Origin: a virus
Lineage: Duplodnaviria; Heunggongvirae; Uroviricota; Caudoviricetes
Reading direction: 5' to 3' (one strand)
Virus record (IMG/VR): IMGVR_UViG_2778261579_000010
Location: 1 to 41,079 of that record
Length of the DNA stretch: 41,079 nt
Below the pieces are notes generated by a model. The model did no database searches, had not been told where the DNA came from, and was given only the letters and a program-made list of their open reading frames with translations. The position numbers were made by a program, and so were the translations under genes. Below, one piece after another: positions 1 to 41,079 of this stretch. Numbering within the stretch: the first letter of the stretch is position 1; the number at the start of each line of letters is the position of its first letter.

Positions 1-933
1 ATGGACAACGACAAAATTGATCAACACAGCGACGAAATTGAAGTTGAGAGCGAAGAAAAAGAGCGCGGCAAAAAAATAGAAATAGATGAAGACCGACTCC
101 CCTCCCGGGCGATGGCAATTCATGAGCATATCCGCCAGGATGGTGAAAAAGAGCTGGAACGCGACGCAATGGCACTACTGTGGTCAGCCATTGCGGCGGG
201 TCTGTCGATGGGCGCTTCATTACTGGCAAAAGGGATATTTCATGTCGAACTGGAAGGTGTGCCGGGCAGCTTCTTGCTGGAGAATCTCGGTTATACCTTT
301 GGTTTTATTATCGTCATTATGGCCCGCCAGCAATTATTTACCGAAAACACCGTGACTGCGGTACTACCCGTCATGCAAAAACCGACAATAAGCAACGTTG
401 GCTTACTTATGCGGTTATGGGGCGTCGTGCTGCTGGGTAATATTCTCGGGACAGGTATTGCGGCGTGGGCATTTGAATATATGCCAATCTTCAATGAAGA
501 AACTCGCGATGCATTTGTCAAAATCGGCATGGATGTGATGAAGAACACCCCCAGCGAGATGTTTGCCAACGCGATCATTTCCGGCTGGCTGATCGCCACT
601 ATGGTTTGGATGTTTCCTGCAGCGGGTGCGGCAAAGATTGTGGTGATTATATTGATGACCTGGCTTATTGCCCTGGGTGACACCACTCACATCGTTGTCG
701 GTTCTGTTGAAATCCTCTATCTGGTGTTTAACGGTACGCTGCACTGGAGCGATTTCATCTGGCCCTTCGCACTACCTACTTTAGCGGGGAACATCTGCGG
801 CGGCACCTTTATCTTCGCGTTAATGAGTCATGCACAGATCCGTAACGACATGAGCAACAAGCGCAAAGCAGAAGCACGCCAAAAAGCAGAACGTGCGGAA
901 AACATTAAGAAAAATGATAAAAACCCGGCATAA
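1..933 (+). CDS. yfdC: Formate/nitrite-transporter-family inner membrane protein YfdC (host gene flanking argW)
   Basis: 310-aa ORF; near-identical over its whole length to E. coli YfdC as recalled; multiple hydrophobic helices; sits immediately upstream of tRNA-Arg as in K-12. Confidence 0.9.
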   Translation: MDNDKIDQHSDEIEVESEEKERGKKIEIDEDRLPSRAMAIHEHIRQDGEKELERDAMALLWSAIAAGLSMGASLLAKGIFHVELEGVPGSFLLENLGYTFGFIIVIMARQQLFTENTVTAVLPVMQKPTISNVGLLMRLWGVVLLGNILGTGIAAWAFEYMPIFNEETRDAFVKIGMDVMKNTPSEMFANAIISGWLIATMVWMFPAAGAAKIVVIILMTWLIALGDTTHIVVGSVEILYLVFNGTLHWSDFIWPFALPTLAGNICGGTFIFALMSHAQIRNDMSNKRKAEARQKAERAENIKKNDKNPA

Positions 934-1008
934 ATGGCGAGGGTTTAAGCAATCGAGCGGCAGTGTACTTACCCCGCAGTACATTAGCGGGTATACTCAT
1001 GCCGCATT

Positions 1009-1083
1009 GTCCTCTTAGTTAAATGGATATAACGAGCCCCTCCTAAGGGCTAATTGCAGGTTCGATTCCTGCAGGGGACACCA
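1009..1083 (+). tRNA. argW: tRNA-Arg (anticodon CCU), prophage attachment tRNA
   Basis: 75-nt cloverleaf: acceptor GTCCTCT, T-arm GCAGG-TTCGATT-CCTGC, anticodon loop CCTCCTAAG, 3' ACACCA; matches argW as recalled. Confidence 0.85.
1069..1083 (+). repeat. attL core (CTGCAGGGGACACCA) at the tRNA 3' end
   Basis: Exact 15-bp direct repeat with 39376..39390; the next base differs (T here, G at the right end). Confidence 0.8.
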
Positions 1084-1196
1084 TTTATCAGTTCGCTCCC
1101 ATCCGTAGCAGTCCGCAAAATCCCCTGAATATCAAGCCTTCCGTAGATTCACAGTTCGTCATGGTTCGCGTCAGATCGTTGACAGCCGCACACCAT

Positions 1197-1246
1197 GACG
1201 GGTAAAAAGTGGATAAAATAATTTTACCCACCGGATTTTTACCCAT
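1197..1246 (+). promoter_or_regulatory. Candidate integrase arm-type sites (GGGTAAAA / TTTTACCC motifs) in attL
   Basis: Three copies of the motif within 50 bp just upstream of int (cgGGTAAAAag, aaTTTTACCCac, tTTTTACCCat); the same motif recurs twice near attR. Confidence 0.3.
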
Positions 1247-2402
1247 GCTCACCGTTAAGCAGATTGAAGCAGCAAAGCCGAAAGAAAAACCATACCGCCT
1301 TCTCGATGGTAATGGCCTGTACCTTTATGTCCCTGTATCCGGGAAAAAGGTATGGCAGCTTCGCTACAAGATTGACGGTAAGGAAAAAATACTGACCGTA
1401 GGAAAATATCCGCTAATGACTTTGCAGGAGGCAAGAGATAAAGCATGGACCGCGAGGAAAGACATCTCGGTTGGCATCGATCCGGTAAAAGCGAAAAAGG
1501 CTTCGTCTAACAACAATTCCTTTAGTGCGATTTACAAGGAATGGTACGAGCACAAGAAGCAAGTCTGGTCAGTAGGCTATGCAAACGAACTTGCCAAAAT
1601 GTTTGACGACGACATTTTACCCATCATCGGCGGCCTTGAAATTCAGGATATTGAGCCGATGCAACTGCTGGAAGTAATCCGCAGATTTGAAGATCGCGGT
1701 GCAATGGAGCGAGCCAACAAAGCCCGCAGAAGATGCGGAGAGGTTTTCCGTTACGCTATTGTCACCGGAAGGGCTAAATATAACCCGGCACCTGACCTTG
1801 CAGACGCCATGAAAGGATACCGCAAGAAGAACTTCCCGTTTCTTCCTGCAGACCAGATCCCGGCATTCAACAAAGCACTGGCAACATTTTCAGGAAGTAT
1901 CGTATCGCTTATTGCGACTAAAGTTTTACGCTACACCGCCCTAAGAACGAAAGAACTTCGTTCCATGCTATGGAAGAACGTCGATTTTGAAAACAGGATT
2001 ATCACCATCGACGCCAGTGTGATGAAGGGTCGCAAGATTCATGTAGTACCGATGTCAGACCAGGTAGTTGAACTTCTCACTACGCTAAGCTCAATCACCA
2101 AACCAGTATCAGAGTTTGTTTTTGCCGGGCGCAACGATAAGAAGAAGCCAATCTGCGAGAACGCGGTGCTACTTGTGATCAAACAAATCGGCTATGAGGG
2201 TCTGGAAAGCGGTCACGGATTCAGGCATGAATTCAGTACGATTATGAACGAGCACGAATGGCCTGCTGACGCTATTGAAGTGCAACTTGCACATGCCAAC
2301 GGCGGATCTGTGCGCGGGATTTACAACCATGCTCAGTATCTCGATAAGCGCAGAGAAATGATGCAGTGGTGGGCGGATTGGCTTGATGAAAAGGTGGAGT
2401 GA
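1245..2402 (+). CDS. intS: Tyrosine recombinase, P4-family prophage integrase (IntS-like)
   Basis: ORF directly downstream of argW; N-terminus MLTVKQIEAAKPKEKPYRLLDGNGLYLYV and C-terminal HGFRHEF...H..Y catalytic region typical of P4-type integrases; the first ATG gives 385 aa (an in-frame GTG at 1209 would add 12 codons). Confidence 0.9.
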   Translation: MLTVKQIEAAKPKEKPYRLLDGNGLYLYVPVSGKKVWQLRYKIDGKEKILTVGKYPLMTLQEARDKAWTARKDISVGIDPVKAKKASSNNNSFSAIYKEWYEHKKQVWSVGYANELAKMFDDDILPIIGGLEIQDIEPMQLLEVIRRFEDRGAMERANKARRRCGEVFRYAIVTGRAKYNPAPDLADAMKGYRKKNFPFLPADQIPAFNKALATFSGSIVSLIATKVLRYTALRTKELRSMLWKNVDFENRIITIDASVMKGRKIHVVPMSDQVVELLTTLSSITKPVSEFVFAGRNDKKKPICENAVLLVIKQIGYEGLESGHGFRHEFSTIMNEHEWPADAIEVQLAHANGGSVRGIYNHAQYLDKRREMMQWWADWLDEKVE

Positions 2403-2487
2403 TCCACCTTAACCACTCTCGAAGAGCGCAAAGCCTAGCAATCCAGCGCAAAGCTTTGTTTATCTTTAACCGTATTGGTAATTTAAA

Positions 2488-4206
2488 TCACGATGAGGCT
2501 GTCCATTGAGGCATTGTTAATGTCCACTTATTAATCTCACTCCAATATGTTGCAGTGAATGAAGCGGTCTTTATTTGAGTTGTATTAGCGCCAGTAACAT
2601 CAACAGGAACACCAGCGAAGGAAAGAGCGGCGATATTAGAGCCTCGAACCATCATATTTATCTCTTGTCCGTCATACGGAGTTCCTGTTAACGTAATATT
2701 AAGTCCCGTCGTAACGTTCATACGATAACTACGAAAACCCTCCCTTATTTTTATCGGAAGGGTTTCTGCTGTGTATTGCTTAACCGAGCCTGGCCCCATA
2801 TCAAGCTCTAAGCCATCAACCACACCAAGTTTATCCAGGAATGCCCCCCATATCTTCCCCCCATCGGCTTTACCGTTATTTCCTGATAAAACATTGAATA
2901 CCCCAATGCTTCTATCTGCCGGATTAAATGGACCAATATCAAAATGGTTTGCGCCTGATATTCTCCATTGTGATTCACCGATATTAAGGCTGAAATGTAG
3001 TGGCCCGCTTGAGAAGTAGTAACTACCTGCTGCCAGTGCAATATCTGATACGCCATTACGTTCAAAATATGCGCCCGATATGTAAGTGCTAACACCGGAA
3101 TCAAGAAGTCCATATTTAGCAGTGTTCTGGAAGAAACCGCCAACAATGTTGATAGAAGCAGTGGGCAGCAAATCCTGTCCTTCCGGGAAGTTGAAATCAC
3201 CGTTCATACCGTTAAATATTACAGTGTCGTAATCTGGTAGTGGCCCCAAATGGTCCGCACTATACCCGATGTGGTCTTTTAAGGTTACGGCGTTAACGCC
3301 ATTCCGCAGCATACGACGGACACTCCCTGTACCCCCGTTCAGAATCTCTACATTATCAAGCCGCATTCCGTAGCTGTAATGCTCAATTAACAAGCCAGTA
3401 CAGTTAGTACCTAGACCCATATCAATCCACATGTCACTGATAAGACTGTTATTTCGAACATCATAACCGTGGAAACCGATACAGTTTTTAAAGCCATTCA
3501 AACTGATACGTAATCCGTAGGCTTTAAAATTTCTTACGGTTGTTCCGATATCCTGGGACGACGCTCTCATAACTGTAACACCATCAGCACCAGCTTTTAA
3601 TAACGCACGAGGATGGAACATAATTCTTAAATGCTGATTTGGTTTAAAAGTATCTGCTGTTGTTTTAACAGTGTACTCGCCCTCATTAAAGTAGACACAA
3701 CCACCCGCCGCCAGAATCGTATTAATCTGCGCGTTGGTCATTGTCGGGTAGATGTTTGTTAGTGGGAAAACCCCTTTTTTGATGGCGTAATCCTCAAATA
3801 CACTACCCCCACCGTGTGAACTTCCAACTAATTTGTCCCCTCCAGAAGATGCCAATCTCTTCTCAAACTGATCAGGGTCATACTTCAGAACATTCGGAAA
3901 ATAGAACTGCTGCGCACCATACGCATCATAAACAGCCATAGAGTGGCCTTGCACAGTTACGAACTTGGCAATCTGTCCGTTATATACCGGATATCCAGCA
4001 GCGTTAATGATGATTGGCTGTGCAACAGGAACGTGAGAGCCATCTTCGTTCTCCACATAAACCTGAATCTGGTTTTCAGGATTTACCGGGTCAGTGTCAA
4101 TTTTACCGATATAAATTTTGCCATTGGCAACCGCTTTAAAAGAACGCGCCATAGTGAAGAGTTGTGAAGGCATGCTTACCACAACATTGGCTGTAATGTC
4201 TGTCAT
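2488..4206 (-). CDS. Tailspike protein with P22/Sf6-type N-terminal head-binding domain and a distinct receptor-binding domain
   Basis: 572 aa; first ~115 aa ([34 protein letters not shown]...VLKYDPDQF) match the conserved P22-family tailspike head-binding domain; the remainder is unrelated to the P22 endorhamnosidase as recalled. Confidence 0.85.
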
Positions 4207-4229
4207 TTAATTTGCTCCAGATACAAGGA

Positions 4230-4330
4230 ATCGCCGCAGCGTGGCTACGGTTGGTATTTGTTTGGTTTTTGAACTACGAAAATTTCGTAGTGCCATCCAT
4301 CAAGGCCATCGCCGCAGCGTGGCTACGGTG
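4230..4330. repeat. Two ~22-bp direct repeats (ATCGCCGCAGCGTGGCTACGGT) flanking a palindrome
   Basis: Copies at 4230..4251 and 4309..4330, each preceded by CAAGG; palindrome GAACTACGAAAATTTCGTAGT at about 4271..4291 lies between them; intergenic between tailspike and ant. Confidence 0.6.
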
Positions 4331-4342
4331 AATTTTGGGCAT

Positions 4343-4366
4343 AAAAAAACCCAGCCGAAGCTGGGT
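4343..4366 (-). terminator. Rho-independent terminator downstream of ant
   Basis: Minus-strand hairpin CCCAGCTTCGGCTGGG followed by a run of seven T. Confidence 0.55.
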
Positions 4367-4384
4367 CGTTGCGTTGGTTATCTG

Positions 4385-5320
4385 TCAGTAGTTATGTACT
4401 GAAGGAGGTAATTCTTTATTCTTAAGTCTCATCCATGCGGAAAGATTCGCTGGTCCGTCTGGCTCATTAATATCAACATCTCGTGTGTGATTAATTAAAA
4501 CGTCTCTCGCCATTCCGATAACATACGAGAACTCATGACCGTAGTCGTAGCATCTCCCGGAATAGTTCGATTGAATTTGTTTTAATGCCGGATACAGTTC
4601 GCGGAATAATGCCTGTGAACGGTTGGCATAATCCCATAACCATACAAGGCTGTTTGCTTCTTTTGCAGAAAGCTCGTCGGTTTTCTTCTCTTGTTTGCCA
4701 ATGAACTCACCTTCAAGTGGAACTCGAGCTGCAAGTGATAGTGCTTCGGTAAACTGCTCCTCACTGATCTCTTTGTACGAACATCCAAAATGGGATTTCA
4801 GTGACGACCACATGGTGATCATCGCCTTAGCCTGTTTTTCTTTTGGCAGAGACTGACCGCGACTCATGACGAGCTGTTTAATGGCTTCCTGCTGTTCAGT
4901 GGTGATTTTACCCGGCAACGCCTTTTTAGCTTTGCGTGGATTAACTACATGGCCTTTAGTCCAGTAGTCATGCAGCACGCTAAAGCATTCCTCCTGGTAC
5001 TGAATCAGTTTATCACGGATGTCAGCACGAACTTTCTCAGGGTTGATGCTGAACAGCCATCCATTTAACTTCTTCAAAGGAAGGCAGAGTAGCTTACGAA
5101 GCTTCCCATCAGCGGCAACCATGTTCATATGAACACAGTTGAATTTGCTAATCTGCTTCATGAGTTTTGTTTGCTGCGTTGACCAGCTCATTCCAAGGTT
5201 TTGAACGATTGGCTTCATCGCAACATATGCAACTCCGGCAGCCATAGCGGTGATAATTTGCTGACCGTTGAATGGTACGTAAGAGGTGTTCACTGCTTCT
5301 AAAATTGCTATACTATTCAT
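4385..5320 (-). CDS. ant: Antirepressor Ant (P22 immI type)
   Basis: N-terminus [43 protein letters not shown] matches P22 Ant as recalled; preceded by arc; start taken at the ATG with an upstream GGAG (the ORF extends in frame to 5386). Confidence 0.8.
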
Positions 5321-5388
5321 GTTGGTTTTTCTCCACGGATTTACTGACAACCGAAGCCCTGACTGTTCCCGCAGTTGGGGCTTCAACT

Positions 5389-5550
5389 TTACGCGCCAAT
5401 GCGCCCTTCCTTCTTAAAGCTTTCCATTACTCTCTGATAAATCTCAGAGTTAACAGACCGACCATTCTCTTCCGCCACCTTGCGGACCAAATCCAATACT
5501 TCTTTAGGCCACCGCAAATTGAACTGCGGCATTTTTCTTGCACCTTGCAT
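5389..5550 (-). CDS. arc: Arc repressor (ribbon-helix-helix)
   Basis: 53-aa ORF not in the supplied track: [53 protein letters not shown], near-identical to P22 Arc as recalled. Confidence 0.85.
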
Positions 5551-5643
5551 ATTCAACTCCACTTCATTAAATGGTATTACCGTACTACTATTGAAAGCGT
5601 ACTACTACCGTTCTACCATGTCAATAAATAAAAGGAGAATGAC
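5551..5643. promoter_or_regulatory. Divergent Pant / Pmnt promoter-operator region of immI
   Basis: 93-bp gap between divergent arc and mnt; contains the repeated motif CGTACTACTA (5580s and 5600s). Confidence 0.5.
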
Positions 5644-5886
5644 GTGGCTAGAAATGATCCGCAATTCAACGTAAGAATGCCAGATGAGATAAAACAGCAA
5701 CTTACGCATATTGCTGCAACAAATCGCCGCTCGATAAATGCAGAGATTATTTCAGCTATCGAACTGTGGATAAAAATTCATAAAGAGCAGCTAATACCTT
5801 CAAGTAGTCGAATCCTGACAAAGTCAGAGCAAGAAGCGCTTGATGTAGCTATCGATGTGTTAAAACGTGTGAGAGATGAGGGATAA
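5644..5886 (+). CDS. mnt: Mnt-like ribbon-helix-helix repressor
   Basis: 80 aa; N-terminus MARNDPQFNVRMPDEIKQQL resembles P22 Mnt (MARDDPHFNFRMP...); GTG start with AGGAG 8 nt upstream; divergent from arc-ant. Confidence 0.75.
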   Translation: MARNDPQFNVRMPDEIKQQLTHIAATNRRSINAEIISAIELWIKIHKEQLIPSSSRILTKSEQEALDVAIDVLKRVRDEG

Positions 5887-5888
5887 CC

Positions 5889-6134
5889 ATGGAGCAACAA
5901 CAAGGGTCGCCATTATCATTGATAATTATGGTGATTTTTTTCGTTTTCATCTTTTTTATACCTGCTTTAAAAATATCCAAGAAAGCTGGTTTTGACTGGA
6001 AGATGGCGGTATGTTTAACAATCCCTGGATTCAACGTGGTTGCGTGGCTAGCACTTGCGTTCATGGATTGGCCAATTCATAAGTATCTACCAAAAGACAT
6101 GAATGGGATCATGAGCAAAACTAAGGAGAGTTAA
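5889..6134 (+). CDS. Small membrane protein with two predicted transmembrane helices (mnt-operon cargo)
   Basis: 81 aa; hydrophobic stretches LSLIIMVIFFVFIFFIPAL and VVAWLALAF; GAGGGA RBS; start overlaps the mnt stop. Confidence 0.6.
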   Translation: MEQQQGSPLSLIIMVIFFVFIFFIPALKISKKAGFDWKMAVCLTIPGFNVVAWLALAFMDWPIHKYLPKDMNGIMSKTKES

Positions 6135-6138
6135 CCAT

Positions 6139-6624
6139 ATGAAAAAATCACTGTTAATTATCCCGCTTCTGCTGGCTGGATGCGCAAAAGTAAGTGACTA
6201 CCAAGCAAGTTGCGAACAACGCTATCAAAAGCTTAGCGATATGGCTAATTGCCTTGATGCCAGCGTGAAGAACGACTCACGCATGGCATCAGCACCAACA
6301 CCTAAGCTGTATGTCCTTGCTGCGAAGATGCTCGGACAAGGTGTCGATGAAGGAAAGATAAGTGACGCGCAGGCAAGACTTGAGCTTCAGAATCTTTATG
6401 TTCAATTACAAAGCCAAGAACAAGCCCAACAAATAGCGCAAAGCCAAGCATTCCAGCAGGCTTTATTGAATTATCAGGCTGTAAACACAATGCAAGCGAT
6501 CGAGCAAAAAGCGAGGCAGCCTGTTATAACTCAACCTTACCCAACGCGTGTTGACACCTATACAAACTGCAATTCAGGATTTGGAAATACCGTCACATGC
6601 AACAGTAGCAGCAACATTAGATAA
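6139..6624 (+). CDS. Predicted lipoprotein (signal peptide with lipobox LLAGC), Gln-rich C-terminal half
   Basis: 161 aa; MKKSLLIIPLLLAGC lipobox; AAGGAG RBS; in the P22 sieA position between the ejection genes and immI. Confidence 0.65.
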   Translation: MKKSLLIIPLLLAGCAKVSDYQASCEQRYQKLSDMANCLDASVKNDSRMASAPTPKLYVLAAKMLGQGVDEGKISDAQARLELQNLYVQLQSQEQAQQIAQSQAFQQALLNYQAVNTMQAIEQKARQPVITQPYPTRVDTYTNCNSGFGNTVTCNSSSNIR

Positions 6625-6626
6625 AG

Positions 6627-8741
6627 CTATTCATATTCATTCATACCGCTTAACGAGGCGACAATACCAGCTCTCGACAAGCGATTGAATTCATCGCTAC
6701 CAATAGCATCGCGTATTGCTTTTACGGCGGCCTTATTTGCCATAAATCTGCGTTCCGCCGCCGCTAATGCTTCTTTGCTTCCGCCTGCTCTTACTGCTTT
6801 GGTGGCTTCCTGAACAGCTTTCTCTATCGCATATCGACCACTACGTGTGGTGGCAATTTTAGATACAGCGCCTTTTAACCCAGCGCCAACTAAAGCACCC
6901 GCGGCAGCGCCTGCAATGCCCCCTCCAGCGCCACCAACAATGGCACCTGATGTTGAGTTGGCAATTGCATTTAACACCGTTGATGTGACGTTGGATAAAC
7001 CAGCATCCAGATCGCGTAGTACATTGGCAGTTCTCCCTGTTCTTTCAATATACTGCTGAGGTTTCACTGCCGCTCTTGCAAGAGTGCCATATGCATCAGC
7101 AATTCTTCCAAGTTCTGAGGAATATCTGCTAATGGCTTTTACATTTTGTGGGGTAAGTATCCCTGCGATATGGTTAATTCCTGCTGCATCAGATTTGCCA
7201 CCACGTACACCATGCGAGATAGCATCCTGCAACATTGATGATATAGCAGGAACACGCTCTGATTCTGGCAGCGCGCGGATCATAGAATGGAATCCAGCAG
7301 GACCATTAAGACCTTTAGCTGACGATGCTTGAAGAGATTTTACTCCATTCGTAATCAGTGCATCTGTTGCCAAATCACGCCCAAAAACAGACTCTGCACT
7401 CTCTTGTGCGGATAGCCTCGCTTTAGACAGATCATTAGCTTTTTGCCAGTCATCAAAAAATCCGCCGTTTTCCGCCATTGTGCGCATATCATCAGTAATT
7501 GCCCGACGTATTTCCCCTGCTCTCCTTGCCGCATTTGCCTCTCCACTACGCTTATATTTTTGCTCCGCATCAGCAAATTTCGCTCTCCATGCTTTCATGC
7601 CATCAAATGTTACTCCACCTTGATTGTTTGCCTGAACAAACTGTTTCATTTCAGGAGTAAGCGGTATGCCAGCAGATCGCTCTGCCTGAATAACGGCATT
7701 ACCATTTAGCATTCTTGCTTTTTGATTTGGCATTGTTGACCGCACGTCATCCCATGCCGCGCGCTCAGCATCCTTCATCTGATCAAGATTTTGAAGAATC
7801 CTTTGTTTTATAGCCGCACTTTTTTCTGATGCCGTTCCAGATGCGGCCCCAAATTCATCAAGGTTTCGACTTAACTTTGATGATATTTCGTTAAATGCTG
7901 CCTGATGGGCATCCTGAACAATCCCTGGTGTTGATGCCAATGCGCCTTCGGCTTGTGCAATTCCACGACTTCCAGATCGCATTCCTGGTGTTAATGCGTT
8001 TATATCAATTCCAGCAGACTCAGCCGCTTTTGCTACATCTTCGGACACATTAGCGGCCTGACTGGCAATTGACTGACGCCCAGCACCTGACTTTGCCATC
8101 TTGGAAACATCATTAGCAGAATTCAGTGCTGCACCACCAAGAGCCTGTGAAACCCTTGGCGCAATAACGCGCCCGACACCTGAAAGAACGCCTTGAGCAC
8201 CAATATTGATACCACCGTTAATGGCAGCATTTTGTGCAAAATCACCCTCCTGATTTGCAGCATCAGCAAGAGAACCGGCAATCATGTTTCCTGCGGAACC
8301 GATGTCTCCTGCGAGCTTTGCTGGCGCTCCAGCAGCTTTTGCTGCTGTGCCAATTGGCAGGAGATACCCACCAATTGTTTCACCGGCTTGCGCATAAGGG
8401 TCTGTCGGTCGATCGACTGGACGATAGACATCATCCAAAACCTTGGGGCCACCAAGCCCCTGGCTGATTGCATTAATCAGACTTGCGCCACCCTGCAATA
8501 CGTCAAATGGTATGTTTACCAGACCACGGCCAGCCTGTTCTGCAATTTGCCCTGCGCTTTGACCACCAGTGAGCCAGTCAGTGGCTTTTCCTACCAGAGA
8601 TTGTTCTTCTGGCTGCGATTGGTTTTGAGTGGATTGATCACCAGAAGACAGCATCTGAGCAATGCGACGTGCTCCCTCAGTATCGCCGGCAGCATCAGCA
8701 TTCCTTAACGCCGTCATCAACTGTTCGCGACTATAGGCCAT
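6627..8741 (-). CDS. Ejection (injection) protein, P22 gp16-like
   Basis: 704 aa, Ala/Gly-rich; last of three consecutive ejection-protein ORFs in P22 gene order (7-20-16). Confidence 0.7.
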
Positions 8742-10006
8742 TACTGCCCTCCGAGATATTTATTAATCAGGTCATCATCAGAAAGCTGCTGTTGAGACGG
8801 TTGTATGTCCTTCCCGTATTTCTGTTGCATACGTTTCTGAGCCATCTCAGTGGTTTTTATGATTGTTTTGATAGCTGCTCTGGCTGATTTTTCAGACTGA
8901 TTTGGGGACAAACTACCAATAGCATCCATTACCTTTTGCCCCTCGGCATTACTTAAAGCCCCCATCCCTTTCATCTGCTGAATGCCAGATAAGAATCCCT
9001 GAGATTTCAGTGTGTCAACCAGAGTTTCTGTATCAGCAGCCTCTGTTCCTGGAATGAATCTACTCGATAGTGGGTTTAGGTTTGTTCCGAAATATCCAGT
9101 GAATCCTGGGCTATTAAGAACTTTTGTAGCCGTCTCTATCGTTCTGGAGAGATTATCCATTCCAGAGTTGTACGCATCGGCCTTATCTCGCTTTGCCTGC
9201 TCCATAGCTTGCTGATTCTGCAATCTCTTGTCCTGCAATTCAGCAAGTTTTAAGGCATTAGTTTCATTTGCGATGAGTCTGTCGTATTTCTTGTCCTCTA
9301 ATTCCATCCGACGAAGATTGACATTTTGTTGCGCAATATTGTTGCTTGCCCACCCTCTGGCATTTGTCATGTCATTATTACGGATTGTTTCGTTAATTCT
9401 TTGCTGATCCTGCTGGCGGCCAACCATCTTGTCCTGAACATTGAAGTAATCAATCGGGCCAAGAGCAGCCATTCCGAGGTGATCAACAAACTCACCAAAT
9501 CCTGAAGGATTCTGCTGATACATCTGAGCAACGCTGTTAGGGTCAACACCGACGCGAGTCAGTTCCTTGGCGTTGTTTTGCAGCCATGATTGCATTGCTT
9601 CTGGAGACGATGACGCAAGGCGTGCGCCAGCCGCTAAGGAGCCGATAGAATTACGCTGATCTTCATCAATGAATCCCATGCCTTTACGAACGGATTCAAT
9701 CTGTTCTGGATATTGAGTAGCCAACTGACGCAAAGCACCGCGATCACCAGACGCATAAGCATTAGCGTATGCCTGCTGAAATTCTTTCTGCCGCTGAGCC
9801 TGCTTTTCCTGCTGAAACACCCCCGCAATACCTGAAAGGCCTTGCAAAGCAGTCAGCCCAACATTGTTAGCGCCTGAACGCTCAATATCATTGTTCTGCC
9901 TGATAAGCTGAAGCGTATTGCCGATGTCATTTACGCTCGGAGCGTTTGAGTTGACGCCGCCGATACCAGCCAACAATCCGCCATTTGATCCTTGCCAAGT
10001 AGCCAT
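8741..10006 (-). CDS. Ejection protein, P22 gp20-like
   Basis: 421 aa; position and composition match the middle ejection protein of P22-like phages. Confidence 0.7.
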
Positions 10007-10015
10007 GATTACCCC

Positions 10016-10708
10016 TTAAAACAACGAACCAAGCAATCCGATACCAGCACCAATGCCAGCGCCCCAAGGTGTTGATGTCCCCAAAAGGCTGGCAAGACCT
10101 GCACCGGCAATCGCACCAGACGTTCCGCCACTAATTGCTGTCTGAAGACTTGATGGTTTGTTGGCATTAGCAGCGGCAAGAGCTGCGCTTTGCTGTGCAA
10201 TGCTGCTCATGTTGTTGGCGTACGTCTGCCCGGCGTTTGCCTGACCTTGCAGAGCACCAAGCCCAACGTTTGCCAGATTGTTGTAATTGCTCATCTGGTT
10301 TGATAACCAAGACTGACCGAGAGTCGGCGCGATCGTAGCCAGTTGATTGCTTGTGGCTGTCGAACCAAGTCCTCCCGTAGCCTCCGCAGCAGCAAGACTC
10401 TGGTAACGCGCCTGACCTGCAAGGTCTTTATACTGCTGAGAATCGTAATACTGATTAAGTGCCTGCCCCTGACCTTCTAAACTGGAAAGATTCTGAAGCT
10501 GGTTAACATACTGCTCCGCAAGAGGCGTGAACGGAGCAAGGTTTTTCATGATCGTCTGCCACTGCTGATTTTGCAGGTCTGCGGCATACTTCTGAGCTTC
10601 TGCTGCATACTTTGCGCTTTTATCAGAGCTACCACCTTTCCCGCCTTTTTCATGGCAATAAGGTTCCTCGCCGCGCAGTTTTCTGCCCAGCTTAAATGCA
10701 TATAACAT
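10016..10708 (-). CDS. Ejection protein, P22 gp7-like
   Basis: 230 aa; N-terminus MLYAFKLGRKLRGEEP and Gly/Ala-rich C-terminus as in P22 gp7. Confidence 0.75.
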   Translation of the reverse strand: MLYAFKLGRKLRGEEPYCHEKGGKGGSSDKSAKYAAEAQKYAADLQNQQWQTIMKNLAPFTPLAEQYVNQLQNLSSLEGQGQALNQYYDSQQYKDLAGQARYQSLAAAEATGGLGSTATSNQLATIAPTLGQSWLSNQMSNYNNLANVGLGALQGQANAGQTYANNMSSIAQQSAALAAANANKPSSLQTAISGGTSGAIAGAGLASLLGTSTPWGAGIGAGIGLLGSLF

Positions 10709-10710
10709 GG

Positions 10711-11166
10711 CTATCTCCCGTGATTCAGGAAGTCGATTAGTTCTTCGCGTGTGGCGCTGTAAAAAGTCACGTCATCCACGCCTTTGAAGTATTTCTTGAT
10801 GGTTCCTACACGCTTAAGGCCAATCATTGCGCAGTAAATCTGCCCGTGGCGGAATTTGCGTGCGGCGAACGATGTGACGCACTGAACGGTGGTGTTAGTC
10901 AGAATGTATCGCCAGAACGCCAGCCCGATTTCCTTGCTGAAGCCGCGAATCTCTGGCAGGTACATGGCGTGGCAATCGAATGTCAGCGGCTGAATCTCCT
11001 GATAGTAAACAATGCCGCCGAACTGCCCGTGCACGTTCACCTCAAAGTAACGGCAATCAGGTTTGTAGTCGTATCCATCACCGTTGTTGCTCCCGGCGAT
11101 AATGTCAGGGTGATTTCCTACTGCTTCTATCAGGTCGATGTTTCGCGTTGGTTTGAATGTAATCAT
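10711..11166 (-). CDS. P22 gp14-like virion protein
   Basis: 151 aa; located between tail needle and ejection proteins as gene 14 is in P22; identity inferred mainly from synteny and size. Confidence 0.55.
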   Translation of the reverse strand: MITFKPTRNIDLIEAVGNHPDIIAGSNNGDGYDYKPDCRYFEVNVHGQFGGIVYYQEIQPLTFDCHAMYLPEIRGFSKEIGLAFWRYILTNTTVQCVTSFAARKFRHGQIYCAMIGLKRVGTIKKYFKGVDDVTFYSATREELIDFLNHGR

Positions 11167-11867
11167 CAGTCAATCAACCCATGAGTCCGTAATGCATCTT
11201 CCAGAGCTTTGATACGCTGCCGCGCCTGCTGCAATCCTGTAGCCATAGCCGACACCTCAGACCGTGTGTATGTGGCACTTACCATGTATGTCTGGTTAGC
11301 GTTGAATGAGCCGCGAAGATCCGTACCTGTAGCCGCTGTCCACCCTGTCTGACGAGCACCAATAACCTTGGTGCCGCCGACCGAATAGGATGTTGTTACA
11401 TTGAGGGGAGATGCCAGCGATTGTATTGCAGTGGCTGTTTTCGATACATAGTCGTCCTGTAATGCAGAAATGTTGCTCTCAGCAGTCGTAACCCGGCCAT
11501 CAAGAGCGCTGACGTCAGCCTGTAAGGTGACTATTTCTCCTTCAGCCGTGGTTAGTCTGACATCCAGCGCTGCAATTGCCGCAGTATTCGCAGCAATACG
11601 GATTTCATGGTCATCTACTTCAATGCGGAGCTGACGAATTCTTTCTTCGTGATCGACCAGAATCACATCCTGCTCATCGTTCCTGACTTGTGCGTCATAA
11701 GCGCCCTGTCCGGCCTCGTTGGCCTTGTTAGCCACGTTACCAACATCAGTGCCCTGTGCGATAACGTAAAGCAGATACGACTGCGAGAAGATATTGCGTG
11801 GAAGGACTGATGTGTCGAGCCGTGTAGCCTGAATGATTACCGGCACATTGAGATTCGAATCAGCCAT
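11166..11867 (-). CDS. Tail needle protein (P22 gp26-like trimeric coiled coil)
   Basis: 233 aa; [43 protein letters not shown] and heptad-rich core match P22 gp26 as recalled. Confidence 0.9.
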
Positions 11868-13285
11868 TACTCAATCCTTATCTGGCAGCCTGACAGAGTG
11901 ACAGGTGACTTCGTGATAACGCGCAATTTGAAGCCGACATTTTTCCTGATGCGCCCTACTCGCTTCCACAAAACGCGTTTGTCGTAAACGAACGGTTCAT
12001 TCTGTTCAATCATCTGCTCACGTCCGTAATTTATGCCGTCAGTGGTTGCAGAGAGGAACAGGCGGTCAGCATACTGCGCAACACCAGTCGATGATTCCAC
12101 CTCCAGATCAAAGCATCTGGCGTTATCCGCTTTGAACAACGGAGTAAACAGCAGGTGTTCCTGTTGCTTGTCGTACTGGCTGCTGATATCGAACTGCAAT
12201 TTCCCGATCACCGATTCCAGCTTATCGCCGCACGTTATCTGATTGCCTTCGTAAATGAAGTCGATAGCGCGGTACACATCGTCATACAGGCCTGTTTTCA
12301 ATACACACCATTGCGGACCATTGGCGCTTGAAGATGCGTCGTATACGAGAACATGGCGCGGAAGATGGATAATCAGCAACTCATGCGCATCAAACCGCAG
12401 CGATTCCATCACGCCTTCAGCCAGTTCATCAGCAGTGTAGGAGCGTAGTATTTTCTCAATGCTCGCGCTGGCGATTGGTGATACCTGACCGGAGCCGATG
12501 ATGTATACAGACGGCGCACCTGTTGCCGGATTGCTGATGAACGCATACGAGTCAGCAAACGGCGTTTTGCAGTAAGTCCCGGCAATGCCTTTCTGCACCA
12601 TCAGTGATGGCTGTGCGACATACAAAGCAGCACCAACGGTGGTTGCACCAGTCAGGGAGAAATATTCAATCGTCGATGAACCAAAGCAGACGATGAAGTC
12701 TCTCCATGTGCCGATGCCGATGATGCCGTCCGGCTGAGACTCGGCACGATATTGTGCGCTGTAGCGGTCAGGATGCGATTCGTCTTCAAGATCAGTGATA
12801 AACCATGAATCAGTGCCGTCTTTTGACCACGCATAACGCCCACGTAAGCGCGTAATGTCACGAACCGAACCTAGCTCATACTGAGTGAATCCACTATCTG
12901 TAGGCCAGTTTGAGACGGTTTTAATCGTGCCATCATAGCGATACTCGACCAGTTGACCATTAACACCTATCGCCTGAGATGTACGACCATGCGCCATTGA
13001 TACGCGACCACTTCCGGCGACGTCACCGACTTCACTTTCTCCTTTGTACAGCTTGCCACCACACACACGATAAACAGCATTCTGCGCCATGTTGTACTCG
13101 ACGCCGCGAGATACACCGTTCACATCAGAGCGTTTGGCAATGCCAGGGAATGAGCGAAGATATCCGCTGCTGTTCAGGATTTCTTTGGGTGTAGCCAGCA
13201 TATTCACTGGCAGATAGTCGATATAGTCGGCGTTTCGAAAGTCTTTGCCGACACCTTTCATAAGCGGAAGTTGCTGAATCGGCAT
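11867..13285 (-). CDS. Tail accessory factor / tail hub protein (P22 gp10-like)
   Basis: 472 aa, same size and position as P22 gp10. Confidence 0.85.
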
Positions 13286-13786
13286 TTATTCGCTCCCGTT
13301 ATCGCAAGGTTCCTTTCGGTGGAAGTAATTCCAACCATTCCACTTCGCCAACTGGTTACCGCTACCAACAGGCATACGGTTTGGATAACCGGACTTACAT
13401 TTAGCGGCTTTTGCTCTGTCCATTGCAGACAGTTTGACGAGTCGCTCTTTCCCGTATCTGGCAGTGGTTATAAGTTTTGCAGACGCTTCCAACGCATAAT
13501 CTGGAGCAATGCGGCAGGCAAGGTTGAAAATGACGGCATTGATAGCGTTATTTGATAAACCGTGTTCATCGCCAGGATCTGGAGCGACATCTGCATCAGC
13601 GAAAATGTAGCCAACGTTGATACCTGGTGACGCATCACCGCCAAGCCATTCAGCCATCATCATTTCAAGGTCGTTGACGCCATCTTCCATAGACTGCGGT
13701 TCGACATCGGTTAACGTGGCATTTGATGCCACACCGAGCTTACGTAATGCCGCAAGAACTAAATCACCCTTCGTTGTCAGGTTCAT
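13286..13786 (-). CDS. Tail accessory factor (P22 gp4-like)
   Basis: 166 aa from [33 protein letters not shown], matching P22 gp4 as recalled; the ORF extends upstream in frame to 13849. Confidence 0.85.
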
Positions 13787-13988
13787 CTGCTGCCGCCTTA
13801 GGTTTTCGACCGGGCTTTTTACGCTGTTTTTCTTCTGGCTCTGCAACATCCTTCAAAAGGTCATCAGGATGTGAAAACCAGCCAGCATCCAGATATTCCT
13901 GAAGCTCTTCGGCTTTCACGATTTCAAAGTCGTAGCCAACGCCTTTCCACTTCTTCATGTCGCCATGACGAAAGATCATGTGTGTCAT
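13764..13988 (-). CDS. Small hypothetical phage protein between coat and gp4
   Basis: 74 aa from [16 protein letters not shown] with GGAGACAAG RBS; Lys/Pro/Glu-rich C-terminus. Confidence 0.5.
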
Positions 13989-14032
13989 GCTTGTCTCCAG
14001 ATAAAAAAGGGAGCCGAAGCTCCCTCTGGTTA

Positions 14033-15328
14033 TCACGCAGTCTGGTTAGGCAGACCAACACCAATTGCCTCTGGTCGTACAGCACATGCTGAATACCACA
14101 CAGCAATACGGCACTTACCAGACAGAGTGTTGATATCACCCTGCGTTGCGAAGATGCCGTTAACACCAATACCAGGAATGCTGAAGGAAGAAGTTTTCAT
14201 GCCAGCAAACAGTTCATGAGTTACCGGGATCGGCTGAGACAGCAGACGGATTGAGTCATCAGCCCAGAACACGTTAGCGGTGGTTGTTGCCACGTTCAGA
14301 ACGTTTACCGGAGTGGTATCAGCAAGAGAGGTGTTTACGTTAGCGTAAGCCTTCTCTTCTTTTGTCAGTGACGCGTCATCCAGTGCAATCGGCTTCGGCG
14401 TGATTTCGATGTGAGTACCATCGATCACACGGGTGATTGAGAAAGTAGCATCATCAGTCAGCACGTTCTTCGCCATCTGAGACAGGAATTTCACACCAGT
14501 GAAGCTGATTTTGTCGCCGCGCTTAAACCCGGTGGTGGAGGATACGGTCACCGTTGCAACACGGTTGTCGACGTTCTCTTTGTTACCATCGGTATCAAGG
14601 GTGTATGCCTGCGGCTTAAACTTCTGCGCACCAGAAACAGTTACACCAGTAGCGGTTGACTTGGTAACTGCGGGAAGTTTCGGTGAGCGAAGAATTTCAT
14701 CAAAGCCAGCAATCTGACGCTGAATAGTACCGTTGTGATACGCGTCTTCAGTAACGCGCCCGAAGATGTCACCATCTACCAGGTTGCGGCCTGCTTTGCG
14801 GTAATCGTCAGGGTTCAGGAAGTAACTGATGCCCATATCGCGGTTTAGCTCACGGGAGAACATCAGGCGCTCTGCATCAGACACAAAATCCCAGCCAGAA
14901 AGGCCAGTAGATGGACCAATTGCGCGGGTATCGTGAACAACAAGCGAGCCCATTTCAGTTGCCTGTTTGGCAATCGCTGACTCAATGTTATTCGCCAGTT
15001 TTTTGGCGGATGCCTGGATGCGGCGACGGTAAGAACGCTCATCACGCAGGTCATCTGCACGAAGCTCGAAGAAATCGTTATCCGGATCGCCCATGTTGCA
15101 TTTCACGGAGAGTTCCAGAATCCCGGTTGCGTTGCCAGTTAAATCCCAGCCAGTCTGGGTTGGCGCTTCCTGCTCAACAGGCATCCACACGGTGTTGCTT
15201 GAACGCTGCATGGATTCTGCCGGAGGGGTGTATTTTGTCACTTTGGACGCCATTGGCGTCAGGTTCTGGACGGTTTCGATGATTTCATCCAGAGCATACG
15301 TGACCAGTTGACCTTCATTTAATGCCAT
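14033..15328 (-). CDS. Major capsid (coat) protein, P22 gp5-like
   Basis: 431 aa; [27 protein letters not shown]...[11 protein letters not shown] aligns over the whole length to P22 coat as recalled. Confidence 0.95.
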
Positions 15329-16239
15329 TATCGAATTCCTTTATTCAGTTGCGCCTTGAGCTTGCGGTACGTCTCTACATCCCCTTTGTTTGCTGCCGCT
15401 TCCATCTGCTTTTCAATCGCAGAGATATTTGCAGCAACAGCGTGTCCCTGAATGGGTTCATCAGGTAACGGGGCTTCTGAAACAGGCTTTGCTCGAGGCT
15501 TGAGAGTTAAACGTTCTGACAGTCGAGTGAGTTCAATCAGCGCGGATTGCCCGTCCATCGCCAGCAACTGGCGTGTTTTCTCAGGATTAGCACCAAGGTG
15601 ATACATGAGAGCGGCGGATTTCTCCGGGAAGAGGCGCATGATGTCGGCACCGACTGCTGGCGGCACCAGTTGCATGAATGCATCCTCTTTCTCCTGATAG
15701 TCAGGGATATTAAGCTTTTCCGCTGCATCGTAGTGCTTACGGGCGGCCTCGACGTATTGCGCTGATTGCTGGGTGAACTCCTGAGTTTTGCGGCCCTGCT
15801 CGGCGACAGCCTGGCTTCGTGCGTCCATAGCCTTGATCTGCCATTCACTGTTTGCCTGCTGGAAGGCAGCCAGTGCGCGGCTCTGGTCATAGTCGTACTT
15901 AGCCAGTGCATCTTCGGAAAGATAATCGTTAGGGTCTGGTTGTTTTGGTAACTCAGGGTTCACCCGCAGGTGCTCCGGCAACTCTCCACGCTTAACCGCT
16001 TCCATCTGCTGCTCAAGCTCACGCTGGCGTTTGCGTTCGATGCGGCGACGGGCAAATTCAGCATTAGTTGCCGGGTCTTGTTTTGGTTTCTCATCGTCTT
16101 TCAGGACAATCTCAAAGCCTTCTTCCTGACCTGCGTTGTCGTTGGCATTATCGACAACTAAGCCATCAGCAGATGCCGCTGCATGATTGCCGGGCAGGGT
16201 TAATTCTTCAGAAGCCTGAATGTCGGTGGTTTGGTCCAT
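15328..16239 (-). CDS. Scaffolding protein, P22 gp8-like
   Basis: 303 aa; strong match to P22 gp8 including the C-terminal coat-binding helix-turn-helix ([10 protein letters not shown]). Confidence 0.95.
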
Positions 16240-16252
16240 GATTAACTCTCTC

Positions 16253-18418
16253 TTATTGAGGTGTCTCGGCTACTCCGCCGGAGGGGATTTGAACTTGACG
16301 CATAAGATTCGCGAAATCCATGCGTTGTGAATGATTCTGGTCTGCATCTTTAAGAAGCAGCTCAGCGTTAGCACGAGCATCTTTGCTGCGCTGTTGCTGG
16401 AATTGACCTACTAGCTTGAGGTACTCACGCAGTTCTGCCTGCTTGTCGAGGTCCATATTGTTGAAGATTTCTGCAATCTTCGCGGCGTTGAGTTGGTTTT
16501 GGGCTTCAACCTTGGCGGCTTCAACATGAATCTGTGCCTGTTGGTTCTCTGCCTTGAGCAATTCAGCCTGACCTTGCAGAAGGATACCCTGCGCCTGAAT
16601 TTGCTCTGCTGATGGCTGCTGCGGCTGTTGTTGTGCCTGTTGTACCATCTCCATCTCTTCAGGTGTTTCTGGTTTCTTCAGCCCCATCATCACCAGTTGC
16701 TTGTTCGCGTACTCTCGCATCATCTCGACGCCTTTACCGTCAAGGAGCGTGAAGTATTGCAGCATCAGCATCTGGAACTCTGGAGTACCTTGCGGAACCT
16801 TGGTGAGTAACTCCTGAATCTCTGCGCGGTTCTGTTCCTTCATACTCTGGAAGGATGGTCCAACGTCTGTATAGCACTCATAGCGACCACGAATGTCGTT
16901 GAGTGTGACCACATTGCCGGACTGGTAATCGACAACTTGCGCATAGAGTTGAACGTCTTTCTCGCTTCCATCTTCAAGTGTCAGCGTTACATGACGAGGA
17001 ACGTCATAAATATCGTTGACCATTGAGGCATAAATCTCGCCATCACGTCGCATTGCGGTAGCCAGGTTATCCTGAAACACGTATGTCTCAAGGTCTGCCC
17101 GCATGTTCAGTTGATTGACGGTATCGAAAGCGACCTGAGAGTTTGCTGCCTGCGCATCCACACCAAGACTAGCCACCTCTTTCACTGCGTTGGTGGCAGC
17201 CTCAAGCATATAAGCGTTGGCTTGCGGCACTTCAGGGTTTTCCATGTAGGAGATTGGACCAATCGGCAGGTCGTTACCGTTTTCATCGGTCCTGTTCTGC
17301 AGATAGTACGGATAGTCATCATTTCCACCGTACATGTATTCGTAGCCTTCGATTTGCTCAGGGAAGAAGGTCGGTTTCTTCTTCGGTGAACGAGCAACAA
17401 TATCGGCGTTGAATGACATGATCATGTTACGAAGGCGTTGACCGTCTTTCGTCAGCCTTACCACTCCTTCGTAGCACTCCTTGTCACCAGCGAATGACCA
17501 TTCTCCATACACTGGAACGATTGGGATATGCTCTCCGGCTATCTTTTCTCGGTCTTTCAGTATCTGCGTGCAGGTGATGATCGACTTATACACACGCCGA
17601 CGCTTCACCTTGCGCTCTGCTACCTTAATGAATCCACGATTAGCCAGGTCGTCGATGACGTCTTTGATATCCTGCTGGTAATAGCTGACCGGCTCACCTG
17701 TCAGCGGGTCGCGGTAGATGAAGACCTTCTCCTTCTTCTCTTCGACCTCGTAATACTCAGCGACGTAGACGACATCATTCGATACCCACGGAAACAGCCA
17801 TGTATCGTTCGGATTCTGGAAAGATGGCAAGGTGTCAGGATCAATACCGTAATCCTCTGCGAACTCTTTCCAGCCATTGCGTGACAAGGCGTTAATCACC
17901 GTGCAGTGCTTAGCGTCGCTCTTATCCATCTGCTTGCTGTTGGCGTCCCATATGACGTGTGAGCAGGCTTCATGGATTGGCAGGCGTCGGATTACCTGAT
18001 TGTTGCTTGTTGGGTCGTTGTCTTCGTACTGCGTGACCAGACGCCATGCACCAACGCCTGACTCTATCTGCTCACGAACGCCAACATTAACGGCAATTTT
18101 TGCCGTGTTATGGCGCATATCAGTACGATACATCCCCATCAGCACATCGGCAGCATCAGGATTAGCACCGTCTTTTGGTCGGAAGAGAACGTCGATAGGG
18201 TTCCGGCGCATCTCTGCGACCAACTTCCTGACAACCGGGCGGACAACATCGAATTGTCCGCGATATTGCAGGGTGGTGTAGTTTGATAGCCAGTCATCCC
18301 ATTGCGACACTCGGCTAAAATACAGGTCATTTGTCGCCTCGGTTCTGGCTTCATCGCTCGCCATCCAGTCTGCGTCAAACTTACACAGAATGGAATTGAG
18401 TCTGTTTTCGTCGGCCAT
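16253..18418 (-). CDS. Portal protein, P22 gp1-like
   Basis: 721 aa; conserved portal core and long C-terminal barrel helix as in P22 portal. Confidence 0.95.
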
Positions 18419-19918
18419 TTAAGTTCTCCGTGCGATGGGCCTGATTGGGGCTGGTATCTTTTTCTCTTTTGGTTTTTTGATGTCGCGCATCATTTTTGCG
18501 AAGCGGCGCATCATGTATGCATAGCGAACGGCGGATAGCACGTCGTCGTTAAGCTTGACGATCTTCCCGTTTTCATCACGGTGATAGAGGCGGAACTCCT
18601 CAAAGAATGGCTCACAGGTGTTGAATACTTTGAAGCGACCATCAAGCATCATGTCGCGCAATTCAGTGATTCCAGGCTCCACAGCGTTACCGCCATCAGG
18701 CCATGTCGCATGCTCCTGCAACATCATAAAACCAGCGTCCGCGTACTGCCCTTTAAGCTGCTCACCGCCGCCCTTCTCGTGCTGGTTTCCGTCATGGGGC
18801 CATGCGGTTGGCACTTTATGCGCCCATGGTTTAACGGCTCCCCACGCCTGAACAGCTGTCTTTTCTTTCGCCTTCCACACGCGCGAAACGTAGATTGTGT
18901 CTGCGTCCTTATCCCACCAAAGCTGAACCTGCGCCTGAGGGTGATCCCATCCGAAATCCATCCCGCCAATTACGTAGAAGTGATCAGGACACTCGAACGG
19001 CTGACACTTAATCGTCTCTTCCGGTATCTGGAAGATTCGACCACTACCCATCGTAGGAATACCGCGAGCTCGAGCCTCTCTCTCATGCTCTGGATAGGAT
19101 GCGATGATTTGCTCTTTCTGCTCGTCGGTATAGTGCTCAGCGTCATAGATGGTCATGTTGACCACTTTCTGCGACTTGCTGGGATTCTTCAGGAACTTGG
19201 TAACAACGTCAGACATCCCCATCAGCGGGGTAAACGTCAGAATTGAGAATTGACCGTATTTGTTGGTACGGGTAAGACCTTCGCCATAAATGCTGTATGG
19301 TGGCTCTTCGTCAAACCACACGCCGTGGATTGTGTCACCCTGCCAGCGAGCACGGCCTTGCGAGTATGGTTTGAAGTAGCAGATTGAAATGCCATCTTCA
19401 ACGCCATCAGCCGTGTGATGCTTAACCAGAAGATGATCAACAAGGTTCGGAAAGAAAGGAGACTTCTTCCAGCTAATGATGTCCTCTTTCGGTATTGAAC
19501 CGTATCCCGGCTCATCATTCTCTTCAATACGACCGCACAGGATGCGTTGAGTCGTTTTGGTTACCGTCTCGTTTGTCTCTCCACCAATCCAGAAGACAAC
19601 AGGCTCATAGAAACGCTTACCTTTCCACTCCCCACCATATTTACCATCAGCCGGATATCCTTTTGTTCCCGGATAACGTCCGGTAAGGTGAAACGCGACT
19701 TCAGCAGCACCAGTAAATGACTTACCAAGCTGGTTACCAGCCATAAAACAGCGCTCTGGATAGTCATGCCCGGCGTCGATGAACTCACGCTGTTTGCTGT
19801 ATGGCGTAAATTCATATAGCAGGTGTGTGTTCCGGTAGTTCTCTTCTTCTTCGAGTAGCTCGAGCAATTCTATTTGCTCTTCGTCGCTCAAGTTATCAAG
19901 AATCGCGTCCAGTTCCAC
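18419..19918 (-). CDS. Terminase large subunit, P22 gp2-like
   Basis: 499 aa; [38 protein letters not shown]-terminus and ATPase/nuclease core match P22 gp2 as recalled. Confidence 0.95.
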
Positions 19919-20384
19919 GGTTGAATAGCTCCTTGATACGAGAGCGCCGCTTATCGCGATCTCCCTTATCAGGTGTCACGTCTTCAACTTGCGACTGCTC
20001 TTTGAGGCCCAAATCACGGGCGATGATGTTAGCGTTGAGAAGGTCAGCGGCTGCGCCAGAGAATTTCTGGTCGTAGATGACCTGCTCTGCTCGCGTAACG
20101 ACTTCAGATAAATCTTCTCGCAGGCGATATGTGCGCCATGTTTCAAGCGTCACATCAATGAACAGAGTGAGTCCGGTAATGGTCATCGCTCGCATCTTGG
20201 CGATAGGCTCTTGTATCACTTCACCCTGATACGAGAACGCCTTCATCTCCCATAGCGGGTTAGCTTCCACCCACTCGAAGTATTCACAACAAGCAGCCCA
20301 CAGCGCCTCAGGCGATTCGAATTTAGGATTTCGCCCATGACTACTGCGGGCCTCCCAAAATCGGTTGCCCTTTGGTGCTGCCAT
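19896..20384 (-). CDS. Terminase small subunit, P22 gp3-like
   Basis: 162 aa from [27 protein letters not shown]; overlaps the start of the large subunit by 23 nt as in P22. Confidence 0.9.
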
Positions 20385-20419
20385 ATTCATCTCACTTAGT
20401 TGTTATTTCAGGTTGAGCA

Positions 20420-20674
20420 TCATGCTCCGGTGGTGAACAGGTCTAACGCTTCCTTCGATTTACGTACCGCTTCGATAGTGCGGGTCGTGATATCTGAATT
20501 AGCGCCGCCTGACTGGAAGTGAATTTTGAATAGCTCAAGCTTCAGCTCGTCAGTGCCGATGAACTGAAATGCTTCCTCTGCGGCTGCGTTCTGGTTCATT
20601 ACCAGTTTGTAAATCTCTAACTGGAATTTCTGTTCTTCAGTCATGGGAATAATCTCTGCCATTATTGGCTCCAT
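20420..20674 (-). CDS. Hypothetical phage protein upstream of the terminase genes
   Basis: 84-aa ORF with a start context; no recognised domain. Confidence 0.5.
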   Translation of the reverse strand: MEPIMAEIIPMTEEQKFQLEIYKLVMNQNAAAEEAFQFIGTDELKLELFKIHFQSGGANSDITTRTIEAVRKSKEALDLFTTGA

Positions 20675-21014
20675 TTATCCGTTAAAAGGGATATCAGTTA
20701 AGTTATCCCGTGTAGGGTATAAGCCATTGTCGAGACCACTCATTGAATGGCCTCTGCAATAACCGATGTCTTTCCATCAGTCCGCCACCACAAAGAATCT
20801 TTTTTGCCATAAGGCAGGAGGTTCATCTTTCAGTGGCTGCCAGTGTTATTTCCCCACTTTCTGGCTTGGGTTGTTTCGCTGTACTGCCGCAACTGGTGGT
20901 GCACAGATTTAGTTAAATCTGTTCTCGCCTGAACTATCTTTTACATACCCGGATTGTGGGGATGTAAATCACGGTTTCATTATCAAGCCCACCCGTAGAT
21001 GGGCTTTGGAATGG

Positions 21015-21533
21015 TCACTTTGGCAGTCCTGGGATCGATATTTGCGCCTGCTGCTCAAGCCTTTCGATTCTTGCTATGAGTTGCGGTTTTTTGATCCTGC
21101 CCCAGCGGTTCAGCAAGCGTCCTGACATACTGGCAACATCCTTTTCCTTCATGAACTCCAGCATTAACTCGTTGTGCTCTCTTTGGTATGAGTGAGCCAT
21201 CTCCATCAGCCTGTCACGCATCCAATTAAATGCTTTGATAAACGCCTCTTTGATGGCGGCAGCTTTTTTGCCGGTAAACGACATGATGATGTACATCGCG
21301 CCGTCTTTGGAAATTTCATATTCAACATACTGATTACCCTTGTGTTCATAGGTAACCCGCGAAAAGTTGCTGGTTAGAAATTCATCCGAACAGTCTAGCT
21401 TTTCGATTTTCTGAATGATGTGGTGATGCTGCTTGTCGAAGTAAGCTGCTACCTTGCGGGAGGTTGTGATCACGCGATCACCAGAAACAACCACCATGTC
21501 CCGGAAATCGAGATTAGCCAATTGATGATTCAT
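21015..21533 (-). CDS. rha: Rha-family phage regulatory protein
   Basis: Motif VVSGDRVITTSRKVAAYFDKQHHHIIQKIEKL typical of the Rha domain; start taken at the ATG (MNHQLANLDF) with an upstream AAAGG (an in-frame GTG lies at 21569). Confidence 0.75.
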   Translation of the reverse strand: MNHQLANLDFRDMVVVSGDRVITTSRKVAAYFDKQHHHIIQKIEKLDCSDEFLTSNFSRVTYEHKGNQYVEYEISKDGAMYIIMSFTGKKAAAIKEAFIKAFNWMRDRLMEMAHSYQREHNELMLEFMKEKDVASMSGRLLNRWGRIKKPQLIARIERLEQQAQISIPGLPK

Positions 21534-21738
21534 AGCGTCTTTACCTTTTAGAAAGTGAGCCTGTCTCACAGAAAAGCCGCCCCGAGATGGTCGCCACCAT
21601 ATACGGCAGTTCTCAGGCTCAACTTTCTGAAAGGCTCGGGTGATGTAATATGCGCGTGAGATGCGCTGTGAAATTCAGATGTAAAAAAAGCCCCGCATCG
21701 CGAGGCTCATTAAATGGACTTTGTGATTTGCAAAAAAA

Positions 21739-22176
21739 TTATTTCAGGCATTGCGTCCTGATGTATTCCTGCAGGTAGTTAACCTGCGCGGTTATCCTGT
21801 CGATTCCACTTCGGAGACGGTAATAATTGAGTTCAGCATCTGCTGTAAGTCTTGGGCTTTCTCCATCGCCCATGCTGCTGGCTCCGGTCGTTGACTTTGC
21901 ACAGGTGGCGGCGACTTGCAGGCGCTTACGCCCAGCAGAAACATCAGCACGGAGACTTTCGATAGTCGCGTTAGCATCAGCAAGTTCCTTTGTATATCTT
22001 GCGTCGAGTTCTGCTACATCACGTTGACGCTTCTGCATATCAGCGATGATGGATGTGGCTTTATCGCGCTGTTCTTTGTAGGTCATGGCATTATCACGGT
22101 AATGATTAACAGCCCATGACAGACAGACGATGATGCAGATAACCAGAGCGGAGATAATCGCGGTTACTCTGCTCAT
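21739..22176 (-). CDS. Rz: i-spanin Rz
   Basis: 145 aa; N-terminal TM helix and coiled coil; N-terminal half matches lambda Rz as recalled. Confidence 0.85.
21792..21983 (-). CDS. Rz1: o-spanin Rz1 (lipoprotein embedded in the +1 frame of Rz)
   Basis: 63 aa; lipobox LLGVSAC followed by a Pro-rich segment ([16 protein letters not shown]); entirely inside Rz. Confidence 0.8.
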
Positions 22177-22649
22177 ACCTCAATCTCTCTGACCGTTCCG
22201 CCTGCTTCTTTGAATTTTGCAATCAGACTGTCAGCCTTATGCTCGAACTGACCATAGCCAGCCCCGGGCAGTGAAGCCCAGATATTGCTGCAACGGTCGA
22301 TTGCCTGACGGATATCACCGCGATCAATCATGGGTAAAGCACCACGTTCTTTAATCTGCTGCAATGCCACAGCATCCTGGCTTTTGGGAGAGAAGTCTTT
22401 CAGGCCAAGCTGCTTGCGGTAGGCATCCCACCAACGGGAAAGAAGCTGGTAACGTCCTGCGGCTGTTGATTTGAGTTTGGGGTTTAGCGTGACAAGTTTG
22501 CGAGGGTGATCGGAGTAATCAGTGAATAGCTCTCCGCCAACAATGACGTCATAACCATGATTTCTGGTTTTCTGCCGTCCGTTATCAGTTCCCTCTGACC
22601 ACGCCAGCATATCGAGGAACGCCTTACGTTGATTATTGATTTCCACCAT
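22173..22649 (-). CDS. R: Endolysin, lambda R-type lytic transglycosylase
   Basis: 158 aa; essentially identical to lambda R as recalled ([35 protein letters not shown]...). Confidence 0.95.
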
Positions 22650-22956
22650 CTTCTACTCCGGCTTTTTTAGCAGCGAAGCGTTTGATAAGCGAACCAATCG
22701 AGTCAGTACCGATGTAGCCGATGAACACGCTCGTTATATAAGCGAGATTGCTACTTAGTCCGGCGAAGTCGAGAAGGTCACGAATGAACCAGGCGATAAT
22801 GGCGCACATCGTTGCGTCGATTACTGTTTTTGTAAACGCACCGCCATTATATCTGCCGCGAAGGTACGCCATTGCAAACGCAAGGATTGCCCCGATGCCT
22901 TGTTCCTTTGCCGCGAGAATGGCGGCTAACAGGTCATGTTTTTCTGTCATCTTCAT
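22633..22956 (-). CDS. S: Holin, lambda S-type (dual start S107/S105)
   Basis: 107 aa; [39 protein letters not shown] matches lambda S; upstream CCCCAATAAGGGG hairpin as in lambda. Confidence 0.95.
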
Positions 22957-23856
22957 GTCTTACCCCCAATAAGGGGATTTGCTCTATTTAATTAGGAATA
23001 AGGTCGATTACTGATAGAACAAATCCAGGCTACTGTGTTTAGTAATCAGATTTGTTCGTGACCGATATGCACGGGCAAAACGGCAGGAGGTTGTTAGCGC
23101 GACCTCCTGTCACCCGCTTTCACGAAGATCATGTGTAGAAGGCCGCAGCGTAACTATCACTGATGAATTCAGGATAGCCAGTGGCTACGGCCCAGTTTGG
23201 GTTGTGGCGGTCGGTGCTGAACTCCGACTTAATGACGATAGGCGTGTACCGACGCCTCGTTTTACTTCCTCCGCTTTCACGGCTTCACCCTAGACCAGCT
23301 TTACGAAATCCTCGTAAACCTAACCGCGGCAGATATGACCGGCACGGTGTGCCATATCACGGACCGGCGGGTGTCTCGTTCACCTGATTAACGCATCAGC
23401 CTGCGTATTCACCACAACTGAAAGAGCACTTGCGGAGTCGAACCGCCTTGGCTTCTAGAACTTTCGCATATAGCTAATCGCTAGTCTCCGTCACCAGTAA
23501 TGCTCTTTCCGTTGTGTGCCCATTATTAATCACACCGGGCCAGTGCGCCAGATTCGTTGATGAGGAACTGGAATACCTCACTGGTGTTTAGCGGTTAAGC
23601 TACGGCCAGATACATTTCTTCGTTTGCATTTATCTTTGTGATCAGTTTCTAAAAAACCGCAAAGTCGCTTACGAAAACCATCGGAAAGAACACATCTGTC
23701 TGCCGGGTCTCTGAATGATCTTCCAATCCAGCCCTATCAGTGCGTCGATATGCTCTTACCTGATAGCCTTCAATCTGGCTCAGGACTCTCGCGTATGAGT
23801 GTCAACGTGTCGTGCAGCACGCATTAACTCGAAGGTCCTGACCGGATTGCAGAAAT

Positions 23857-23886
23857 GAAAAAGCCCCGAGCTATTAACTCAGGGCT
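23857..23886 (-). terminator. tR'-like rho-independent terminator downstream of pR'
   Basis: Minus-strand hairpin GCCCTGAG-TTAATA-GCTCGGGGC followed by TTTTT, about 30-55 nt downstream of the predicted pR' start. Confidence 0.55.
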
Positions 23887-23921
23887 TTATTTAACGAGTG
23901 CATTTATCCATCGTTGGGTCA

Positions 23922-23950
23922 AATTTACCCAACTTTATTCAAAAAGTCAA
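23922..23950 (-). promoter_or_regulatory. Late promoter pR' (-35 TTGACT, 17-bp spacer, -10 TAAATT) with Q-binding region
   Basis: Minus-strand sequence TTGACTTTTTGAATAAAGTTGGGTAAATTTGACCCAACGATGG closely resembles lambda pR' as recalled; lies about 45 bp downstream of the Q stop. Confidence 0.6.
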
Positions 23951-23992
23951 TATCATGCCGTTAATATGTTGCCATCCGTGGCAATCATGCTG

Positions 23993-24616
23993 CTAACGTG
24001 TGACCGCATTCAAAATGTTGTCTGCGATTGACTCTTCTTTGTGGCATTGCACCACCAGAGCGTCATACAGCGGCTTAACAGTGCGTGACCAGGTGGGTTG
24101 GGTAAGGTTTGGGATTAGCATCGTTACAGCGCGATATGCGGCGCTTGCTGGCATCCTGGAATAGCCGACGCCTTTGCATCTTCCGCACTCTTTCTCGACA
24201 ACTCTCCCCCACTGCTCTGTTTTGGCAATATCAACGGCCCGGCCAGTACCGTGGCAATCTCTGCATCTTGCGCCCGGTGTCGCGGCACTACGGCAATAAT
24301 CCGCATAAGCGAATGTTGCGAGCACTTGCAGCACCTTTGCCTTAGTATTTCCTTCGAGCTTTGCCACACCACGGTATTTCCCCGATACCTTGTGTGCAAA
24401 TTGCATCAGATAGTTGATAGCCTTTTGTTTGTCGTTCTGGCTGAGTTCATGCTTACCACAGAATGCAGCCATTCCGAATCCGGCTTGTGATTGCGCCATC
24501 CCCATAGCAGCCATCACATCAGTACCGGAAAGAGAGTCAGAAGTCGTAGCCCGTGGTGAGTCGCTCATCATCGGGCTTTTTGGCGAATGAAATTTAGCTA
24601 CACTTTCGAGTCTCAT
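23993..24616 (-). CDS. Q: Late-gene antiterminator Q (lambda type)
   Basis: 207 aa; essentially identical to lambda Q as recalled (MRLESVAKFHSPKSPMMSDSPRAT...). Confidence 0.95.
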   Translation of the reverse strand: MRLESVAKFHSPKSPMMSDSPRATTSDSLSGTDVMAAMGMAQSQAGFGMAAFCGKHELSQNDKQKAINYLMQFAHKVSGKYRGVAKLEGNTKAKVLQVLATFAYADYCRSAATPGARCRDCHGTGRAVDIAKTEQWGRVVEKECGRCKGVGYSRMPASAAYRAVTMLIPNLTQPTWSRTVKPLYDALVVQCHKEESIADNILNAVTR

Positions 24617-24801
24617 GGTCTACCCCTCTTGCCCTGTTTGACCATCAGGACGCCGTTAACTATTACGTGACGCTCACCTTTGCTGTCTCGGTTGTACTTG
24701 AGCACTGTTCCTCTTGCGCAGGAAAGCATCCTTGCCACTTCGGTCTGATTGCCTCGTGTCTGGATAAGAAGTTCTGGTATCGTTTGAATTGTGGCGTTCA
24801 T
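24613..24801 (-). CDS. ninH: NinH-like protein
   Basis: 62 aa; central IPELLIQTRGNQTEVARMLSCARGTVLKY resembles lambda NinH. Confidence 0.7.
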   Translation of the reverse strand: MNATIQTIPELLIQTRGNQTEVARMLSCARGTVLKYNRDSKGERHVIVNGVLMVKQGKRGRP

Positions 24802-25160
24802 ACGTTCTCCAGTTCGGTGATTTTTATTCCAAGCCGTCCGCCTGGTACTTTCACACCACGAATTACGCGAATGTCATCGAATTGCTCGTCGTCTTCCGCA
24901 AATCCGGCGTGGATAAGGGAGTCGAGTAAACCTTTCAGGATGTTGTCGAGGTCGCGGCGGCGGGAGTCTGGAACGTCTGCGATGACTTTGATGCGGAGTC
25001 GTGATTTGGTGAAAATGTCTAACTTGAGTTGGCGGATGATTTGCTGAACGTCTTTTCGGTATTTCTGGCCTTTATCGCTGATGTAGTATTGACTCCCCCG
25101 TCTTCGCCAGTAGGTGTTCAGCGACGGTGGGTATGGAAGCACAAACTGATATTCGTTCAT
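24798..25160 (-). CDS. rusA: Holliday-junction resolvase RusA
   Basis: 120 aa; RusA motifs (DVPDSRRRDLDNILKGLLDSL, GGRLGIKITE). Confidence 0.85.
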   Translation of the reverse strand: MNEYQFVLPYPPSLNTYWRRRGSQYYISDKGQKYRKDVQQIIRQLKLDIFTKSRLRIKVIADVPDSRRRDLDNILKGLLDSLIHAGFAEDDEQFDDIRVIRGVKVPGGRLGIKITELENV

Positions 25161-25447
25161 GACTTAATCTTCCCCTCCTTCAGCAGTATCGCCTGCGTCC
25201 TGATCACGCCTTCGAGGTGGTAAAGTCTGGCGTCTTTGTTGTCGAGGTTATGGGTGCGTCGGTCGATTTCATCGTGACACGCGCTACAAGCCCATGCGCC
25301 GATCAGGTCGTCAGGCTTCATTCCAGTTCCGCAAATTCCAGCCATCCGGTAATGCGCCAGAACTGTAGTTTCAGGATTGCCATTGCATACGCCGTAAATA
25401 CGTACCTGACATTCTCTGCCGCGTGCTTCTTTGCGTAGATTGGCCAT
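25157..25447 (-). CDS. YbcO/DUF1364-like Cys-rich putative nuclease (nin region)
   Basis: 96 aa; cysteine pattern C..C...C..CHDEID; sits directly upstream of rusA as ybcO does in DLP12 (recalled). Confidence 0.6.
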   Translation of the reverse strand: MANLRKEARGRECQVRIYGVCNGNPETTVLAHYRMAGICGTGMKPDDLIGAWACSACHDEIDRRTHNLDNKDARLYHLEGVIRTQAILLKEGKIKS

Positions 25448-26169
25448 TAAGCAGCCTCCCCTGTTACTTTCAGCATTCCGTTATCGAGCAGCTTTCTGGT
25501 CAGCCACTGTTGGCCACGCCCGGTGATTTTTGTGGTGAACGATATCTGTATTCCGTGATTTGTATTGACCGCTGTTTCTTTCACTGTGAAATAGCCGCGA
25601 TCCATATATTCCTGCATTGGCACATTTCGCCGGGAACCTGAAGCAATAAGGATTTTGTGATCGCGCATCCACGCAAACAGTTTGTTTGGACCAATTCCAA
25701 CAACCTTTGCAAAGTTTCCAATCAAAATTCCGCTGGCCTCGCCAACGCGATCGGCAAACTCAACTTTAGGTGCGGCAATTGCGAGCTGGTTTTCCAGTTG
25801 CATTTTCTGCTCAGCAAGGTCAGCAGCAAGGCGCAACGCTTCTGGTAGCGTTTTTGGGATATTAACCGCAGTTTCTTCAAGCTCTCGCCAACGATCAACA
25901 AGACGAGCGGTGAATTCCGGCGACAACTGAGCGACGACAATAATGCTGTCTCGCTTACCTTGTTCGCCCTCAAAAACGTAAGCCTCTACGCCACGAAGTA
26001 ATCCTAAGTTATTGATTTTTTCGAAAACCACCATTGGGGGATTTCGGATCACACCTCGAGCCGCCAGTCGTTCAATAGATTGTTTCACCTTGTCATGACG
26101 ACTTCCCACCAACTCAGCGATTTCAATGCTTGTCATTTTGATGGCATTGCCATTTATTAACTCACTCAT
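25447..26169 (-). CDS. Rha-like / KilA-C antirepressor-family protein
   Basis: 240 aa; N-terminal Rha-like segment (TSIEIAELVGSRHDKVKQSIERL), C-terminal region resembling the KilA-C domain of antirepressors. Confidence 0.65.
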   Translation of the reverse strand: MSELINGNAIKMTSIEIAELVGSRHDKVKQSIERLAARGVIRNPPMVVFEKINNLGLLRGVEAYVFEGEQGKRDSIIVVAQLSPEFTARLVDRWRELEETAVNIPKTLPEALRLAADLAEQKMQLENQLAIAAPKVEFADRVGEASGILIGNFAKVVGIGPNKLFAWMRDHKILIASGSRRNVPMQEYMDRGYFTVKETAVNTNHGIQISFTTKITGRGQQWLTRKLLDNGMLKVTGEAA

Positions 26170-26338
26170 CGTCTTCTTCCTCGTACATTGAGCTATTCGG
26201 ATCGCTCATCAGTTCTGCACAGCAGTGCTCACACACGTGAACTTCCAGCACATGCAGCTTCTGGCCGCAGTTAGCGCACGTTAAAGCCCGCTCGACGCTT
26301 TCTTTCTGGTATTGAAGGGATTGGGATGGGCTAAGCAT
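26162..26338 (-). CDS. ninF: NinF-like small zinc-binding protein
   Basis: 58-aa ORF not in the supplied track: [58 protein letters not shown]; CxxC...CxxCC pattern. Confidence 0.6.
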   Translation of the reverse strand: MLSPSQSLQYQKESVERALTCANCGQKLHVLEVHVCEHCCAELMSDPNSSMYEEEDDE

Positions 26339-26703
26339 TATTGGATTCTCTGCATCATGAGAAAGACAATCATGGCGGCGCGAAGGGGATTTTCATGTAT
26401 AGCTCGCTTAGATTTACAGTAGGCCACACCGCGTGCACCCCACTCGTCTTCATCGAGATTGATAATGCTAATCCTGTATTTTTCAATAATCGGCCATGAG
26501 TCTGCTGGGTTTGCGCATGGGTTAAAGGATCCGCGCTCAACTTCTACTTCAACTGCGTCTCCGTTTACAATGTCTCCCTCAAATGAGACAAACACCATAT
26601 CGCCATTCTCACCTTCTTTGTAATCCGGTGATCCGTTATGAATGGCTTCGAATACCGCCACGTTAATTTCAAAATCACTTAACTGTGAATAATCCATTGT
26701 CAT
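26338..26703 (-). CDS. Hypothetical nin-region protein
   Basis: About 121 aa from [24 protein letters not shown]; start uncertain (26703 or 26697). Confidence 0.5.
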
Positions 26704-26876
26704 TTCCTCGCACGATGTCTTAGCCACCGGATATCCCACAGGTGAGCCGTGTAGTTGAAGGTTTTTACGTCAGATTCTTTTGGGATTGGCTTGCGTTTAT
26801 TTCTGGAGCGTTTCGTTGGAAGGTATTTGCAGTTTTCGCAGATGATGTCGGTGAAACTTCGTCGCTGTCGTCTCAT
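26700..26876 (-). CDS. ninE: NinE
   Basis: 58 aa from [51 protein letters not shown], matching lambda NinE as recalled. Confidence 0.8.
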
Positions 26877-27283
26877 TCGTACCTCCTGTCGGTAAATCTG
26901 ACACCCTGACCAATAGCCCATGCTGTCGTGTACTCAATTAGACTTGCCATACGCTTCACACTCATCTGCGCGCTGCTTTCGCGAATGTTGACGTATTCGC
27001 CTTCAAGGCCGGGCAAAACATCAGCTTCCTGTTTTGTTGCCACTGCATGACCGCTGATCAACAAAACCTTCCATTGTTCTGGTTTTAGCCATTTATCGCA
27101 CCATTGAACCTGACGAGCGATATCCGCCAGCATCGCGTGAAATTTTGCGTTCTGGTCAAGGTTGCGCTTGTAGTCAGTAATGCGGATGGTGACTGGCTTG
27201 TCTTTATCGAGTGGTGTTGCGAGGATGGCGTTGATTGCGGCTTGCTGTTGTTGCTTAGTTCGGAGGAAGATTGTTTGCTTCAT
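26873..27283 (-). CDS. ninB: NinB (Orf-family recombination mediator)
   Basis: 136 aa from [12 protein letters not shown] with GAAGGAG RBS; central [19 protein letters not shown] resembles lambda NinB. Confidence 0.75.
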
Positions 27284-27285
27284 CG

Positions 27286-27552
27286 TTACTCCTTCACTTT
27301 GACTCCAGCAGCGCGAATCAGTCCTTCGCATTCACTAATTGCGTCGTTATAACCAAATGTGACCCCATCCTCGAAATCGGTAGAAAATGCCTCACGCTCT
27401 CTTTCTCCAGGACACTCAATCTCGATAGCTGCTCGCGATGCCTGCCACGCTTGCCAATACATCTCAACCATATTGGCGTATATTTTATTTTTAGGATCAC
27501 ATCCGGTGTAATTTTCAAACCATTCTTCAAACTGCTTTCTTGATTCGTCCAT
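27286..27552 (-). CDS. Hypothetical phage protein
   Basis: 88-aa acidic ORF abutting the ninB start. Confidence 0.5.
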   Translation of the reverse strand: MDESRKQFEEWFENYTGCDPKNKIYANMVEMYWQAWQASRAAIEIECPGEREREAFSTDFEDGVTFGYNDAISECEGLIRAAGVKVKE

Positions 27553-27569
27553 CGATACTTACCCTCAGT

Positions 27570-27776
27570 TCAACTCACAAAACGCCACGCCATTTTTGCT
27601 ACAGCGACAGGCATAACACCGATAATCACCCACAGGAGAATGCTACCGAACAGCACACCCACCAGGTCTTTACCTTCGCCTACCAACCGGACAAAACTTC
27701 CGACAACCACAATGAACGTCGCCACCATCCACATAGCACCGAGAAGCCTCAATGCAGAGAAAATTAACTCAGCCAC
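27570..27776 (-). CDS. Small hydrophobic membrane protein
   Basis: 68 aa with two hydrophobic helices. Confidence 0.45.
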   Translation of the reverse strand: MAELIFSALRLLGAMWMVATFIVVVGSFVRLVGEGKDLVGVLFGSILLWVIIGVMPVAVAKMAWRFVS

Positions 27777-27794
27777 GATTTACCCTCCCCCAAA

Positions 27795-27823
27795 TAAAAA
27801 GGCCTGCAATTACCAGCAGGCCT
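27795..27823 (-). terminator. Rho-independent terminator downstream of the primase-helicase gene
   Basis: Minus-strand hairpin GGCCTGCTGGTAATTGCAGGCC followed by TTTTTATTT. Confidence 0.55.
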
Positions 27824-27852
27824 GTTATTAGCTCAGTGATGTAGATGGTCAT

Positions 27853-29733
27853 TTAATACTCCGTCACGTTTTCCTGTCGCCACGCCTCGTCATATTCCGA
27901 TTTCGGCATATTAGCGATGTAGCTATATGGCGACCCTGATTCAAGTTGCAGGAACTGGTGCGATTGCTCGTCAAGGAACAACGGGACACCACCTTCCCAA
28001 CCTTCGCCGTTACGTTGTTTTTCAAGCATCAAAACAGATGCCGGAGATGCCAGTAGCTGTTCGTCCTTCTCTGACATCTTTTCACCACTCTGAACTCTCT
28101 GTAACGCTCTCTCGCGAGCCTTGTTACGCCAGATGATGAAAAGGTTGTCTGTCAGGTCTGTTATCGCTCCAGAGCCTTTTACGTCCATTTTCCCGGTTGG
28201 TTTTTCTTCGCTGTCTCCTTTTCGCGAGTGAGTAACGAGAATGACGTGGGAGTTTGTTTTGTTTTTGAAGTCGCAAATCGAGTCAACAAACGCCTTCTGC
28301 CCGTTATAGTCATCGTCGCCTATGCCACATTTCATCAGGCTGTCGATGATGAATAACTGGATCCCGTATCGGCGGCGAGCGTAGTCGAATATTTCGATCA
28401 GCCTGTCGGCTTTCGCCGTTCCGGTCAGGCCAAACACCCAAAGTCTTTCGTCATAAAATTTAAATGCAGAGTCAATTTCCAGCACTGGCGGCATCTTGCA
28501 GCACGTCGCCTGACGGGTAAGGCGCTTAAGGAGAATACCAGGCTTCAGCTCAAGTGACGCGATGCACGTCTTCACACCCTGACGCATTGCCTCAAGTGCC
28601 ATATGCCCGACAACCTCCGTTTTTCCGTGACCGTTCACACCATTGACCAGCGTCAACTCTGCCTCACGGAACTGGAATTTATCTGCCAGAGATTCCCACG
28701 GTGGATTAAACAGATACTGCTGCTTGCCGTAGAAAGCGTTGATAGTGTCCTGGTAAAACTCTCGCGCGCTGTAGAGTTCTTCAGGATCGAAGTAGGATGC
28801 CGTGCCGATGTACTGCCAGATTTCATCCTCGGTAACACCGTTCATCAGGCATTCGTTGATGTCTTTGTACGGCAGAGTAACAAGACGGCAACGATGTTCA
28901 CCGAGTCGGCTTGCGATTTCCCTTGCGGCTTCACGACCAACATCATCAACATCCATCGAGATGAATATTTCCTCAAACCTGTCGAGGTTGTGATACTCAA
29001 ACTCAATCCACTGTTGCTTAGCGCCTTTCCCGCCACCAAACGGCACGGATAACGCCGAGATGCCGTATTGCGCATAGCTCATACAATCAATTTCGCCTTC
29101 GCAAAGTACAACCGCCCTCACGCCAGCGTCCAGAGCCTGCCATCCGAACAGACAAGGTTCGCAATCACCTTCTGCCATAATGACTTTCTTCCCGTCCGGG
29201 CGCTCAGTGCTGATTCGCTTTACCTGCAACAACTCACCATCGCGTTTGTACGGAATCACCAGAGCATCCAGTTCTCGCTCTCCATTCCACACCTTGCCGC
29301 TGACAACCTCGTAGCGCTTTACGATTTCTGGCGATATGCCACGCGATTGCAGGTACTCAAGATGGGATTCTGTTCTGGTAACGTAGCGGGCGATTTTCTT
29401 GCGGTCAGGTCTGGAGAATTTCTTCTCACGTTTGGCATCGAAATGGTGATCGTCATCCTTGATTCCGAGAAAGGCTTTCGCTTCCTGCATAGCCTGATGC
29501 AGGTTAATTCCACGACATGCCATCCACAAATCAAGCATGTCACCGCCGTCTCCCTCAGCGAAATCAGCCCATTTTTTCTTGCCGCTAAGGTTGACCTTAA
29601 GGCTGTTTCCCTTGTCACCGTTGACGTTACCGGCAACCCACTCATGCCCCTCTTTCTTGCCGTTTGGCAACAGGTGCGGAGCCACCCTGTCAACCTGCGC
29701 CCAAAGCAGGTCGCTAAGTTCACTTGGCGTCAT
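27853..29733 (-). CDS. Bifunctional DNA primase / replicative helicase (TOPRIM plus RecA-like helicase domains)
   Basis: 626 aa; central TOPRIM-like acidic cluster (VVLCEGEIDCMSY), C-terminal Walker A (GVNGHGKTE) and Walker B (QLFIIDSLMK) motifs; directly downstream of the O-like initiator. Confidence 0.75.
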   Translation of the reverse strand: MTPSELSDLLWAQVDRVAPHLLPNGKKEGHEWVAGNVNGDKGNSLKVNLSGKKKWADFAEGDGGDMLDLWMACRGINLHQAMQEAKAFLGIKDDDHHFDAKREKKFSRPDRKKIARYVTRTESHLEYLQSRGISPEIVKRYEVVSGKVWNGERELDALVIPYKRDGELLQVKRISTERPDGKKVIMAEGDCEPCLFGWQALDAGVRAVVLCEGEIDCMSYAQYGISALSVPFGGGKGAKQQWIEFEYHNLDRFEEIFISMDVDDVGREAAREIASRLGEHRCRLVTLPYKDINECLMNGVTEDEIWQYIGTASYFDPEELYSAREFYQDTINAFYGKQQYLFNPPWESLADKFQFREAELTLVNGVNGHGKTEVVGHMALEAMRQGVKTCIASLELKPGILLKRLTRQATCCKMPPVLEIDSAFKFYDERLWVFGLTGTAKADRLIEIFDYARRRYGIQLFIIDSLMKCGIGDDDYNGQKAFVDSICDFKNKTNSHVILVTHSRKGDSEEKPTGKMDVKGSGAITDLTDNLFIIWRNKARERALQRVQSGEKMSEKDEQLLASPASVLMLEKQRNGEGWEGGVPLFLDEQSHQFLQLESGSPYSYIANMPKSEYDEAWRQENVTEY

Positions 29734-29840
29734 GATTCCCTCAGATTGAGATTTTTAAACCAGAAATCGACAAACGAAATACTTAACCAGCCGTGGTTAT
29801 AACCAGCGACCAGTAGCGATTTGATTTTTGATTTCATGGT

Positions 29841-30701
29841 TCACCTGTCGAAAAACACGTAGCCAGTTTTCGATACGGTGATTGCGGATGATGGTTTGGA
29901 TTGTGGTTGAATAGTTTCTGGCTTCTCGTCGTTCCAGCGTTGACCGTTCAGGTAGCTCGATGGTAACAACCTGTCGAATCCGAACTGCTTACCATTCCTG
30001 CATGCGATGTCTTCTGCCAGCATCGTGGCAAACTCGCTTGCCGTACCCCTGGTAGTTTTACGCCATTCCCTGAACTGTGTTCTGAATGCCGAAGCCGCGT
30101 TTTTCTTCCCGGCTTTCCGCATGCCTGCACACCAGAATATTTCCTCGAATGCCTTGTCGGTTTCTTCGTGACGGTCAGATGATTTTTCACACTCCGTCCG
30201 AACACTTTCGGACATAGTGTTTTTATTATTTCTTTTTTCTTTTGTAATAGTTTCTTTTGTGTGTCCCTGTTTTGGTGACAGCGCTGTCACCGTTTTGGTG
30301 ACACTTTTTGTCACCAATGCAGTGACATTATCACCAGAGTAGTGACACCCTTCGATTTGCCATTCTTCGATGTTCTTGTTAGGCCCGATTTGCTGGCCTT
30401 CGCGAAGGATAACCTTCATCGCGATAAGCTCATTCTTGGCCTTGTTTACCTTCTGTCTTGGCAGCCTGGTAATTTGAGCTAACTGACTATCAGAAATGCG
30501 ATCCATCTTTTTACCGTAGCCGTATGTTTTACGGCATATGGCGTGGGCAACCTTGCTCTGATTTTTCGTTAAATCTGCGCCGATAAGCTCTTCATACAGG
30601 GCATTTGCAAGACGGGTATAACCATCTTCAACTTCTGCCACACGACGCTCCACAGGCCGTTGTGAAGGCCTTAAATGTGTTACGGTTGCAAGATTACTCA
30701 T
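29841..30701 (-). CDS. O: Replication initiator, lambda O-like
   Basis: 286 aa; N-terminal domain ([56 protein letters not shown]...GPNKNIEEW) matches lambda O as recalled; iterons lie inside the gene. Confidence 0.8.
30255..30345. repeat. Replication origin iterons inside the O gene
   Basis: Clustered repeats of GGTGACA / TGTCACC (e.g. TTTTGGTGACAGCGCTGTCACCGTTTTGGTGACAC) in the linker-coding region of O, as for ori-lambda. Confidence 0.7.
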
Positions 30702-30840
30702 GACCTTTCTCCTTCTGCATCAGCTTCACTTTTTCCAACTCAGCCCGGAATCGACCAGGCTGCTTGAAGCTGGACAGGAAGCGATCACGTAGTATGTGTT
30801 TGTGAATTTTGTCCTGGTAAGGACTGAGTTGTTTTGTCAT
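30694..30840 (-). CDS. Small ORF between cII and O (48 aa)
   Basis: Not in the supplied track; [48 protein letters not shown]; AGGAG RBS 7 nt upstream; its stop overlaps the O start codon. Confidence 0.4.
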
Positions 30841-30872
30841 AATTACTCCTGTGGATTGATCCAGTAATGACC

Positions 30873-31166
30873 TCAGAATTCCATCTGGATTTGTTCAGAA
30901 CGCTCGGTTGCCGCCGGGCGTTTTTTATTGGTGAGAATCGAAGCAACTTGTCGTGCCAATCGAGCCATGTCGTCGTCAACGACACCCCATTCAAGAACAG
31001 CAAGCAGCATTGAGAACTTTGGAATCCAATCCCTCTTCCACCTGCTGATCTGCGACTTATCAACTCCCACAGCTTCCGCTGTCTTCTCAGTTCCAAGCAT
31101 TGCGATTTTGTTAAGCAACGCACTCTCGATTCTTAGAGCCTCGTTGCGTTTGTTTGCACGAACCAT
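30873..31166 (-). CDS. cII: Transcriptional activator CII (lambda type)
   Basis: 97 aa from [51 protein letters not shown], near-identical to lambda CII as recalled. Confidence 0.95.
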
Positions 31167-31245
31167 ATGTAAGTATTTCCTTAGATAACAATTGATTGAA
31201 TGTATGCAAATAAATGCATACACCATAGGAGTGGTTTAATTTGAT

Positions 31246-31277
31246 GCCCTTTTTCAGGGCTGGGATGTGTAAGAGCG
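31246..31277 (-). promoter_or_regulatory. nutR (boxA CGCTCTTACACATCCC, boxB GCCCTGAAAAAGGGC)
   Basis: Minus-strand boxA and boxB between cro and cII in the lambda arrangement. Confidence 0.75.
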
Positions 31278-31285
31278 GGAATGTC

Positions 31286-32638
<1,353 letters not shown>

Positions 32639-32687
32639 TCCCCACCTCAATCTCGATAACCAAAAACAAACTATTTTTCATTTAAAA

Positions 32688-32755
32688 ACAATGGAGTTTG
32701 TTTTTCACGCCCATTTTTACAATATTTCTTGTTTACAACATACAATCTTTCTTGT
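32688..32755. promoter_or_regulatory. OL operators of 434 type with pL
   Basis: Three ACAA-N6-TTGT sites: ACAATGGAGTTTGT (32688..32701), ACAATATTTCTTGT (32719..32732), ACAATCTTTCTTGT (32742..32755). Confidence 0.7.
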
Positions 32756-32799
32756 AATTTTAAACCATCAGCAGGACGCACTAACCACCATGAAGGTGA

Positions 32800-32830
32800 C
32801 GCTCTTAAAAATTTAGCCCTGAAGAAGGGC
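32800..32830 (+). promoter_or_regulatory. nutL (boxA CGCTCTTAAAAATT, boxB GCCCTGAAGAAGGGC)
   Basis: Lambda-type boxA and boxB hairpin upstream of N. Confidence 0.8.
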
Positions 32831-32987
32831 AGCATTCAAAGCAGAAGGCTTTGGTGTGTGTGATACGAAACGAAGCATTGGCCGGAAGTGCGAATCCGGA
32901 TTAGCTGCCAATGTGCCATTGCGGGGTGTTTTCGTTCAGGACTACGACTCCCACACACAACCAAAGCTAACTGACAGGAGAATCCAG

Positions 32988-33320
32988 ATGGATGCACAAA
33001 CACGCCGCCGCGAACGTCGCGCAGAGAAACAGGCTCAATGGAAAGCAGCAAATCCCCTGTTGGTTGGGGTAAGCGCAAAGCCAGTTAACCGCCCTATTCT
33101 CTCGCTGAATCGCAAACCGAAATCACGAGTAGAAAGCGCACTGAATCCGATAGACCTTACGGTGCTGGCTGAATACCACGAACAGATTGAAAGCAACCTG
33201 CAACGTATTGAGCGCAAGAATCAGCGCACATGGTACAGCAAGCCACGCAGTGAAATGGGTGTGACATGCTCAGGCCGCCAGAAGCAACGCGGAAAATCAA
33301 TTCCAGCTTATTACGATTGA
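32988..33320 (+). CDS. N: Antiterminator N (lambda type)
   Basis: 110 aa from MDAQTRRRERRAEKQAQWKAANPLLVGVSAKPVNRPILSLNRKPKSRVESALNPIDLTVLAEYH, matching lambda N including the Arg-rich motif; CAGGAG RBS. Confidence 0.9.
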   Translation: MDAQTRRRERRAEKQAQWKAANPLLVGVSAKPVNRPILSLNRKPKSRVESALNPIDLTVLAEYHEQIESNLQRIERKNQRTWYSKPRSEMGVTCSGRQKQRGKSIPAYYD

Positions 33321-33325
33321 GGTTA

Positions 33326-33595
33326 ATGATGAAGTTCAAATTGAACGATGAAGTTAAATGGTCAAGCTCATCAAACGGTGTAACGAAGGTAAAAATCGGG
33401 TTTATTGTCGAGGTGATTCCTCCTGGTGTCAACGTAAAAAAATTCGAACTAGGCCGTCTGCTAGATGCACCTGGCCTTCCGAGGAAAGAAGAGAGCTATA
33501 TAGTTTGTGTAGGTCCAAGACCCGGATCTCGTGCCAAGCCAAAATATTACTGGCCGCGAGTTAATAACCTGCGTCACTTACACGATGACAAATAG
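33326..33595 (+). CDS. Hypothetical early-left protein
   Basis: 89 aa from MMKFKLNDEVKWSSSSNG; RBS GAGG; immediately downstream of N. Confidence 0.55.
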   Translation: MMKFKLNDEVKWSSSSNGVTKVKIGFIVEVIPPGVNVKKFELGRLLDAPGLPRKEESYIVCVGPRPGSRAKPKYYWPRVNNLRHLHDDK

Positions 33596-33650
33596 AAGTG
33601 AATATCATTGTTTTACTTTTTCGCAGCAAACCACTTATTTGAGGTGAGAT

Positions 33651-33824
33651 ATGGAAGCATTAGTAGTAGAGCGAAGCGAGGATGGCTACTGGACGCACCC
33701 AGAATACGCCAACCTGTTTGGGGATAGAGAGGTAATTTCAGCTGATGAGTTCAGACTTTCTGCAAGCAGCATGGCATTGAATCATCAATTGTTGAAATGG
33801 AAAACGACAACAATCAAACGGTAA
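33651..33824 (+). CDS. Small acidic early-left ORF (57 aa)
   Basis: Not in the supplied track; MEALVVERSEDGYWTHPEYANLFGDREVISADEFRLSASSMALNHQLLKWKTTTIKR; strong RBS GAGGTGAG. Confidence 0.45.
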   Translation: MEALVVERSEDGYWTHPEYANLFGDREVISADEFRLSASSMALNHQLLKWKTTTIKR

Positions 33825-33973
33825 TTGACGCGTATTTTGAAGATGGGAATCAAAACATCAGTGGATGGGAGCCAAGCATGCCAGATGGAGAAGGATGGTT
33901 TGTCGGTTCGATTCACGATACAGAAGACGGTCCGATCTGCGTTTGGTTCAGGAATGTAGATAAGGCCGAATAG
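33797..33973 (+). CDS. Small acidic early-left ORF (58 aa), overlapping the previous ORF in another frame
   Basis: Not in the supplied track; MENDNNQTVIDAYFEDGNQNISGWEPSMPDGEGWFVGSIHDTEDGPICVWFRNVDKAE; weak RBS; ends inside a terminator hairpin. Confidence 0.4.
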   Translation: MENDNNQTVIDAYFEDGNQNISGWEPSMPDGEGWFVGSIHDTEDGPICVWFRNVDKAE

Positions 33974-33988
33974 TCGGCCTTTATTTTT
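33962..33988 (+). terminator. Rho-independent terminator in the early-left operon
   Basis: Hairpin AAGGCCGA-ATAG-TCGGCCTT followed by TATTTTT. Confidence 0.6.
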
Positions 33989-34107
33989 GGCATAAACAAC
34001 AGAATAAACACAGCACTGTGTATTCATTCCAACGAGTGAATACACGGAGCAATGTCGCTCGTAACTAAACAGGAGCCGACTTGTTCTGATTATTGGAAAT
34101 CTTCTTT

Positions 34108-34134
34108 GCCCTCCGATGTGAGGGCGATTTTTTA
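34108..34134 (+). terminator. Second rho-independent terminator
   Basis: Hairpin GCCCTC-CGATGT-GAGGGC followed by GATTTTTTA. Confidence 0.6.
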
Positions 34135-34153
34135 TCTATGAGGATATGAATAG

Positions 34154-34522
34154 ATGTCAAACATCAAAAAATACATCATTGATTACGACTGGAAAGCATC
34201 AATAGAAATTGAAATCGACCATGACGTAATGACAGAGGAAAAACTTCACCAGATTAATAATTTCTGGTCAGACTCTGAATACCGACTCAATAAACACGGC
34301 TCTGTATTAAATGCTGTATTAATCATGCTGGCGCAACATGCTCTGCTTGTAGCAATTTCAAGCGACTTAAATGCATATGGTGTTGTGTGTGAGTTCGACT
34401 GGAATGATGGAAATGGTCAGGAAGGATGGCCTCCAATGGATGGTAGCGAAGGAATAAGAATTACCGATATCGATACATCAGGAATATTTGATTCAGATGA
34501 TATGACTATCAAGGCCGCCTGA
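34154..34522 (+). CDS. Highly acidic hypothetical protein (early-left region)
   Basis: 122 aa, rich in Asp/Glu (e.g. DWNDGNGQEGWPPMDGSEGIRITDIDTSGIFDSDDMT); RBS GAGGA. Confidence 0.55.
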   Translation: MSNIKKYIIDYDWKASIEIEIDHDVMTEEKLHQINNFWSDSEYRLNKHGSVLNAVLIMLAQHALLVAISSDLNAYGVVCEFDWNDGNGQEGWPPMDGSEGIRITDIDTSGIFDSDDMTIKAA

Positions 34523-34597
34523 GTGCGGCTTTACCGCATACCAATAACGCTTCACTCGAGGCGTTTTCGTTATGCAATCAAATATAAGGAGTTACCC

Positions 34598-34732
34598 ATG
34601 ATGCACTTTCAGCTCGCGGGTAGCGGCGTCATGTCCGCTTTCTACCCGCACGAATCTGAATTATCACGCCGAGTTAAACAATTAATCAGAGCAGCAAAGA
34701 AACAACTGGAGGCGTTATGCGCAATGAAATAG
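34598..34732 (+). CDS. CIII-like small protein (putative FtsH-inhibitor family)
   Basis: 44 aa from MMHFQLAGSGVMSAFYPHESELSRRVKQLIRAAKKQL; AAGGAG RBS; central ESELxRRxK amphipathic segment resembles the lambda CIII core (ESLLERITRKLR); weak similarity. Confidence 0.4.
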   Translation: MMHFQLAGSGVMSAFYPHESELSRRVKQLIRAAKKQLEALCAMK

Positions 34733-34869
34733 CCATCAATCACCAGATGCTTCGTGCTGCACAGAACAAAGCAGTAATAGCCAGATTTATTGGTGATTCA
34801 AAAATGTGGCTTGAAGCAAATAAAGCGATGAAATCAGCTATCAACCTTCCGTGGTATCGCAGGAAATGA
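34717..34869 (+). CDS. Small hypothetical protein (50 aa)
   Basis: Not in the supplied track; MRNEIAINHQMLRAAQNKAVIARFIGDSKMWLEANKAMKSAINLPWYRRK; TGGAGG RBS. Confidence 0.4.
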   Translation: MRNEIAINHQMLRAAQNKAVIARFIGDSKMWLEANKAMKSAINLPWYRRK

Positions 34870-34973
34870 GTTTTACAGATAACTGGTCAGACGAAGAATT
34901 CATTCGTCAGATGAACAAAATGCTCAATCAGCACAAAGAACAGGAGAAAGATGATGATTCTGACTCTGAATGA
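34866..34973 (+). CDS. Small acidic hypothetical protein (35 aa)
   Basis: Not in the supplied track; MSFTDNWSDEEFIRQMNKMLNQHKEQEKDDDSDSE; start overlaps the previous stop. Confidence 0.35.
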   Translation: MSFTDNWSDEEFIRQMNKMLNQHKEQEKDDDSDSE

Positions 34974-35262
34974 TAAGCGTGAAATATCGCAAATAATCGC
35001 AAGTTTTACTGATGAAGATTACGAGCGAATCAACAGTGAAGTTGATCGCCTCTGCAAACGTTGCGACCCAATAAGCGAAATGCTTCGCTCATATAAACCA
35101 GATGAACACACTAAGGACGCTATCGACTGGCTGGAAGATGATGACTGTAACTATCAGGAAAAAGCCGCTGAATGGTTCTGGGATGCAATAACCGAAAGAG
35201 TTAAGGCTGAATATGCCTTCGCAATATTTAAACTCAGACACATTTTTGGAGAAGCTGCATGA
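34951..35262 (+). CDS. Acidic hypothetical protein directly upstream of recT
   Basis: 103 aa; AGGAGAAAG RBS; ends overlapping the recT start. Confidence 0.55.
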   Translation: MMILTLNDKREISQIIASFTDEDYERINSEVDRLCKRCDPISEMLRSYKPDEHTKDAIDWLEDDDCNYQEKAAEWFWDAITERVKAEYAFAIFKLRHIFGEAA

Positions 35263-36161
35263 GCAATATCGTTGAATTCGTTAAACAGCAAGAGCAGTTA
35301 TTCTGCGGAGCATTGACTGAACAGACGGTGACATGGGCTAAGGAAAGCCAGTTTGCAATTCAGTATTTCCAGAAAAACGATTACCTGGCTAAAACAGCAC
35401 TGGCAAATCCAACCAGCGCACAGAACGCCATCATCAATGTTGCGGCGATCGGCATCACCTTAAACCCGGCCAGCAAACTGGCTTATCTGGTTCCTCGCGA
35501 CGGCATGGTGTGCCTTGATATCAGTTACATGGGATTACTTCACCTTGCACAGTCGACAGGATCAATTAAGTGGGGGCAATGCAAACTGGTGTACTCAAAC
35601 GACACCTATGAATCAAACGGCCTTGATTCAGCACCAACCCACAAATACAACGCATTTGGTGAGCGAGGCTCTATTGTTGGTGGTTATTGTACGGTTAAAA
35701 CAGCAGATGGTGACTACCTCACTGAAGAAATGAGTCTGGCAGAAATTAAAGCTGTGGAAGCAACGAGCAAGGCAAAGAATGGACCGTGGAAGACATTCTG
35801 GGAAGAGATGGCGCGTAAAACAATAGTTAAACGCGCCAGCAAATACTGGCCTAAAGCCCAGCGACTGGATAATGCCATTCACCTGCTTAACGAAGATGAA
35901 GGTATGCATCAGGAACCAGTTATGCCGCACAAATCAGAGGAAGATATCCGCGAAGATGAACGGAAACGCCAGCAGGAAATTATGGAAAAAGCACAACTTC
36001 TTTGTGATGAAATGGCTCAGGCAGAAAACATGGATGATTTGAAGCGATATTTTGCAGAAGCATATCGCCTGACATCTGGAATGAAATTGCAGCAGAACGT
36101 ACAAGCCATTTACATAGAATGCAAAGCGAAACTGGAGGTTGCCAGTGAGCAAACTGTATGA
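35259..36161 (+). CDS. recT: RecT-family single-strand annealing recombinase
   Basis: 300 aa; conserved RecT core (NGPWKTFWEEMARKTIVKRASKYWP). Confidence 0.85.
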   Translation: MSNIVEFVKQQEQLFCGALTEQTVTWAKESQFAIQYFQKNDYLAKTALANPTSAQNAIINVAAIGITLNPASKLAYLVPRDGMVCLDISYMGLLHLAQSTGSIKWGQCKLVYSNDTYESNGLDSAPTHKYNAFGERGSIVGGYCTVKTADGDYLTEEMSLAEIKAVEATSKAKNGPWKTFWEEMARKTIVKRASKYWPKAQRLDNAIHLLNEDEGMHQEPVMPHKSEEDIREDERKRQQEIMEKAQLLCDEMAQAENMDDLKRYFAEAYRLTSGMKLQQNVQAIYIECKAKLEVASEQTV

Positions 36162-36627
36162 AATTGCCAATGAATACGCAAAATTGATGGATTCAGATTT
36201 AGAACCAGAGATGATTGCTGACACAATAGAAGGCATGGAAGGAGAATTTACCGATAAAATAGAGCAACTTCTTTCCGTCATTAAAAATGAATCTGGTTAT
36301 GCTGAACGCCTCAAGGAAGAGGCAAAGTCACTGAATGAGCGAGCCGCAGTAATTCAAAATAAGATTGACAGCATCAAATCATATATAGCGTCATCGCTTG
36401 AAATGGTTGGCAAGAAAAATATTCGAGCAGGTATTCACCAGGTAACAATCCGCAAACCGTCAGAAACTGTAGAAATCATCGACTCAAGCGCCCTTCCTCC
36501 TGAATACGTTGAGTTTGAAACGACAATTAAAGCCGACAAACTGGCAATCAAACACCAACTAAAAGCAGGAATAAATATCCCCGGCGCTCAACTCAAAGTT
36601 GGGAAACCTTCACTTCTTATCAAATAA
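36145..36627 (+). CDS. Gp157-like phage protein paired with the recombinase
   Basis: About 160 aa, coiled-coil-rich; GGAGG 6 nt upstream of a GTG start (an in-frame TTG lies at 36139). Confidence 0.5.
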   Translation: MSKLYEIANEYAKLMDSDLEPEMIADTIEGMEGEFTDKIEQLLSVIKNESGYAERLKEEAKSLNERAAVIQNKIDSIKSYIASSLEMVGKKNIRAGIHQVTIRKPSETVEIIDSSALPPEYVEFETTIKADKLAIKHQLKAGINIPGAQLKVGKPSLLIK

Positions 36628-36638
36628 CGGTATCGCCT

Positions 36639-36953
36639 ATGAAAAAGACTCCATGGGAGAAATGGGAAGTCGATTTCTTGCGCGAAGTGGCGGCGACAAT
36701 GCCAGTTGAAGTTATCGCTGAAAAACTGGAAAGGACTGAAAAAGCAGTAATGGCGAAAGCAACAAGGATTGGAGCTGACATTGTTAGCCGACTTCGTGGA
36801 AGACGCTGGACAAGAGCCGAAGTATCACTTTTCGGTAAGTTCTCCGCAGAAGAAATAGCAATTGCAACCTGCCGCTCAATTTATTCAGTAAGAGCTATGC
36901 GATACAAGCTAAAAAAACTCGATGAAGAAAGAGCAGGCATACGAATAAATTAA
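36639..36953 (+). CDS. Hypothetical phage protein
   Basis: 104-aa ORF in the operon. Confidence 0.5.
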
Positions 36954-36969
36954 CAAAGAGGAATTTACC

Positions 36970-37134
36970 ATGAGAGGACTTGCATACAATCCCGGCATTC
37001 TTCCGGCAGAAATGATTATTCGCCAACGCGTAAAGACAATGCCATCGAGAGAGGAATTGCTTAAGAGAAATTCTTTTCCGTCAGTGAATCAAAACAAATA
37101 TCTGAATGCGATGTGGCGGAGTGGGAAGAAATGA
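36970..37134 (+). CDS. Small hypothetical protein (54 aa)
   Basis: Not in the supplied track; [34 protein letters not shown]...; AGAGGA RBS; stop overlaps the next start. Confidence 0.4.
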
Positions 37135-37580
37135 AACAAATGTCACTAATTGAGATGGATGGATTTCTGAAAGGTAGATGCATCCCACGAGATTTAAAGG
37201 TTAACGAAACAAACGCTGAATATCTGGTGCGTAAATTTGCTGAAGCGGAGGCCAAGTGCGCGGCGCTGGCGGCGGAGAATGCGGGGCTGAAGTCTGGCGC
37301 TATGGACGAAATCAAGGTTATCAACCGTGGAGGGCAGGCATATTGCGTAAAAGATGGAGTGCAAGTCAATCCCATGTATGCAAGAGGGTGGAATGACTAT
37401 CGCGCAAAGTCTCTGCAATCAGACACCCCAGCCACCGACGCTTTCTTGGCTGAAGTACGGGCGCAGGGCGTGGAGATGGCTATGGAGCATATGCAGTCGA
37501 GCGGTTCGTTAACATTTGGAGATTGCTACATATCACTTAACGAGTTCGCCGACCAGCTTCGCAAAGGAGGCAACAAGTGA
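37131..37580 (+). CDS. Hypothetical phage protein
   Basis: 149 aa from [12 protein letters not shown] (first ATG of the ORF). Confidence 0.5.
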
Positions 37581-37876
37581 CTGTATGTCTTATTGATAAA
37601 CGTCGACGTGGGCAACAAATACCATCTGTTGAAATGCCGAATCACACATGGTTTTGCGTACTTGATATCGATGGTATGGATACGTTGATCGACACTCGTC
37701 ATTACTGCGATACCGCAACAGCTACTCCTGCAAAAGCAAAGAAAATGGCTGCTCTGATAGAAAACTGGACTCCACCTGATGGTTGGTGCAATGGGAATGA
37801 TCGGGATTGGCACGAAAAAATGAAGGGCTATATCTGCGATTTTTTACGTAAATGCAACGGATTCAGGGTGATGTGA
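37577..37876 (+). CDS. Hypothetical phage protein
   Basis: 99-aa ORF; GTG start overlapping the upstream stop; an internal ATG at 37634 is an alternative. Confidence 0.4.
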   Translation: MTVCLIDKRRRGQQIPSVEMPNHTWFCVLDIDGMDTLIDTRHYCDTATATPAKAKKMAALIENWTPPDGWCNGNDRDWHEKMKGYICDFLRKCNGFRVM

Positions 37877-37877
37877 C

Positions 37878-38438
37878 ATGAGCAAGATTGACTATCAGGC
37901 ACTGCGTGAAAAGGCAGAGAAAGCAACGTGTGGTGTATGGTCGCTCGAATATGGAGAGAGCCGATTTGATTGTGATGATGCGCTAATTCATCGCGAGGCT
38001 GCTGGATATATTCCCATTTGCAGAATTGAAGGAGCGCATCCTGAAAGCGGTTTCGATGAAGATTTCCAAATGGAACAGCAGGCCAATGCTGAATTCATCG
38101 CCGCAGCCAATCCGGCTACCGTCTTGGCGCTGCTTGGCGAGCTGGAAGCAGCAAAAAAGCGCATAGCAGAACTGGAAGCCGAACTCGTAAGCCAAACTTA
38201 CAAGTTGAACGAGCTATCGGGCAACTCTCCGGTAACTCCTGATGGTTGGATAAGCTGTAGTGATCGAATGCCGAAAGGGTATGCTGATGTGTTAGTGACC
38301 GACGGCGAGCATGTCGAGGTTAAATGGTGGGATGAATCTGGGTATTGGAATAGTTGGACGGAACTTAACTCAGATATCTTTGCCGATGAAATAACTCACT
38401 GGATGCCGCTACCGAAACCGCCGCAGGAGGTGAAGTGA
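37878..38438 (+). CDS. Ead/Ea22-like protein with DUF551-like C-terminal domain
   Basis: 186 aa; C-terminal DGWISCSDRMPKGYADVLV...GYWNSWTE resembles the DUF551 signature common in enterobacterial prophages. Confidence 0.55.
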   Translation: MSKIDYQALREKAEKATCGVWSLEYGESRFDCDDALIHREAAGYIPICRIEGAHPESGFDEDFQMEQQANAEFIAAANPATVLALLGELEAAKKRIAELEAELVSQTYKLNELSGNSPVTPDGWISCSDRMPKGYADVLVTDGEHVEVKWWDESGYWNSWTELNSDIFADEITHWMPLPKPPQEVK

Positions 38439-38557
38439 TGGACTCCTTCGCGAAATATACGATTATTGACTGGATAGCATTCCTTCAGGTTTTGCTCATC
38501 TGGTTTTATATGGCTTACAGGAGTGGACAGTGGATTGTAAGTGTGGCATGTAGCAAG
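38438..38557 (+). CDS. Small hydrophobic ORF (39 aa)
   Basis: Not in the supplied track; MDSFAKYTIIDWIAFLQVLLIWFYMAYRSGQWIVSVACSK; start overlaps the previous stop. Confidence 0.3.
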
Positions 38558-38712
38558 TGATGGCGTTGGTGGAACCGAAAGAATAAAAAAGCACTGGCAT
38601 TGGATTCGTTTTACGAAGCATTCAATCTTAACAGTCTTCAGCCTGGTTCTGTCATTGTAGTCACCACTCAAAGCGGCATGACCATTCAGACTCATAAACC
38701 AAAAGAGGGAAA

Positions 38713-38802
38713 ATGATGTGGCCTATATGTGTTAATTGCGGACGGATGTGCCTATCTGGATGGTGCCGAAAGTGCGACAAATGCACGAAGAAAAGACAAT
38801 AA
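38713..38802 (+). CDS. Small Cys-rich zinc-ribbon-like ORF (29 aa)
   Basis: Not in the supplied track; MMWPICVNCGRMCLSGWCRKCDKCTKKRQ; AGAGGGA RBS; paired CxxC motifs. Confidence 0.35.
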   Translation: MMWPICVNCGRMCLSGWCRKCDKCTKKRQ

Positions 38803-38874
38803 CAATCCTCGCACTCGCGGGGATTTCTTTTATCTGAACTCGCTACGGCGAGTTTTGTTTTATGGAGATGATAA

Positions 38875-39042
38875 ATGCACTTCCGAGTCACAGGTGAATG
38901 GAATGGAGAACCATTCGACAGGGTTATCGAAGCAGAGGACATCAATGACTGCTATAACCACTGGATGCTGTGGGCGCAGATAGCACATGCAGAAGTAACC
39001 AATATTCGAATTGAAGAACTGAAAGAACACAAAAACGCCTGA
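38875..39042 (+). CDS. Small hypothetical protein (55 aa) at the prophage right end
   Basis: Not in the supplied track; MHFRVTGEWNGEPFDRVIEAEDINDCYNHWMLWAQIAHAEVTNIRIEELKEHKNA; GGAG RBS; followed by a terminator. Confidence 0.45.
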   Translation: MHFRVTGEWNGEPFDRVIEAEDINDCYNHWMLWAQIAHAEVTNIRIEELKEHKNA

Positions 39043-39058
39043 TGGCGGTTTTTTTTAT
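39031..39058 (+). terminator. Rho-independent terminator
   Basis: Short hairpin CGCC-TGAT-GGCG followed by TTTTTTTTAT. Confidence 0.45.
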
Positions 39059-39066
39059 TGCCTGAT

Positions 39067-39082
39067 TTGCAGGTTCGATTCC
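39067..39082 (+). repeat. 16-bp copy of the argW T-arm segment (TTGCAGGTTCGATTCC) upstream of torI
   Basis: Identical to 1054..1069 of the tRNA; together with attR it reproduces the last 30 nt of argW, split by about 293 bp. Confidence 0.7.
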
Positions 39083-39101
39083 CTATTCGGAGATAGCACT
39101 C

Positions 39102-39302
39102 ATGCAACACGAACTACAACCTGATTCACTGGTTGATTTGAAATTCATCATGGCCGATACTGGCTTCGGTAAAACCTTCATCTACGACCGGATTAAGTCC
39201 GGCGACCTGCCAAAAGCCAAAGTTATCCACGGGCGAGCAAGATGGTTATATCGTGACCATTGTGAATTCAAAAATAAGCTCTTAAGCCGCGCCAATGGGT
39301 AA
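39102..39302 (+). CDS. torI: Excisionase / recombination directionality factor TorI (AlpA-Xis family)
   Basis: 66 aa MQHELQPDSLVDLKFIMADTGFGKTFIYDRIKSGDLPKAKVIHGRARWLYRDHCEFKNKLLSRANG; matches TorI of KplE1 as recalled; sits next to attR. Confidence 0.85.
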   Translation: MQHELQPDSLVDLKFIMADTGFGKTFIYDRIKSGDLPKAKVIHGRARWLYRDHCEFKNKLLSRANG

Positions 39303-39319
39303 AATAGCGGGTAAAATAT
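39297..39319 (+). promoter_or_regulatory. Tandem GGGTAAAAT motifs near attR (candidate Int/TorI binding sites)
   Basis: TGGGTAAAATAGCGGGTAAAATATT contains two direct copies; the same motif recurs three times in attL. Confidence 0.35.
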
Positions 39320-39375
39320 TTCTCACATCTAAAAAACACCATTCCAATCAATCCCCTGCCGCTTCAAGTAGATGT

Positions 39376-39390
39376 CTGCAGGGGACACCA
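39376..39390 (+). repeat. attR core (CTGCAGGGGACACCA)
   Basis: Exact 15-bp repeat of the tRNA 3' end (1069..1083). Confidence 0.8.
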
Positions 39391-39831
39391 GATACCCTTC
39401 TAACAATATCTACCTTCACCCCGTAAAAGATGGGTTTGGCAGCACACTTGCCCTATATCTACTCATTTTTACTGCAACAGGTTGAAATCTCAGCACTGTC
39501 AGAAAGCGCTGATGACTAAACAGCCCTGGGCCGGGCGATGTAACCATCATACAGAATCCTGATAGCGAAATATGGCGTGACTCGATACTTCACTCTGCAA
39601 TGCATTCCTTGATGAATTCGCAGGCCCGTGATACTCGGGACAGGTCGCTGAATGACGACAATGTCCTGGAAATCAGCGAACCGCGTATCCGGAGTACATT
39701 TGAGCGACTGTACCAGAACATGAATGAGGCGTTTGGATTAGGTGATTATTAGTTGGGCTAAGCATTTTTGTATTATTATTTTCCGGTTGAGGGATATGGA
39801 GATATCGACAACAACCGGAAAAAGTTTACGT

Positions 39832-41079
39832 CTATATTGCTGAAGGTACAGGCGTTTCCATAACTATTTGCTCGCGTTTTTTACTCAGGAAGAAAATGCC
39901 AAATAGCAACATCAGGCAGACAATACCCGAAATTGCGAAGAAAACTGTCTGGTAGCCTGCGTGGTCAAAGAGTATCCCAGTCGGCGTTGAAAGCAGCACA
40001 ATCCCAAGCGAACTGGCAATTTGAAAACCAATCAGAAAGATCGTCGACGACAGGCGCTTATCAAAGTTTGCCACGCTGTATTTGAAGACGGATATGACAC
40101 AAAGTGGAACCTCAATGGCATGTAACAGCTTCACTAATGAAATAATCCAGGGGTTAACGAACAACGCGCAGGAAAGGATACGCAACGCCATAATCACAAC
40201 ACCGATAAGTAATGCATTTTTTGGCCCTACCCGATTCACAAAGAAAGGAATAATCGCCATGCACAGCGCTTCGAGTACCACCTGGAATGAGTTGAGATAA
40301 CCATACAGGCGCGTTCCTACATCGTGTGATTCGAATAAACCTGCATAAAAGACAGGAAAGAGTTGTTGATCAAAAATGTTATAGAAAGACCACGTCCCCA
40401 CAATAAATATGACGAAAACCCAGAAGTTTCGATCCTTGAAAACTGCGATAAAATCCTCTTTTTTTACCCCTCCCGCATCCGCCGCTATGCACTGGTGATC
40501 CTTATCTTTAAAACGCATGTTGATCATCATAAATACAGCGCCAAATAGCGAGACCAACCAGAAGTTGATATGGGGACTGATACTAAAAAATATGCCGGCA
40601 AAGAACGCGCCAATAGCATAGCCAAAAGATCCCCAGGCGCGCGCTGTTCCATATTCGAAATGAAAATTTCGCGCCATTTTTTCAGTGAAGCTGTCAAGCA
40701 AACCACATCCCGCCAGATACCCCAGGCCAAAAAAGAGCGCCCCCAGAATTAGACCTACAGAAAAATTGCTTTGCAGTAACGGTTCATAAACGTAAATCAT
40801 AAACGGTCCGGTCAAGACCAGAATGAAACTCATACACCAGATGAGCGGTTTCTTCAGACCGAGTTTATCCTGAACGATGCCGTAGAACATCATAAATAGA
40901 ATGCTGGTAAACTGGTTGACCGAATAAAGTGTACCTAATTCCGTCCCTGTTAATCCTAGATGTCCTTTCAGCCAAATAGCGTATAACGACCACCACAGCG
41001 ACCAGGAAATAAAAAAGAGAAATGAGTAACTGGATGCAAAACGATAGTATGCATTTCTGAATGGAATATTCAGTGCCAT
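39832..41079 (-). CDS. cscB: Sucrose:H+ symporter CscB (LacY-family MFS permease)
   Basis: 415 aa, 12 predicted TM helices; N-terminus MALNIPFRNAYYRFASSYSFLFFISWSLWWSLYAIWLKGHLGLTG matches CscB as recalled; start codon is the last triplet of the window. Confidence 0.85.
   Translation of the reverse strand: MALNIPFRNAYYRFASSYSFLFFISWSLWWSLYAIWLKGHLGLTGTELGTLYSVNQFTSILFMMFYGIVQDKLGLKKPLIWCMSFILVLTGPFMIYVYEPLLQSNFSVGLILGALFFGLGYLAGCGLLDSFTEKMARNFHFEYGTARAWGSFGYAIGAFFAGIFFSISPHINFWLVSLFGAVFMMINMRFKDKDHQCIAADAGGVKKEDFIAVFKDRNFWVFVIFIVGTWSFYNIFDQQLFPVFYAGLFESHDVGTRLYGYLNSFQVVLEALCMAIIPFFVNRVGPKNALLIGVVIMALRILSCALFVNPWIISLVKLLHAIEVPLCVISVFKYSVANFDKRLSSTIFLIGFQIASSLGIVLLSTPTGILFDHAGYQTVFFAISGIVCLMLLFGIFFLSKKREQIVMETPVPSAI

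Follow-up and report, generated by a model that had tools for sequence, protein, structure and literature searches.

The KplE1 element (CPS-53) of E. coli K-12 is a 10.2-kb remnant that has argW as its target. The primary mapping papers on this element, of 2007 and 2010, reportedly describe integrase binding and a requirement for recombination in K-12. In the K-12 attL, four arm-type sites for the integrase IntS are known as P′1–P′4, all of them containing TAAA and with P′1 lying over the −10 box of intS (PMC2951348). The TAAA words were mutated to ATTT, and Table 1 of that paper gives constructs for P′1, P′2, P′3 and P′4. The same work describes five sites for TorI, with the words GTTCG, GATCG and GTCCG, arranged in two blocks (I1–I2 and I3–I5) that reach the −35 box, as well as an intS promoter (PintS) with a −35 box of TTGACA, a −10 box of TAaAAa and primer-extension starts at 2464536/7. 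IntS represses its own promoter, TorI represses PintS via I4 and I5, and the efficiency of excision is highest in a narrow range of IntS concentration. Any mutation of the P′1 TAAA abolishes the promoter, and single mutations of P′2, P′3 or P′4 do not relieve autoregulation (PMC2951348). By EMSA, the five TorI sites are cooperative and are located on attL only (PMC3509656).

The arm-type sites of lambda Int (P1, P2 and P′1–P′3) follow a common principle, in which a heterobivalent integrase recognizes short repeated words in both arms, with sites for the recombination directionality factor (RDF) and IHF placed between the arms and the core.

The window analysed here is the whole of a 41,079-nt stretch of viral DNA (IMG/VR record IMGVR_UViG_2778261579_000010). 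The experimental data cited were obtained with K-12 DNA and protein. The recombination module in the window is the KplE1/HK620 module itself. Repeats of this module are annotated in the GenBank record of HK620 (AF335538), where ‘repeat_region attP’ features correspond to window positions 39296–39318, 1199–1220, 1220–1245 and 1613–1623, and Panis et al. (PLoS Genet 2010) treat the arm repeats as IntS arm-type sites (PMC2951348); the finding was thus already known. What is gained is that the K-12 work can be transferred, base for base, to the annotation of the att arms of a full-length prophage, that the idea of the repeats as TorI sites is corrected, and, as a modest extra, that the co-variation of word and integrase could guide the specificity engineering of P4-type integrases.

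The argW prophage and its attachment sites

A full-length P22-like prophage of the HK620/Sf6 type, ~38 kb in length, occupies argW in the window, in place of the remnant found in K-12. Genes for tailspike, DNA-transfer protein, coat, portal, terminase, primase/helicase, Ant and a CI-type repressor are located between the two cores. The genes and cores that frame the arms are as follows.

1009–1083, plus strand: argW, tRNA-Arg(CCT), the integration target (ARAGORN)
1069–1084, plus strand: attL core, CTGCAGGGGACACCAT, 16 bp forming the argW 3′ end (core quoted in PMC2951348 and found in the window)
1245–2402, plus strand: intS, tyrosine integrase (Pfam PF13356, PF22022, PF00589)
39102–39302, plus strand: torI (hkaC), recombination directionality factor (PDB, PHROG)
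39376–39390, plus strand: attR core, CTGCAGGGGACACCA, 15 of the 16 core bases (base 39391 is G, not T)

The attP is split here into attL, adjoined by intS, and attR, adjoined by torI, whereas in HK620, Sf6 and CUS-3, which are free phage genomes, the attP is contiguous. The attL region adjoining argW is carried by 1902 of 5426 complete E. coli genomes (about a third), and in HK620, Sf6 and CUS-3 the attL region is 97–99 % identical to that of the window; within the P′ arm, from core to int, identity is 97–98 % and motif positions are the same. From 39391 on, the host flank shows no relationship to its K-12 counterpart (dsdC side). Thus, the chromosomal surroundings on the right-hand side of argW differ from those of K-12, and the attR core is matched at 15/16 bases.

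The argW target, the core, TorI and the overlap with the intS promoter are common to KplE1 and the window. Alignment of window positions 1040–1300 to MG1655 revealed five differences (1108, 1138, 1150, 1170 and 1192), all outside the arm-type sites and none within 1197–1246, while 39279–39390 contains a single difference from K-12 (39360), located outside the motifs. Because the differences fall elsewhere, all of the repeated words described below are identical to those of K-12, at all four sites of the attL P′ arm and both of the attR P arm. In the comparison with published KplE1 sites that the initial annotation had proposed, 1197–1246 is base-identical to the K-12 segment in which P′1–P′4 have been described. 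Three of the five attL substitutions (1108, 1150 and 1170) lie inside the TorI-site blocks as converted to window coordinates.

Residues 2–86 of IntS match Arm-DNA-bind_3 (PF13356, E 2e-25), an N-terminal arm DNA-binding domain, and the protein matches PDB 2KJ8, a fragment of the CPS-53 integrase. Residues 2–89 align with the solved arm-binding domains 3JU0 and 3JTZ (E 2e-13 to 7e-16). These belong to the integrases of the HAI7 (3JU0) and HPI (3JTZ/3RMP) islands, which are different elements with different targets and arm words. TorI is a full-length match to PDB 1Z4H, ‘Tor inhibition protein’ (E 7e-43), and is assigned to PHROG 66, excisionase; a Pfam search with TorI returned zero matches at E ≤ 0.001.

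A repeated word in the attL and attR arms

Between argW and intS the exact word GGGTAAAA is found at 1200–1207 on the plus strand and at 1222–1229 and 1237–1244 on the minus strand, where the plus strand reads TTTTACCC. Two additional exact copies, both on the plus strand, are located at the end of torI (39297–39304 and 39309–39316). The initial annotation had reported three copies between argW and int (1197..1246) and two at the torI end, and all five are confirmed as exact copies, against 0.028 expected in the two arms from the rest of the window. GGGTAAAA is also the commonest repeated 8-mer in the two arms when words are counted without a prior motif (5 copies in ~240 nt). Across the whole window there are 10 exact copies, compared with 0.76 expected from dinucleotide shuffles, none of the 100 shuffles reaching 10, and 1000 Markov simulations produced no instance of three copies inside 50 nt (analytic expectation ~6e-7). 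The host flanks beside the cores contain zero copies of the word; the arms hold five exact copies and one with a single mismatch.

This sixth, degenerate copy, GGATAAAA at 1211–1218 on the plus strand, was retrieved by a one-mismatch search and had been missed in the earlier count of three for the argW–int arm. The attL cluster therefore consists of two direct and two inverted copies, the starts of which are 11, 11 and 15 nt apart, and between the −10 box and the intS ATG there are exactly four TAAA-bearing repeats, namely the three exact copies and GGATAAAA. The attR copies are both direct and 12 nt apart. Their earlier description as a tandem pair just after torI is right as to the direct pair, but the first copy overlaps the torI stop codon (TAA, 39300–39302). 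The complete site map, with published K-12 features placed by alignment or word match, is given below; conversion of the TorI blocks from K-12 to window coordinates is uncertain by ±1 nt.

1087–1115, plus strand: TorI site block I1–I2, GTTCG 1091–1095 and GTCCG 1111–1115 (PMC2951348; K-12 2464409–2464436 converted via alignment)
1150–1178, plus strand: TorI site block I3–I5, GTTCG 1154–1158, GTTCG 1164–1168 and GATCG 1174–1178 (PMC2951348)
1179–1208, plus strand: PintS promoter, −35 TTGACA 1179–1184 and −10 TAAAAA 1203–1208 (hexamers of PMC2951348, mapped by alignment)
1200–1207, plus strand: IntS arm-type site P′1, GGGTAAAA, overlapping the −10 box (word match, PMC2951348)
1211–1218, plus strand: IntS arm-type site P′2, GGATAAAA, covering the transcription start (one-mismatch search; P′1 to P′4 named in Table 1 of PMC2951348)
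1222–1229, minus strand: IntS arm-type site P′3, TTTTACCC on the plus strand (word match, PMC2951348 Table 1)
1237–1244, minus strand: IntS arm-type site P′4, TTTTACCC on the plus strand, abutting the intS ATG (word match, PMC2951348 Table 1)
39297–39304, plus strand: putative IntS arm-type site P1, GGGTAAAA, overlapping the torI stop codon (core offset −80)
39309–39316, plus strand: putative IntS arm-type site P2, GGGTAAAA (core offset −68)
39346–39358, plus strand: candidate IHF site, AATCAATCCCCTG, one mismatch to WATCAANNNNTTR (predicted from the sequence)

The words are very probably the arm-type sites of the heterobivalent tyrosine integrase IntS in a module of the KplE1/HK620/Sf6 type, with P1 and P2 direct in attR, P′1 and P′2 direct in attL, and P′3 and P′4 inverted in attL. 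The exact boundaries assigned to P′1–P′4 here should be taken as provisional. The intS transcription starts convert to 1214/1215, where the bases are T and A, matching the publication. A consensus promoter scan did not call the published PintS, since its −10 box, TAAAAA, has no terminal T, which the scanner requires.

Arm-binding or RDF sites had been offered together as the possible identity of the words, and the two parts of that proposal separate. Sites of an RDF are likewise short phased repeats in an att arm, and the pair at 39297–39316 adjoins torI, both of which speak for binding by TorI. However, the TorI sites of PMC2951348 (GTTCG, GATCG and GTCCG, at ~1087–1115 and 1150–1178) do not overlap GGGTAAAA, in which none of the three words is contained, EMSA places the five cooperative TorI sites on attL only (PMC3509656), and relatives change the GGGTAAAA word while keeping the GTTCG word. 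Recognition of the repeats by TorI is accordingly very improbable. The integrase part of the proposal stands, supported by identity to K-12, the P′ sites of PMC2951348, the Arm-DNA-bind_3 domain and the co-variation described below.

The copies might also serve solely as promoter or translation-start elements of intS, with no part in recombination. P′1 overlaps the −10 box, P′2 the transcription start, and P′4 abuts the ATG; moreover, mutations in the P′1 TAAA kill the promoter (PMC2951348). Against this, the opposite arm, 38 kb distant and without an int promoter, has two copies of the word, all of the arm copies, the P-arm pair included, change together with the integrase, and inverted copies are unexpected for promoter hexamers. 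A role confined to expression of intS is thus scarcely credible, and arm-type sites that also overlap the promoter are the preferred reading.

The attL set has passed beyond the candidate status first given to it, having been described and mutated in PMC2951348; for the attR pair, a more cautious standing is appropriate. We infer both the names P1 and P2 and the assignment itself, from the identity of the word, its fixed position and concerted change, and the extent of the minimal substrate. The pair at 39297–39316 is what we take to be the published P1 and P2 of KplE1 attR. A published primer, attR-IHF2, matches 39279–39298, so the attR substrate begins at 39279, 18 nt before the first copy, and both copies are therefore inside the 135-bp attR fragment that recombines in vitro. 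Published primers place the attL substrate at 1049–1268. The literature on Kapi1, ROD21 and mv4 gave no added information on attR sites. An exact IHF consensus is absent from the arms; an A-tract is located upstream of the candidate IHF site, and this stretch is conserved in the attP alignment.

The intS gene is without a recognizable Shine-Dalgarno sequence (1237–1247), and the P′4/ATG junction, TTTTACCCATG, is almost invariant among relatives. Since the last site abuts the ATG and the junction is nearly invariant, IntS bound at P′4 might also affect the initiation of intS translation.

Arm words among relatives of IntS

Nine phage attPs were aligned, comprising the rejoined window, HK620, Sf6, two Klebsiella phages, two Erwinia phages and two Salmonella phages. 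Six sites are present at fixed offsets from the core in all nine (−80, −68, +130, +141, ~+152 and +167), while the spacers diverge. At the P′2 offset relatives read G[AG][AG]TAAA. The Salmonella Emek group has an integrase with 54–55 % identity in the N-terminal region, and there five of the six sites read GGGCATA/GGGCACA, P1 switching to GGGCATAA and the P′2 position reading GGGCACAT; the sixth, P′3, reads GGTCATTT.

A scan of one genome per species gave 80 loci with IntS relatives, of which 60 relatives were classified. Throughout the 60 the layout persists, with a −35 TTGAC box followed by two direct and two inverted repeats, the last of them abutting the ATG, and the arm word tracks integrase divergence. 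GGGTAAA is found in relatives down to ~56 % integrase identity, and GGGCATA at 47–57 % identity (Enterobacter, Pantoea, Morganella and others). Single loci carry CGGTATTTT (Gilliamella, L056), GGGGCTT (L054) and GGGGGTA (L057), and two Acetobacteraceae loci (L063 and L066) carry CCGGGTAT. Among 32 distinct attLs of the GGGTAAA class, identity to the window is 0.98 at P′1, 0.80 at P′2, 0.92 at P′3 and 0.99 at P′4, compared with 0.58–0.75 in the spacers. The −35 box is 99 % conserved in the same attLs, and conservation extends to the GTTCG cores of the TorI sites.

Constant positions combined with a word that switches along with the integrase N-domain support arm-type sites; this behaviour would not be expected of sites recognized by TorI or a host factor. 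The co-variation of word and integrase is confounded by phylogeny, there being few independent switches. Binding of the words by IHF, Fis or another nucleoid protein, or an origin of the repeats by chance or slippage, would fit with the A/T-rich character of the words and with the natural collapse of P′3/P′4 seen in one relative (L015). Chance is nevertheless excluded by the shuffles and simulations, the word does not match the IHF consensus, and a host-factor site would not switch word with the phage integrase within Enterobacterales hosts. These origins have a negligible likelihood beside recognition of the words by IntS.

Some relatives have lost P′ sites through repeat collapse. In Escherichia whittamii (L015:821–903) one TTTTACCC is lost, P′3 and P′4 having collapsed into one, and the −35 box reads TTAACA; in Edwardsiella hoshinae (L058:821–903) one direct and one inverted copy are left. 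The P′ arms of both loci look like decaying or re-tuned modules. A further IntS relative, 78 % identical, was found in a MAG labelled Solirubrobacteraceae, an actinobacterium (L020, CAWCSS010000004.1). Its attL is Erwinia-like, GGGTAAA sites included, and the actinobacterial label is probably a result of mis-binning or contamination.

It is about an even call whether the arm words of the IntS (Arm-DNA-bind_3) family fall into discrete specificity classes (GGGTAAA, GGGCATA, CGGTATTTT, GGGGCTT/GGGGGTA and CCGGGTAT) that switch with a few N-domain residues (positions 16, 23, 38, 42, 49, 51, 54, 61, 72 and 75), with the geometry of the sites and their overlap with the int promoter remaining fixed. 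If this were true, the classes could yield a recognition code for the arm-binding domain, and could predict cross-reaction versus insulation of co-resident argW-type elements.

Proposed mechanism and additional copies

The mechanism proposed here is drawn from the lambda paradigm and from the layout in the window. The N-terminal domain of IntS (residues 2–86) would dock on P1/P2 and P′1–P′4, while the C-terminal domains would bind and cut the 16-bp core in the argW 3′ end. IHF may bend the P arm, possibly at the candidate site at 39346–39358. During excision, five TorI protomers on the GTTCG-type sites, between the core and P′1, would bend the P′ arm. Bridging of arms and core would then assemble the intasome, the details of such bridging being our inference. 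Occupancy of P′1 and P′2 would obstruct RNA polymerase both at the −10 box and at the transcription start; given that P′1 covers the former and P′2 the latter, the arm sites would also provide negative autoregulation of intS.

Compared with lambda, the word differs, as do the number, orientation and spacing of the sites. The RDF sites are on attL here rather than attR, and the arm-binding family is Arm-DNA-bind_3/DUF4102, of the P4 type. Unlike those of lambda, the arm sites double as operators, because int is transcribed from a promoter inside attL (PMC2951348).

Outside the arms there are five copies of GGGTAAAA, which ranks the word 13th of 280 words of the same composition (top 5 %). The copies at 4906, 31621, 32221 and 40462 were considered as further sites and rejected, as enrichment outside the arms is not compelling. 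Those at 31621–31628 and 32221–32228 are inside the CI-type repressor gene (31605–32237), one at its very beginning and one at its very end, and both read AGG GTA AAA (R-V-K). As the word is only in the top 5 % outside the arms, this pair is probably due to chance. The in-gene TTTTACCC at 1615–1622 in intS, for which the HK620 record has an attP-repeat annotation over the equivalent stretch, was likewise rejected as a site. It encodes I-L-P, the HK620 counterpart reads TTTTACCT, and the remaining relatives that retain GGGTAAA arm sites use different synonymous codons. With the DNA conserved in no relative, this copy is probably a codon coincidence.

Upstream of torI, at a distance of ~20 nt, the T-arm of argW recurs as an exact 16-nt copy, TTGCAGGTTCGATTCC (39067–39082). 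In argW itself these 16 nt (1054–1069) directly abut the core. By virtue of the upstream copy, the phage carries the argW 3′ end in two halves, ~294 nt apart, with torI and the P arm between them. The copy overlaps a feature that the HK620 annotation calls ‘pI promoter / cII box’, and a GTTCG word resembling a TorI site is found within the 16 nt. Erwinia phage Midgardsormr38 retains part of the copy (CAGGTTCGATTCC), and the Klebsiella phages lack it. This T-arm copy may be a remnant of an ancestral attP that was longer, or else may function as a site within the torI promoter.

Follow-up and report, generated by a model that had tools for sequence, protein, structure and literature searches.

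In P22-like phages, the 'ant moron' between gene 16 and the tailspike gene is a region with unusually high genetic flux, in which degraded ant genes have been described for HK620 and Scho1 (Villafane et al., 2008; PMC2629481). The HK620 record labels its tANT as 'associated with remnant of P22 ant gene'. The block of DNA analyzed here, a pair of direct repeats (R) around a palindrome, is located at this same locus. It differs from the degraded ant genes in that its relic stems from a P1-Ant-like anti-repressor gene instead of a P22-type ant gene, and in that this relic lies downstream of an intact ant gene, between two copies of the tailspike leader. The parent gene is similar in its N-terminus to Ant1/Ant2 of phages P1 and P7, with a weaker version of the palindrome hairpin in P1; the sequence under study, by contrast, keeps just ~22 codons. 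A further comparison is offered by the 'boundary sequences' of lambdoid phages. The repeat together with the Shine-Dalgarno (SD) leader behaves alike, as homology between alternative modules begins there, and the GenBank record of CUS-3 indeed labels the ant-tailspike spacer 'bsq1; boundary sequence'. The present case differs in that the linker occurs twice in one genome, presumably via unequal illegitimate exchange. Two published observations on transcription have no direct bearing on the block, namely the influence of the P22 ant moron on tailspike read-through (Villafane et al., 2008; PMC2629481) and the antisense RNA over the tailspike gene's 5' end in BTP1 (Owen et al.).

The window, the whole stretch of 41,079 nucleotides that was analyzed, comprises the end of a prophage, in which a host gene of the formate/nitrite transporter family and then a phage integrase gene (1–2402) precede the tailspike gene. 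The tailspike gene abuts the integrase gene, without O-antigen-modification genes between them in the window. Further along, a sar antisense RNA was detected at 5321–5388 on the plus strand (95.6 bits), and the region encodes two ribbon-helix-helix repressors. On the minus strand, the ant stop (4385) is followed by the terminator t_ant, R1, the palindrome, R2, the SD sequence GGAG (4218–4215) and the tailspike ATG (4206), in agreement with the predicted position downstream of the ant terminator and upstream of the tailspike gene. The features of the spacer and its flanking genes are as follows:

4385–5320, minus strand: ant, P22-type antirepressor gene (open reading frame; Pfam P22_AR_N E = 2e-44, P22_AR_C E = 1.5e-29)
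4343–4367, minus strand: t_ant, intrinsic terminator GACCCAGC-TTCG-GCTGGGTT plus a T-run, with the hairpin at 4367–4348 (terminator scan)
4330–4342, minus strand: linker ATGCCCAAAATTC ('context i'), the usual 5' flank of R after the ant terminator (alignment)
4308–4329, minus strand: R1, promoter-proximal copy of the 22-nt leader element ACCGTAGCCACGCTGCGGCGAT (comparison with P22, L129 and 13KWH46)
4257–4321, minus strand: relic of a PHROG-1726 (P1 Ant2-like) anti-repressor gene, codons ~46–67 (blastn, tblastn, PHROG)
4273–4291, minus strand: palindrome ACTACGAAA-T-TTTCGTAGT, a 9-bp hairpin at the parent codons (H)YEIFV(V)
4252–4262, minus strand: AACAAATACCA, remnant of the linker 'context ii', the flank of R where mnt abuts the tailspike gene
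4230–4251, minus strand: R2, resident copy of the leader element, which always accompanies the tailspike SD
4204–4229, minus strand: conserved tailspike leader TCCTTGTATCTGGAGCAAATTAAATG, with SD GGAG at 4215–4218 and ATG at 4204–4206 (alignment)
2488–4206, minus strand: tailspike gene encoding 572 aa, of which residues 1–113 form a P22-type head-binding domain (Pfam Head_binding E = 2e-67)

The repeat ATCGCCGCAGCGTGGCTACGGT (plus strand) is present in exactly two copies in the window, at 4230–4251 and 4308–4329, as originally predicted, and a search allowing up to three mismatches gave no further copies there (chance expectation 0). The copies are spaced 78 bp start-to-start, not 79 bp as claimed, with a gap of 56 bp. 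Both are preceded by the CAAGG mentioned in the original prediction (4224–4228 and 4301–4305), at offsets that differ (1 and 2 nt). The predicted palindrome was found between them as a perfect inverted repeat of ACTACGAAA and TTTCGTAGT around one central base (4273–4291), which occurs once in the window. A site matching t_ant is annotated as a terminator in the records of epsilon34, P22 and HK620, and the context i linker is invariant in the spacer alignment and the commonest 5' flank of R in IMG/VR.

A blastn search with the block against 2.3 Gb of phage records identified a match of 53 nt (86.8% identity, E = 8e-9) to gp080 of Klebsiella phage phiKp_30, and further matches inside coding sequences annotated as antirepressor in many Stx2a phages. 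Locally, 36 nt match at 97% identity, and tblastn aligned residues 46–67 of gp080 with window positions 4322–4257 (68% identity over 22 aa, E = 2e-5). The family corresponds to PHROG 1726 'anti-repressor' (E = 3e-100); Pfam and NCBIfam returned no model for it. Residues 14–106 of the parent protein show 59–69% identity to the N-terminal part of P1/P7 Ant2. In an alignment to anti-repressors of 242–245 aa, the window insert corresponds to codons ~46–67 and the insert of P22 to codons ~46–75; the P22 ant-gene 9 spacer matches the same anti-repressor gene over 80 ungapped nt at 77.5% identity. Together, these alignments clearly indicate that the interior of a PHROG-1726/P1-Ant2-like gene is the source of the 56 bp between the R copies and of the 3' half of R1.

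Read in the frame of the parent gene, the relic gives PRCGDGLDGWHYEIFVVQKPNK; this frame lacks a start, is cut at both ends and ends at a TAG inside R2. No minus-strand open reading frame of at least 30 aa is present between 4207 and 4384, and a full-length copy of a PHROG-1726 gene was not found in the window. As judged from the reading frame, the ~22 codons are unable to make an anti-repressor protein. Two plus-strand open reading frames (4212–4331 and 4241–4402) were discarded as spurious, being interrupted in every relative with a single R. Immediately 5' of R, the linker at 4331–4339 (AAAATTCACCG) resembles AAATTCATCG at nt 122–136 of the anti-repressor gene of phage JEP4, 13 nt upstream of the part homologous to the relic, and AAATTCAyCG is common to R and the anti-repressor gene. 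This very short match could be due to chance, could represent a second microhomology, or could mean that R is itself an older relic of the same gene.

Relatives of the window differ in the presence and the length of the block. In a megablast search of phage records, the spacer is matched by CUS-3, epsilon34, HK620, phiv205-1, N7 and others as two separate segments whose distance is shorter by 78 bp, and alignment shows a single R and no insert in these five phages. P22 contains two imperfect R copies and a longer insert, in a 110-bp version of the relic. We collected 122 informative instances, almost all of them from an IMG/VR scan for the 3' flank of t_ant, supplemented with reference loci and the window. 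A single R is present in 109 of these, the 78-bp form in seven and the P22-type 110/111-bp form in six. About 89% of the relatives with an identical ant terminator, leader and tailspike N-terminus thus lack the block, which marks it as a dispensable minority form. Among the leaders that carry a relic, the R1-R2 spacing is 78, 110 or 116 bp and the second hairpin also differs between the forms; the spacing of 116 nt is found in L181 (11960–12060), where an internal tandem duplication of ~38 nt includes half of the palindrome. Matches to the insert in public collections lie solely at the ant-tailspike locus or inside anti-repressor genes; when genome contigs were scanned with a pattern specific to the relic, just three hits came up, all due to chance and in MAGs without relation to these phages. 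A description of the block was not found in the literature searched, to which the P22 sequencing papers of the 1980s did not belong, and the repeats could have been noticed earlier in P22.

Other departures from the common arrangement were observed at this junction. In phage Kapi1 (L007 2004–2504), a gene for an HNH endonuclease on the opposite strand is located between the ant-terminator/R/SD leader and the tailspike gene, a different kind of insertion. In JEP4 (L194 3650–3900), L151 and L130, R-SD and the start ATGACAGAYAT are followed after ~5 codons by unrelated A+T-rich DNA; the annotated tailspike of JEP4 starts ~200 nt further on, and the leader there is a relic of the 5' end of a replaced tailspike gene.

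P22-like phages often carry the PHROG-1726 gene in this region as an alternative to ant. JEP4 has, one after the other, gene 16, a c2-like repressor gene, Rha, the anti-repressor gene, a gene of 73 aa, mnt (opposite strand) and the tailspike gene, and in IMG/VR contigs the distance from the end of the anti-repressor gene to the tailspike SD is 399, 501 or 710 nt. In L212, of the 399-nt type, the anti-repressor gene and the 73-aa gene are followed by the same terminator, the ATGCCCAAAATTC linker and R-SD-tailspike. In the 501- and 710-nt types the leader directly adjoins mnt, and R is preceded by a different flank, GGTATGYAACAAAYRCYM (context ii); the GCAACAAATACCAACCGTAGCC beside mnt-adjacent copies of R (L142, L154 and others) is identical to the flank of R2 in the window. 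R-SD precedes head-binding tailspikes in at least four contexts, including after t_ant, after the terminator of the 73-aa gene and beside mnt, with two further contexts besides. These contexts show R with the SD leader to be the conserved left edge of the tailspike module, whatever gene lies upstream. In L154 a P22-type relic has been transplanted to the mnt-adjacent context, with the switch inside R. As a separate observation, in the FDAARGOS_1288 prophage (L230 4373–7555), L143 and L200 the ant-moron genes and their terminator are likewise present, but a tail module of the baseplate type (baseplate J/gp47, plug protein) comes next in place of the head-binding tailspike.

The two ends of the insert could be traced to short stretches of microhomology. 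At the left joint, R1 of the P22-type relics reads ACCGTAGCCACGC|TTAGGTAATGAGCTTGAAGG, and the parent gene (allele A-R-I-K-D-E-L-E-G) reads GCACGC|ATTAAGGATGAACTTGAAGG at this point, leaving a 5-nt CACGC microhomology. In the window, the 5' half of R1 appears to be the original copy of the linker and its 3' half to overlie the CACGC recombination joint (4317–4321), since converted to the sequence of R2. At the right joint of the window, the gene-derived CAAACAA is followed by ATACCA-R2, and the AACAAATACCAACCGTAGCC found there is identical to the context ii that other phages have beside mnt. Context ii also exists in another variant, to which a further subtype of the relic (ATACTC) corresponds; the P22-type and L163-type relics end in context i (AAAATTC) instead. 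Comparison of these flanks shows R1 of the window to have a flank of the ant-terminator type and R2 one of the mnt-adjacent type; the two copies thus trace back to separate junctions between modules. The right joint itself is probably a deletion at an AACAA microhomology.

A contig that keeps more of the trapped gene is L129, from IMG/VR, which is identical to the prophage of E. coli FDAARGOS_1288. It contains mnt, arc, ant, t_ant, the 5' half of R1, CACGC|TTAGGTAATGAGCTTGAAGG, the remaining open reading frame of the anti-repressor gene and the 73-aa gene; its left joint is exactly that of P22, and the open reading frame is called by PGAP as a pseudogene 'missing N-terminus'. We searched for the complete intermediate (ant, t_ant, a truncated R1, the truncated gene, further sequence, R2 and a head-binding tailspike) and did not find it in viral and metagenome contigs, where L129 was the sole result; the complete genomes of E. 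coli gave one case, with a different tail module downstream. L129 could also be secondary, produced by homologous recombination of a relic with a full-length gene, so that it does not fix the order of events.

We consider it probable that recombination in the hypervariable ant moron of a P22-like prophage left the block behind as a scar, a relic of another anti-repressor gene, and that it is probably not a control element. An illegitimate crossover at CACGC would have joined [mnt-arc-ant-t_ant-R] to the interior of the anti-repressor gene of another phage, and as this second phage would have carried its own R-SD-tailspike junction, R would have been duplicated. A later deletion of ~1 kb at AACAA could then have removed the rest of the gene and its neighbours to leave the 78-bp unit; in general, deletions at microhomologies would trim the trapped gene to 110 or 78 bp, and homologous exchange in R and the relic would spread and shuffle the pieces (e.g., in L154 and L181). 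The palindrome would simply have been carried in from the parent gene, and a polymerase that passes t_ant would just transcribe 78 extra, structured nucleotides. Templated insertion of a short fragment in one step (template switching) may lead to an identical arrangement. As a point against the scar reading, many lineages have kept the relic, despite the flanking direct repeats that are expected to favour its deletion. The original prediction listed a footprint of module exchange among its readings, and this one is borne out by an insert that matches a fragment of an alternative anti-repressor gene and by R copies flanked by two types of junction.

The identity of the two R copies in the window is exceptional. 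We compared R1 and R2 in 25 distinct relic-bearing leaders, in 24 of which both copies could be scored. The copies differ at 3–7 of the 22 positions in 22 of these variants; the window (CAC/CAC) and L130 (CAT/CAT) alone have two copies without a difference. The nearest relative of the window is a prophage of E. coli 13KWH46 (L272), which has the same integrase-tailspike position and shares 193 of 201 nt with it. Of the eight mismatches, five are clustered within 10 nt of R1, and each of them brings R1 of the window into agreement with its R2. Such clustering appears to be the signature of recent short-patch gene conversion between 22-nt repeats 78 bp apart, which would have made R1 identical to R2 in the lineage of the window. 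The donor could be R2 of the same genome or, in a co-infection, the R of the other phage. A series can be followed in the 3' half of R1, from TTAGGTAAT in P22 through CTAAGCGGCGAT and CTCAGCGGCGAT to CGCTGCGGCGAT in the window, and this gradation shows a progressive homogenization of a joint that was originally half gene-derived. The situation is comparable to the concerted evolution of short repeats, in that the copies of R are equal within the window and within L130 and differ between genomes, but the putative conversion tract in the window is only ~11–22 nt.

The palindrome of the window is also found inside coding sequence, as a 9-bp hairpin in PHROG-1726/P1-Ant-like genes of phages of Enterobacteria, Hamiltonella, Erwinia, Shewanella and Acinetobacter. 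Besides the relic in the window (4273–4291), its sites include L005 (2501–2553), JEP4 (L194, ~2500–2540), L273–L276 and P1 (L231, ~1320–1345). Three main alleles were distinguished, ACTACGAAA-T-TTTCGTAGT, GCACTACAC-AAAAA-GTGTAGTGC and GACCTACAC-AAAAA-GTGTAGGTC, and the hairpin alleles encode different peptides (HYEIFVV, HYTKSVV and TYTKSVG). Across 20 distinct coding and relic sequences 96% of the cells are paired, and in six of the nine pairs both partners have changed, a result that neither shuffles nor slid registers approach. The ~40-nt stretch around the hairpin is one of two peaks of nucleotide identity, also when genes of Klebsiella, Shewanella and Acinetobacter phages are compared with each other. 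Identity in 30-nt windows is 0.80–0.87 at the hairpin versus ~0.3–0.7 over most of the aligned N-terminal part; the other peak, where RESKAVRR is encoded, also attains 0.80 in one pair. At the hairpin stretch eleven consecutive codons are without synonymous change, and the hairpin is absent from Rfam. Palindrome-templated mutation could contribute to the covariation. That the hairpin is itself a functional nucleic-acid element, and that relics of it are retained and kept paired as a cis element in the tailspike leader, is in our opinion doubtful; such an element might adjust the output of tailspike after t_ant as a signal for the processing or stability of the RNA or for pausing.

The original prediction also proposed a regulatory or protein-binding element, and this reading fared poorly. 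No sigma-70 promoter (-35/-10 with 16–18 nt spacing) was detected on the minus strand between 3900 and 5700, the terminator scan between ant and the tailspike gene identified only t_ant (4367–4348), and the palindrome itself did not qualify as a terminator, having an A+T-rich stem followed by UCAAAAA and no U-tract on either strand. A scan of 3000–7000 with Rfam 15 (E ≤ 1) returned only the sar RNA and one sub-threshold chance hit. The search for the repeat in P22-like relatives, proposed as a check together with the prediction, disfavours regulation as well, as the block is absent or variable there and missing in ~89% of the relatives with the same flanks, a finding that the prediction had named among those that would refute it. 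Most likely, judging from these comparisons, the block is a neutral passenger that has no function of its own in tailspike expression.

The rival that deserves most attention is an RNA structure that has been co-opted in cis, in which the inherited hairpin, and maybe a stem-loop of ~100 nt closed by pairing of R1 with R2, acts in the tailspike leader; such an RNA might be a processing or stability element, or might modulate the yield of tailspike from transcripts that extend past t_ant. The minimum free energy fold of the leader (-58.2 kcal/mol, z = -3.5, with none of 200 shuffles as stable) indeed has R1 and R2 paired, enclosing the palindrome, and the same long-range pairing is found in roughly half of the relic variants, including P22. 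This pairing follows automatically from the duplication, however, because the duplicated motif is self-complementary (CCGUAGC-CAC-GCUGCGG). None of the 25 relic variants has a disrupted hairpin, P22 shows a relic-specific compensatory change from C-G to A-U, and C-to-U changes in L170 and L187 keep a G.U pair, with pairing only in the sense RNA; an unbroken hairpin combined with a compensatory change hints weakly at maintenance. Moreover, the retained fragment is among the most nucleotide-conserved stretches of the parent gene, and an effect of the ant moron on tailspike read-through has been noted in P22 (PMC2629481). On the other hand, relics with identical flanks carry different hairpin alleles, which match the alleles of the coding sequences, and this pattern points to patch conversion from the genes rather than to selection in place. 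Taken with the rarity of the block among relatives with the same flanks, the variable length and second hairpin (78, 110 and 116 bp) and the lack of a promoter and of a U-tract on either strand, we regard a co-opted RNA structure as unlikely.

A double-stranded operator, in which the 19-bp palindrome would bind a dimeric regulator (Arc, Mnt or another) with the R copies as half-sites, is far less probable still. A near-perfect palindrome in a region that encodes two ribbon-helix-helix repressors, and the conservation of R beside the tailspike start, would suit such a site, but the stems covary (six of nine pairs changed on both sides) and the second and third alleles have an asymmetric AAAAA loop, so that the pattern is that of a single-strand hairpin and not of a conserved operator sequence. 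The palindrome is in addition part of the coding sequence of the parent gene, even in Shewanella and Acinetobacter phages without this immI set, is missing in most relatives, and is unlike the annotated arc/mnt operators, which are located ~1.3 kb away between arc and mnt. Least probable of all is the insertion of a miniature mobile element, for which the 22-bp repeats would be the duplicated target site. Direct repeats that flank an insert missing from relatives give the block a superficial likeness to such an element, yet the 56-bp insert (4252–4307) has no terminal inverted repeats, R and the palindrome are confined to this locus in the window, and matches in the collections are found just at this locus or inside anti-repressor genes. 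The 'duplication' is also imperfect, with a chimeric R1 in 22 of the 24 scorable carriers and different 5' flanks of the two copies, and 22 bp would be unusual for a target duplication. The absence of terminal inverted repeats, the single locus, the chimeric R1 and the unlike flanks effectively rule out a MITE and, on the same grounds, a REP-like element, as the original prediction had already judged for REP sequences.

As a recombination scar, the block represents a known kind of structure in a newly resolved instance, in which the remnant of a gene marks a mosaic joint of the P22 ant moron. It forms a compact and readable case of ant-moron turnover, in which the spacer can be read as a dated series of illegitimate exchange of alternative anti-repressor modules, deletions at microhomologies and short-patch gene conversion. 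This reading would also explain the long-sequenced ant-gene 9 spacer of P22, which carries a longer version of the same relic, and it cautions annotators not to take the block for a regulatory site. The covarying, nucleotide-hyperconserved hairpin in a widespread family of anti-repressors is a by-product of the analysis that may perhaps be of greater interest.

What the first reader, a model, noticed from the sequence alone, without database searches (positions are those of the whole stretch)
5644..6624. Two-gene cargo (small TM protein plus lipoprotein) transcribed with mnt in the P22 sieA position
Downstream of the lysogen-expressed mnt repressor, in the same orientation and tightly coupled, lie an 81-aa two-TM protein and a 161-aa lipoprotein (lipobox LLAGC, Gln-rich C-terminus). 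They converge on the ejection-protein genes. This is where P22 carries sieA. Neither protein is recognisable to me. A membrane/lipoprotein pair expressed from Pmnt looks like a superinfection-exclusion or DNA-entry-blocking module.
Basis: partly seen in the sequence, partly recalled or inferred. Interest (0 to 1): 0.65.

Follow-up and report, generated by a model that had tools for sequence, protein, structure and literature searches.

The report
Prophage envelope genes in sieA slot
An E. coli P22-like prophage carries, behind its mnt repressor gene and exactly where phage P22 keeps its exclusion gene sieA, a small membrane protein and an uncharacterised lipoprotein; the lipoprotein family fills this slot in about 3% of complete E. 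coli genomes and is a plausible, untested blocker of phage DNA entry.

Summary
An mnt-like gene (5644-5886), an 81-aa two-TM protein (5889-6134) and a 161-aa lipoprotein (6139-6624) lie head-to-tail with 2- and 4-nt gaps. They converge on the gp16-type ejection gene, with stop codons 2 nt apart, inside a complete P22-type immI region (arc, ant, sar RNA).

The "two-gene cargo" reading is only partly right, because the genes are independent mosaic modules.
- **Lipoprotein (phrog_6067):** found in 186 of 5426 complete E. coli genomes and in P22-like prophages of at least ten enterobacterial genera. It always sits next to gene 16, is sometimes the only gene between 16 and the tailspike, and never co-occurs with SieA.
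- **TM protein (phrog_32536):** found in 33 genomes, normally linked to this mnt allele. The two genes are adjacent in only about 8-9 genomes, and the recombination joint lies inside the 3' end of the TM gene.

Both genes are under strong purifying selection. Neither resembles SieA, Cor or any Pfam, PADLOC or PDB entry. A confident model shows a four-helix bundle, a 50-residue helix and a Cys-bridged hairpin, with no informative structural neighbour. Published RNA-seq shows that a 98%-identical copy is transcribed in a lysogen.

Superinfection exclusion is the best-supported function (about 0.45). It rests on position and analogy and has not been tested.

The parts
5563..5643 (.). arc/mnt divergent control region. 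It holds a 20-nt imperfect inverted repeat (5571-5590 / 5600-5619) and the only sigma-70-like site on the + strand (5591-5619, TTGAAA-17-TACCAT), which is the candidate Pmnt.
   Evidence: Layout is analogous to the P22 Pant/Pmnt/operators. Promoter function is inferred.
5644..5886 (+). mnt-like ribbon-helix-helix repressor gene (80 aa).
   Evidence: Pfam Arc E 1.7e-12. 45% identical to P22 Mnt residues 1-40. No match to the Mnt C-terminal domain family.
5889..6134 (+). 81-aa two-TM membrane protein (phrog_32536). The C-terminal approximately 10 residues are specific to this recombinant.
6100..6138 (+). Recombination joint and lipoprotein leader. Similarity to other lipoprotein loci starts about 30 nt before the ATG, inside the TM ORF, and includes the AAGGAGAG ribosome-binding site.
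6139..6624 (+). 161-aa lipoprotein (phrog_6067). Features: signal peptide and lipobox (C15, Ala at +2), four-helix bundle with C25/C38, long Gln-rich helix 76-125, and a C-terminal beta-hairpin with C144/C154.
6627..8741 (-). gp16-type DNA-ejection protein gene, convergent with the lipoprotein gene (context).
   Evidence: phrog_770 E 1.9e-216. Convergent large ORF in 78 of 80 related loci.
5389..5562 (-). arc repressor gene (context: immI region).
   Evidence: Pfam Arc E 1e-30
5321..5388 (+). sar antisense RNA across the arc-ant junction (context).
   Evidence: Rfam RF00262, 95.6 bits, E 1.4e-20
4385..5386 (-). ant antirepressor gene (context).
   Evidence: Pfam P22_AR_N and P22_AR_C

Best explanation
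**What it is.** The region is the lysogen-expressed arm of the immI region of a P22-like (Lederbergvirus) prophage integrated at argW. One transcript, most likely from Pmnt, reads the mnt-like repressor gene, then a small two-TM inner-membrane protein, then a lipoprotein.

**How the parts relate.** The two cargo genes are separate accessory genes that recombination has placed together.
- The lipoprotein is the constant element. It belongs to an uncharacterised family that fills the gene-16-proximal 'sieA slot' of P22-like prophages across Enterobacterales.
- In this window it has lost its own upstream region, so it depends on read-through from upstream.

**Proposed mechanism (inferred, not shown).**
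1. After signal peptidase II processing, the lipoprotein is lipid-anchored. Ala at +2 points to the inner leaflet of the outer membrane.
2. Its disulfide-stabilised helical bundle, roughly 75 Angstrom helix and Cys hairpin project into the periplasm.
3. There it binds a conserved component needed by incoming P22-like phages. Candidates are the gp7/gp20/gp16 ejection conduit or needle, or a host outer-membrane secondary receptor.
4. This blocks DNA delivery, giving superinfection exclusion that replaces SieA.
5. The two-TM protein would act independently at the inner membrane, in the manner of SieA or T4 Imm.

**Shown:** gene structure, coupling, family membership, synteny, exclusivity with SieA, purifying selection, and lysogen transcription of a near-identical copy.

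**Inferred:** the promoter, localisation, target and phenotype.
For: - **Anatomy and coupling:**
- **P22 map:** it places sieA and orf59a in the same slots.
- **Fixed position:** the lipoprotein lies between the tailspike gene and gene 16 in all 80 viral contigs. Its stop is 2-90 nt from a convergent gp16-type ORF in 74 of 78 loci. The position is the same in Morganella and Yersinia prophages that lack immI.
- **Restricted to P22-like phages:** among 50,697 phage records, only five P22-like phages carry it.
- **Exclusive with SieA:** types A and B are absent from the window and from all lipoprotein or TM loci.
- **Prevalence in complete E. coli genomes:** 186 of 5426 for the lipoprotein against 21 for HS1-type sieA.
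- **Export signals:** the lipobox Cys is nearly invariant (>=90%) and the internal cysteines C25 and C38 invariant across 45 distant homologues.
- **Constraint:** dN/dS is 0.03-0.04.
- **Expression:** the Gally copy is transcribed in the lysogen (PMC9928086, tables S1 and S4).
- **Context of distant homologues:** they lie in mobile elements beside restriction-modification, AIPR and TIR genes, or beside giant polyvalent proteins, which are reported from the literature (own knowledge, not read here) to be delivered with the DNA.
- **Precedent:** SieA works by blocking the gp20/gp16 conduit (PMC10883804).
Against: - No homologue has a tested phenotype.
- There is no sequence or fold similarity to SieA, Cor, Llp or any defence model.
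- A nearly invariant lipoprotein (>=98% identical) sits next to at least three very different gp16 alleles. There is therefore no sign of co-evolution with the neighbouring ejection protein.
- Its strong conservation is unlike SieA, whose types share less than 30% identity.
- In Gally, expression in LB fell just below the authors' threshold for calling an accessory gene. It rose in macrophages together with four neighbouring genes, which would equally fit a host-adaptation role.
- The promoter assignment rests on one weak consensus match.
Confidence: 0.45

Rival explanations
1. Host-fitness lysogenic conversion. The lipoprotein, and possibly the TM protein, changes envelope properties for the bacterium's benefit, such as survival in macrophages or serum, or stress tolerance. 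Lambda Bor and Iss are precedents. It would have no role against phages.
For: The Gally copy rises from log2 about 6.1 in LB to 10.3 in macrophages at 1 h. The N-domain is highly conserved across genera, which suggests a conserved host target. No known anti-phage domain is present.
Against: The family is confined to one slot of one phage type in Enterobacterales, whereas general fitness genes spread among phage types. It is exclusive with SieA. All five right-end Gally genes, including the tailspike gene, were induced together, so the induction may be regional rather than specific.
Confidence: 0.25
2. Obligate two-component exclusion system. The TM protein and the lipoprotein work together as one module spanning the inner membrane and the periplasm.
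For: The 4-nt spacing and shared transcript in the window. Eight or nine E. coli genomes keep exactly this arrangement. The T4 Imm/Sp pair is an analogy (own knowledge).
Against: Only 1 of 80 viral contigs has both genes. The counts are 186 against 33 genomes, with about 8-9 shared. Other loci place different small envelope genes, or none, before the lipoprotein. The joint lies inside the TM ORF.
Confidence: 0.07
3. Lytic-cycle accessory. The lipoprotein helps the phage's own infection or release, for example by protecting progeny from adsorbing to debris, helping the ejection proteins or modulating lysis.
For: It always lies next to the ejection-gene cluster. T5 Llp has a dual role of this kind (own knowledge).
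Against: It is transcribed opposite to the late operon and in the lysogen. It is absent from most P22-like phages (only 5 phage records). It is exported to the periplasm, whereas virions assemble in the cytoplasm.
Confidence: 0.1
4. The mnt-like gene and the TM gene form a toxin-antitoxin-like addiction pair, with a ribbon-helix-helix antitoxin and a small membrane toxin.
For: The 2-nt spacing and strict linkage of the TM gene to this mnt allele. Ribbon-helix-helix proteins are common antitoxins, with weak FitA and RelB matches.
Against: The full P22 immI layout (arc, ant, sar, operators) shows that the gene occupies the Mnt role. In Pectobacterium and Pluralibacter the TM gene is separated from mnt or has no mnt at all.
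Confidence: 0.04

Closest known systems
P22 SieA (types A, B and C; Leavitt et al. 2024, PMC10883804)
   Same: Same slot (next to gene 16, convergent, between genes 16 and 9), the same strand as mnt, prophage-expressed, an envelope protein, and similar length (164 against 161 aa). The two are mutually exclusive in the loci examined.
   Different: SieA is a multi-pass inner-membrane protein with the motif FxRYPxEAxxFNK and its own promoter. The lipoprotein has no TM helix beyond its signal peptide, no motif and no detectable similarity. The lipoprotein is far more conserved than the SieA types are to one another.
Cor (phi80, N15, HK022) and Llp (T5) outer-membrane exclusion lipoproteins
   Same: Small phage-encoded lipoproteins that block DNA entry from the periplasmic side of the outer membrane. 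This is the working analogy.
   Different: They target FhuA and siphoviruses. The only match to the Cor PHROG is E 0.03 over the signal peptide. Size and fold differ.
Ltp of Streptococcus phage TP-J34
   Same: A prophage lipoprotein with a helical domain that stops DNA injection by binding a phage injection component, the tape measure protein (cited in PMC10883804).
   Different: Gram-positive host and an unrelated sequence. Ltp is surface-exposed rather than periplasmic.
T4 Imm and Sp
   Same: A small two-TM inner-membrane protein and a second envelope protein, each of which blocks DNA entry independently. This is an analogy for TM81 plus the lipoprotein (own knowledge).
   Different: No sequence similarity was found (tblastn of the TM protein against phages hit only phage Emek). 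Imm and Sp belong to a lytic phage and are not a prophage operon.
Lambda Bor / Iss and plasmid TraT / TrbK lipoproteins
   Same: Lipoproteins encoded by mobile elements and expressed in the carrier cell. They act in serum resistance or in surface and entry exclusion (own knowledge).
   Different: No similarity was detected in Pfam, PHROG or NCBIfam scans.

Membership tests
SieA (P22-like superinfection exclusion protein) | Sequence similarity to type A (P22) or type B (HS1) SieA | tested here: not met
   BLASTP found no alignment for the lipoprotein and E 2.6 for the TM protein. tblastn with both SieA types found no hit anywhere in the window.
SieA (P22-like superinfection exclusion protein) | Conserved cytoplasmic motif FxRYPxEAxxFNK | tested here: not met
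   A six-frame regex search of the 80 lipoprotein-bearing viral contigs plus the P22 control found the motif only in P22. It is also visible in the HS1 SieA translation. It is absent from both window proteins, whose sequences were read directly.
SieA (P22-like superinfection exclusion protein) | Multi-pass inner-membrane topology (three or four TM helices) | tested here: not met
   The hydropathy scan gives two segments for the TM protein and none for the mature lipoprotein.
SieA (P22-like superinfection exclusion protein) | Location between the gene 16 and gene 9 homologues of a P22-like prophage | tested here: met
SieA (P22-like superinfection exclusion protein) | Blocks DNA injection by P22-like phages | not testable with these tools
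   Needs plating, potassium-efflux or DNA-entry assays.
phrog_6067 (unknown function) | Full-length HMM match | tested here: met
   E 2.8e-110 over residues 1-161 of 161. All 45 diverse homologues match the same PHROG.
phrog_32536 (unknown function) | HMM match | tested here: met
   E 4.8e-52 over residues 1-73 of 77.
Bacterial lipoprotein (signal peptidase II substrate) | Basic n-region, hydrophobic h-region and lipobox [LVI][ASTVI][GAS]C | tested here: met
   The sequence is MKKSLLIIPLLLAG|C. C15 is invariant in 28 close homologues and conserved in at least 90% of 45 distant ones. Actual lipidation was not tested.
Bacterial lipoprotein (signal peptidase II substrate) | Inner-membrane retention signal (Asp at +2) | tested here: not met
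   Position +2 is Ala (Val or Thr in some homologues). Outer-membrane sorting by Lol is inferred from the E. coli rule.
Mnt repressor | N-terminal Arc/Mnt ribbon-helix-helix domain | tested here: met
   Pfam Arc E 1.7e-12. 45% identity to P22 Mnt residues 1-40, E 2e-13.
Mnt repressor | C-terminal Mnt tetramerisation domain (PF11423) | tested here: not met
   Not among the Pfam matches at E<=1. The alignment with P22 Mnt stops at residue 40.
Mnt repressor | Divergent from arc-ant, with sar RNA and operator-like repeats | tested here: met
Cor superinfection exclusion lipoprotein (phrog_1119) | HMM match over the mature protein | tested here: not met
   E 0.03, covering residues 1-31 only, which is the signal peptide.

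The most novel reading that the evidence does not exclude
The phrog_6067 lipoprotein is a new class of periplasmic, outer-membrane-anchored superinfection-exclusion factor. It would stop assembly of the P22-type trans-envelope ejection conduit and would be the main functional replacement for SieA in E. coli. Its distant relatives next to polyvalent proteins (reported to be injected with the DNA) and defence genes would then be entry-exclusion factors of other mobile elements.
Probability: 0.3. Interest if true: 0.7.

Novelty: new variant of a known kind. Interest (0 to 1): 0.5.

Why it matters
- **An open question in P22 biology.** By the 2024 SieA study's count, about a third of sequenced P22-like phages carry sieA (22 of 66). 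What fills that slot elsewhere has not been examined.
- **A common, specific candidate.** One uncharacterised lipoprotein family is the commonest occupant found here in E. coli. It is in 3.4% of complete genomes, about nine times more than HS1-type sieA.
- **It is conserved and expressed.** The family is found from Escherichia to Morganella and Yersinia, and a near-identical copy is transcribed in a lysogen.
- **If it excludes phages,** it would be a new exclusion family acting from the periplasmic side on podovirus DNA delivery. It would give a tool for dissecting the gp7/gp20/gp16 conduit, and a resistance factor relevant to typing or therapy with O-antigen-specific podoviruses.
- **If it is a host-adaptation factor instead,** it would be an overlooked accessory gene of prophage Gally in the Crohn's-associated strain LF82, which was reported to have none.

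Tried and rejected
- **Family and defence libraries.** Pfam, NCBIfam and PADLOC scans of both proteins gave only sub-threshold noise: GspK, Per1 and ZorA at E 0.001-0.1.
- **Solved structures by sequence.** A PDB profile search found nothing below E 1.
- **AlphaFold database search.** The afdb50 library was unavailable.
- **Species-representative genomes.** The scan returned only three loci, with mixed contexts.
- **Phage and plasmid searches with distant relatives.** These re-found only the same P22-like elements.
- **Distant ~130-aa relatives.** They are metagenomic singletons without names.
- **Literature.** Searches found no paper on either family.
- **Promoter in the common layout.** The scan of the mnt-lipoprotein spacer found no promoter there.
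- **Readings rejected.** SieA homology, Cor homology, an obligate TM-lipoprotein pair, and a toxin-antitoxin reading of mnt plus the TM gene.

Full report
**1. The observation**

The window is a complete P22-like (Lederbergvirus) prophage.
- It is integrated at tRNA-Arg(CCT) (1009-1083).
- It lies between a host formate/nitrite-transporter-family gene and a LacY-family permease gene.

Reading from the left:

| Feature | Coordinates | Strand |
|---|---|---|
| integrase | 1209-2402 | + |
| tailspike | 2488-4206 | - |
| ant | 4385-5386 | - |
| sar antisense RNA (Rfam RF00262, 95.6 bits) | 5321-5388 | + |
| arc | 5389-5562 | - |
| mnt-like gene | 5644-5886 | + |
| 81-aa ORF | 5889-6134 | + |
| 161-aa ORF | 6139-6624 | + |
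| gp16 ejection gene | 6627-8741 | - |
| gp20 ejection gene | 8741-10006 | - |
| gp7 ejection gene | 10016-10708 | - |

- The gaps between the three + strand genes are 2 and 4 nt. Each gene has a Shine-Dalgarno sequence.
- No terminator-like site separates them on the + strand.
- The lipoprotein stop codon and the gp16 stop codon are 2 nt apart.
- Both ORFs are real genes. They have full-length PHROG matches (E 4.8e-52 and 2.8e-110) and many homologues. dN/dS is 0.03-0.04 for the lipoprotein and 0.12 for the TM protein. At 81% (TM protein) and 61-65% (lipoprotein) amino-acid identity, synonymous sites are saturated.

**2. Position relative to P22**

In P22 the order is 16 > < sieA (own promoter) < mnt terminator < orf59a < mnt, then arc > ant > 9 >.
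- The lipoprotein therefore occupies the sieA slot, and the TM protein occupies the orf59a slot.
- The mnt-like protein shares only its N-terminal ribbon-helix-helix domain with P22 Mnt (45% identity over 40 residues).
- The arc/mnt spacer contains an operator-like inverted repeat that overlaps the only + strand promoter-like site.

**3. The two cargo genes are separate modules**

*Mosaic structure in sequenced phages*
- Megablast splits the region. The mnt and TM genes are shared with Salmonella phage Emek.
- The lipoprotein gene is shared with phages Gally, 720R6 and VSe13, where it is not joined to mnt.

*Counts in 5426 complete E. coli genomes*

| Element | Genomes |
|---|---|
| lipoprotein gene | 186 |
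| TM gene | 33 |
| the whole fused arrangement | 9 |

*Counts in 80 IMG/VR contigs that carry the lipoprotein*
- Only one contig, identical to the window, has the TM gene.

*Usual partners of the TM gene*
- It normally follows this same mnt allele and precedes a 69-aa gene.
- In Pectobacterium and Pluralibacter it also lies between gene 16 and the tailspike gene, with or without mnt.

*The recombination joint*
- Similarity between the window and other lipoprotein loci begins only about 30 nt before the ATG.
- That point lies inside the 3' end of the TM ORF. The TM protein's last residues (…NGIMSKTKES) are unique to this recombinant.
- The lipoprotein has therefore lost whatever lay upstream of it in other phages. 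In the window it must be transcribed from further upstream, most simply from Pmnt. This step is inferred.

**4. The lipoprotein family**

*Distribution*
- Close relatives (46-99% identical to the window protein in the alignment) occur in Escherichia, Citrobacter, Serratia, Cronobacter, Klebsiella aerogenes, Pectobacterium, Yersinia, Morganella, Providencia and Tatumella. All are annotated as hypothetical.

*Synteny*
- In Morganella and Yersinia ruckeri prophages it is the only gene between gene 16 and the tailspike gene.
- The Morganella copy has a promoter-like site about 30 nt upstream.
- In 78 of 80 viral contigs a large convergent gp16-type ORF follows. The stop-to-stop gap is 2-90 nt in 74 of these.

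*Upstream neighbour*
- It is on the same strand in about 72 of 80 contigs, and it varies: an mnt-like gene (37), a 71-aa ORF (14), a 104-aa protein with a signal peptide (7), a 60-aa membrane protein (2) and the TM gene (1).
- The lipoprotein is thus the constant element, sitting behind a variable small-gene position.

*Relation to the neighbouring gp16*
- The lipoprotein is at least 98% identical in all 80 contigs, yet it is linked to at least three very different gp16 alleles.

*Relation to SieA*
- Types A (P22) and B (E. coli HS) were not found in the window or in any of about 95 related loci.
- HS1-type sieA is in only 21 of 5426 genomes.

*Sequenced phages*
- Among 50,697 phage records only five carry the family, all P22-like.

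**5. Remote relatives**

- An exhaustive profile search found 254 representatives. Most are lipoproteins of 125-135 aa that share the N-terminal domain and the C-terminal Cys hairpin.
- None has a Pfam family. Those looked up are unnamed metagenomic singletons.
- Contexts that could be read:
  - Three small integrative islands encode a serine recombinase and a primase. One is next to restriction-modification, AIPR and TIR genes.
  - One locus lies between a polyvalent protein and an MmeI-type restriction enzyme.
  - One gene converges, 1 nt away, on a 4839-aa polyvalent protein with a MuF_C domain.
  - Two contexts look chromosomal.
- A position beside polyvalent proteins (reported in the literature, from my own knowledge, to be delivered with the DNA) or beside defence genes therefore recurs. 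The sample is small.

**6. Structure**

- With 45 diverse sequences, AlphaFold2 gives a confident model (pLDDT 90.9, pTM 0.65).
- It consists of a helical bundle (helices 18-28, 32-45, 47-51 and 53-70), a continuous helix from 76 to 125 and a beta-hairpin (140-146 and 152-158).
- C25 and C38 are invariant. C154 and its partner near position 144 are conserved in at least 90% of sequences. This fits two periplasmic disulfides, which is an inference.

**7. Expression**

Supplementary tables of Misson et al. 2023 (PMC9928086) cover GALLYPH_13 (LF82_138), the 98%-identical copy in prophage Gally of strain LF82.

| Condition | Value |
|---|---|
| LB overnight | 70 normalised reads, against a prophage median of 15.6 (4.5x; the authors' cutoff was 5x) |
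| LB | log2 about 6.1 |
| inside macrophages, 1 h | log2 10.3 |
| inside macrophages, 6 h | log2 8.6 |

- The gene is therefore transcribed from the prophage. It narrowly missed being called an accessory gene by the authors.
- Four neighbouring genes, including mnt and the tailspike gene, rise with it.

**8. Interpretation**

*For superinfection exclusion of P22-like phages (confidence about 0.45)*
- The slot is fixed, next to the ejection genes.
- The family is exclusive with SieA.
- It is restricted to P22-like phages.
- It is exported to the envelope.
- It is expressed in a lysogen.
- Its distant relatives lie in mobile-element and defence contexts.
- SieA sets a precedent, because it blocks the gp20/gp16 conduit.

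*Against*
- No experimental data exist for any family member.
- It resembles no known exclusion protein.
- It shows no co-variation with the neighbouring gp16 allele.
- Its induction pattern would equally suit a host-adaptation gene.

*The pair reading*

**9. Novelty**

- Prophage-encoded envelope proteins in this slot, and exclusion lipoproteins in general, are known kinds.
- This family has no characterised member and no detectable relative among them.
- I rate it a new variant of a known kind, with moderate interest (0.5).
- It is a specific, common and directly testable candidate rather than a demonstrated function.

Noticed in passing
window 5321-5388 (+): A full-length sar antisense RNA (Rfam RF00262, 95.6 bits) lies across the arc-ant junction. 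The immI regulatory circuit is therefore intact and P22-like. The mechanical TTG start for ant at 5386 is probably too far upstream.
   Followed up: partly
window 6622-6629: The stop codons of the lipoprotein gene and the convergent gp16 gene are 2 nt apart, with no room for a terminator. Lysogenic transcripts should run antisense into gene 16, and late transcripts should run antisense into the lipoprotein gene. Other loci have gaps of 13-14 or 90 nt.
   Followed up: partly
window 1-2402 and 39832-41079: The prophage is integrated at tRNA-Arg(CCT) (1009-1083), next to a formate/nitrite-transporter-family gene, and ends before a 415-aa LacY-family permease gene. The integrase gene (1209-2402) sits directly beside the tailspike gene, not at the far end as in the P22 prophage.
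   Followed up: partly
L103 (E. coli 203740, NZ_CP025913.1 4549200-4556035): This prophage has two tandem immI-like regions. The first reads mnt, then a 104-aa signal-peptide protein, then the lipoprotein. The second reads mnt, then the TM protein, then a 69-aa gene. It may be an intermediate that could give rise to the window's fused arrangement by deletion.
   Followed up: no
L014-L093: The position just upstream of the lipoprotein holds different small predicted envelope proteins in different prophages: a 104-aa secreted protein, a 60-aa membrane protein and the 81-aa TM protein. This suggests a variable cassette site for small envelope accessory genes.
   Followed up: no
L104 212-589 and 590-7589: A 125-aa distant homologue of the lipoprotein converges, 1 nt away, on a 4839-aa polyvalent protein (ddrB-ParB, Eco57I-like, helicase, MuF_C). 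L100 also has a polyvalent protein nearby. This parallels the lipoprotein/gp16 arrangement, because both neighbours are proteins thought to be delivered with the DNA.
   Followed up: partly
L003 2974-3393 (Gally GALLYPH_14; not present in the window): The opposite-strand 139-aa hypothetical gene next to the Gally lipoprotein is the most strongly expressed of the five right-end genes in macrophages (log2 11.0 against about 5.5 in LB). Its function is unknown.
   Followed up: no
window 4212-4331: The tailspike-ant intergenic region encodes the peptide IAAAWLR twice in one frame. This implies a direct repeat of about 20 nt, possibly duplicated terminator or regulatory sequence.
   Followed up: no
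window 2488-4206 (-): The tailspike is short (572 aa). It has a P22-type head-binding domain (residues 1-113) and a receptor-binding part with no Pfam match, so the O-antigen specificity is unknown.
   Followed up: no

Follow-up and report, generated by a model that had tools for sequence, protein, structure and literature searches.

A tmRNA-like core RNA in the Q-dependent late leader of a lambdoid prophage

The interval between the Q and S genes in the window analysed here, a 41,079-nucleotide stretch of viral DNA, is best explained as a Q-dependent late leader that owes most of its extra length to small-RNA units acquired as an array from the tRNA-gene region of a phage, with a tmRNA-like core that would supply a tag template. 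We give this reading a probability of roughly 0.6. tmRNA is regarded as a nearly universal bacterial RNA of fixed logic, in which an alanine-charged tRNA-like domain encloses the tag template. In the present core, the template half is retained and shows coding-type constraint, yet the tmRNA topology is broken. The features of the interval are collected in Table 1.

The gap between Q and S measures exactly 1,036 bp (22957..23992) and is 360 bp longer than the 676-bp gap of lambda, in agreement with an earlier sequence-only reading of the window that had estimated about 1 kb, several hundred base pairs more than in lambda. A late leader of 1 kb was already known, because HK620 has a gap of 1,021 bp. 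The same reading had reported no late-strand open reading frame of 60 aa or more, and the longest on this strand are indeed 31 and 35 aa; those on the opposite strand are 68 and 58 aa. Together with the 'hypothetical proteins' annotated here in some phage records, such frames could suggest that the interval codes for small proteins below the 60-aa cut-off. We regard this as extremely improbable: none of these frames on either strand matched a PHROGs family, conservation outside the 10-codon tag described below tracks base pairing and not codons, and an alternative AUG frame overlapping the tag differs between variants, its length, read by eye, ranging from 5 to 9 aa.

Table 1 Features of the Q-S interval and its flanking genes.
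Feature	Coordinates	Strand	Details and basis
Q antiterminator gene, lambda type	23993..24616	minus	207 aa; 205/207 identical to lambda Q; PHROG 127
pR' late promoter	23922..23950	minus	-35 TTGACT, 17-nt spacer, -10 TAAATT; Q-binding region between hexamers; consensus scan and lambda homology
Predicted transcript start (+1 ~23915) and -10-like pause element	23910..23915	minus	AACGAT at +1..+6; identical to lambda at the homologous position
First intrinsic terminator, tR'-like	23855..23888	minus	13-bp stem, 3-nt loop, U5; MFE fold
Possible tRNA 3'-end relic	23776..23791	minus	CGAGAGTCCTGAGCCA, then spacer GATTGAAGGCTATCAGG; same spacer in locus L019
Upstream hairpin cassette	23683..23760	minus	GGTAAGAGCAT ... 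GTGTTCTTTCC; conserved inverted-repeat flanks, same as cassette 1
tmRNA-like core	23511..23682	minus	172 nt; putative PK1 region, tag frame, stop-enclosing helix, two H-type pseudoknots; covariation
Tag frame	23595..23627	minus	10 codons and stop; GCA AAC GAA GAA ATG TAT CTG GCC GTA GCT TAA = ANEEMYLAVA*
H5-like helix	23581..23609	minus	CUGG/CCAG outer, UAGC/GCUA inner; stop codon in loop; covariation helices 1 and 2
Pseudoknot 2	23548..23580	minus	stem UGAGG/CCUCA; loop CCAG pairs with downstream CUGG; helices 3 and 4, 99% paired
Pseudoknot 3	23518..23547	minus	S1 CGCACU/GGUGUG, S2 GCCC/GGGC, near-invariant loop AUUAAUAAU; helices 5 and 6
Cassette 1, tRNA-like hairpin	23419..23510	minus	closing helix CACAAC GG AAAGAGCAUU / AGUGCUCUUUC A GUUGUG, variable interior, canonical T-arm; MFE fold
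tRNA-like domain	23198..23418	minus	218 nt, ends in CCA; MFE fold and covariation
tRNA-like domain, 5' strand	23418..23410	minus	GUUGUGGUG
D-like hairpin	23406..23391	minus	ACGCA-GGCUGA-UGCGU
T-like hairpin	23228..23210	minus	GUCGG-AGUUCAGCA-CCGAC
tRNA-like domain, 3' strand	23209..23201	minus	CGCCACAAC; CCA at 23200..23198
Lambda-type S-proximal leader	22957..23200	minus	includes hairpin CAGGAGGU...ACCUCCUG at 23109..23084; lambda alignment
S holin gene	22633..22956	minus	107 aa; PHROG 126

All elements of a lambda-type Q antitermination leader are present, namely the Q gene, whose product is 99% identical to lambda Q, pR' with its Q-binding element, a pause element and an intrinsic terminator, and the function of each would follow from its lambda homologue. 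The promoter-qut stretch differs from lambda pR'/qut by only a few bases in the alignment, which bears out the earlier recognition of pR', and the HK633 record annotates the same sequence as lambda PR'/qut with 2 mismatches. We identify pR' because of this homology and not because of the consensus scan, which is not significant by itself (1 site found against 1.6 expected); the scan found no other promoter-like site in the window's version of the array. The AACGAT motif at +1 to +6 we take to be the pause element, from established knowledge of lambda Q/qut. The terminator stem (23888..23860) occupies +28 to +56 and is followed by UUUUU up to +61, with an MFE of −23.3 kcal/mol (z = −5.1) for the fold of +1 to +64; therefore, the unmodified pR' RNA should be about 58–61 nt long. 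The sequence-only reading had put this terminator about 30–55 nt downstream and called the transcript very short; the RNA is slightly longer than implied. The leader shares Q, pR', qut and the logic of Q antitermination with the late leaders of lambda and HK620/HK633; unlike it, lambda's gives a terminated RNA (6S) of 194 nt and lacks the core. The same tR'-like hairpin precedes RNA cargo in many lambdoid loci. In the HK620 record, this early hairpin is labelled 'qut' and a 'tQ' terminator is placed ~650 nt downstream; the record has no RNA gene annotation.

As judged from the alignments, the interval is a mosaic built by recombination of known modules. Its first 600 bp are common to HK620 and HK633 (93% identical to HK620), its last 480 bp match CUS-3, and two IMG/VR prophage contigs contain all of it. 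Lambda is 96.8% identical over the final 250 bp (query 787..1036), which lie outside the insertion. Overall, the alignment to lambda is not collinear, as ~360 bp are missing from lambda, which retains only one cassette and an 85-nt closing-helix unit; the inserted DNA that had been suspected is thus real. The stable inverted repeats singled out by the same reading, for example at 23085..23110, include a genuine hairpin, but one of ordinary lambda sequence and not of inserted DNA. Homologues of the inserted DNA are found as small-RNA operons within the tRNA gene arrays of unrelated virulent enterobacterial phages, which, together with its covariation-supported folds, supports the idea of non-coding RNA cargo. 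The tRNA and Rfam check suggested along with that idea comes back empty, because ARAGORN, run on the interval for tRNA and tmRNA with and without introns, made no call and no Rfam family reached its gathering score there, with nothing usable up to an E-value of 10; the best tmRNA matches reached 20 and 11 bits, where the gathering score is 47.

The core is 100% identical to HK620 15828..15999 and folds into six helices, including two H-type pseudoknots; the stop-holding helix and the knots downstream of the tag are all present. Across 56 sequences of less than 96% identity, 94% of the cells were paired and 16 of the 27 pairs showed compensatory changes, with a covariation score of 0.305 against 0.140 in shuffles (0/500) and at most 0.10 in slid controls. 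Distant members were reached by BLAST. All four outer pairs of the H5-like helix carry compensatory changes (e.g. G-C in 30 and A-U in 22 sequences), and the loop pairing of pseudoknot 2 covaries as CCAG:CUGG, CCGA:UCGG and CCAA:UUGG. In pseudoknot 3, whose S1 was also recovered independently by RNAalifold, one S1 pair is C-G in 41, U-A in 8 and G-C in 7 sequences, and in phage HY02 S1 reads CGUACU/GGUAUG. Upstream of the tag, GUUUU/GAAAC and CUUUG/CAAAG can form a further H-type knot, the putative PK1; these strands hardly vary, and one possible compensated variant occurs in EC1-UPM.

The tag frame opens with GCA, an alanine codon of the resume type, without a start codon or Shine-Dalgarno sequence, and closes with a hydrophobic, alanine-rich C-terminus and a stop. 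The context AAAGAUAAAU directly upstream of GCA AAC is invariant, and U at −5 and A at −4 (GAUAAAU-GCA) are found in 56/56 sequences. U85/A86 are the main frame-setting determinant of tmRNA (PMC2481249), and because of this rule we equate U−5/A−4 of the core with them. In each of the 26 distinct versions, the frame stays open for 10 codons and codon 11 is TAA, TAG or TGA. Of the two remaining frames across the tag, one is stop-free in 2/26 versions and the other in 6/26. Third codon positions vary most, and single-base codon differences comprise 421 synonymous versus 373 non-synonymous changes. The tag frame is under coding-type constraint, although part of the conservation at its 3' end could be structural, because this end forms one side of the H5-like helix. 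The pattern A-N-[DE/T]...[AV]A fits every one of the 15 distinct 10-residue peptides and resembles gammaproteobacterial tmRNA tags; that of E. coli is ANDENYALAA.

The core occurs in 692 phage records, in 135 of 5,426 E. coli genomes and in at least 119 IMG/VR loci. Its carriers include lambdoid and P22-like, T1-like and N4-like phages, Felixounavirus, Ackermannviridae and a Vibrio siphovirus, and it is found in hundreds of coliphages and Salmonella and Klebsiella phages, among them therapy candidates and the classical HK620. Among the matches listed, nothing is annotated under it except for occasional 'hypothetical protein' calls, and we found no description of it in the openly readable literature on phage tmRNA-like RNAs, tag peptides and HK620 boundary sequences. 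It is thus a common phage RNA gene overlooked by standard RNA annotation. In lambdoid loci, the core always follows a tR' hairpin. In swi2, KP591P1 and HY02, a strong sigma-70 consensus (TTGACA-17-TAGATT or TATAGT; 10–11 of 12 matches) stands immediately upstream of the core, and tRNA genes come after it, in swi2 together with a terminator. The single 'tmRNA' that ARAGORN calls in swi2 (L005 2510..2884) is spurious, its 3' end being that of a tRNA-Met. A standard nested topology with TTGTGGTG as the 5' acceptor strand in swi2 was likewise rejected, because this sequence sits between the −35 and −10 hexamers of the conserved promoter and is therefore not transcribed.

This distribution bears on a possible cis role of the structured leader in the late operon, in which entry sites for RNase III, E or P, or roadblocks, would govern how stable the S-R-Rz lysis message is and when it is made, or would probe the Q-modified polymerase, with no product acting in trans. 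Its position between pR' and S and its transcription only with Q would suit such a role, and its ~20-bp closing helices could in principle be RNase III substrates. However, in siphoviruses, Felixounavirus, Ackermannviridae and N4-like phages, the core stands among tRNA genes, remote from any lysis genes, under a promoter of its own. Lambda, moreover, works with most of the array deleted, so that we consider a role in cis very unlikely.

Downstream of cassette 1 lies a tRNA-like domain, for which the MFE fold gives all three helices. Among 21 type-1 units, 96% of the cells pair and 8 pairs show compensatory changes (0/500 shuffles), the percentage for the closing helix being biased since the search pattern demanded at least 8 of its 9 pairs; about 35 of 114 full-length loci had no unit matching this pattern. 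The D-like and T-like hairpins have three compensated pairs each. The D-loop sequence GCUGA is complementary to UCAGC in the T-like loop and covaries as GUCGA/UCGAC in one locus (L103), a pairing of the kind predicted for a tRNA elbow. Within the closing helix, a 7-bp acceptor-like stem, UUGUGGU/GCCACAA, is followed by C and then CCA (23417..23411; 23208..23198). This stem covaries as well, with G>C matched by C>G in lambda, whose compensated closing helix is GUUGUGCUG/CAGCACAAC, and AC/GU in L097. In tRNA register it has G3-C70 and no G3:U70, and under the known rule it would not be expected to be charged with alanine. The T-like hairpin of the window's unit, beside the 3' strand and its C-CCA, has a 5-bp stem and the 9-nt loop AGUUCAGCA instead of UUCGAAU. 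Three loci (L096, L106 and L147) have a canonical T-arm at this place; that of the window is in cassette 1. There is no anticodon arm with a 7-nt loop in the domain, and the fold puts a branched, unusually long insert of ~160 nt in its place. The 3' half of the domain is not missing from the window: its hairpin and strand are found 200 nt further along the late strand (23228..23201). By inspection, we found no pairing between the core and the insert of the domain; nor was any physical link of the core to the domain found.

The core shares with one-piece tmRNA (ssrA) the GCA resume-type codon without start codon or Shine-Dalgarno sequence, U and A at −5/−4 like U85/A86, a 10-residue A-N-D/E... 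tag ending in Ala/Val-Ala, a stop codon in a helix-5-like hairpin, and pseudoknots after the tag, with a putative further one before it. Unlike one-piece tmRNA, it is only ~170 nt long, has two downstream pseudoknots instead of three, and lacks an acceptor stem around the tag and a G3:U70 pair; its tRNA-like domain comes after the tag, on the 3' side, as a unit closed by itself. ARAGORN and the Rfam models do not recognise this RNA. The only acceptor-like helix in the window's version closes this separate unit (23418..23201). Transcription in the virulent phages begins with the core itself, right behind the promoter, which excludes the standard tmRNA topology there; Ackermannviridae cores do have an enclosing helix (GUUGUGCGC/GCACACAAC). 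We read the core as a new tmRNA-like variant, expressed in the lambdoid setting only under Q antitermination.

Two-piece, circularly permuted tmRNAs occur in alpha- and beta-proteobacteria and cyanobacteria, and were also seen in two viral contigs (L073 and L083) that carry the identical AAAGAUAAAU followed by GCAAACGAU. As in these, the tag and tRNA-like pieces here are separate within one precursor, with an intervening hairpin. Unlike here, known permuted genes put the acceptor piece first, and their acceptor stem forms between the pieces with G3:U70 (seen in L073); the order is reversed in the array, where the two strands of the stem both come from the tRNA-like domain.

Phages are known to carry translation-related RNA genes. 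Stx phages have the tRNA genes ileZ-argN-argO downstream of pR', between the late promoter and terminator and the lysis genes and expressed with Q, a slot like that of the present array; unlike these canonical tRNAs, the array yields no ARAGORN tRNA. Canonical tmRNA genes are borne by the Bxz1 group of mycobacteriophages and by Bacillus phage G, and we know of no phage tmRNA copies outside mycobacteriophages and Bacillus phage G. A 2014 survey of RefSeq viruses found ssrA only in mycobacteriophages, and mycobacteriophage DS6A has an RNA consisting of the TLD only, so a phage can keep a partial tmRNA (PMC4131195). The array is similar in that a phage carries parts of a trans-translation RNA, and differs in that those are canonical tmRNAs or a bare TLD found by standard tools.

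On our reading, polymerase leaving pR' without Q would stop at the hairpin at +28..+56 and release an RNA of ~60 nt, while Q loaded at the lambda-type qut would allow read-through into the core, the hairpin cassette and the tRNA-like domain. The core would represent the message half of a tmRNA, with its U−5/A−4 signal, GCA codon, 10-codon tag, looped stop and two pseudoknots. The units would be released from the late RNA by tRNA-processing enzymes, in the way expected for their counterparts in the tRNA operons of virulent phages. Late in infection, the core may then serve a reaction akin to trans-translation as the template of a tag specified by the phage, and the neighbouring tRNA-like domain could be its partner in a two-piece RNA. 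We infer participation in trans-translation, and with it processing, any aminoacylation, the partnership of core and tRNA-like domain, and any tagging. A broader proposal, to which we give distinctly less than even odds, is that at least six unrelated enterobacterial phage groups share a tmRNA-like RNA with an unenclosed tag template, which tags stalled nascent chains as a reversed two-piece trans-translation RNA or with another partner.

The absence of a cis acceptor stem and of G3:U70, and the occurrence of the Felixounavirus core with ordinary tRNAs only and no tRNA-like domain, also suit an untranslated RNA that mimics the message and pseudoknot part of tmRNA, as a decoy (e.g. for ribosomal protein S1) or by interfering with host trans-translation. 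The most conserved parts of the core, AAAGAUAAAUGCAAACGA and the loop UGUGAUUAAUAA, are nucleotide-invariant, as a binding site would be, and there is a precedent in DS6A, whose TLD-only RNA is proposed to inhibit tmRNA by titrating SmpB (PMC4131195). A decoy, however, has no need of a frame that stays open for 10 codons and then stops at TAA, TAG or TGA, nor of an excess of synonymous changes or of a preserved A-N-D/E...A/V-A peptide pattern, and we consider it unlikely.

If the core does act as a tag template, it would give viruses a new way to reach into ribosome rescue. Stalled chains would receive phage-specified tags (…LAVA or …LMAA versus …LAA), so that ribosomes would be rescued and the fate of the tagged proteins changed, and in lambdoid phages the tagging RNA would be switched on by Q. 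The core would also connect to the old finding that lambda-P22 hybrid phages require host tmRNA for growth (PMC2481249). The array further accounts in concrete terms for where the conserved 'boundary sequences' in lambdoid late leaders, including lambda's own, come from. Its cassette flanks and S-proximal segment coincide with CUS-3 bsq3 and with mosaic junctions; unlike plain boundary sequences, they are strands of conserved RNA helices common to virulent phages, and not only recombination linkers.

The array of this prophage could nevertheless be an inert passenger, a decaying remnant of tRNA and small-RNA genes whose flanks are mere recombination linkers. The mosaic junctions fall within the conserved flanks, bsq3/bsq4 are annotated in this segment of the CUS-3 record, lambda is left with its one cassette and 85-nt unit, and the array has a long insert in its tRNA-like domain and no promoter of its own. 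In addition, 23791..23776 might be what is left of the 3' end of a tRNA: the spacer that comes after it is also found in locus L019, behind an apparently complete tRNA-Arg(UCU), read by eye, that ends in GGTTCGAGTCCTGAATGGTGCGCCA. We hold such decay to be quite unlikely, as the core matches HK620 base for base with all covarying helices and the tag frame intact, and the tRNA-like domain retains all four pairings and its CCA. Furthermore, the complete core stands behind tR' in many independent lambdoid lineages, which argues for retention and not decay.

Finally, the hairpin cassettes have conserved flanks and a hypervariable interior across loci, and an equivalent of the upstream cassette precedes the core in most lambdoid loci. 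Cassette 1 (MFE fold z = −3.7) is 97.8% identical in the unrelated siphovirus swi2, and its closing helix shows a compensatory change in KP6. It also contains the T-arm-like motif noticed in the sequence-only reading, a canonical T-arm, GCGG UUCGACU CCGC, at 23446..23432. A long-range pairing of UGGCCCGGUG with CACCGGCCA was considered and rejected, as in two loci (L011 and L041) the 3' partner has changed in step with the local hairpin and not with the upstream sequence. Translated as a possible coding fragment, the cassette interior of the HK620 type reads KSIKELAK..., like the start of a helix-turn-helix.

The Q and S genes are separated by 1,036 bp (22957..23992), compared with 676 bp in lambda, while Q itself is identical to lambda Q at 205 of 207 positions. 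The largest ORFs on the late strand of this interval comprise 31 and 35 aa, and the opposite strand holds ORFs of 68 and 58 aa; none of these four matched a PHROG family. The window is nearly identical to lambda from the late promoter pR' through approximately +23, including AACGAT at +1..+6, and diverges from about +24. A pR' RNA ended at the first terminator measures about 58-61 nt. Because the gap, ORF, promoter and terminator data agree, the sequence-only reading of a ~1-kb leader longer than that of lambda, with no late-strand ORF of 60 aa or more, a recognisable pR' and a very short pR' transcript, is correct in substance, and the leader it described is real. It also rightly considered RNA cargo possible in this slot: the leader carries a tmRNA-like core followed by tRNA-like units, and we place the probability of this anatomy and of its structured-RNA status at roughly 0.9.

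A 136-nt piece around a T-arm motif of the window was found at 97.8% identity in vB_EcoS_swi2, an unrelated siphovirus, and its conserved flanks recur in Klebsiella T1-like phages and 160-kb Klebsiella phages. The swi2 and Klebsiella matches adjoin tRNA genes, with homology running upstream across a strongly conserved block that reads ...AAAGATAAAT GCA AAC GAA GAA ATG TAT CTG GCC GTA GCT TAA (ANEEMYLAVA-stop). The sole Rfam signals within the Q-S interval were sub-threshold tmRNA matches located exactly at this tag block. Exact-pattern scans of IMG/VR yielded 65 loci, followed by a further set of at least 119, while BLAST with the core matched 692 phage records (308 with at least 80% core coverage) and 135 of 5,426 E. 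coli genomes. Under the core matches listed, no annotation was present beyond occasional 'hypothetical protein' calls. Core-bearing phages include Lederbergvirus and other lambdoids, T1-like siphoviruses, Felixounavirus, Ackermannviridae, N4-like Gamaleyavirus and a Vibrio phage, with Salmonella, Escherichia, Klebsiella, Shigella and others as hosts.

A model of the core with an H5-like helix and two H-type pseudoknots was tested on an alignment of 56 cores with mutual identity below 96%. Standard pairs occupied 94% of cells, and 16 of the 27 pairs showed compensatory change. The covariation score was 0.305 against a shuffled mean of 0.140 and was matched by 0 of 500 shuffles; slid-partner controls did not exceed 0.10, and RNAalifold independently recovered two of the helices.

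All 26 distinct versions of the tag frame contain 10 sense codons followed by a stop, with all three stop codons occurring, and the alternative frames are stop-free in 2 and 6 versions. Variation is greatest at third codon positions (80 non-consensus bases vs 53 and 39 elsewhere), and single-base codon differences show a slight synonymous excess (421 vs 373 non-synonymous). The 15 distinct 10-residue peptides conform to A-N-[D/E]-x-x-x-L-[A/M]-[A/V]-A except for a single outlier, ANDTEFKAAA. Upstream of the tag, U at -5 and A at -4 are invariant and correspond to U85 and A86 of E. coli tmRNA, its key frame-setting nucleotides (PMC2481249). An actual role in trans-translation is a tentative proposal; a main rival is that the core is a decoy that is never translated. 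Another holds that the array is an inert relic in the window's prophage, whose own core has all of these structural and tag features intact.

The template half of the phage core agrees with tmRNA in each feature from the -5/-4 nucleotides through the tag frame and the helix holding the stop codon to the downstream pseudoknots, whereas the window version has no acceptor stem around the tag and the phage element no G3:U70 pair. Neither ARAGORN nor Rfam recognised the window's element. Two short viral contigs, L073 (~1400..1700) and L083 (~40..230), contain tmRNA sequences with AAAGAUAAAU|GCAAACGAU identical to the phage core, which suggests a common ancestry of the templates. In L073, the tmRNA gene has the canonical two-piece, circularly permuted layout: the coding piece GGGGGUGAAAUAGGUUCGAC is preceded by the acceptor piece, which has a T-arm, CACCUCC-A-CCA and G3:U70. 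L083 has a 5' half of the tmRNA type, and its tag, ANDEKFALAA, looks canonical. In Ackermannviridae, the core has a closing helix, GUUGUGCGC/GCACACAAC, and may represent an intermediate form. Overall, the template is probably related to tmRNA. In a 2014 census, the only phages with ssrA were mycobacteriophages and Bacillus phage G (PMC4131195), and our literature search on tag peptides and tmRNA-like phage RNAs returned no match; the RNA appears to represent an undescribed tmRNA-like family. An ARAGORN 'tmRNA' in swi2 (L005 2510..2884, tag AKAVRLRKCSFRCGECAG) was rejected as a false positive with its 3' end borrowed from tRNA-Met; the real tag, missed by that call, lies 100 nt upstream, and automated annotation could spread the error.

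Features of the leader and of the corresponding lambda array
Feature	Position	Strand	Description
Q	24616..23993	minus	
pR' hexamers	23950..23922	minus	TTGACT, 17 nt, TAAATT; near-identical to lambda
First terminator	23888..23860 (+28..+56)	minus	13-bp hairpin, then UUUUU
tmRNA-like core	23682..23511	minus	172 nt
Tag frame	23627..23595	minus	ANEEMYLAVA-stop
Cassette 1	23510..23419	minus	long helix, conserved strands, hypervariable interior
tRNA-like unit	23418..23201, then CCA	minus	closing helix GUUGUGGUG/CGCCACAAC
S	22956..22633	minus	
Lambda reduced array	lambda 44787..44941 = L001 1288..1442		cassette, then 85-nt unit

Cassette 1, a hairpin unit with conserved flanks, contains a canonical T-arm. 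In the unit that follows, a D-like hairpin lies immediately 3' of the 5' closing strand and a T-like hairpin immediately 5' of the 3' strand, their loops being complementary (GCUGA/UCAGC); canonical D- and T-arms occupy the same places in three other loci (L096, L106 and L147). Together, these features identify the unit as a putative tRNA-like domain, its anticodon arm replaced by an insert. Across the 21 units of this kind, pairing extends to 96% of cells, a percentage inflated for the closing helix because the search pattern demanded at least 8 of 9 pairs; compensatory changes occur in 8 pairs, among them a double change in L103 that affects the pairing between the two loops. Some cassette interiors (HK620, L002 1690..1780; KP6, L007 3340..3420) resemble the N-terminus of a helix-turn-helix protein (MKSIKELAKDL...), with the would-be start codon covered by the closing inverted repeat.

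Lambda retains a cassette with conserved flanks (44787..44856). After it comes an 85-nt unit whose closing helix, GUUGUGCUG/CAGCACAAC, shows compensatory change against GUUGUGGUG/CACCACAAC; the shorter leader of lambda is thus the same array in reduced form. Lambda orf-64 is located in a part absent from the window. Taken by itself, the leader is a known mosaic of HK620, CUS-3 and lambda segments: interval bases 1-601 match HK620 and HK633 (93%), bases 559-1036 CUS-3 and Huey (97.5%), and the final 250 bases lambda (97%), a Q-S gap of 1,021 bp being already known in HK620. No complete E. coli genome contained a single segment covering at least 80% of the interval, and two IMG/VR prophage contigs (L013 and L046) carry all 1,036 bp at 99.2%. 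The HK620 GenBank record names an early terminator hairpin 'qut' (L002 1291..1333) and a late terminator 'tQ' (1922..1948) ~650 nt downstream of pR'; comparison with lambda places qut at a position overlapping the promoter, and makes the hairpin so labelled the predicted first terminator. The window also contains a tRNA-Arg(CCU) gene near its start (1009..1083) and a full-score sar antisense RNA (5321..5388; RF00262, 95.6 bits). These point to a P22-like prophage that has an immI region and adjoins a tRNA-Arg gene, here with a lambda-type Q.

In lambdoid loci, the array always lies 3' of the tR' hairpin. The window's late strand has no further promoter-like site besides pR', and from lambda biology we infer that production of its RNAs would require Q-modified polymerase to read through the first terminator; the remaining main rival is that the leader acts in cis. 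The core of swi2, KP591P1 and HY02 begins 6-8 nt after the end of a near-consensus sigma-70 promoter and has tRNA genes downstream, with a terminator closing the unit in swi2. In Felix O1-like phages, represented by Escherichia phage HY02 (Felixounavirus, L149 1432..1663), the core has the tag ANDNVFLAVA with a UGA stop and lies behind its own TTGACA-17-TATAGT promoter within an array of 18 tRNAs; tRNA-Arg(UCU) is directly 3', and a separate tRNA-like domain is absent. A 2-kb non-coding region of the N4-like Escherichia phage EC1-UPM (L150 860..2830) contains a core with the tag ANDDVVLMAA. It also has three or more elements, none called as a tRNA by ARAGORN, in which an acceptor-like strand and (A)CCA come after a canonical T-arm. 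Finally, a 3-kb stretch without annotated genes in Klebsiella phage KP6 (Taipeivirus, L007 1300..4330) displays several T-arm-like motifs and a match to the gammaproteobacterial sRNA STnc100 (3520..3733; RF02076, 49.7 bits vs a gathering score of 47).

What the first reader, a model, noticed from the sequence alone, without database searches (positions are those of the whole stretch)
25157..26169. Extra antirepressor-like gene inserted in the nin region; three Rha/Ant-family proteins in one prophage
Between ninF and rusA sit a 240-aa Rha/KilA-C protein and a YbcO-like Cys-rich protein. Together with Ant (4385..5320) and Rha (21015..21533) the prophage encodes three antirepressor-type regulators alongside two repressor systems (434 cI and Mnt/Arc). 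This suggests layered control of induction or cross-talk with other resident prophages.
Basis: partly seen in the sequence, partly recalled or inferred. Interest (0 to 1): 0.4.

Follow-up and report, generated by a model that had tools for sequence, protein, structure and literature searches.

The report
Known roi gene in nin region
The "extra antirepressor" is the long-known lambdoid phage gene roi, followed by the usual ybcO-rusA nuclease pair, in its standard place in a P22-like E. coli prophage; it is ordinary and is not a demonstrated antirepressor.

Summary
On the minus strand, 25447..26169 encodes a 240-aa protein with a C-terminal KilAC/ANT domain and a Rha-type N-terminal domain. 25157..25447 encodes a 96-aa YbcO/DUF1364 protein. 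Ant, Rha, 434-type cI and Mnt/Arc (plus sar RNA) are all present as stated.

The 240-aa protein is Roi. It is 90% identical to HK022 Roi and sits in the same ninF-roi-ybcO-rusA-ninH-Q order annotated in HK022, HK97, HK620 and CUS-3. Similar DNA occurs in 1354 of 5426 complete E. coli genomes.

Roi was defined as a DNA-binding protein that binds inside its own gene next to an IHF site and blocks lytic growth in IHF mutants. A consensus IHF site lies inside this roi and is kept in 87 of 87 alleles. roi lies in the cI-repressed pR delayed-early operon and rha in the late operon. Neither is therefore placed to trigger induction.

Only Ant is a classical antirepressor. Carrying several proteins built from these shuffled domains is normal: one Stx2a phage has five. 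Verdict: already known, low interest.

One side observation may be worth a look. A deeply diverged cassette in roi covers the predicted recognition helix and wing.

The parts
25447..26169 (-). roi: 240-aa DNA-binding protein Roi, with an N-terminal Rha-type winged helix, a long central helix and a C-terminal KilAC/ANT domain
   Evidence: Pfam and PHROG matches. 90% aa identity to HK022 Roi and 91% to HK620 Roi. Annotated 'roi' in HK022, HK620, HK97 and CUS-3 at the same position. AF2 model has mean pLDDT 92.7.
25873..26136 (-). Part of roi encoding the Rha-type N-terminal domain (residues 12-99). The model shows strand 11-13, helices 14-21 and 25-37, and a beta-hairpin wing 46-67.
   Evidence: Phage_pRha at 27.7 bits, below GA 29.9. 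49 of 52 homologues match Phage_pRha, and some also match Crp/MarR winged-helix families. Secondary structure.
25981..26106 (-). Deeply diverged allelic cassette (roi codons 22-63), covering the predicted recognition helix and wing
   Evidence: About four allele classes among 87 roi genes. dS is 0.58-2.25 here against 0.09-0.17 in the rest of the gene. DNA identity falls to 40-76%.
26005..26017 (-). IHF consensus (WATCAANNNNTTR) AATCAATAACTTA inside roi, at nt 153-165 of the gene
   Evidence: One of only two matches in the 41-kb window. Kept in 87 of 87 roi alleles, with synonymous positions unchanged although the surrounding cassette is near saturation.
25486..25794 (-). Part of roi encoding the KilAC/ANT domain (residues 126-228)
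   Evidence: Pfam PF03374 at 113.2 bits. Residues 104-233 are 67% identical to the P7 KilA C-terminus, and residues 60-234 are 53% identical to P7 Ant1.
25157..25447 (-). ybcO/hkbD: 96-aa DUF1364 Cys/His-rich protein, a predicted His-Me (HNH-like) zinc nuclease. Its start overlaps the roi stop (TAATG).
   Evidence: Pfam YbcO at 150 bits. PDB 3G27 at E 1.9e-40. PHROG 131 'HNH endonuclease'. Nuclease prediction in PMC4999995. Sequence junction.
26162..26338 (-). ninF. Its last 8 nt overlap the roi start.
   Evidence: Pfam NinF. Junction read. NinF lies directly upstream of roi in 51 of 79 IMG/VR loci.
24798..25160 (-). rusA Holliday-junction resolvase, with an ATGA overlap with ybcO
   Evidence: Pfam RusA. 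Junction. RusA follows YbcO in 44 of 76 loci.
23993..24801 (-). ninH (24613..24801) and the late antiterminator Q (23993..24616), which close the early-right operon
   Evidence: Pfam Phage_NinH and Antiterm.
27800..27823 (-). tR2-like intrinsic terminator upstream of the nin region
   Evidence: Terminator scan. HK620 annotates tR2 at the equivalent place.
23922..23950 (-). pR'-like late promoter just downstream of Q. It is the only promoter-like site found between 23800 and 27900.
   Evidence: Promoter scan. HK620 annotates pR' at the equivalent place.
4385..5320 (-). ant: P22-type antirepressor
   Evidence: P22_AR_N at 150.8 bits and P22_AR_C at 102.4 bits. PHROG 245.
5321..5886 (.). The rest of immI: sar antisense RNA 5321..5388 (+), arc 5389..5562 (-), mnt 5644..5886 (+)
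   Evidence: Rfam RF00262 at 95.6 bits. Pfam Arc matches.
21015..21533 (-). rha: Rha-family regulator in the late operon, between Rz and the small terminase gene
   Evidence: Phage_pRha at 84.1 bits and ORF11CD3 at 83.9 bits. 100% identical to the 'Rha' of phages Gally and APC_JM3.2.
31605..32237 (+). cI repressor of 434 immunity
   Evidence: HTH_3 + Peptidase_S24. N-terminal 69 residues identical to the 434 repressor structures 1R69/1PER.

Best explanation
The 240-aa gene is roi, an allele of the HK022/HK97/HK620 gene of that name. The 96-aa gene is its usual downstream neighbour ybcO (hkbD), a small zinc His-Me nuclease-like protein that travels with the Holliday-junction resolvase RusA. Both are ordinary members of one common version of the lambdoid nin region. 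They are translationally coupled to ninF upstream and rusA downstream. They are transcribed from pR as delayed-early genes, after N-dependent read-through of a tR2-like terminator. Roi has a Rha-type winged-helix DNA-binding domain, a long helix and a KilAC domain. By orthology with HK022 Roi it binds DNA inside its own coding sequence next to an IHF site. The Roi/IHF nucleoprotein complex modulates lytic development, and without IHF Roi blocks lytic growth. It acts after the repressor has been removed. It is not a cI-inactivating antirepressor. Shown here: identity, synteny, domain architecture, operon position and a conserved intragenic IHF consensus. Inferred from orthology and my recollection of the 1996 abstract: DNA binding at its own gene and the IHF-dependent growth phenotype. 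Speculative: that the complex acts on transcription running through the nin region towards Q.
Against: The original Roi paper could not be read here. The statements that Roi binds within its own gene beside an IHF site therefore rest on my memory of its abstract plus the title cited in PMC3430580. The IHF consensus is degenerate, and two hits in the window equal the chance expectation of 1.87. Only its position and conservation argue for function, and part of that conservation could reflect the protein motif INNLG. No Roi operator could be identified. The C-terminal 130-175 residues are 53-67% identical to P7 Ant1 and KilA, so a protein-protein activity of that half is not excluded. No solved structure resembles the model convincingly.
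Confidence: 0.72

Rival explanations
1. One reading: Roi is a true antirepressor. It binds and inactivates the 434-type cI of this prophage, or the repressors of other resident prophages, adding a further layer of induction control or cross-talk alongside Ant and Rha.
For: Roi residues 60-234 are 53% identical to P7 Ant1, annotated as antagonising C1 repression through an Ant1/Ant2/C1 complex. PHROG and RefSeq label the family 'anti-repressor'. Even a delayed-early product could act in trans on heteroimmune prophages once this phage is induced or infects.
Against: roi lies downstream of pR, cro, cII, O, the helicase gene and a tR2-like terminator, with no promoter of its own. It is therefore made only after cI has already been inactivated. 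It lacks the dedicated control circuits seen for P22 ant (mnt/arc/sar) and P1 ant (C1 operator and c4 antisense RNA). The same C-terminal module is 67% identical to KilA, a host-killing protein, so the module does not diagnose antirepression. P1 C1 is unrelated to 434 cI (my own knowledge). The only experimental description of Roi is as a DNA-binding protein. Roi has no P22_AR domains.
Confidence: 0.12
2. Roi acts like Listeria AriS. Its KilAC domain dampens the host SOS response, probably through RecA, while the N-terminal domain regulates the phage's own genes. This would align or restrain the response of co-resident prophages, which is the opposite sign to an antirepressor.
For: Azulay et al. 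2022 (PMC9043618) showed that the isolated ANT/KilAC domain of AriS, and of two homologues with different N-domains, blocks SOS induction when overexpressed. They list pRha+KilAC among AriS-like architectures. Roi has that architecture.
Against: That activity was shown only in Listeria phages and only on overexpression; at native level AriS promoted lytic growth. No sequence comparison between Roi and AriS could be made here. Nothing links the IHF-dependent Roi phenotype to SOS.
Confidence: 0.1
3. Roi is chiefly a host-directed toxin or division inhibitor of the KilA type, used for host takeover during lytic growth.
For: Residues 104-233 are 67% identical to P7 KilA ('expression can kill host'). 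The KilA-C domain of staphylococcal phage phi11 Gp07 inhibits growth and causes filamentation in E. coli (PMC5944126 abstract).
Against: The KilA N-terminal domain is absent from Roi. Roi is carried by a quarter of E. coli genomes in prophages. The published phenotype is inhibition of phage growth in IHF- hosts only.
Confidence: 0.05

Closest known systems
Roi of coliphage HK022 (Clerget & Boccard 1996, J Bacteriol 178:4077); also annotated roi in HK97, HK620, CUS-3, HK629, mEpX1/2, VT2-Sakai, 933W-type and phi24B Stx phages
   Same: Same length (240 vs 241 aa) and 90% identity, with residues 64-240 essentially invariant. Same position between ninF and ybcO/rusA upstream of Q. Same two-domain architecture and the same intragenic IHF consensus.
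   Different: The window carries a different allele of the codon 22-63 cassette (class 'A', also the commonest in the IMG/VR sample). The host phage is a P22-like podovirus with 434 immunity rather than an HK022-type siphovirus.
P1/P7 Ant1/Ant2 antirepressor and KilA
   Same: The C-terminal long helix plus KilAC domain is shared, at 53% identity to Ant1 and 67% to KilA.
   Different: The N-terminal domains are unrelated. P1 ant is controlled by a C1 operator and c4 antisense RNA, whereas roi has no control region of its own. The target of Ant1/2 (C1) has no counterpart here.
AriS of Listeria phage phi10403S (Azulay et al. 2022, PMC9043618)
   Same: [quoted passage not shown]
   Different: Distant sequence, a Gram-positive host and a different genomic position. 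The SOS-inhibitory activity is untested for Roi.
Rha of P22 and phi80 (Henthorn & Friedman 1995, as cited in PMC4936722)
   Same: Rha-type N-terminal domain. Both roi and rha were defined by the same phenotype, interference with phage growth in IHF-deficient hosts. The window carries a bona fide rha as well.
   Different: Rha has an ORF11CD3 C-terminus instead of KilAC and lies in the late operon. Pairwise similarity between Roi and Rha is negligible.
E. coli K-12 DLP12 YbcO (PDB 3G27) / HK620 HkbD / HK97 gp66
   Same: The 96-aa protein aligns end to end with the 3G27 sequence (E 1.9e-40). It precedes rusA as in HK620, HK022 and HK97.
   Different: Nothing notable.

Membership tests
Roi (HK022-type roi orthologues) | Full-length high identity to HK022 Roi | tested here: met
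   90% identity over 240 aa to HK022 Roi and 91% to HK620 and N7 Roi.
Roi (HK022-type roi orthologues) | Location in the nin region between P/helicase and Q, flanked by ninF and ybcO-rusA | tested here: met
   Same order as the annotated HK620 and HK022 records. Fixed spacing in 50 of 76 and 51 of 79 IMG/VR loci.
Roi (HK022-type roi orthologues) | IHF-binding site within the roi coding sequence (feature recalled from the 1996 abstract) | tested here: met
   A consensus WATCAANNNNTTR lies at 26005..26017 and is conserved in 87 of 87 alleles. This is a sequence match only; binding was not tested.
Roi (HK022-type roi orthologues) | Roi binds its own gene and blocks lytic growth in IHF- hosts | not testable with these tools
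   Needs EMSA or footprinting and plating on himA/hip mutants.
Pfam ANT / KilAC (PF03374) | Score above the gathering threshold | tested here: met
   113.2 bits against 25.3, residues 126-228.
Pfam Phage_pRha (PF09669) | Score above the gathering threshold for the N-terminal domain | tested here: inconclusive
   27.7 bits against 29.9 for this sequence. However, 49 of 52 homologues match, best E 8.8e-18. Near-identical proteins also carry a precomputed PF09669.16 hit.
P22-type antirepressor (Ant, immI) | P22_AR_N and P22_AR_C domains, with control by Mnt, Arc and sar RNA | tested here: not met
   Roi has neither domain and no significant similarity to the window's Ant. It has no control region of its own. 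The separate gene at 4385..5320 meets all these features.
P1-type antirepressor (Ant1/Ant2) | Ant1-type N-terminal region, nested Ant2 start, and control by a C1 operator and c4 antisense RNA | tested here: not met
   Only the C-terminal 175 residues align. The P7 control elements annotated have no counterpart upstream of roi, which overlaps ninF.
AriS-like dual-function regulators | Variable N-terminal regulatory domain plus C-terminal ANT/KilAC domain | tested here: met
   pRha-type N-domain plus KilAC. The architecture is listed in PMC9043618.
AriS-like dual-function regulators | The KilAC domain inhibits the SOS response | not testable with these tools
   Requires SOS reporter assays.
YbcO / DUF1364 (PF07102) | Score above threshold and conserved Cys/His treble-clef residues | tested here: met
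   150.1 bits against 29.9. End-to-end alignment to PDB 3G27 with the Cys/His positions kept.

The most novel reading that the evidence does not exclude
roi may carry a self-contained specificity cassette. Codons 22-63 encode the predicted recognition helix and wing, and exist in about four deeply diverged allele classes embedded in an otherwise near-identical gene. The same stretch of DNA carries a strictly conserved IHF site and, by the 1996 report, the Roi-binding site. If the protein's DNA-reading surface and its own target are encoded by the same DNA segment, they would co-diverge. That would give lambdoid phages Roi 'types' analogous to immunity types. Such types could let one phage interfere with, or avoid interference from, the lytic growth of co-resident or superinfecting relatives.
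Probability: 0.12. Interest if true: 0.45.

Novelty: already known. Interest (0 to 1): 0.12.

Why it matters
It matters mainly as a correction. Database names such as 'anti-repressor Ant' or 'antirepressor KilAC domain protein' for this gene invite a wrong functional reading. The gene is roi, described in 1996, and it is present in roughly a quarter of complete E. coli genomes and in many Stx phages. Its mechanism has barely been studied since, so it remains a very common but poorly understood phage regulator. In this window it is a routine mosaic module. It is not evidence of an unusual induction circuit.

Tried and rejected
(1) The original Roi paper (PMC178163) is not held. Literature searches for newer functional work on Roi found only comparative-genomics mentions.

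(3) I looked for repeats in the 5' half of roi that could be a Roi operator and found only short, unconvincing ones.

(4) I looked for another P22-like genome carrying all three of Ant, Rha and Roi. None turned up among the about eight P22-like genomes and prophages inspected (N7, HZ41, HK620, IME10, Dewey, Gally, and prophages in E. coli VTB96777v, FREC5 and F374), or in overlaps of the truncated top-80 IMG/VR lists. Every pairwise combination does occur: Roi+Ant in N7, HZ41 and F374; Roi+Rha in Gally, JEP4 and six IMG/VR contigs; Ant+Rha in seven IMG/VR contigs. The sampling is too thin to call the triple rare.

(5) I considered that the cassette divergence reflects positive selection. I rejected this as the main cause because dS is also very high there, with dN/dS 0.15-0.69. 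It looks like old divergence moved by recombination.

(6) I considered an internal promoter that would let roi be expressed in the lysogen. None was found, although the scan is a simple consensus search.

Full report
**What is there**

The reported interval holds two minus-strand genes.

- The ORF at 25447..26169 encodes 240 aa. Pfam gives a strong KilAC/ANT domain (113.2 bits, residues 126-228). It also gives a Phage_pRha match at residues 12-99 that falls just under the curated cut-off (27.7 against 29.9 bits). PHROGs places the protein in phrog_63 'anti-repressor Ant' (3.9e-95).
- The ORF at 25157..25447 encodes 96 aa. It is a clear YbcO/DUF1364 protein (150 bits). It aligns end to end with the crystallised DLP12 YbcO, PDB 3G27 (E 1.9e-40). 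That family has been predicted to be a His-Me/HNH-like zinc nuclease (PMC4999995).
- The neighbours are ninB, ninX and ninF upstream, and rusA, ninH and Q downstream.
- The junctions overlap: ninF/roi by 8 nt, roi/ybcO as TAATG, ybcO/rusA as ATGA, and rusA/ninH as ATGA. The genes therefore form one translationally coupled block.

- Ant (4385..5320) has the P22_AR_N and P22_AR_C domains.
- Rha (21015..21533) has Phage_pRha plus ORF11CD3.
- Arc and Mnt are present, and the sar antisense RNA lies at 5321..5388 (Rfam 95.6 bits).
- The first 69 residues of cI are identical to the 434 repressor.

**What it is**

The 240-aa protein is Roi.

- It is 90% identical to the annotated roi product of HK022 and 91% identical to those of HK620 and N7. 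Residues 64-240 are almost invariant.
- The 2.2-kb block is 93-96% identical at DNA level to N7, Kapi1, CUS-3, HK629, HK97, HK022 and HK620.
- The order ninF-roi-hkbD(ybcO)-rus-ninH-Q is annotated exactly so in HK620 and HK022.
- Among 80 IMG/VR contigs that encode Roi at 90% identity or more, YbcO follows directly in 50 of 76 with enough flank. NinF precedes directly in 51 of 79.
- The remaining contigs are mostly Stx-phage-type nin regions, in which roi is followed by ninG instead.
- DNA similar to the 1013-bp interval occurs in 1354 of 5426 complete E. coli genomes. In 585 of them the match covers at least 80% of the interval.
- The protein database holds thousands of relatives. One 90%-identity cluster is seen on at least 1000 contigs.

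The gene is thus not an unusual insertion. It is one of the standard alternative versions of the lambdoid nin region.

The junction is nonetheless a real mosaic slot. Phage Dewey has an HNH gene there, and the FREC5 prophage has a 70-aa ORF. The slot after Rz that holds rha here holds a GIY-YIG nuclease or a KilA-like gene elsewhere.

**Architecture**

An AlphaFold2 model built on 52 diverse full-length homologues is confident (mean pLDDT 92.7). It shows the following elements:

- an N-terminal winged-helix-like unit: strand 11-13, helices 14-21 and 25-37, and a hairpin 46-67;
- two further helices, 68-102;
- a 37-residue helix, 108-144;
- a compact C-terminal domain, 150-229.

Of the 52 homologues, 49 match Phage_pRha (best E 8.8e-18). 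Several also match Crp- or MarR-type winged-helix families. The N-domain is therefore a Rha-type DNA-binding domain, even though this particular sequence scores just under Pfam's threshold.

No solved structure is close.

- PDB sequence search: nothing.
- Foldseek: nothing significant.

The C-terminal half is a widely shared module. Residues 104-233 are 67% identical to the C-terminus of P7 KilA. Residues 60-234 are 53% identical to P7 Ant1. One module thus occurs in an antirepressor, a host-killing protein and Roi, so its presence does not indicate which function a protein has.

The three 'Rha/Ant-family' proteins of this window share no significant pairwise similarity. They are three different combinations of shuffled phage regulatory domains.

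**How it most likely works**

[quoted passage not shown] The title is cited in PMC3430580 and PMC4587872. From my memory of the abstract, Roi binds a site within its own gene that is closely linked to an IHF site, and IHF stabilises that binding. The paper itself could not be read here.

The sequence fits this description.

- The IHF consensus WATCAANNNNTTR occurs only twice in the 41-kb window. One occurrence is inside roi, at 26005..26017.
- Two hits equal the chance expectation for the window. The position is nevertheless conserved in all 87 roi alleles collected.
- It sits inside a cassette whose DNA identity between allele classes drops to 40-76%, and whose synonymous divergence is 0.6-2.3. 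The codons ATC AAT .. TTA GG stay unchanged, which suggests a constraint at the DNA level.

Gene order places roi in the pR operon: cro, cII, O, primase-helicase, a tR2-like terminator at 27823..27800, then the nin genes and Q. No promoter-like site lies before pR' at 23950..23922. rha lies beyond pR' in the late operon, as in P22 (PMC4936722).

Both proteins are therefore made only after 434 cI has already left the operators. That is the wrong timing for a trigger of this prophage's own induction. Ant, by contrast, has its own Mnt/Arc/sar circuit.

I conclude that Roi is a delayed-early DNA-binding regulator acting with IHF during lytic development.

- Identity as roi: about 0.97.
- This mechanism as the main function: about 0.6.

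YbcO with RusA is the recombination and junction-processing pair that, in this nin version, occupies the place held by ninG in the Stx2a phage examined.

**Rivals**

1. True antirepressor. In favour are the Ant1 homology and the database names. Against are the operon position, the lack of a dedicated control circuit, the equal similarity to KilA, and the only experimental description of Roi. Action in trans on heteroimmune prophages after induction cannot be excluded.
2. AriS-like damping of the SOS response. In Listeria the isolated KilAC domain blocks SOS when overexpressed, and pRha+KilAC proteins are listed among AriS-like architectures (PMC9043618). This is untested in enterobacteria.
3. 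KilA-like host toxicity.

These rivals are not mutually exclusive with DNA binding.

**Is three unusual?**

It is not.

- A Stx2a phage examined here carries five proteins from this domain set: ORF6N+P22_AR_C directly upstream of Roi, Roi itself, P22_AR_N+ORF11CD3, Rha+ORF11CD3, and a lone ORF6N.
- PMC3430580 describes Ant and Roi as neighbours in phi24B and related Stx phages.
- Among P22-like genomes I found Roi+Ant (N7, HZ41, E. coli F374), Roi+Rha (Gally, JEP4, six IMG/VR contigs) and Ant+Rha (seven IMG/VR contigs).

I did not find a second P22-like genome with all three. The sample was small and the lists were truncated, so I make no claim about rarity.

**Side observation**

roi alleles differ almost only in codons 22-63. 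This stretch encodes the predicted recognition helix and wing, and it falls into about four classes. Both dS and dN are high there. That pattern points to an old, recombining cassette rather than recent positive selection.

The same DNA segment carries the conserved IHF site and, reportedly, the Roi site. It could therefore be a self-contained specificity cassette. This is speculative.

**Verdict**

The feature is already known (roi, ybcO and rusA in a standard nin region), and its interest is low.

Noticed in passing
window 1..2402 and 39832..41079: The prophage is integrated at tRNA-Arg(CCU) (1009..1083). A host formate/nitrite-transporter-family gene lies on one side (1..933), and the phage integrase (1209..2402) sits next to the tailspike gene. 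A LacY-type sugar permease lies beyond the other end. The layout resembles an argW insertion next to a csc-type sucrose locus; that interpretation comes from memory.
   Followed up: partly
window 5321..5388 (+): The sar antisense RNA (Rfam RF00262, 95.6 bits) overlaps the ant translation start. It completes a full P22-type immI region (mnt, arc, sar, ant) in a phage with 434 immunity.
   Followed up: yes
window 25981..26106 (-), roi codons 22-63: A deeply diverged allelic cassette with about four classes. dS is 0.6-2.3 against about 0.1 elsewhere in the gene. It coincides with the predicted recognition helix and wing of the N-terminal winged helix, and a 15-nt island (AATCAATAACTTAGG, IHF consensus) is conserved in every allele.
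   Followed up: partly
window 25731..25747 (-): A terminator-like hairpin (7-bp stem with a weak T tract) lies inside the conserved part of roi. The scan found 7 such sites against 4.7 expected, so it may be chance.
   Followed up: no
L007 33685..34194 (phage Dewey); L250 21516..21728 and 17213..17698 (E. coli FREC5); L253 18363..18848 (E. coli F374); L005 18129..18626 (HK620): The ninF/ybcO junction and the Rz/terminase junction are interchangeable slots. The first holds roi, an HNH endonuclease or a 70-aa ORF. The second holds rha, a GIY-YIG nuclease or a KilA-like gene.
   Followed up: partly
L251 5390..8097 and 14896..16806 (Stx2a phage Stx2_06E050): Five proteins built from the same shuffled domain set occur in one Stx phage: ORF6N, ORF6N+P22_AR_C, Roi, P22_AR_N+ORF11CD3 and Rha+ORF11CD3. 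There roi is followed by ninG rather than ybcO-rusA.
   Followed up: yes
window 27853..29733 (-): The replication module is a single 626-aa Toprim plus DnaB-like primase-helicase fusion after an O-type initiator (29841..30701), not a lambda P or DnaC-type loader.
   Followed up: no
window 27286..27776 (-): Two small ORFs (88 aa and a hydrophobic 68 aa) lie between the tR2-like terminator and ninB. The 88-aa ORF has no Pfam match; the 68-aa ORF was not scanned.
   Followed up: no

Follow-up and report, generated by a model that had tools for sequence, protein, structure and literature searches.

Gene organization of the replication module

The window analysed here is the whole 41,079-nucleotide stretch of viral record IMGVR_UViG_2778261579_000010. 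Its replication module consists of three collinear ORFs on the minus strand: an O-like gene, a 35-aa ORF and a primase-helicase gene. The features are listed below in window coordinates, in the order in which the minus strand is read, with the evidence on which each one was called.

29841..30701, minus strand: gene of an O-like replication initiator, 286 aa (Pfam, NCBIfam, PHROG, BLASTP)
30360..30644, minus strand: Phage_rep_O / phage_O_Nterm domain, aa 20-114 (Pfam, TIGR01610, identity to lambda O)
30262..30347, unstranded: four 19-bp iterons, presumed O-binding sites (palindrome pattern, register with ori-lambda)
about 30219..30260, unstranded: A-rich tract, ~83% A+T, next to iteron 4 (near-identical to the A/T-rich unwinding region of ori-lambda)
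30189..30220, unstranded: 14-nt inverted repeat flanking the A-rich tract (corresponds in the alignment to the lambda ori palindrome)
29844..30188, minus strand: C-terminal domain of the O-like protein, aa about 172-286, presumed to recruit the helicase (PHROG 33384, co-inheritance with the primase-helicase)
29730..29837, minus strand: 35-aa ORF, MKSKIKSLLVAGYNHGWLSISFVDFWFKNLNLRES, between the O-like and primase-helicase genes (homologous to epsilon34 gp51 and ES18 gp60)
27853..29733, minus strand: gene of a T7-gp4/Twinkle-type primase-helicase, 626 aa (Pfam, PHROG, phmmer, AlphaFold (AF2) and Foldseek)
29464..29733, minus strand: N-terminal zinc-ribbon-like domain without zinc ligands, aa 1-90 (TIGR01391, AF2, Foldseek)
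28846..29109, minus strand: TOPRIM domain, aa 209-296, with E212, D261, D263 and D291 (Pfam Toprim_2, T7 gp4 mapping)
27952..28671, minus strand: SF4 (RecA-core) helicase domain, aa 355-594 (Pfam, T7 gp4 mapping, fold match)
27800..27823, minus strand: terminator-like hairpin with a T-run, 30 nt past the primase-helicase stop codon (candidate from a consensus scan only)

The pairing of an O homologue with a primase-helicase gene had been proposed in a preliminary description of this DNA. Its coordinates proved exact and the domains were confirmed, but it had overlooked the 35-aa ORF between the two genes. The stop codon of this ORF overlaps the ATG of the primase-helicase gene (ATGA). Compared with the epsilon34 allele, eight of its codons differ synonymously and eight non-synonymously, and it is kept in modules whose helicase is only 60-79% identical. 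Its product has no Pfam match even at E <= 10. An Rfam scan gave no match within the module itself, and the sequence suggests an oop-like terminator antisense to cII.

The C-terminal domain of the O-like protein, a gp51-like small ORF and a gp52-like primase-helicase lie here in the collinear arrangement of the ES18/epsilon34 type. We consider it probable, in one judgement that also takes in the mechanism proposed below, that the locus is an ES18/epsilon34/mEp043-type lambdoid replication module located within the pR operon of a P22-like phage of E. coli. This type of module is already known: it is common among lambdoid phages and has been described previously. P22-like phages with an O relative and a "nonhomologous primase-helicase" like that of ES18 have been reported (PMC10307801), gp50 of epsilon34 was presented as an origin binder adjoining a putative helicase (PMC2629481), and the Eru5 type has been listed (PMC8951638). 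Sequenced phages have included this type from ES18 onwards, for which the epsilon34 paper gives a 2005 reference, and thousands of Enterobacterales prophages carry it; protein clusters at 99% identity contain 5632 primase-helicase and 1106 O sequences. It is of practical relevance that Stx2a phages of the "Eru5" type, which occur in outbreak O157:H7 strains, are driven by the same primase-helicase half (PMC8951638). GenBank labels the genes of these phages "DNA replication protein O" and "DNA primase/helicase". The discovery value of the module is thus small, being of a known and correctly annotated type, and our search of the accessible literature found no experimental work or biochemistry on it.

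The O-like initiator and its embedded origin

The sequence points to three parts in the O-like protein: an N-terminal origin-binding domain, a low-complexity linker, whose coding sequence is the origin, and a helical domain at the C-terminus. The N-terminal domain matches Pfam Phage_rep_O over aa 20-114 (E 1.1e-37) and NCBIfam phage_O_Nterm (TIGR01610, E 1.6e-30), and lambda O is 49% identical over aa 1-157 (BLASTP, E 2e-42). An O homologue that retains the iteron-binding domain, as first described, is thus borne out. The AF2 model, built from a 14-sequence alignment, is of low confidence, with a pLDDT of 50; residues 103-175 are predicted to be disordered and 176-258 to be helical.

Four iterons are found within the O gene, at 30262-30280, 30285-30303, 30309-30327 and 30329-30347, nearly where GGTGACA-type repeats had been placed in the preliminary description (about 30255..30345). 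Each is a 19-bp imperfect palindrome, TGTCAC-N7-GTGACA. Allowing up to two mismatches, the window contains seven occurrences of this pattern where 1.48 would be expected; the four copies with zero or one mismatch all fall within 86 bp. The four iterons align in register with the four of ori-lambda. Together with the A-rich tract, presumed to be the site of strand opening and helicase entry, they give an origin embedded in the initiator gene, as is found for lambda O-type initiators. By analogy, the O-like protein would bind these iterons sequence-specifically.

The repeats do encode a repetitive peptide (VT..VTK..VT) that is predicted to be disordered, and they could in principle be a mere by-product of coding this linker, with no origin at this place. 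However, every repeat is also an inverted repeat at the DNA level, the spacing of 20-24 bp is lambda-like, and lambda's own A-rich tract follows the repeats. In chimeric relatives, moreover, the sequence of the repeats shifts along with the N-terminal DNA-binding domain, a pattern typical of a protein and the site it binds. Because the DNA palindromes change together with the N-domain in these chimeras, the coding-artefact explanation was rejected, and we regard it as having a negligible chance of being right.

It is at the A-rich tract, too, that the two halves of the mosaic O gene are joined: matches to Stx2 phages stop at position 30225 and those to epsilon34 at about 30274. Beyond residue 157 there is no significant BLASTP similarity to lambda O, a hidden Markov model of the C-terminal domain scores lambda O at E 1.7, and no homology to the P-binding domain of lambda O was found in the C-terminus. 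The isolated domain has no Pfam match even at E <= 10, but it matches PHROG 33384 and carries the motif F..FW..(G/Y)..K.GKK.A..AF ... P.(S/T)YLNG.RW.DE, followed by a conserved VSKxGYVF tail. A homologue search with this domain alone returned almost only fragments, although proteins with HTH_36 and the C-terminal domain in frame were also seen.

This domain travels with the helicase. All 79 IMG/VR loci that contain it and have enough downstream DNA have the primase-helicase downstream (79/79). In natural chimeras, origin-binding N-domains of three kinds, each accompanied by iterons of its own, are joined at the A-rich tract to the same C-terminal domain, 35-aa ORF and primase-helicase. In addition to the combination described here, epsilon34 has a lambda-type N-domain with lambda iterons, and Min27 (Eru5) has an HTH_36 N-domain with GGGGCAGGAGCTGCCC repeats. 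In 27 loci whose helicases are 34-100% identical, an initiator-sized ORF of 189-385 aa directly precedes the helicase gene, with Pfam matches to HTH_36 in six, DUF1376 in four and Phage_rep_O in two. Several of the distant partner proteins share a C-terminal FW..YP.K.GK...TWLN..RW.DE motif. The natural exchange of N-domains on a constant C-domain supports the proposal, made from sequence, that the C-terminus of O recruits the helicase; simple physical linkage could account in part for the co-inheritance. These three-way domain swaps also indicate which part of O is the candidate for mutation in studies of helicase recruitment.

The primase-helicase

The 626-aa protein matches PHROG 239, "DNA primase/helicase" (E 1.5e-171), and the sequence of T7 gp4 (phmmer, E 2.7e-23). 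AAA_25 scores above its Pfam cut-off and DnaB_C just under its own. The AF2 model has a pLDDT of 91.4, and in Foldseek it matches T7 gp4 with E 1.6e-27 and TM up to 0.75; the fold and domain order of gp4 are recovered over about 500 columns against 5ikn, 1q57 and 6n9x (E 1e-27 to 1e-26), while the fold of the helicase domain also matches DnaB. The matches to Toprim_2, AAA_25 and T7 gp4 agree with the earlier view of this protein as a TOPRIM plus RecA-like helicase fusion. The primase and helicase motifs on which that view depended are both present, with conserved catalytic residues. Nor is the gene a P-type loader, as had also been stated: lambda P shows no similarity to the protein (BLASTP, best E 0.8).

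The helicase half contains the SF4 motifs: the Walker A lysine K371, the catalytic glutamate E395, the Walker B aspartate D464, the motif H3 histidine H502 and, as a putative arginine finger, R574. Residue conservation was scored across 124 diverse relatives of 35-62% identity: K371, E395, D464 and H502 are kept in 124/124 and R574 in 118/124. T7 gp4 residues K318, E343, D424 and H465 map onto conserved residues of the protein, and the arginine finger was assigned by inspection, since the MAFFT alignment to T7 gp4 misplaced it beside an insertion. By analogy, the protein would be a hexameric 5'-3' helicase that also synthesizes oligoribonucleotides. A role in defence or anti-defence, also considered for a TOPRIM-ATPase protein, was rejected: the gene occupies the replication slot of pR, and its product has the T7 gp4 fold and invariant helicase residues.

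The module might still use host DnaB, with the 626-aa protein acting mainly as a primase or accessory ATPase, or with the 35-aa protein or the O C-terminal domain recruiting DnaB-DnaC. There are lambdoid phages with an O homologue alone, which have to rely on host factors (PMC12315714). Here, however, the SF4 motor residues are all invariant and the fold matches a subunit of the T7 gp4 helicase ring; moreover, no DnaC-like or P-like loader was found in the window, where a tblastn search with lambda P gave no P-like ORF (E of at least 0.37). Continued use of DnaB is therefore highly improbable in our judgement.

In the primase half, Toprim_2 matches aa 209-296 (E 3e-12), and the lysines K172 and K182 lie just upstream of this domain. 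The catalytic Glu, the DxD motif and the further Asp of TOPRIM, as well as the two lysines of the RNA-polymerase subdomain, are all present: E212, D261, D263, D291, K172 and K182 map to T7 E157, D207, D209, D237, K122 and K128. The preceding domain is the unusual part of the protein. A beta-ribbon is modelled at residues 26-64, TIGR01391 (dnaG) matches aa 26-143, and Foldseek matches the Aquifex primase ZBD+RPD (2au3), whereas the N-terminal 202 aa have no Pfam match even at E <= 10. Although the ribbon is homologous, it is not a Cys4 or Cys3His zinc-binding domain: residues 1-72 contain no Cys, and the ligand positions are occupied by G35, G39, D57 and E60, of which G/G/D are kept across the family. 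These positions come from a manual alignment to DnaG, the MAFFT alignment to T7 gp4 having misplaced the zinc-finger region.

The zinc-binding domain of T7 gp4 and DnaG is needed for template-directed priming, which is abolished in T7 gp4 when this domain is removed, and human Twinkle, which has no zinc ligands, has no primase activity. The loss of the ligands here is what would be expected if the 626-aa protein replaced DnaB but were primase-dead or primase-poor, like metazoan Twinkle, with priming left to host DnaG or to pR/oop RNA; the oop-like terminator antisense to cII would fit such an arrangement. Against this, the TOPRIM acidic residues are kept in 122-123 of the 124 relatives, K172 in 117/124 and K182 in 97/124, a degree of conservation unlikely for a dead active site, and human Twinkle no longer has these residues. 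Furthermore, gp4-type helicases have no counterpart of the DnaB N-terminal domain, which recruits DnaG, and the zinc-less TOPRIM primases P4 alpha and plasmid TraC/Sog are active. A helicase without useful primase activity is thus unlikely, at perhaps one chance in several, and we favour a protein that both unwinds and primes.

Proposed mechanism and comparison with known systems

In the proposed mechanism, dimers of the O-like protein would bind the four palindromic iterons in their own gene through the Phage_rep_O domain and form an O-some that destabilises the adjacent A-rich tract, both by analogy with lambda. The C-terminal domain of O would then recruit the hexameric T7-gp4-like phage helicase to the opened DNA in place of P-DnaB, as co-inheritance suggests, and the conserved 35-aa protein may take part in this step. 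A gp4-type ring would load on single-stranded DNA without a separate loader, as in T7, after which the same polypeptide would unwind the fork with its SF4 motor and probably prime with its TOPRIM/RNA-polymerase domain; the RNA primers would be extended by the host Pol III holoenzyme. The phage would then do without host DnaB, DnaC and probably DnaG, but would still require host polymerase, SSB, gyrase, Pol I and ligase. As a whole, this model of a lambda-type origin served by a gp4-like primase-helicase is probably correct.

Its parts differ in strength. Judged from sequence, independence from DnaB is likely, and it is well motivated because the SF4 residues are invariant across the family and no loader or P homologue is present. 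Independence from DnaG is only plausible, because the zinc-binding domain has lost all four ligands despite the conserved TOPRIM acidic residues and lysines. No phage polymerase was seen in the window, going by the annotations of relatives, so that replication would have to draw on host Pol III, SSB, gyrase, Pol I and ligase. The module is thus not self-contained, contrary to the preliminary description.

More tentatively, and with a chance that we put somewhat below even, the locus may encode a natural hybrid replisome in which a zinc-less gp4-like protein, docked at a lambda-type origin by the C-terminal adaptor of O (possibly the VSKxGYVF tail together with the 35-aa protein), primes and unwinds for Pol III without DnaB, DnaC or DnaG. 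If so, it would offer a compact two- or three-gene system for the coupling of a foreign helicase-primase to Pol III, and for the choice of templates by a TOPRIM primase that lacks a zinc finger. Independence from DnaB and DnaG, if true, would explain how phages of this kind could evade host controls or defences that work by way of DnaB loading.

The closest known systems are the modules of mEp043 and Sf101, which share 98.7-98.8% DNA identity over all 2849 bp and have the same three ORFs, with no functional difference. The helicase half is shared with ES18, epsilon34 and g341c and with the Eru5 Stx2 phages (Stx2a_F403, Min27, vB_EcoP_24B). ES18-type and Eru5 phages have the same C-terminal domain, 35-aa ORF and primase-helicase (88-98% identical), and epsilon34 is 88% identical in DNA from the A-rich tract through gp52. 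The iterons distinguish the present module from epsilon34/ES18, TGTCAC..GTGACA against the lambda-type ATCCCTC..GAGGGA, and the specificity of the N-domain differs accordingly. In the Eru5 phages, the N-domain is HTH_36 instead of Phage_rep_O; the helicase described here has no intein, unlike theirs.

Lambda has the homologous O N-domain, and its O gene likewise contains the origin, including four palindromic 19-bp iterons and a near-identical A-rich tract; both modules follow cro and cII in the pR operon. Unlike in lambda, the C-terminal domain of O is unrelated and P is absent, so host DnaB would not be hijacked; the phage brings its own helicase and putative primase. With T7 gp4 and mitochondrial Twinkle the protein shares the domain order (ZBD-like, RNA-polymerase/TOPRIM, linker, SF4 helicase) and the catalytic residues. 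It differs from T7 gp4 in the absent zinc ligands and in an insertion of ~30 residues before the arginine-finger motif. Furthermore, no cognate phage polymerase was seen, so that it must work with host Pol III. Recruitment would depend here on an origin-binding initiator, and in T7 on DNA opened by transcription.

P22 genes 18 and 12 likewise combine a lambdoid initiator with a phage replicative helicase instead of a loader (PMC10307801), but P22 gp12 is of the DnaB type and has no primase domain, whereas the helicase here is of the gp4 type and fused to a TOPRIM primase. The alpha protein of P4, a temperate element that also uses host Pol III, is similarly a DnaG-type primase fused to a replicative helicase (PMC4889955). 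P4 alpha, however, unites an SF3 helicase and its own origin-binding domain in one polypeptide, whereas here a separate O-like protein would bind the origin.

Phage background and gene order

The window represents an E. coli phage or prophage that is mosaic and P22-like (Lederbergvirus-type). In the structural half it is ~95% identical to IME10, APC_JM3.2 and similar phages, and RecT-type recombination genes are found in its early-left arm. The antisense sar RNA, known from the immI/ant region of P22, was matched at 5321-5388(+) (Rfam, 95.6 bits), which is consistent with a P22-like phage. A tRNA gene near the left end (1009-1080(+); Rfam, 63 bits) may represent a prophage attachment site or host flank. 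The replication module is located within the pR operon, on the minus strand, in the following order.

31605-32237, plus strand: cI (S24 peptidase plus HTH)
between cI and cII, minus strand: cro-like HTH gene
30873-31226, minus strand: cII
30694-30840, minus strand: DUF2740 ORF, 48 aa, between cII and O, overlapping the O start; annotated in phage mEp043 too
29841-30701, minus strand: O-like gene, 286 aa
29730-29837, minus strand: 35-aa ORF, between O and the primase-helicase
27853-29733, minus strand: primase-helicase gene, 626 aa
after the 626-aa gene: terminator-like hairpin, then small ORFs and ninB

A strong terminator hairpin at 30897-30924(+), GCCGCCGGGCG followed by a T-run, runs antisense to cII at its 3' end, where lambda has its oop RNA terminator, and resembles that terminator in sequence. 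Production of an oop-like antisense RNA is probable.

The O-like initiator and its origin

The lambda-O-like initiator with an N-terminal O domain, as proposed in the preliminary description, was borne out by matches of the 286-aa protein to Phage_rep_O (Pfam, residues 20-114, E 1.1e-37) and phage_O_Nterm (NCBIfam, E 1.6e-30), and by the 49% identity of residues 1-157 to lambda O (E 2e-42); similarity to lambda O is no longer detectable past residue 157. The gene contains four 19-bp imperfect palindromes, TGTCAC-N7-GTGACA, spaced 20-24 bp from start to start, and an inverted repeat.

30262-30280: iteron
30285-30303: iteron
30309-30327: iteron
30329-30347: iteron
30189-30220: inverted repeat, 14 nt, after the A-rich tract

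Allowing up to 2 mismatches, the whole window holds seven occurrences of the pattern (1.48 expected), and all four copies with 0-1 mismatch fall inside 86 bp. When aligned to ori-lambda, the four repeats match iterons 1-4 of lambda in register. Almost every base of the iteron 4 3' half and of the A-rich tract that follows (~30219-30260) is the same as in lambda. The iterons claimed at about 30255..30345 were thus correctly described, with coordinates right to within a few bases.

The primase-helicase and the 35-aa ORF

The 626-aa protein contains primase and helicase motifs on formal analysis, the absence of which would have refuted the preliminary description. Toprim_2 was found at residues 209-296 (Pfam, E 3e-12), AAA_25 exceeds its cut-off with DnaB_C just under, and the protein matches PHROG 239, "DNA primase/helicase", along its entire length (E 1.5e-171). 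Among proteins of solved structure, those closest in sequence are T7 gp4 (E 2.7e-23, residues 192-539) and Twinkle (E 6.5e-14). A Foldseek search with an AlphaFold model (input of 56 relatives; pLDDT 91.4) returned T7 gp4 chains (E 1.6e-27, ~500 aligned columns, TM up to 0.75), followed by Twinkle, DnaB and the Aquifex DnaG ZBD+RPD. In the alignment, T7 gp4 primase residues K122, K128, E157, D207, D209 and D237 correspond to K172, K182, E212, D261, D263 and D291, and helicase residues K318, E343, D424 and H465 to K371, E395, D464 and H502. The family comprises 8368 clusters at 50% identity (E <= 1e-3); among 124 full-length members with 35-62% identity, every one has the four helicase residues, while the four TOPRIM acidic residues are kept in 122-123, K172 in 117, K182 in 97 and R574, a candidate arginine finger in a K-Q-R-N-G motif, in 118. 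The protein has no similarity to lambda P, and P-like sequence is absent anywhere in the window. A TOPRIM plus RecA-like helicase protein, not a P-type loader, is therefore upheld by domains, fold and catalytic residues.

Residues 1-90 form a homologue of the DnaG/gp4 zinc-binding domain, with TIGR01391 dnaG matched at residues 26-143 and a five-stranded ribbon at residues 26-64 of the model. There is no cysteine in residues 1-72; manual alignment to DnaG places G35, G39, D57 and E60 at the four zinc-ligand positions, and G35, G39 and D57 are themselves conserved in 117-118 of the 124 members. Template-directed primer synthesis by T7 gp4 and DnaG requires the zinc domain, and metazoan Twinkle, whose zinc ligands are missing, does not act as a primase. 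That the TOPRIM residues and lysines are so strictly conserved argues that catalysis is retained, and we infer that the protein may have primase activity. Bypass of host DnaB would be a reasonable expectation and that of DnaG an uncertain one. The term "self-contained" was an overstatement, since we saw no polymerase in the window and DNA synthesis must rely on host Pol III.

The 35-aa ORF, missed by the preliminary description, corresponds to epsilon34 gp51 and ES18 gp60. Its stop overlaps the primase-helicase start codon (ATGA), and the two are translationally coupled. It has no family match; the motif MK..IK.LL.AGYNHG.L...V..(W/C)F.....LR is kept where the helicase is only 60-79% identical, and the epsilon34 allele differs at eight codons synonymously and at eight non-synonymously, which marks it as a genuine third gene of the module.

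In some relatives (loci L013, 5586-6620, and L043, protein P0012, and the "P" gene of Min27), an intein of ~330-345 aa with a LAGLIDADG homing endonuclease interrupts the helicase P-loop between GK and T, starting with Ala-Cys and ending with His-Asn before Thr; the window's copy has no intein. In six IMG/VR relatives (L037, 4483-4977; also L052, L055, L077, L082 and L084), insertion of a free-standing 164-aa NUMOD4/HNH_3 homing endonuclease gene separates the 35-aa ORF from the primase-helicase. Together, these make the module a selfish-endonuclease hotspot.

Modular exchange and comparison with known systems

By Megablast, the whole 2849-bp module is 98.7-98.8% identical in phages mEp043 and Sf101. 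The Stx2 phages (Stx2a_F403, Min27, 24B and others) and the ES18/epsilon34/g341c group match the helicase side only, the matches stopping at 30225-30274, i.e., at the A-rich tract. Alignments of the window with epsilon34 and Min27 define three distinct origin-recognition units, all fused at this tract to the O C-domain, 35-aa ORF and primase-helicase.

this window: Phage_rep_O with TGTCAC..GTGACA iterons
epsilon34: Phage_rep_O with lambda-type iterons
Min27: HTH_36 domain with three GGGGCAGGAGCTGCCC repeats

In Min27 (L004, 4409-5295 and 1501-1836), a one-base difference immediately 5' of a GAAAAAAC run puts the annotated O into the -1 frame across the conserved C-domain DNA, and the primase-helicase falls into two ORFs of 860 and 111 aa. 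Both features may reflect sequencing error, decay or frameshifting; in-frame HTH_36 plus C-domain proteins exist elsewhere (P0414, P0415).

The primase-helicase is present in 79/79 IMG/VR loci having the C-domain and enough downstream DNA. In 27 loci of distant relatives (helicase 34-100% identical), an initiator-sized ORF of 189-385 aa lies directly upstream, with HTH_36 in six, DUF1376 in four and Phage_rep_O in two (Pfam). Several of these initiators carry the C-terminal motif FW..YP.K.GK..A..AW ... P.TWLN..RW.DE. A C-domain HMM found loci L110 (E 1e-6) and L096 (E 1e-5) and did not detect lambda O. All initiators of the close primase-helicase subfamily (L088, L089, L090, L091 and L116) end in a V-S-x-x-G-Y-V-F tail (29844-29876, minus strand, in the window), which is kept even in the otherwise unrelated initiators L088 and L091. 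This tail is a candidate helicase-docking peptide; alternatively, its sharing may stem from physical linkage to the helicase block. In lambda genetics, the O N-terminus pairs with the origin and the O C-terminus with P. The modular logic is alike here, with N-domain and iterons swapped against a constant C-domain-helicase unit, and it is mainly on this ground that the O C-domain would be expected to recruit the primase-helicase.

The structural interpretation in the preliminary description was correct, and lambdoid replication modules of this kind are common and had been described before. A literature search found no experimental study of it. GenBank labels its genes "DNA replication protein O" and "DNA primase/helicase", and the epsilon34 genome paper assigned lambda-O-like origin binding to gp50, placed a putative helicase next to it and noted identity with ES18 (PMC2629481). 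The Stx "Eru5" type, represented by Stx2a_F403 and described as an HTH_36 protein plus primase (PMC8951638), has the arrangement seen in Min27, and Stx2a_F403 has the helicase half in common with the window, as do other Stx2 phages.

Follow-up and report, generated by a model that had tools for sequence, protein, structure and literature searches.

The window analysed here, a stretch of viral DNA of 41,079 nucleotides, carries directly upstream of recT a gene for an acidic protein of 102 amino acids (aa), which is probably a strongly diverged relative of lambda Gam and an inhibitor of RecBCD. This protein is interchangeable with a true Gam at identical boundaries beside an orthologous RecT, and its predicted structure has the fold of GamS; the sequence evidence for homology to Gam is weak. 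The surrounding stretch is an ordinary part of the leftward early (PL) operon of a P22-like or lambdoid E. coli prophage, and most of its genes (Ea10, CIII and Kil) are ordinary lambda-like E. coli prophage genes.

Organisation of the gene cluster

Since cI (31605-32237) and a lambda-type N (about 32988-33320) lie on the same strand, the cluster (Table 1) was assigned to the leftward early operon, in agreement with the original prediction. The five open reading frames (ORFs) that it listed are all present on the plus strand, and the two terminators it placed upstream were recovered as terminator-like hairpins with T-runs. The first hairpin overlaps the stop codon of a 58-aa ORF; near-identity to lambda begins at 33970, a position equivalent to that of the lambda ral stop. 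The segment that contains the second hairpin has 98% identity to the spacer between ral and ea10 in lambda, where the tL2 terminators and the sRNA LPR1 lie; for LPR1/tL2a this location is given in bioRxiv 10.1101/2024.10.31.621285. Past these tL2-type terminators the order of genes is Ea10, CIII, Kil, the 35-aa ORF, the 102-aa protein, RecT and Gp157. The last ORF of the cluster, which had been noted as a 103-aa acidic protein abutting recT, overlaps the recT start at 35259 by an ATGA. Acidity had been ascribed to the whole cluster; it is a property of the 122-, 35- and 102-aa proteins, and the 44- and 50-aa proteins are basic.

Table 1 Features of the early-left cluster and its flanks (positions in the window)
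Feature	Position	Strand	Description	pI	Net charge
Terminator-like hairpin 1 with T-run	33962-33990 (hairpin 33962-33981)	+	consensus scan		
Terminator-like hairpin 2 with T-run	34106-34137 (hairpin 34106-34127)	+	consensus scan		
ea10	34154-34522	+	lambda Ea10 (DUF2528), 122 aa	4.28	-14
cIII	34598-34732	+	CIII-family peptide, HK022/HK97 type, 44 aa	9.9	
kil	34717-34869	+	Kil peptide, 50 aa; 16-nt overlap with cIII	11.0	
35-aa acidic ORF	34866-34973	+	ends DDDSDSE; mosaic joint; phrog_17766	4.27	-7
Putative Gam-like gene	34954-35262	+	102 aa, acidic, predicted all-helical; 103 aa if the start is ATG 34951	4.57	-10
Exchangeable cassette	34873-35256	+	body of the 35-aa ORF and putative Gam-like gene; comparison with phage Dewey		
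recT	35259-36161	+	300-aa single-strand annealing protein; PF03837 2.6e-33, phrog_148 1.5e-91		
Sipho_Gp157 family gene	36139-36627	+	PF05565 1.1e-37, phrog_253 3.5e-54		

The start codon of the Gp157 gene is uncertain: the listed ORF begins with TTG at 36139, and annotated homologues have 160 aa. A downstream 104-aa ORF bears the name Abc1 in the record of phage Gally; this assignment was rejected, its PHROGs match being to a D5-like regulator family.

Ea10, CIII and Kil

None of the five proteins had been recognised from the letters of the DNA. The profile searches proposed at that time assign three of them to known families (Ea10, CIII and Kil, all with Pfam matches) and return nothing informative for the 35- and 102-aa ORFs, which are still without a named family. 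The 122-aa protein is identical to lambda Ea10 in 121 of 122 positions, matches PF10800 over the full profile (3.1e-47) as well as phrog_646, and is embedded in DNA 98.4% identical to lambda 33483-34087. The CIII peptide covers positions 1-37 of 37 of PF08134 (2e-30), belongs to phrog_550 and has the confirmed position of the short peptide between ea10 and kil. Kil matches PF06301 (1.7e-20) and, over its full length, phrog_2055 (1.2e-35), shares 57% identity over 30 aa with lambda Kil, and an identical gene is named kil in RefSeq. All three are thus direct members of the lambda families (Ea10 with 99% identity, CIII and Kil with strong Pfam matches), but CIII differs from lambda's own protein, to which BLASTP gives no alignment, in being of the PF08134 type known from HK022 and HK97.

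CIII is an inhibitor of FtsH and Kil an inhibitor of FtsZ and cell division. Both are characterised basic peptides without an anti-defence or DNA-mimic role. The view of the cluster as a set of novel acidic inhibitors therefore lacks support as a whole, as CIII and Kil are characterised, Ea10 is known and the 35-aa ORF lacks signs of selection; the 44- and 50-aa ORFs belong to the unrelated characterised families PF08134 and PF06301. What survives of it concerns the 102-aa ORF, for which alone the argument from the gam and anti-RecBCD slot applies and for which a DNA-mimic or inhibitor function is in part supported, in the form of a likeness to Gam.

For Ea10, neither the literature searches nor a search of PDB sequences gave a function or a sequence match, and its function has been described as not understood (bioRxiv 10.1101/2024.10.31.621285). 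It is quite improbable that Ea10 and/or the 35-aa ORF act as DNA-mimic or anti-restriction proteins, although both are acidic, Ea10 strongly so, and Ea10 adjoins the position of ral in lambda and appears as an abundant early protein in older work (PMC3961180). Neither has homology to characterised inhibitors in Pfam, NCBIfam, PHROGs or PDB sequences. Furthermore, Ea10 is dispensable in lambda and no defence-related phenotype was found in the literature searched, and the 35-aa ORF is exchanged for unrelated ORFs at distant loci.

The family of the 102-aa protein

The 102-aa protein has no match in Pfam, NCBIfam or PDB sequences, and its sole database family is phrog_3486, which has no assigned function. 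With a threshold of E <= 0.001, an exhaustive profile search gave 54 cluster representatives, of which 31 reach E <= 1e-10. They form a small protein family of enterobacterial phages that extends to distant members in Pantoea and Erwinia as well as metagenomes; most are about 100 aa long, with identities to the query down to 24%. All 33 aligned members are acidic with net charges of -4 to -14 (mean -8.7), which compares with a mean of -9.7 in the GamS family; GamS itself has 98 aa. The conserved acidic positions are D7, E10, D22, E24, E31, D64, E69 and E86. In the gene, 57 synonymous stand against 45 nonsynonymous changes, which indicates purifying selection. Of 5,426 complete E. coli genomes, 265 contain almost all of the segment with the 35- and 102-aa ORFs, which also occurs in phages such as mEpX1, HK140, Kapi1 and Gally.

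Throughout the family, its distant members included, the recombination module opens with this gene. The stop codon adjoins the start of the following gene or overlaps it (ATGA or TGATG), and a Shine-Dalgarno sequence lies inside the last codons. The gene is followed by recT genes of two clades, by an exonuclease VIII-like (RecE-like) gene and recT or, once, by a P22_Y8K6-like gene and recT. This slot is the position of gam in lambda, in the PL operon upstream of the recombinase and exonuclease genes. RacC of the Rac prophage, encoded in the same slot before recE, was considered as a relative and rejected (hhalign E 0.74, one aligned column).

The tight and nearly invariant junction with the recombinase or its exonuclease gene would also suit an accessory factor of the annealing protein, that is a loader or cofactor of RecT comparable to Arf for Erf in P22, the likeness to GamS then being a coincidence between small helical bundles. 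Small cofactor-like ORFs stand just before erf in P22, HK97 and Sf6, and the sequence similarity to Gam is marginal. We consider such a cofactor role unlikely.

Comparison with lambda Gam

The reference is lambda Gam in its GamS form, represented by PF06064, by PDB entry 2UUZ and, in complex with RecBCD, by 5MBV. Like GamS, the 102-aa protein is about 100 aa long, strongly acidic and, by prediction, all-helical, and its gene likewise opens the recombination module of a PL operon. An hhalign comparison of the family with the Gam-family alignment gave a P value of 0.0034 at a probability of about 10%. The alignment is collinear and centred on T/S-K-x-A-I...DDDxx[FY]QE[KR]xAE, the second part of which stands at an equivalent position in both proteins. 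None of 200 column-permuted controls (mean 11.2, maximum 19.2) reached the real score of 20.6, and a P value of 0.0014 was obtained against the Gam of phage Dewey. Subfamily profiles aligned to Gam in the same register in three of four cases; the Pantoea/Erwinia profile failed to align the motif (P 0.16). Direct searches did not connect the two: PF06064 matches none of 33 family members even at E <= 10, the 102-aa protein has no match to phrog_259, and its family profile did not find Gam among PDB sequences. The Gam HMM likewise found no lambda-type Gam, whether within the window or at the family loci searched.

The predicted structure of the 102-aa protein matches the all-helical GamS fold with its long N-terminal helix and C-terminal helical domain, at 16% identity in the structural alignment. 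In the model the N-terminal helix is broken at residues 17-19, or shorter than that of Gam, and 28 residues remain unaligned to GamS; the helix with which Gam plugs the channel may thus lack a conserved counterpart. A Foldseek search of predicted viral structures (BFVD) retrieved one probable family member only, and not Gam. The 102-aa protein further differs from lambda Gam in lacking the N-terminal extension of the long form (there are 12 in-frame codons upstream of its ATG), and its gene is followed by those for RecT and Gp157 or for a RecE-like protein and RecT instead of Bet and Exo.

The exchange of the two genes was observed in phage Dewey. Its cassette consists of an 80-aa phrog_1273 gene and a 141-aa lambda-type Gam, which take the place of 34873-35256 of the window. 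The two phages share 89-91% identity in the flanks (34536-34872 and 35257-36700), and the intervening stretch is without a match. The Dewey protein is a true Gam (phrog_259) with 63% identity to that of lambda, and the RecT adjoining it is 86% identical to that of the window. Among 160 viral contigs with the same RecT clade, 156 have the 102-aa gene, three have Gam and one has a 102-aa gene broken by an IS element; both genes together were scored in none (0/160).

Proposed mode of action and alternative targets

Acidic DNA mimicry allows the GamS dimer to block the DNA site of RecBCD; the channel for single-stranded DNA is filled by the N-terminal helix of GamS (PMC5218532). By analogy, the 102-aa protein would form a dimer and bind RecBCD, a putative activity in this family. 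Linear phage DNA, such as injected ends, rolling-circle tails and recombination intermediates, would thereby be protected, and the protected ends would be left to RecT and Gp157.

Two other known systems bear on this scheme. The anti-RecBCD proteins Abc2 and Abc1 of P22 (PF11043) are likewise small proteins of an early-left recombination module and act on RecBCD, but the abc2 gene lies downstream of erf, Abc2 modifies RecBCD and does not block it, and neither protein has a sequence match to the 102-aa protein in Pfam or PHROGs. The Ku-like end binders of the Mu Gam/Sipho_Gp157 type, a member of which is encoded in the same module and is named 'Mu Gam-like end protection' in PHROGs, offer an alternative block of RecBCD at the DNA ends; they differ from the 102-aa protein in sequence and fold class, and work by binding of DNA ends, not by DNA mimicry (PMC12407980). 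The module thus already has a second putative end-protection protein, which counts against a Gam-like inhibitor. A RecBCD inhibitor is not superfluous where Gp157 is present, however, since a true Gam and Gp157 coexist in Dewey.

It appears rather unlikely that the protein has a Gam-type fold directed at another target, such as a different host nuclease (SbcCD, for instance) or a DNA-end-monitoring defence system, with Gp157 dealing with RecBCD by end protection. Such a change of target would account for the extreme divergence (16% identity), the different N-terminal helix of the model and the constant presence of the Mu-Gam-like Gp157 downstream, and could be driven by defence systems that sense RecBCD antagonists (PMC12407980). 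Besides the coexistence in Dewey, the net charge and size, which match GamS, and the slot exchange with Gam, which suggests an equivalent function, speak against it. Equally doubtful is the wider form of this idea, a retargeted Gam-fold DNA mimic that does more than block RecBCD, or something else, and neutralises another complex which processes or senses DNA ends (SbcCD, or a defence watching the status of RecBCD), or hands DNA ends to RecT and Gp157. If true, it would add a second functional class of Gam-like mimics, carried by about 5% of complete E. coli genomes.

Avoidance of Chi is a feature of phages that have RecBCD inhibitors (PMC3784561). The window has no Chi site (1.2-2.2 expected) and PDP110P1 has none either (3.0 expected), but mEpX1 has six and HK140 four. 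Most of the latter sites are at matching positions in HK97-type virion genes, and HK97 has them in addition to Abc2, so that Chi avoidance does not discriminate between the readings.

Implications of a probable Gam-like inhibitor

RecBCD inhibitors allow phage recombination and rolling-circle replication, and Gam is a standard tool of recombineering. Some defence systems, e.g. Gabija, OLD and Kiwa, sense RecBCD inhibitors or depend on them. The retron Ec48 senses inhibition of RecBCD. None of Pfam, NCBIfam, PHROGs and RefSeq gives the 102-aa family a functional name. Surveys in which inhibitors are recognised by the Pfam profiles of Gam and Abc2 (PMC3784561) would score phages of this family as 'recombinase present, inhibitor absent', a class which would in part be an artefact if the family inhibits RecBCD. 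In that case the natural module of a Gam-like protein, RecT and Gp157 would be a candidate recombineering cassette. The finding extends a known principle modestly and does not establish a new one.

The 35-aa ORF

The 35-aa ORF begins in an ATGA overlap with the stop of kil and overlaps the next gene by 23 nt (20 nt if this gene starts at the second ATG, 34954). Nine synonymous and 23 nonsynonymous distinct codon changes were counted in 140 copies, which gives no sign of purifying selection, and at distant loci unrelated small ORFs stand in its place. Searches of Pfam, NCBIfam, PHROGs and PDB sequences gave nothing informative. Its existence as a functional protein is doubtful, and it probably represents no more than a linker that is translated at a mosaic joint. 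The 16 N-terminal residues (MSFTDNWSDEEFIRQM) are identical to those of HK97 gp42.1 and Sf6 gp30, which occupy the same slot directly after kil; the C-terminal parts are unlike, and in those phages the ORFs precede arf/erf. Sf6 gp29 (phrog_1723), at the arf position just before erf, is without a counterpart in the window. An identity with P22 Arf, the cofactor of Erf, was rejected, because the match to phrog_2445 (22 residues) has an E value of only 0.062, the recombinase that follows is RecT and not Erf, and the ORFs of HK97 and Sf6 have no more than the 16 N-terminal residues in common with it. It was also considered whether the 35- and 102-aa ORFs are a frameshifted long Gam. This was discarded, as their overlap, in a different frame, is of the usual start/stop kind and the in-frame codons upstream of the ATG are too few (see above); the sole fusion protein seen (P0025) is the product of a deletion between two GATGATGAT repeats.

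Organisation of the early operon

The window is a P22-like/lambdoid E. coli prophage or phage, whose virion genes are ~95 % identical to those of the phages IME10, Dewey and Louie. The leftward early operon starts with a LexA-type repressor gene and continues with the gene of a lambda-type N protein ahead of five small ORFs upstream of recT, all of which were confirmed by an ORF listing at the places originally predicted. Two hairpins with T-runs are candidates for the two terminators claimed in the same prediction. From cIII to the Gp157 gene the frames form a chain in which each overlaps or abuts its neighbour: cIII and kil share 16 nt, the kil stop is joined to the start of the 35-aa ORF through ATGA, this ORF overlaps the next gene by 23 nt when the latter is read from its first ATG (34951), and the stop of that gene is again joined to the recT start through ATGA.

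Features of the early region (window positions)
Feature	Position	Strand	Remark
LexA-type repressor gene	31605-32237	+	start of leftward early operon
158-aa ORF	32162-32638		rex position
N protein gene	about 32988-33320	+	lambda type
57-aa ORF	33651-33824		in place of lambda ral
58-aa ORF	33797-33973		in place of lambda ral
Spacer	33970-34153		before ea10
Candidate terminator	33962-33981		hairpin + T-run
Candidate terminator	34106-34127		hairpin + T-run
ea10	34154-34522	+	122 aa
Hairpin	34546-34565		ea10-cIII gap
cIII	34598-34732	+	44 aa
kil	34717-34869	+	50 aa
35-aa ORF	34866-34973	+
102-aa gene	34954-35262	+	putative Gam-like protein
recT	35259-36161
Gp157 gene	36139-36627
104-aa ORF	36639-36953		basic

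The 158-aa ORF directly after the repressor gene matches only phrog_2651, a family without assigned function, and contains an internal signal-peptide-like stretch; it may encode a secreted or lipoprotein moron expressed by the prophage. Furthermore, the overlapping 57-aa and 58-aa ORFs both match phrog_1372 (profile positions 58-94 and 107-159 of 194) and look like one gene broken by a frameshift or like the remains of a gene.

Ea10, CIII and Kil

The five ORFs had been proposed to encode strongly acidic, unrecognised DNA-mimic or inhibitor proteins. Three of them are plain members of known families by their sequence matches. The 122-aa protein shares 121 of 122 residues with lambda Ea10 and matches Pfam DUF2528 (3e-47), the 44-aa protein belongs to the CIII family (PF08134, 2e-30), and the 50-aa protein is Kil (PF06301, 1.7e-20; phrog_2055, 1e-35; 57 % identity to lambda Kil across 30 residues). 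The predicted acidity holds for Ea10 (pI 4.28, net charge -14), the 35-aa ORF (pI 4.27) and the family of the 102-aa protein, but not for CIII (pI 9.9) and the very basic Kil (pI 11.0). Lambda Ea10 is dispensable (PMC10695390) and was historically recorded as an early protein made abundantly (PMC3961180); its role is still not fully understood (bioRxiv 10.1101/2024.10.31.621285). The idea of an acidic inhibitor cluster thus loses the known basic peptides CIII and Kil as well as the doubtful 35-aa ORF, and is supported in part, by the 102-aa ORF with its gam slot, charge, predicted fold and exchange with Gam, the lambda inhibitor of the host nuclease RecBCD. The value of the region lies in this one ORF, which would encode a widespread, unannotated Gam-like protein.

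The DNA from the ral stop through ea10 (33970-34574) shares 98.4 % identity with lambda 34087-33483. Ahead of ea10, the spacer has about 98 % identity to its lambda counterpart between ral and ea10, in which the tL2 terminators and LPR1, an sRNA bound by Hfq, are located (bioRxiv 10.1101/2024.10.31.621285); judged from this likeness, LPR1 is probably also made by the window prophage. Within the same segment, the GC-rich hairpin AACGCTTCACTCGAGGCGTT in the ea10-cIII gap has a weak T-tail, yet was flagged by a terminator scan.

The family of the 102-aa protein

The start used by RefSeq and phage annotators is the second ATG (34954), with GGAG 7 nt 5' of it, resulting in 102 aa. The sole library match of the protein is phrog_3486, without assigned function; Pfam, NCBIfam and PDB sequence searches gave no match, and a word-indexed search retrieved close enterobacterial relatives only. 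An exhaustive profile search of 1.8 billion cluster representatives yielded 54 at E <= 0.001; of these, some 35 are full-length (97-110 aa), with identities to the query down to 24 %. Acidity is shared by all 33 members of the alignment (net charge from -4 to -14, mean -8.7). The gene is under purifying selection (57 synonymous vs 45 nonsynonymous changes), and 265 of 5,426 complete E. coli genomes carry a nearly full copy of the segment that contains it and the 35-aa ORF. The family is unnamed across all libraries searched; in Louie, the sister phage of Dewey, the gene is 'hypothetical' in the pipeline that named Dewey's Gam.

Position before the recombinase and exchange with Gam

The distant loci compared come from a Pantoea chromosome and from contigs of NCBI, ENA, Logan and IMG/VR. 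At every one examined the recombination module opens with the family gene, whose stop codon touches or overlaps the start of the gene behind it. The final codons of the family gene also contain a Shine-Dalgarno sequence, which is probably why the C-terminal E-[A/V]-A is conserved. The next gene encodes a window-type RecT followed by Gp157, a RecT of a second clade, an exonuclease VIII-like nuclease ahead of a RecT-like protein or, in one lineage, a P22_Y8K6-like protein ahead of RecT. The slot is equivalent to that of gam in lambda (kil, gam, bet, exo), and in 80 of the 80 best viral contigs with the window's RecT the 35-aa ORF and the 102-aa gene lie upstream of recT.

In phage Dewey the stretch 34873-35256 is replaced, while the flanks (34536-34872 and 35257-36700) are 89-91 % identical. 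The 141-aa protein encoded there (63 % identity to lambda Gam, phrog_259 match) immediately precedes a RecT with 86 % identity to that of the window, and the same Gp157 follows. Among 160 viral contigs whose RecT belongs to this clade, the slot holds the 102-aa gene in 156, Gam in three and a 102-aa gene broken by an IS element in one (IMG/VR contig 2531839667_000017, 512-2465: an IS21-family transposase gene in the 3' end, just before recT). Elsewhere in the window, and in the family loci searched, there is no gene for a lambda-type Gam. Since both proteins alternate in one slot beside the same partners, they likely share a function.

A phrog_1273/Pfam P22_Y8K6 protein recurs near the slot: in Dewey (2086-2328) it precedes Gam, and in a metagenomic phage (L007, 4306-4629) it separates the Gam-like gene from RecT. 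It may be a further accessory of the module. The 104-aa ORF after Gp157 is labelled 'Anti-RecBCD protein 1 (Abc1)' in the record of phage Gally; this label looks unsupported, as its PHROGs matches are a family of D5-like transcriptional regulators and an unnamed family.

Probable relationship to Gam

Position, size and a short motif match had made lambda Gam the candidate. Aligned with hhalign, the family profile is collinear with the Gam-family alignment across 94 columns (P 0.0034, probability about 10 %), the signal coming from T/S-K-x-A-I ... D-D-D-x-x-[F/Y]-Q-E-[K/R]-x-A-E. Of 200 Gam alignments with permuted columns, none attained the real score of 20.6 (mean 11.2, sd 2.2, maximum 19.2). 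The same register was obtained from three of four subfamily profiles, the Pantoea/Erwinia profile not reproducing it. The Pfam Gam model (PF06064) matched none of 33 family members, and the 102-aa protein lies outside the sequence profile defining that family. At the sequence level the evidence is weak, though not absent; that from predicted structure is stronger. A second model, built from 25 diverse members without templates (pLDDT 87.1, pTM 0.73), has helices at 5-16, 20-35, 39-45, 53-63 and 65-101. Gam was not among the hits of a Foldseek search of BFVD. Compared with GamS, the short form of Gam, an N-terminal helix break is predicted and 28 residues are unaligned, so that the channel-plugging part of the Gam mechanism may not be kept. 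A real fold relationship is quite probable, and the protein probably belongs, as a very distant member, to the Gam superfamily.

Chi is avoided by phages with Gam or Abc2 and enriched in those with a recombinase and without an inhibitor (PMC3784561). It is absent from the window (1.2-2.2 expected) and from the lambda-like PDP110P1 (3.0 expected), a carrier of the 102-aa gene. The carriers mEpX1 and HK140 have six and four sites, all on one strand and mostly at matching positions in HK97-type virion genes (e.g. near 2.1 kb, 12.1 kb and 14.1 kb). These sites are also carried, on one strand, by HK97, which encodes Abc2; the Chi count therefore follows the virion module and is uninformative on the inhibitor.

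The Gam-like reading is based on family, position, start/stop junction, charge, predicted fold and interchangeability with Gam. On present evidence the 102-aa protein would work like lambda Gam: by analogy with GamS it would dimerise, linear phage DNA would be shielded and RecT-mediated recombination allowed, and Gp157 would be a distinct factor that binds ends. The dimer, the binding to RecBCD and the phenotype are here drawn from analogy, and inhibition of RecBCD is somewhat favoured. The family would affect the classification of lambdoid phages for RecBCD inhibition, and the idea is readily open to experimental test.

The 35-aa ORF

Residues 1-16 of the 35-aa ORF are identical to the small post-kil ORFs HK97 gp42.1 and Sf6 gp30, which are followed by arf-like and erf genes, whereas the remainder is unlike them; the ORF therefore spans a mosaic joint. 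Across 140 full-length copies the distinct codon changes number 9 synonymous and 23 nonsynonymous, roughly the expectation for neutral drift, and the stop codon is lost in a few copies. In distant relatives of the 102-aa gene the small ORF at this place is unrelated (Kil-like, CIII-like or other). The ORF is doubtful as a protein and may merely link the translation of its neighbours. In addition, the 69-aa E. coli protein P0025, which corresponds to window 34866-35262, joins the 35-aa ORF to the last 40 % of the 102-aa protein, apparently through a deletion between two GATGATGAT (DDD) repeats.

Follow-up and report, generated by a model that had tools for sequence, protein, structure and literature searches.

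Organization of the argW integration module

The stretch of DNA analysed here, 41,079 nt long and referred to as the window, belongs as a full-length prophage to the KplE1/HK620/Sf6/CUS-3 group and has a duplicated core, a P4-type integrase gene beside attL, torI beside attR and five TorI pentamers between the core and the -35 box of intS. It carries the IntS-TorI module known from KplE1, HK620 and Sf6 through the studies of Panis, Ansaldi and co-workers, and shares with these phages the core, the position of intS by attL and of torI by attR, the pentamers before the intS promoter and the GGGTAAA arm repeats.

At the left end, ARAGORN identified argW, encoding tRNA-Arg(CCT), as the integration target (1009..1083, plus strand, as for all strand-specific features below). 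It is the only tRNA gene in the window, and no second, hidden tRNA gene was detected by the same program. The T-arm segment of argW (end of the variable loop, 5' T-stem, T-loop and CC; 1054..1069) is at the same time the left, B-type half of attB, which abuts the crossover region. The attL core CTGCAGGGGACACCAT at 1069..1084 is the 16-nt core published for KplE1 (PMC2951348). It is followed by five TorI-type pentamers at 1091..1178 (GTTCG at 1091, GTCCG at 1111, GTTCG at 1154, GTTCG at 1164 and GATCG at 1174), in the layout of the five TorI sites reported on attL before the intS promoter, whose pentamers are GTTCG, GTCCG and GATCG (PMC2951348). The -35 box TTGACA of intS (1179-1184) lies where this array ends, and intS itself (1245..2402) encodes a P4-type integrase with the domains Arm-DNA-bind_3, Phage_int_M and Phage_integrase.

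At the right end, the last gene of the upstream module is a 55-aa ORF (38875..39042), a homologue of lambda p35 and 434 ORF55. It runs into a weak intrinsic terminator, seen in sequence and fold as a hairpin CGCC-TGAT-GGCG followed by a T run (39036..39056), which is annotated in HK140 and is common to lambdoid phages with other integration modules. The stem has 4 bp of G+C here against 5 bp in Sf6 and HK620; the terminator reads on both strands and was missed by a consensus terminator scan.

The gene torI (39102..39302), encoding the excisionase or recombination directionality factor, has a Shine-Dalgarno sequence GGAG (39089..39092) that is conserved in the leader alignment, and its product matched PDB 1Z4H (Tor inhibition protein) over all 66 residues with E=6.6e-43. 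Two direct GGGTAAAATA repeats (39297..39318) are integrase arm-type sites of the P arm according to their TAAA motif (PMC2951348), and they are invariant among relatives. A perfect 8-bp inverted repeat, TCCCCTGC and GCAGGGGA (39352-39359 and 39378-39385, 18 nt apart), pairs P-arm DNA with the core, and its left arm (CAAtCCCCTGC) is kept in nearly all relatives. The sequence GATGTC-TGCAGGG-GACACC (39371..39389) is an imperfect inverted repeat around 7 bp; because this layout is usual for two core-type sites around an overlap region, we infer that it probably consists of the C site, the overlap region and the C' site. The attR core CTGCAGGGGACACCA lies at 39376..39390, and the core duplication at the 3' end of argW is 15 nt here, the 16th base being different at attR.

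A 43-aa ORF (39295-39426), homologous to HK620 hkaB and Sf6 gene 17, crosses the att core, so that integration would alter its C-terminus; it is probably no real gene. The edges of the window (1-933 and 39832-41079) coincide exactly with the start codons of the flanking host genes, which encode a protein of the formate/nitrite transporter family and an oligosaccharide/galactoside MFS permease; on the right, K-12 and UTI89 have a dsdC flank instead.

A second copy of the argW T-arm before torI

In a search of the whole window, TTGCAGGTTCGATTCC was found only within argW at 1054-1069 and upstream of torI at 39067..39082, even when two mismatches were allowed, and CTGCAGGGGACACCA was found only at 1069-1083 and 39376-39390. 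These results confirmed the first-pass annotation, which had noticed that 16 nt of the T-arm reappear before torI and that the att core is repeated at attR. A chance origin of the 16-mer repeat was rejected, with none of 100 shuffled sequences giving two matches and with an arithmetical expectation of about 2e-5 for a chance 16-nt match in 41 kb. The copy upstream of torI is genuine and tRNA-derived, and its source is the T-arm of argW. Together the two pieces at the right end cover the final 30 nt of argW (1054-1083), sharing one base, C1069, and 19 nt separate the end of the 16-mer from the torI ATG. GGTTCGATT also occurs at 33905, within a coding region, which we judged to be a chance occurrence. 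The conserved core of the copy, GTTCGATTCC (39073-39082), is called the T-loop box here; the G of its GTTCG stands 29 nt before the torI ATG.

It had been proposed that the tRNA homology of the phage is interrupted by torI. The repeat is real and comes from the tRNA as proposed, but the idea of a split homology is not matched with the relatives. In phages of Erwinia, Serratia, Citrobacter-type hosts, Pantoea and others, attP to the left of the shared core reads (A/G)(A/G)TTCGATGTA|TGCAGGGGACACCA, and the junction at the left core site is TTCGATGTA|TGCAGGG, in which imperfect T-loop homology is retained. Since attP of the relatives keeps its own T-loop homology by the core, the upstream 16-mer is an additional copy and no displaced half. 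Only in E. coli do the pieces break at exactly C1069 and so tile exactly; in L014 and L017 the match of the upstream copy to the T-arm extends through ...CCTG, and in the Edwardsiella group (L020-L022) it comprises the whole T-arm hairpin plus one extra C. We also built two synthetic junctions, one of the phage context with the contiguous 31-nt tRNA end and one of the 5' part of the tRNA with the torI leader. The unsplit junction was found in none of 5,426 complete E. coli genomes and nowhere in IMG/VR, and the deletion junction in none of the 5,426 genomes. The box is not the missing half of attP; it is a further copy of the left (B) half of the target in the chromosome, namely of the 10-16 bp of the tRNA T-arm abutting the 7-bp crossover region TGCAGGG.

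The module maps in PMC2951348 and PMC3509656 do not mention a T-arm copy before torI, and the torI promoter is called uncharacterised (PMC2951348). A 135-bp attR, within which integrase and IHF sites were mapped (PMC2951348, PMC3509656), suffices for excision in vitro, and its left primer CTCTTAAGCCGCGCCAATGG (PMC3509656) maps to 39279-39298 of the window. As this attR starts at 39279 and the T-arm copy lies 200 bp further left, the copy is unneeded for excisive recombination in vitro, and it is unlikely that the box has an essential role in the recombination reaction.

Conservation of the box in two excisionase families

Relatives of torI were gathered from species-representative genomes, IMG/VR and public assemblies. 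GTTCGAT stands at -29, -28 or -26 from the ATG in 19 of the 31 distinct TorI variants, with a degenerate copy in one more, and the box-bearing variants belong to at least seven genera (loci of E. coli, Erwinia, Serratia, Citrobacter-type hosts, Pantoea, Edwardsiella and Hafnia). The consensus is GTTCGATT(C/T)CC, often with CAG(G) before it, about 29 nt upstream of the excisionase ATG. An alignment of related argW prophages, which the first-pass annotation had named as a check, showed that the core of the box is kept across 19 lineages. In this alignment GTTCGATT and the next C-C are invariant or nearly so, and mean pairwise identity is 0.3-0.5 in the flanking leader columns and 0.61 at four-fold degenerate codon sites, for lineages that are related to each other and were picked for the presence of GTTCGAT. 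Within the near-identical E. coli set, changes in the 16-mer are singletons and flanking polymorphisms are common.

Erwinia-type phages (L006, L128, L129, L132) have two tandem boxes 16 nt apart, at about -42 and -26 from xis, and one contig (L125) has two copies 13 nt apart, the second of which is GTTCGATTACC. There are also apparently intact argW phages without the box (L016, L292-L300), whose leaders resemble non-argW ones, as if a segment of about 25 nt with the box had been lost or never gained. It means that the element is dispensable. All TorI relatives that were found, to identities as low as about 60%, target argW, and the second family described below has the same target. In Proteus (L025, 2992-4567, and L212), a 62-aa torI homologue lies convergent to int beside argW; the box is absent there, the T-arm of argW is ACAGGTTCGATTCCTGT, and GTTCG repeats follow the tRNA.

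A profile search across 1.8 billion representatives showed the TorI family to be small. Through its distant member P0100 (about 40% identical) we reached 80 viral loci (L222-L301), and P0095 yielded none. The gene order and the argW core of this second family are the same as in TorI modules. Its integrases are 56-70% identical to IntS, with the core-binding domain best conserved between the families (68-70%, against 56-59% for the others), and its arm-type repeats are GCGGGCATAA, unlike those of TorI modules. GTTCGATT is present at -29 in 28 of 38 second-family excisionase variants; the T-stem part (CAGG) of the box is not conserved in this family. The P' arm carries four to six GTTC[GTC] repeats in one subgroup and, in another (L283, L285, L289), four RTTACC repeats with no GTTCG, an apparent switch of excisionase DNA specificity within the family. 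The box is identical in both subgroups, which means that it does not follow the specificity of the excisionase. It is kept when excisionase and arm sites are changed, and so, like the core, it is locked to the tRNA sequence. This conservation across genera and two excisionase families, and the independence from excisionase specificity, seem to be new.

Context of the torI leader

The box of many lineages is preceded by an intrinsic terminator and followed by the Shine-Dalgarno sequence. The module of ORF55 and terminator is also present in lambdoid phages that integrate by unrelated modules (HK140, 434, mEp213); there, (GCCT)GGAG and the next gene come immediately after the terminator. The box was not found in the xis leaders of non-argW modules (HK140, 434, mEp213, lambda-type and SfX-type). 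Mosaic joints flank it on both sides: homology to KplE1 of K-12 begins at about 39052, 15 nt upstream of the box, and homology to lambdoid ORF55 ends at about 39054-39064. Leaders of L015 and L028 in one excisionase family are identical with those of L272 and L274 in the other, and the identity of the L015 and L272 leaders indicates that leaders were exchanged horizontally between modules, which inflates the apparent conservation. Possible origins of the box are an older att site, an aberrant joint made by integrase and a small insertion between "GCCT" and "GGAG".

No sigma-70 promoter was predicted in 38600-39500 by the promoter scan. Among 15 diverse leaders there were 0 consensus base pairs, the leader of the window folds no better than shuffled sequences (z = -1.3), and Rfam gave only sub-threshold, terminator-like matches (STnc420, STnc130, isrK), which fall on the terminator hairpin. 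As neither a conserved RNA structure nor a sigma-70 promoter is found, the constraint lies on the primary sequence. The box is tRNA-derived, fixed in position, conserved in primary sequence and specific to argW excisionase-attP-integrase modules.

Possible readers of the box

The reading that we tentatively prefer is that the box mimics the left half of attB, is bound by integrase and modulates torI expression. Its sequence (39073-39082) equals 1060-1069, which stands directly 5' of TGCAGGG in argW, and by the inverted-repeat layout GATGTC-TGCAGGG-GACACC this sequence adjoins the overlap region immediately in attB. Conservation of the box in both families, the core-binding domain as the best conserved part of their integrases and the lack of a box in non-argW modules also speak for this reading. 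The bases copied are those of attB which the core-binding and catalytic domains of the integrase must recognise; for this reason a mimic bound by integrase appears the likeliest explanation, and since the target and these integrase domains are the only partners common to all modules, it would also be the most economical one.

Lone core-type sites are bound weakly by lambda Int. The box before torI is followed by CTATTCGGAG and has no TGCAGGG, so that it would be at best a lone half-site. It resembles the core-type sites of lambda (C, C', B, B') in being an attB half-site sequence that abuts the overlap region in the target, but unlike them it is solitary, at a distance of about 300 bp from the core and without an adjoining overlap region; to our knowledge, an isolated B-type site of this sort is not part of the lambda paradigm. 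Other observations also speak against an integrase-bound mimic. The real left core site (C) varies much among relatives whereas the box is nearly invariant, which is odd for a single reader, and with CAGG unconserved in the second family the conserved part is mostly generic T-loop. The box is outside the 135-bp attR that recombines in vitro (PMC3509656), some phages that look intact do without it, and its conservation is inflated by the horizontal exchange of leaders and by the choice of members through GTTCGAT.

It seems unlikely, although the idea has good precedent, that the box is an operator at which TorI binds GTTCG in the leader and represses its own gene. P4 Vis, 186 Apl and P2 Cox repress their own promoters, and their operators are likewise short sites before the excisionase gene, where the box of TorI-type modules has an excisionase pentamer. 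The box lies just upstream of torI, occurs in tandem in some Erwinia-type phages, and contains at 39073-39077 the GTTCG that was mutated in the five mapped attL sites (PMC2951348). However, GTTCGATTCC is unchanged in the modules whose P'-arm repeats are RTTACC without any GTTCG, the invariance runs 3' of the pentamer (ATT-Y-CC) with flanks unlike the TorI consensus aGTTCGc, and the tandem boxes are spaced by 16 or 13 bp and not by the 10 or 20 bp of the mapped sites. In contrast with the operators of Vis, Apl and Cox, the box remains constant when the excisionase-site motif changes, and it matches the target tRNA. Of the three options offered in the first-pass annotation, a functional Int or TorI binding element fits the conservation across genera best as far as a functional element is meant; its TorI part is weakened by the RTTACC modules.

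Rather improbable in our view is an RNA element, single-stranded in the 5' UTR of torI and recognised by a factor of the host, for example Rho, a ribonuclease, the ribosome or an enzyme that binds tRNA. The distance from the box to the Shine-Dalgarno sequence and ATG is fixed, and the box is expected to be part of the transcript, as no promoter was predicted from the terminator to torI. Menouni and co-workers (2013) reportedly observed read-through expression of torI under Rho inhibition. Against this stand the lack of predicted pairs in the 15 leaders, the unexceptional fold of the window leader and the limitation of the box to argW modules, which is unlike a generic signal for translation or termination.

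We give little credit to a functionless fossil, left by an older att site or by the capture of torI into contiguous tRNA homology. The sequence is clearly tRNA-derived, the two pieces tile the tRNA in E. coli, and the match extends into the 3' T-stem in L014, L017 and L020. [quoted passage not shown] But a core of 8-10 nt is invariant where neighbouring leader bases and synonymous sites are heavily substituted, the unsplit intermediate is absent from the 5,426 E. coli genomes and IMG/VR, and attP has its own T-loop homology beside the core.

Just as little credit is due to a linker at the module boundary, kept as a short homology for exchange between phages. It would agree with the mosaic joints on both sides, with one leader being joined to two excisionase families and with the boundary sequence bsq2 that the Sf6 record names in this region. 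The invariant part of about 10 nt is nevertheless too short for efficient homologous exchange, and the identity to the target tRNA would be left unexplained.

The HK620 record marks TTGCCTGATTTGC as a cII-binding site within a 39-nt "phage integration" promoter, and the Sf6 record copies this promoter label as "pI". That the box belongs to a CII-activated PI promoter is very improbable. The place is the same as that of the lambda-type PI/CII site, just upstream of the excisionase ribosome-binding site, and phage 434 has a true TTGC-N6-TTGC PI site at this relative position before xis. In the window, however, the half-sites are spaced by N5 instead of N6, and the scan gave no promoter-like site with its hexamers. 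Relatives keep GTTCGATTCC but neither the TTGC half-sites nor the supposed -10.

Finally, the CUS-3 record (CP000711) tags exactly TTGCAGGTTCGATTCC, a direct repeat at both prophage ends, as "attL core" and "attR core" and ends there; that this 16-mer is the actual crossover we regard as practically ruled out. UTI89 and many other chromosomes contain DNA that matches the final 909 nt of CP000711 at 100% identity, and they run on into torI and the usual core CTGCAGGG(G)ACACCA, so that the record is simply cut at the repeat. A recombinant junction through the 16-mer is found neither in the 5,426 E. coli genomes nor in IMG/VR, and the published core and in vitro substrates use the other repeat (PMC2951348, PMC3509656). 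In our window, too, the 16-mer recurs at both prophage ends but is no boundary of phage and host, as torI and the mapped core lie beyond it. The box is not a crossover site.

Missing from the CUS-3 record (L001/L002) are torI, the P arm and the true attR; UTI89 (L005, 2390-2700) has them directly after the repeat. The attR core of UTI89, CTGCAGGGACACCA, about 70 nt past the torI stop, has three G and not four; this 1-bp deletion in the presumed overlap region might lock the CUS-3-type prophage in place.

A possible control of torI by integrase

If the box is an attB mimic read by integrase, the protein would bind between the upstream terminator and the torI ribosome-binding site, where it could hinder read-through transcription into torI and attP. 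Alternatively, bound integrase could loop out torI, or the box may be placed to affect torI translation. A bridge might also form between integrase at the box and the arm-type repeats at the torI 3' end. The outcome would be a control from integrase to excisionase that complements the published repression of intS by TorI, and the element would modulate without being essential. It is a possibility, though a doubtful one, that integrase reading the box and gating the excisionase forms a reciprocal circuit, or that the functional attP is about 330 bp long and encloses the excisionase gene.

The site had been marked in GenBank before, and these labels need correction: the "att core" of CUS-3 is wrong and cuts torI and attR from a reference record, and the "PI/CII" label of HK620 and Sf6 is unsupported. 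The control of torI is an acknowledged missing piece for the KplE1/HK620/Sf6 family, and the box is a candidate control site, being short, strongly conserved, a copy of the target and located at the ribosome-binding region. Silence of the excisionase and the ratio of integrase to excisionase decide the stability of the lysogen. If the proposed reading is true, the published repression of int by the excisionase and the new gating of the excisionase by integrase would together make a closed circuit.
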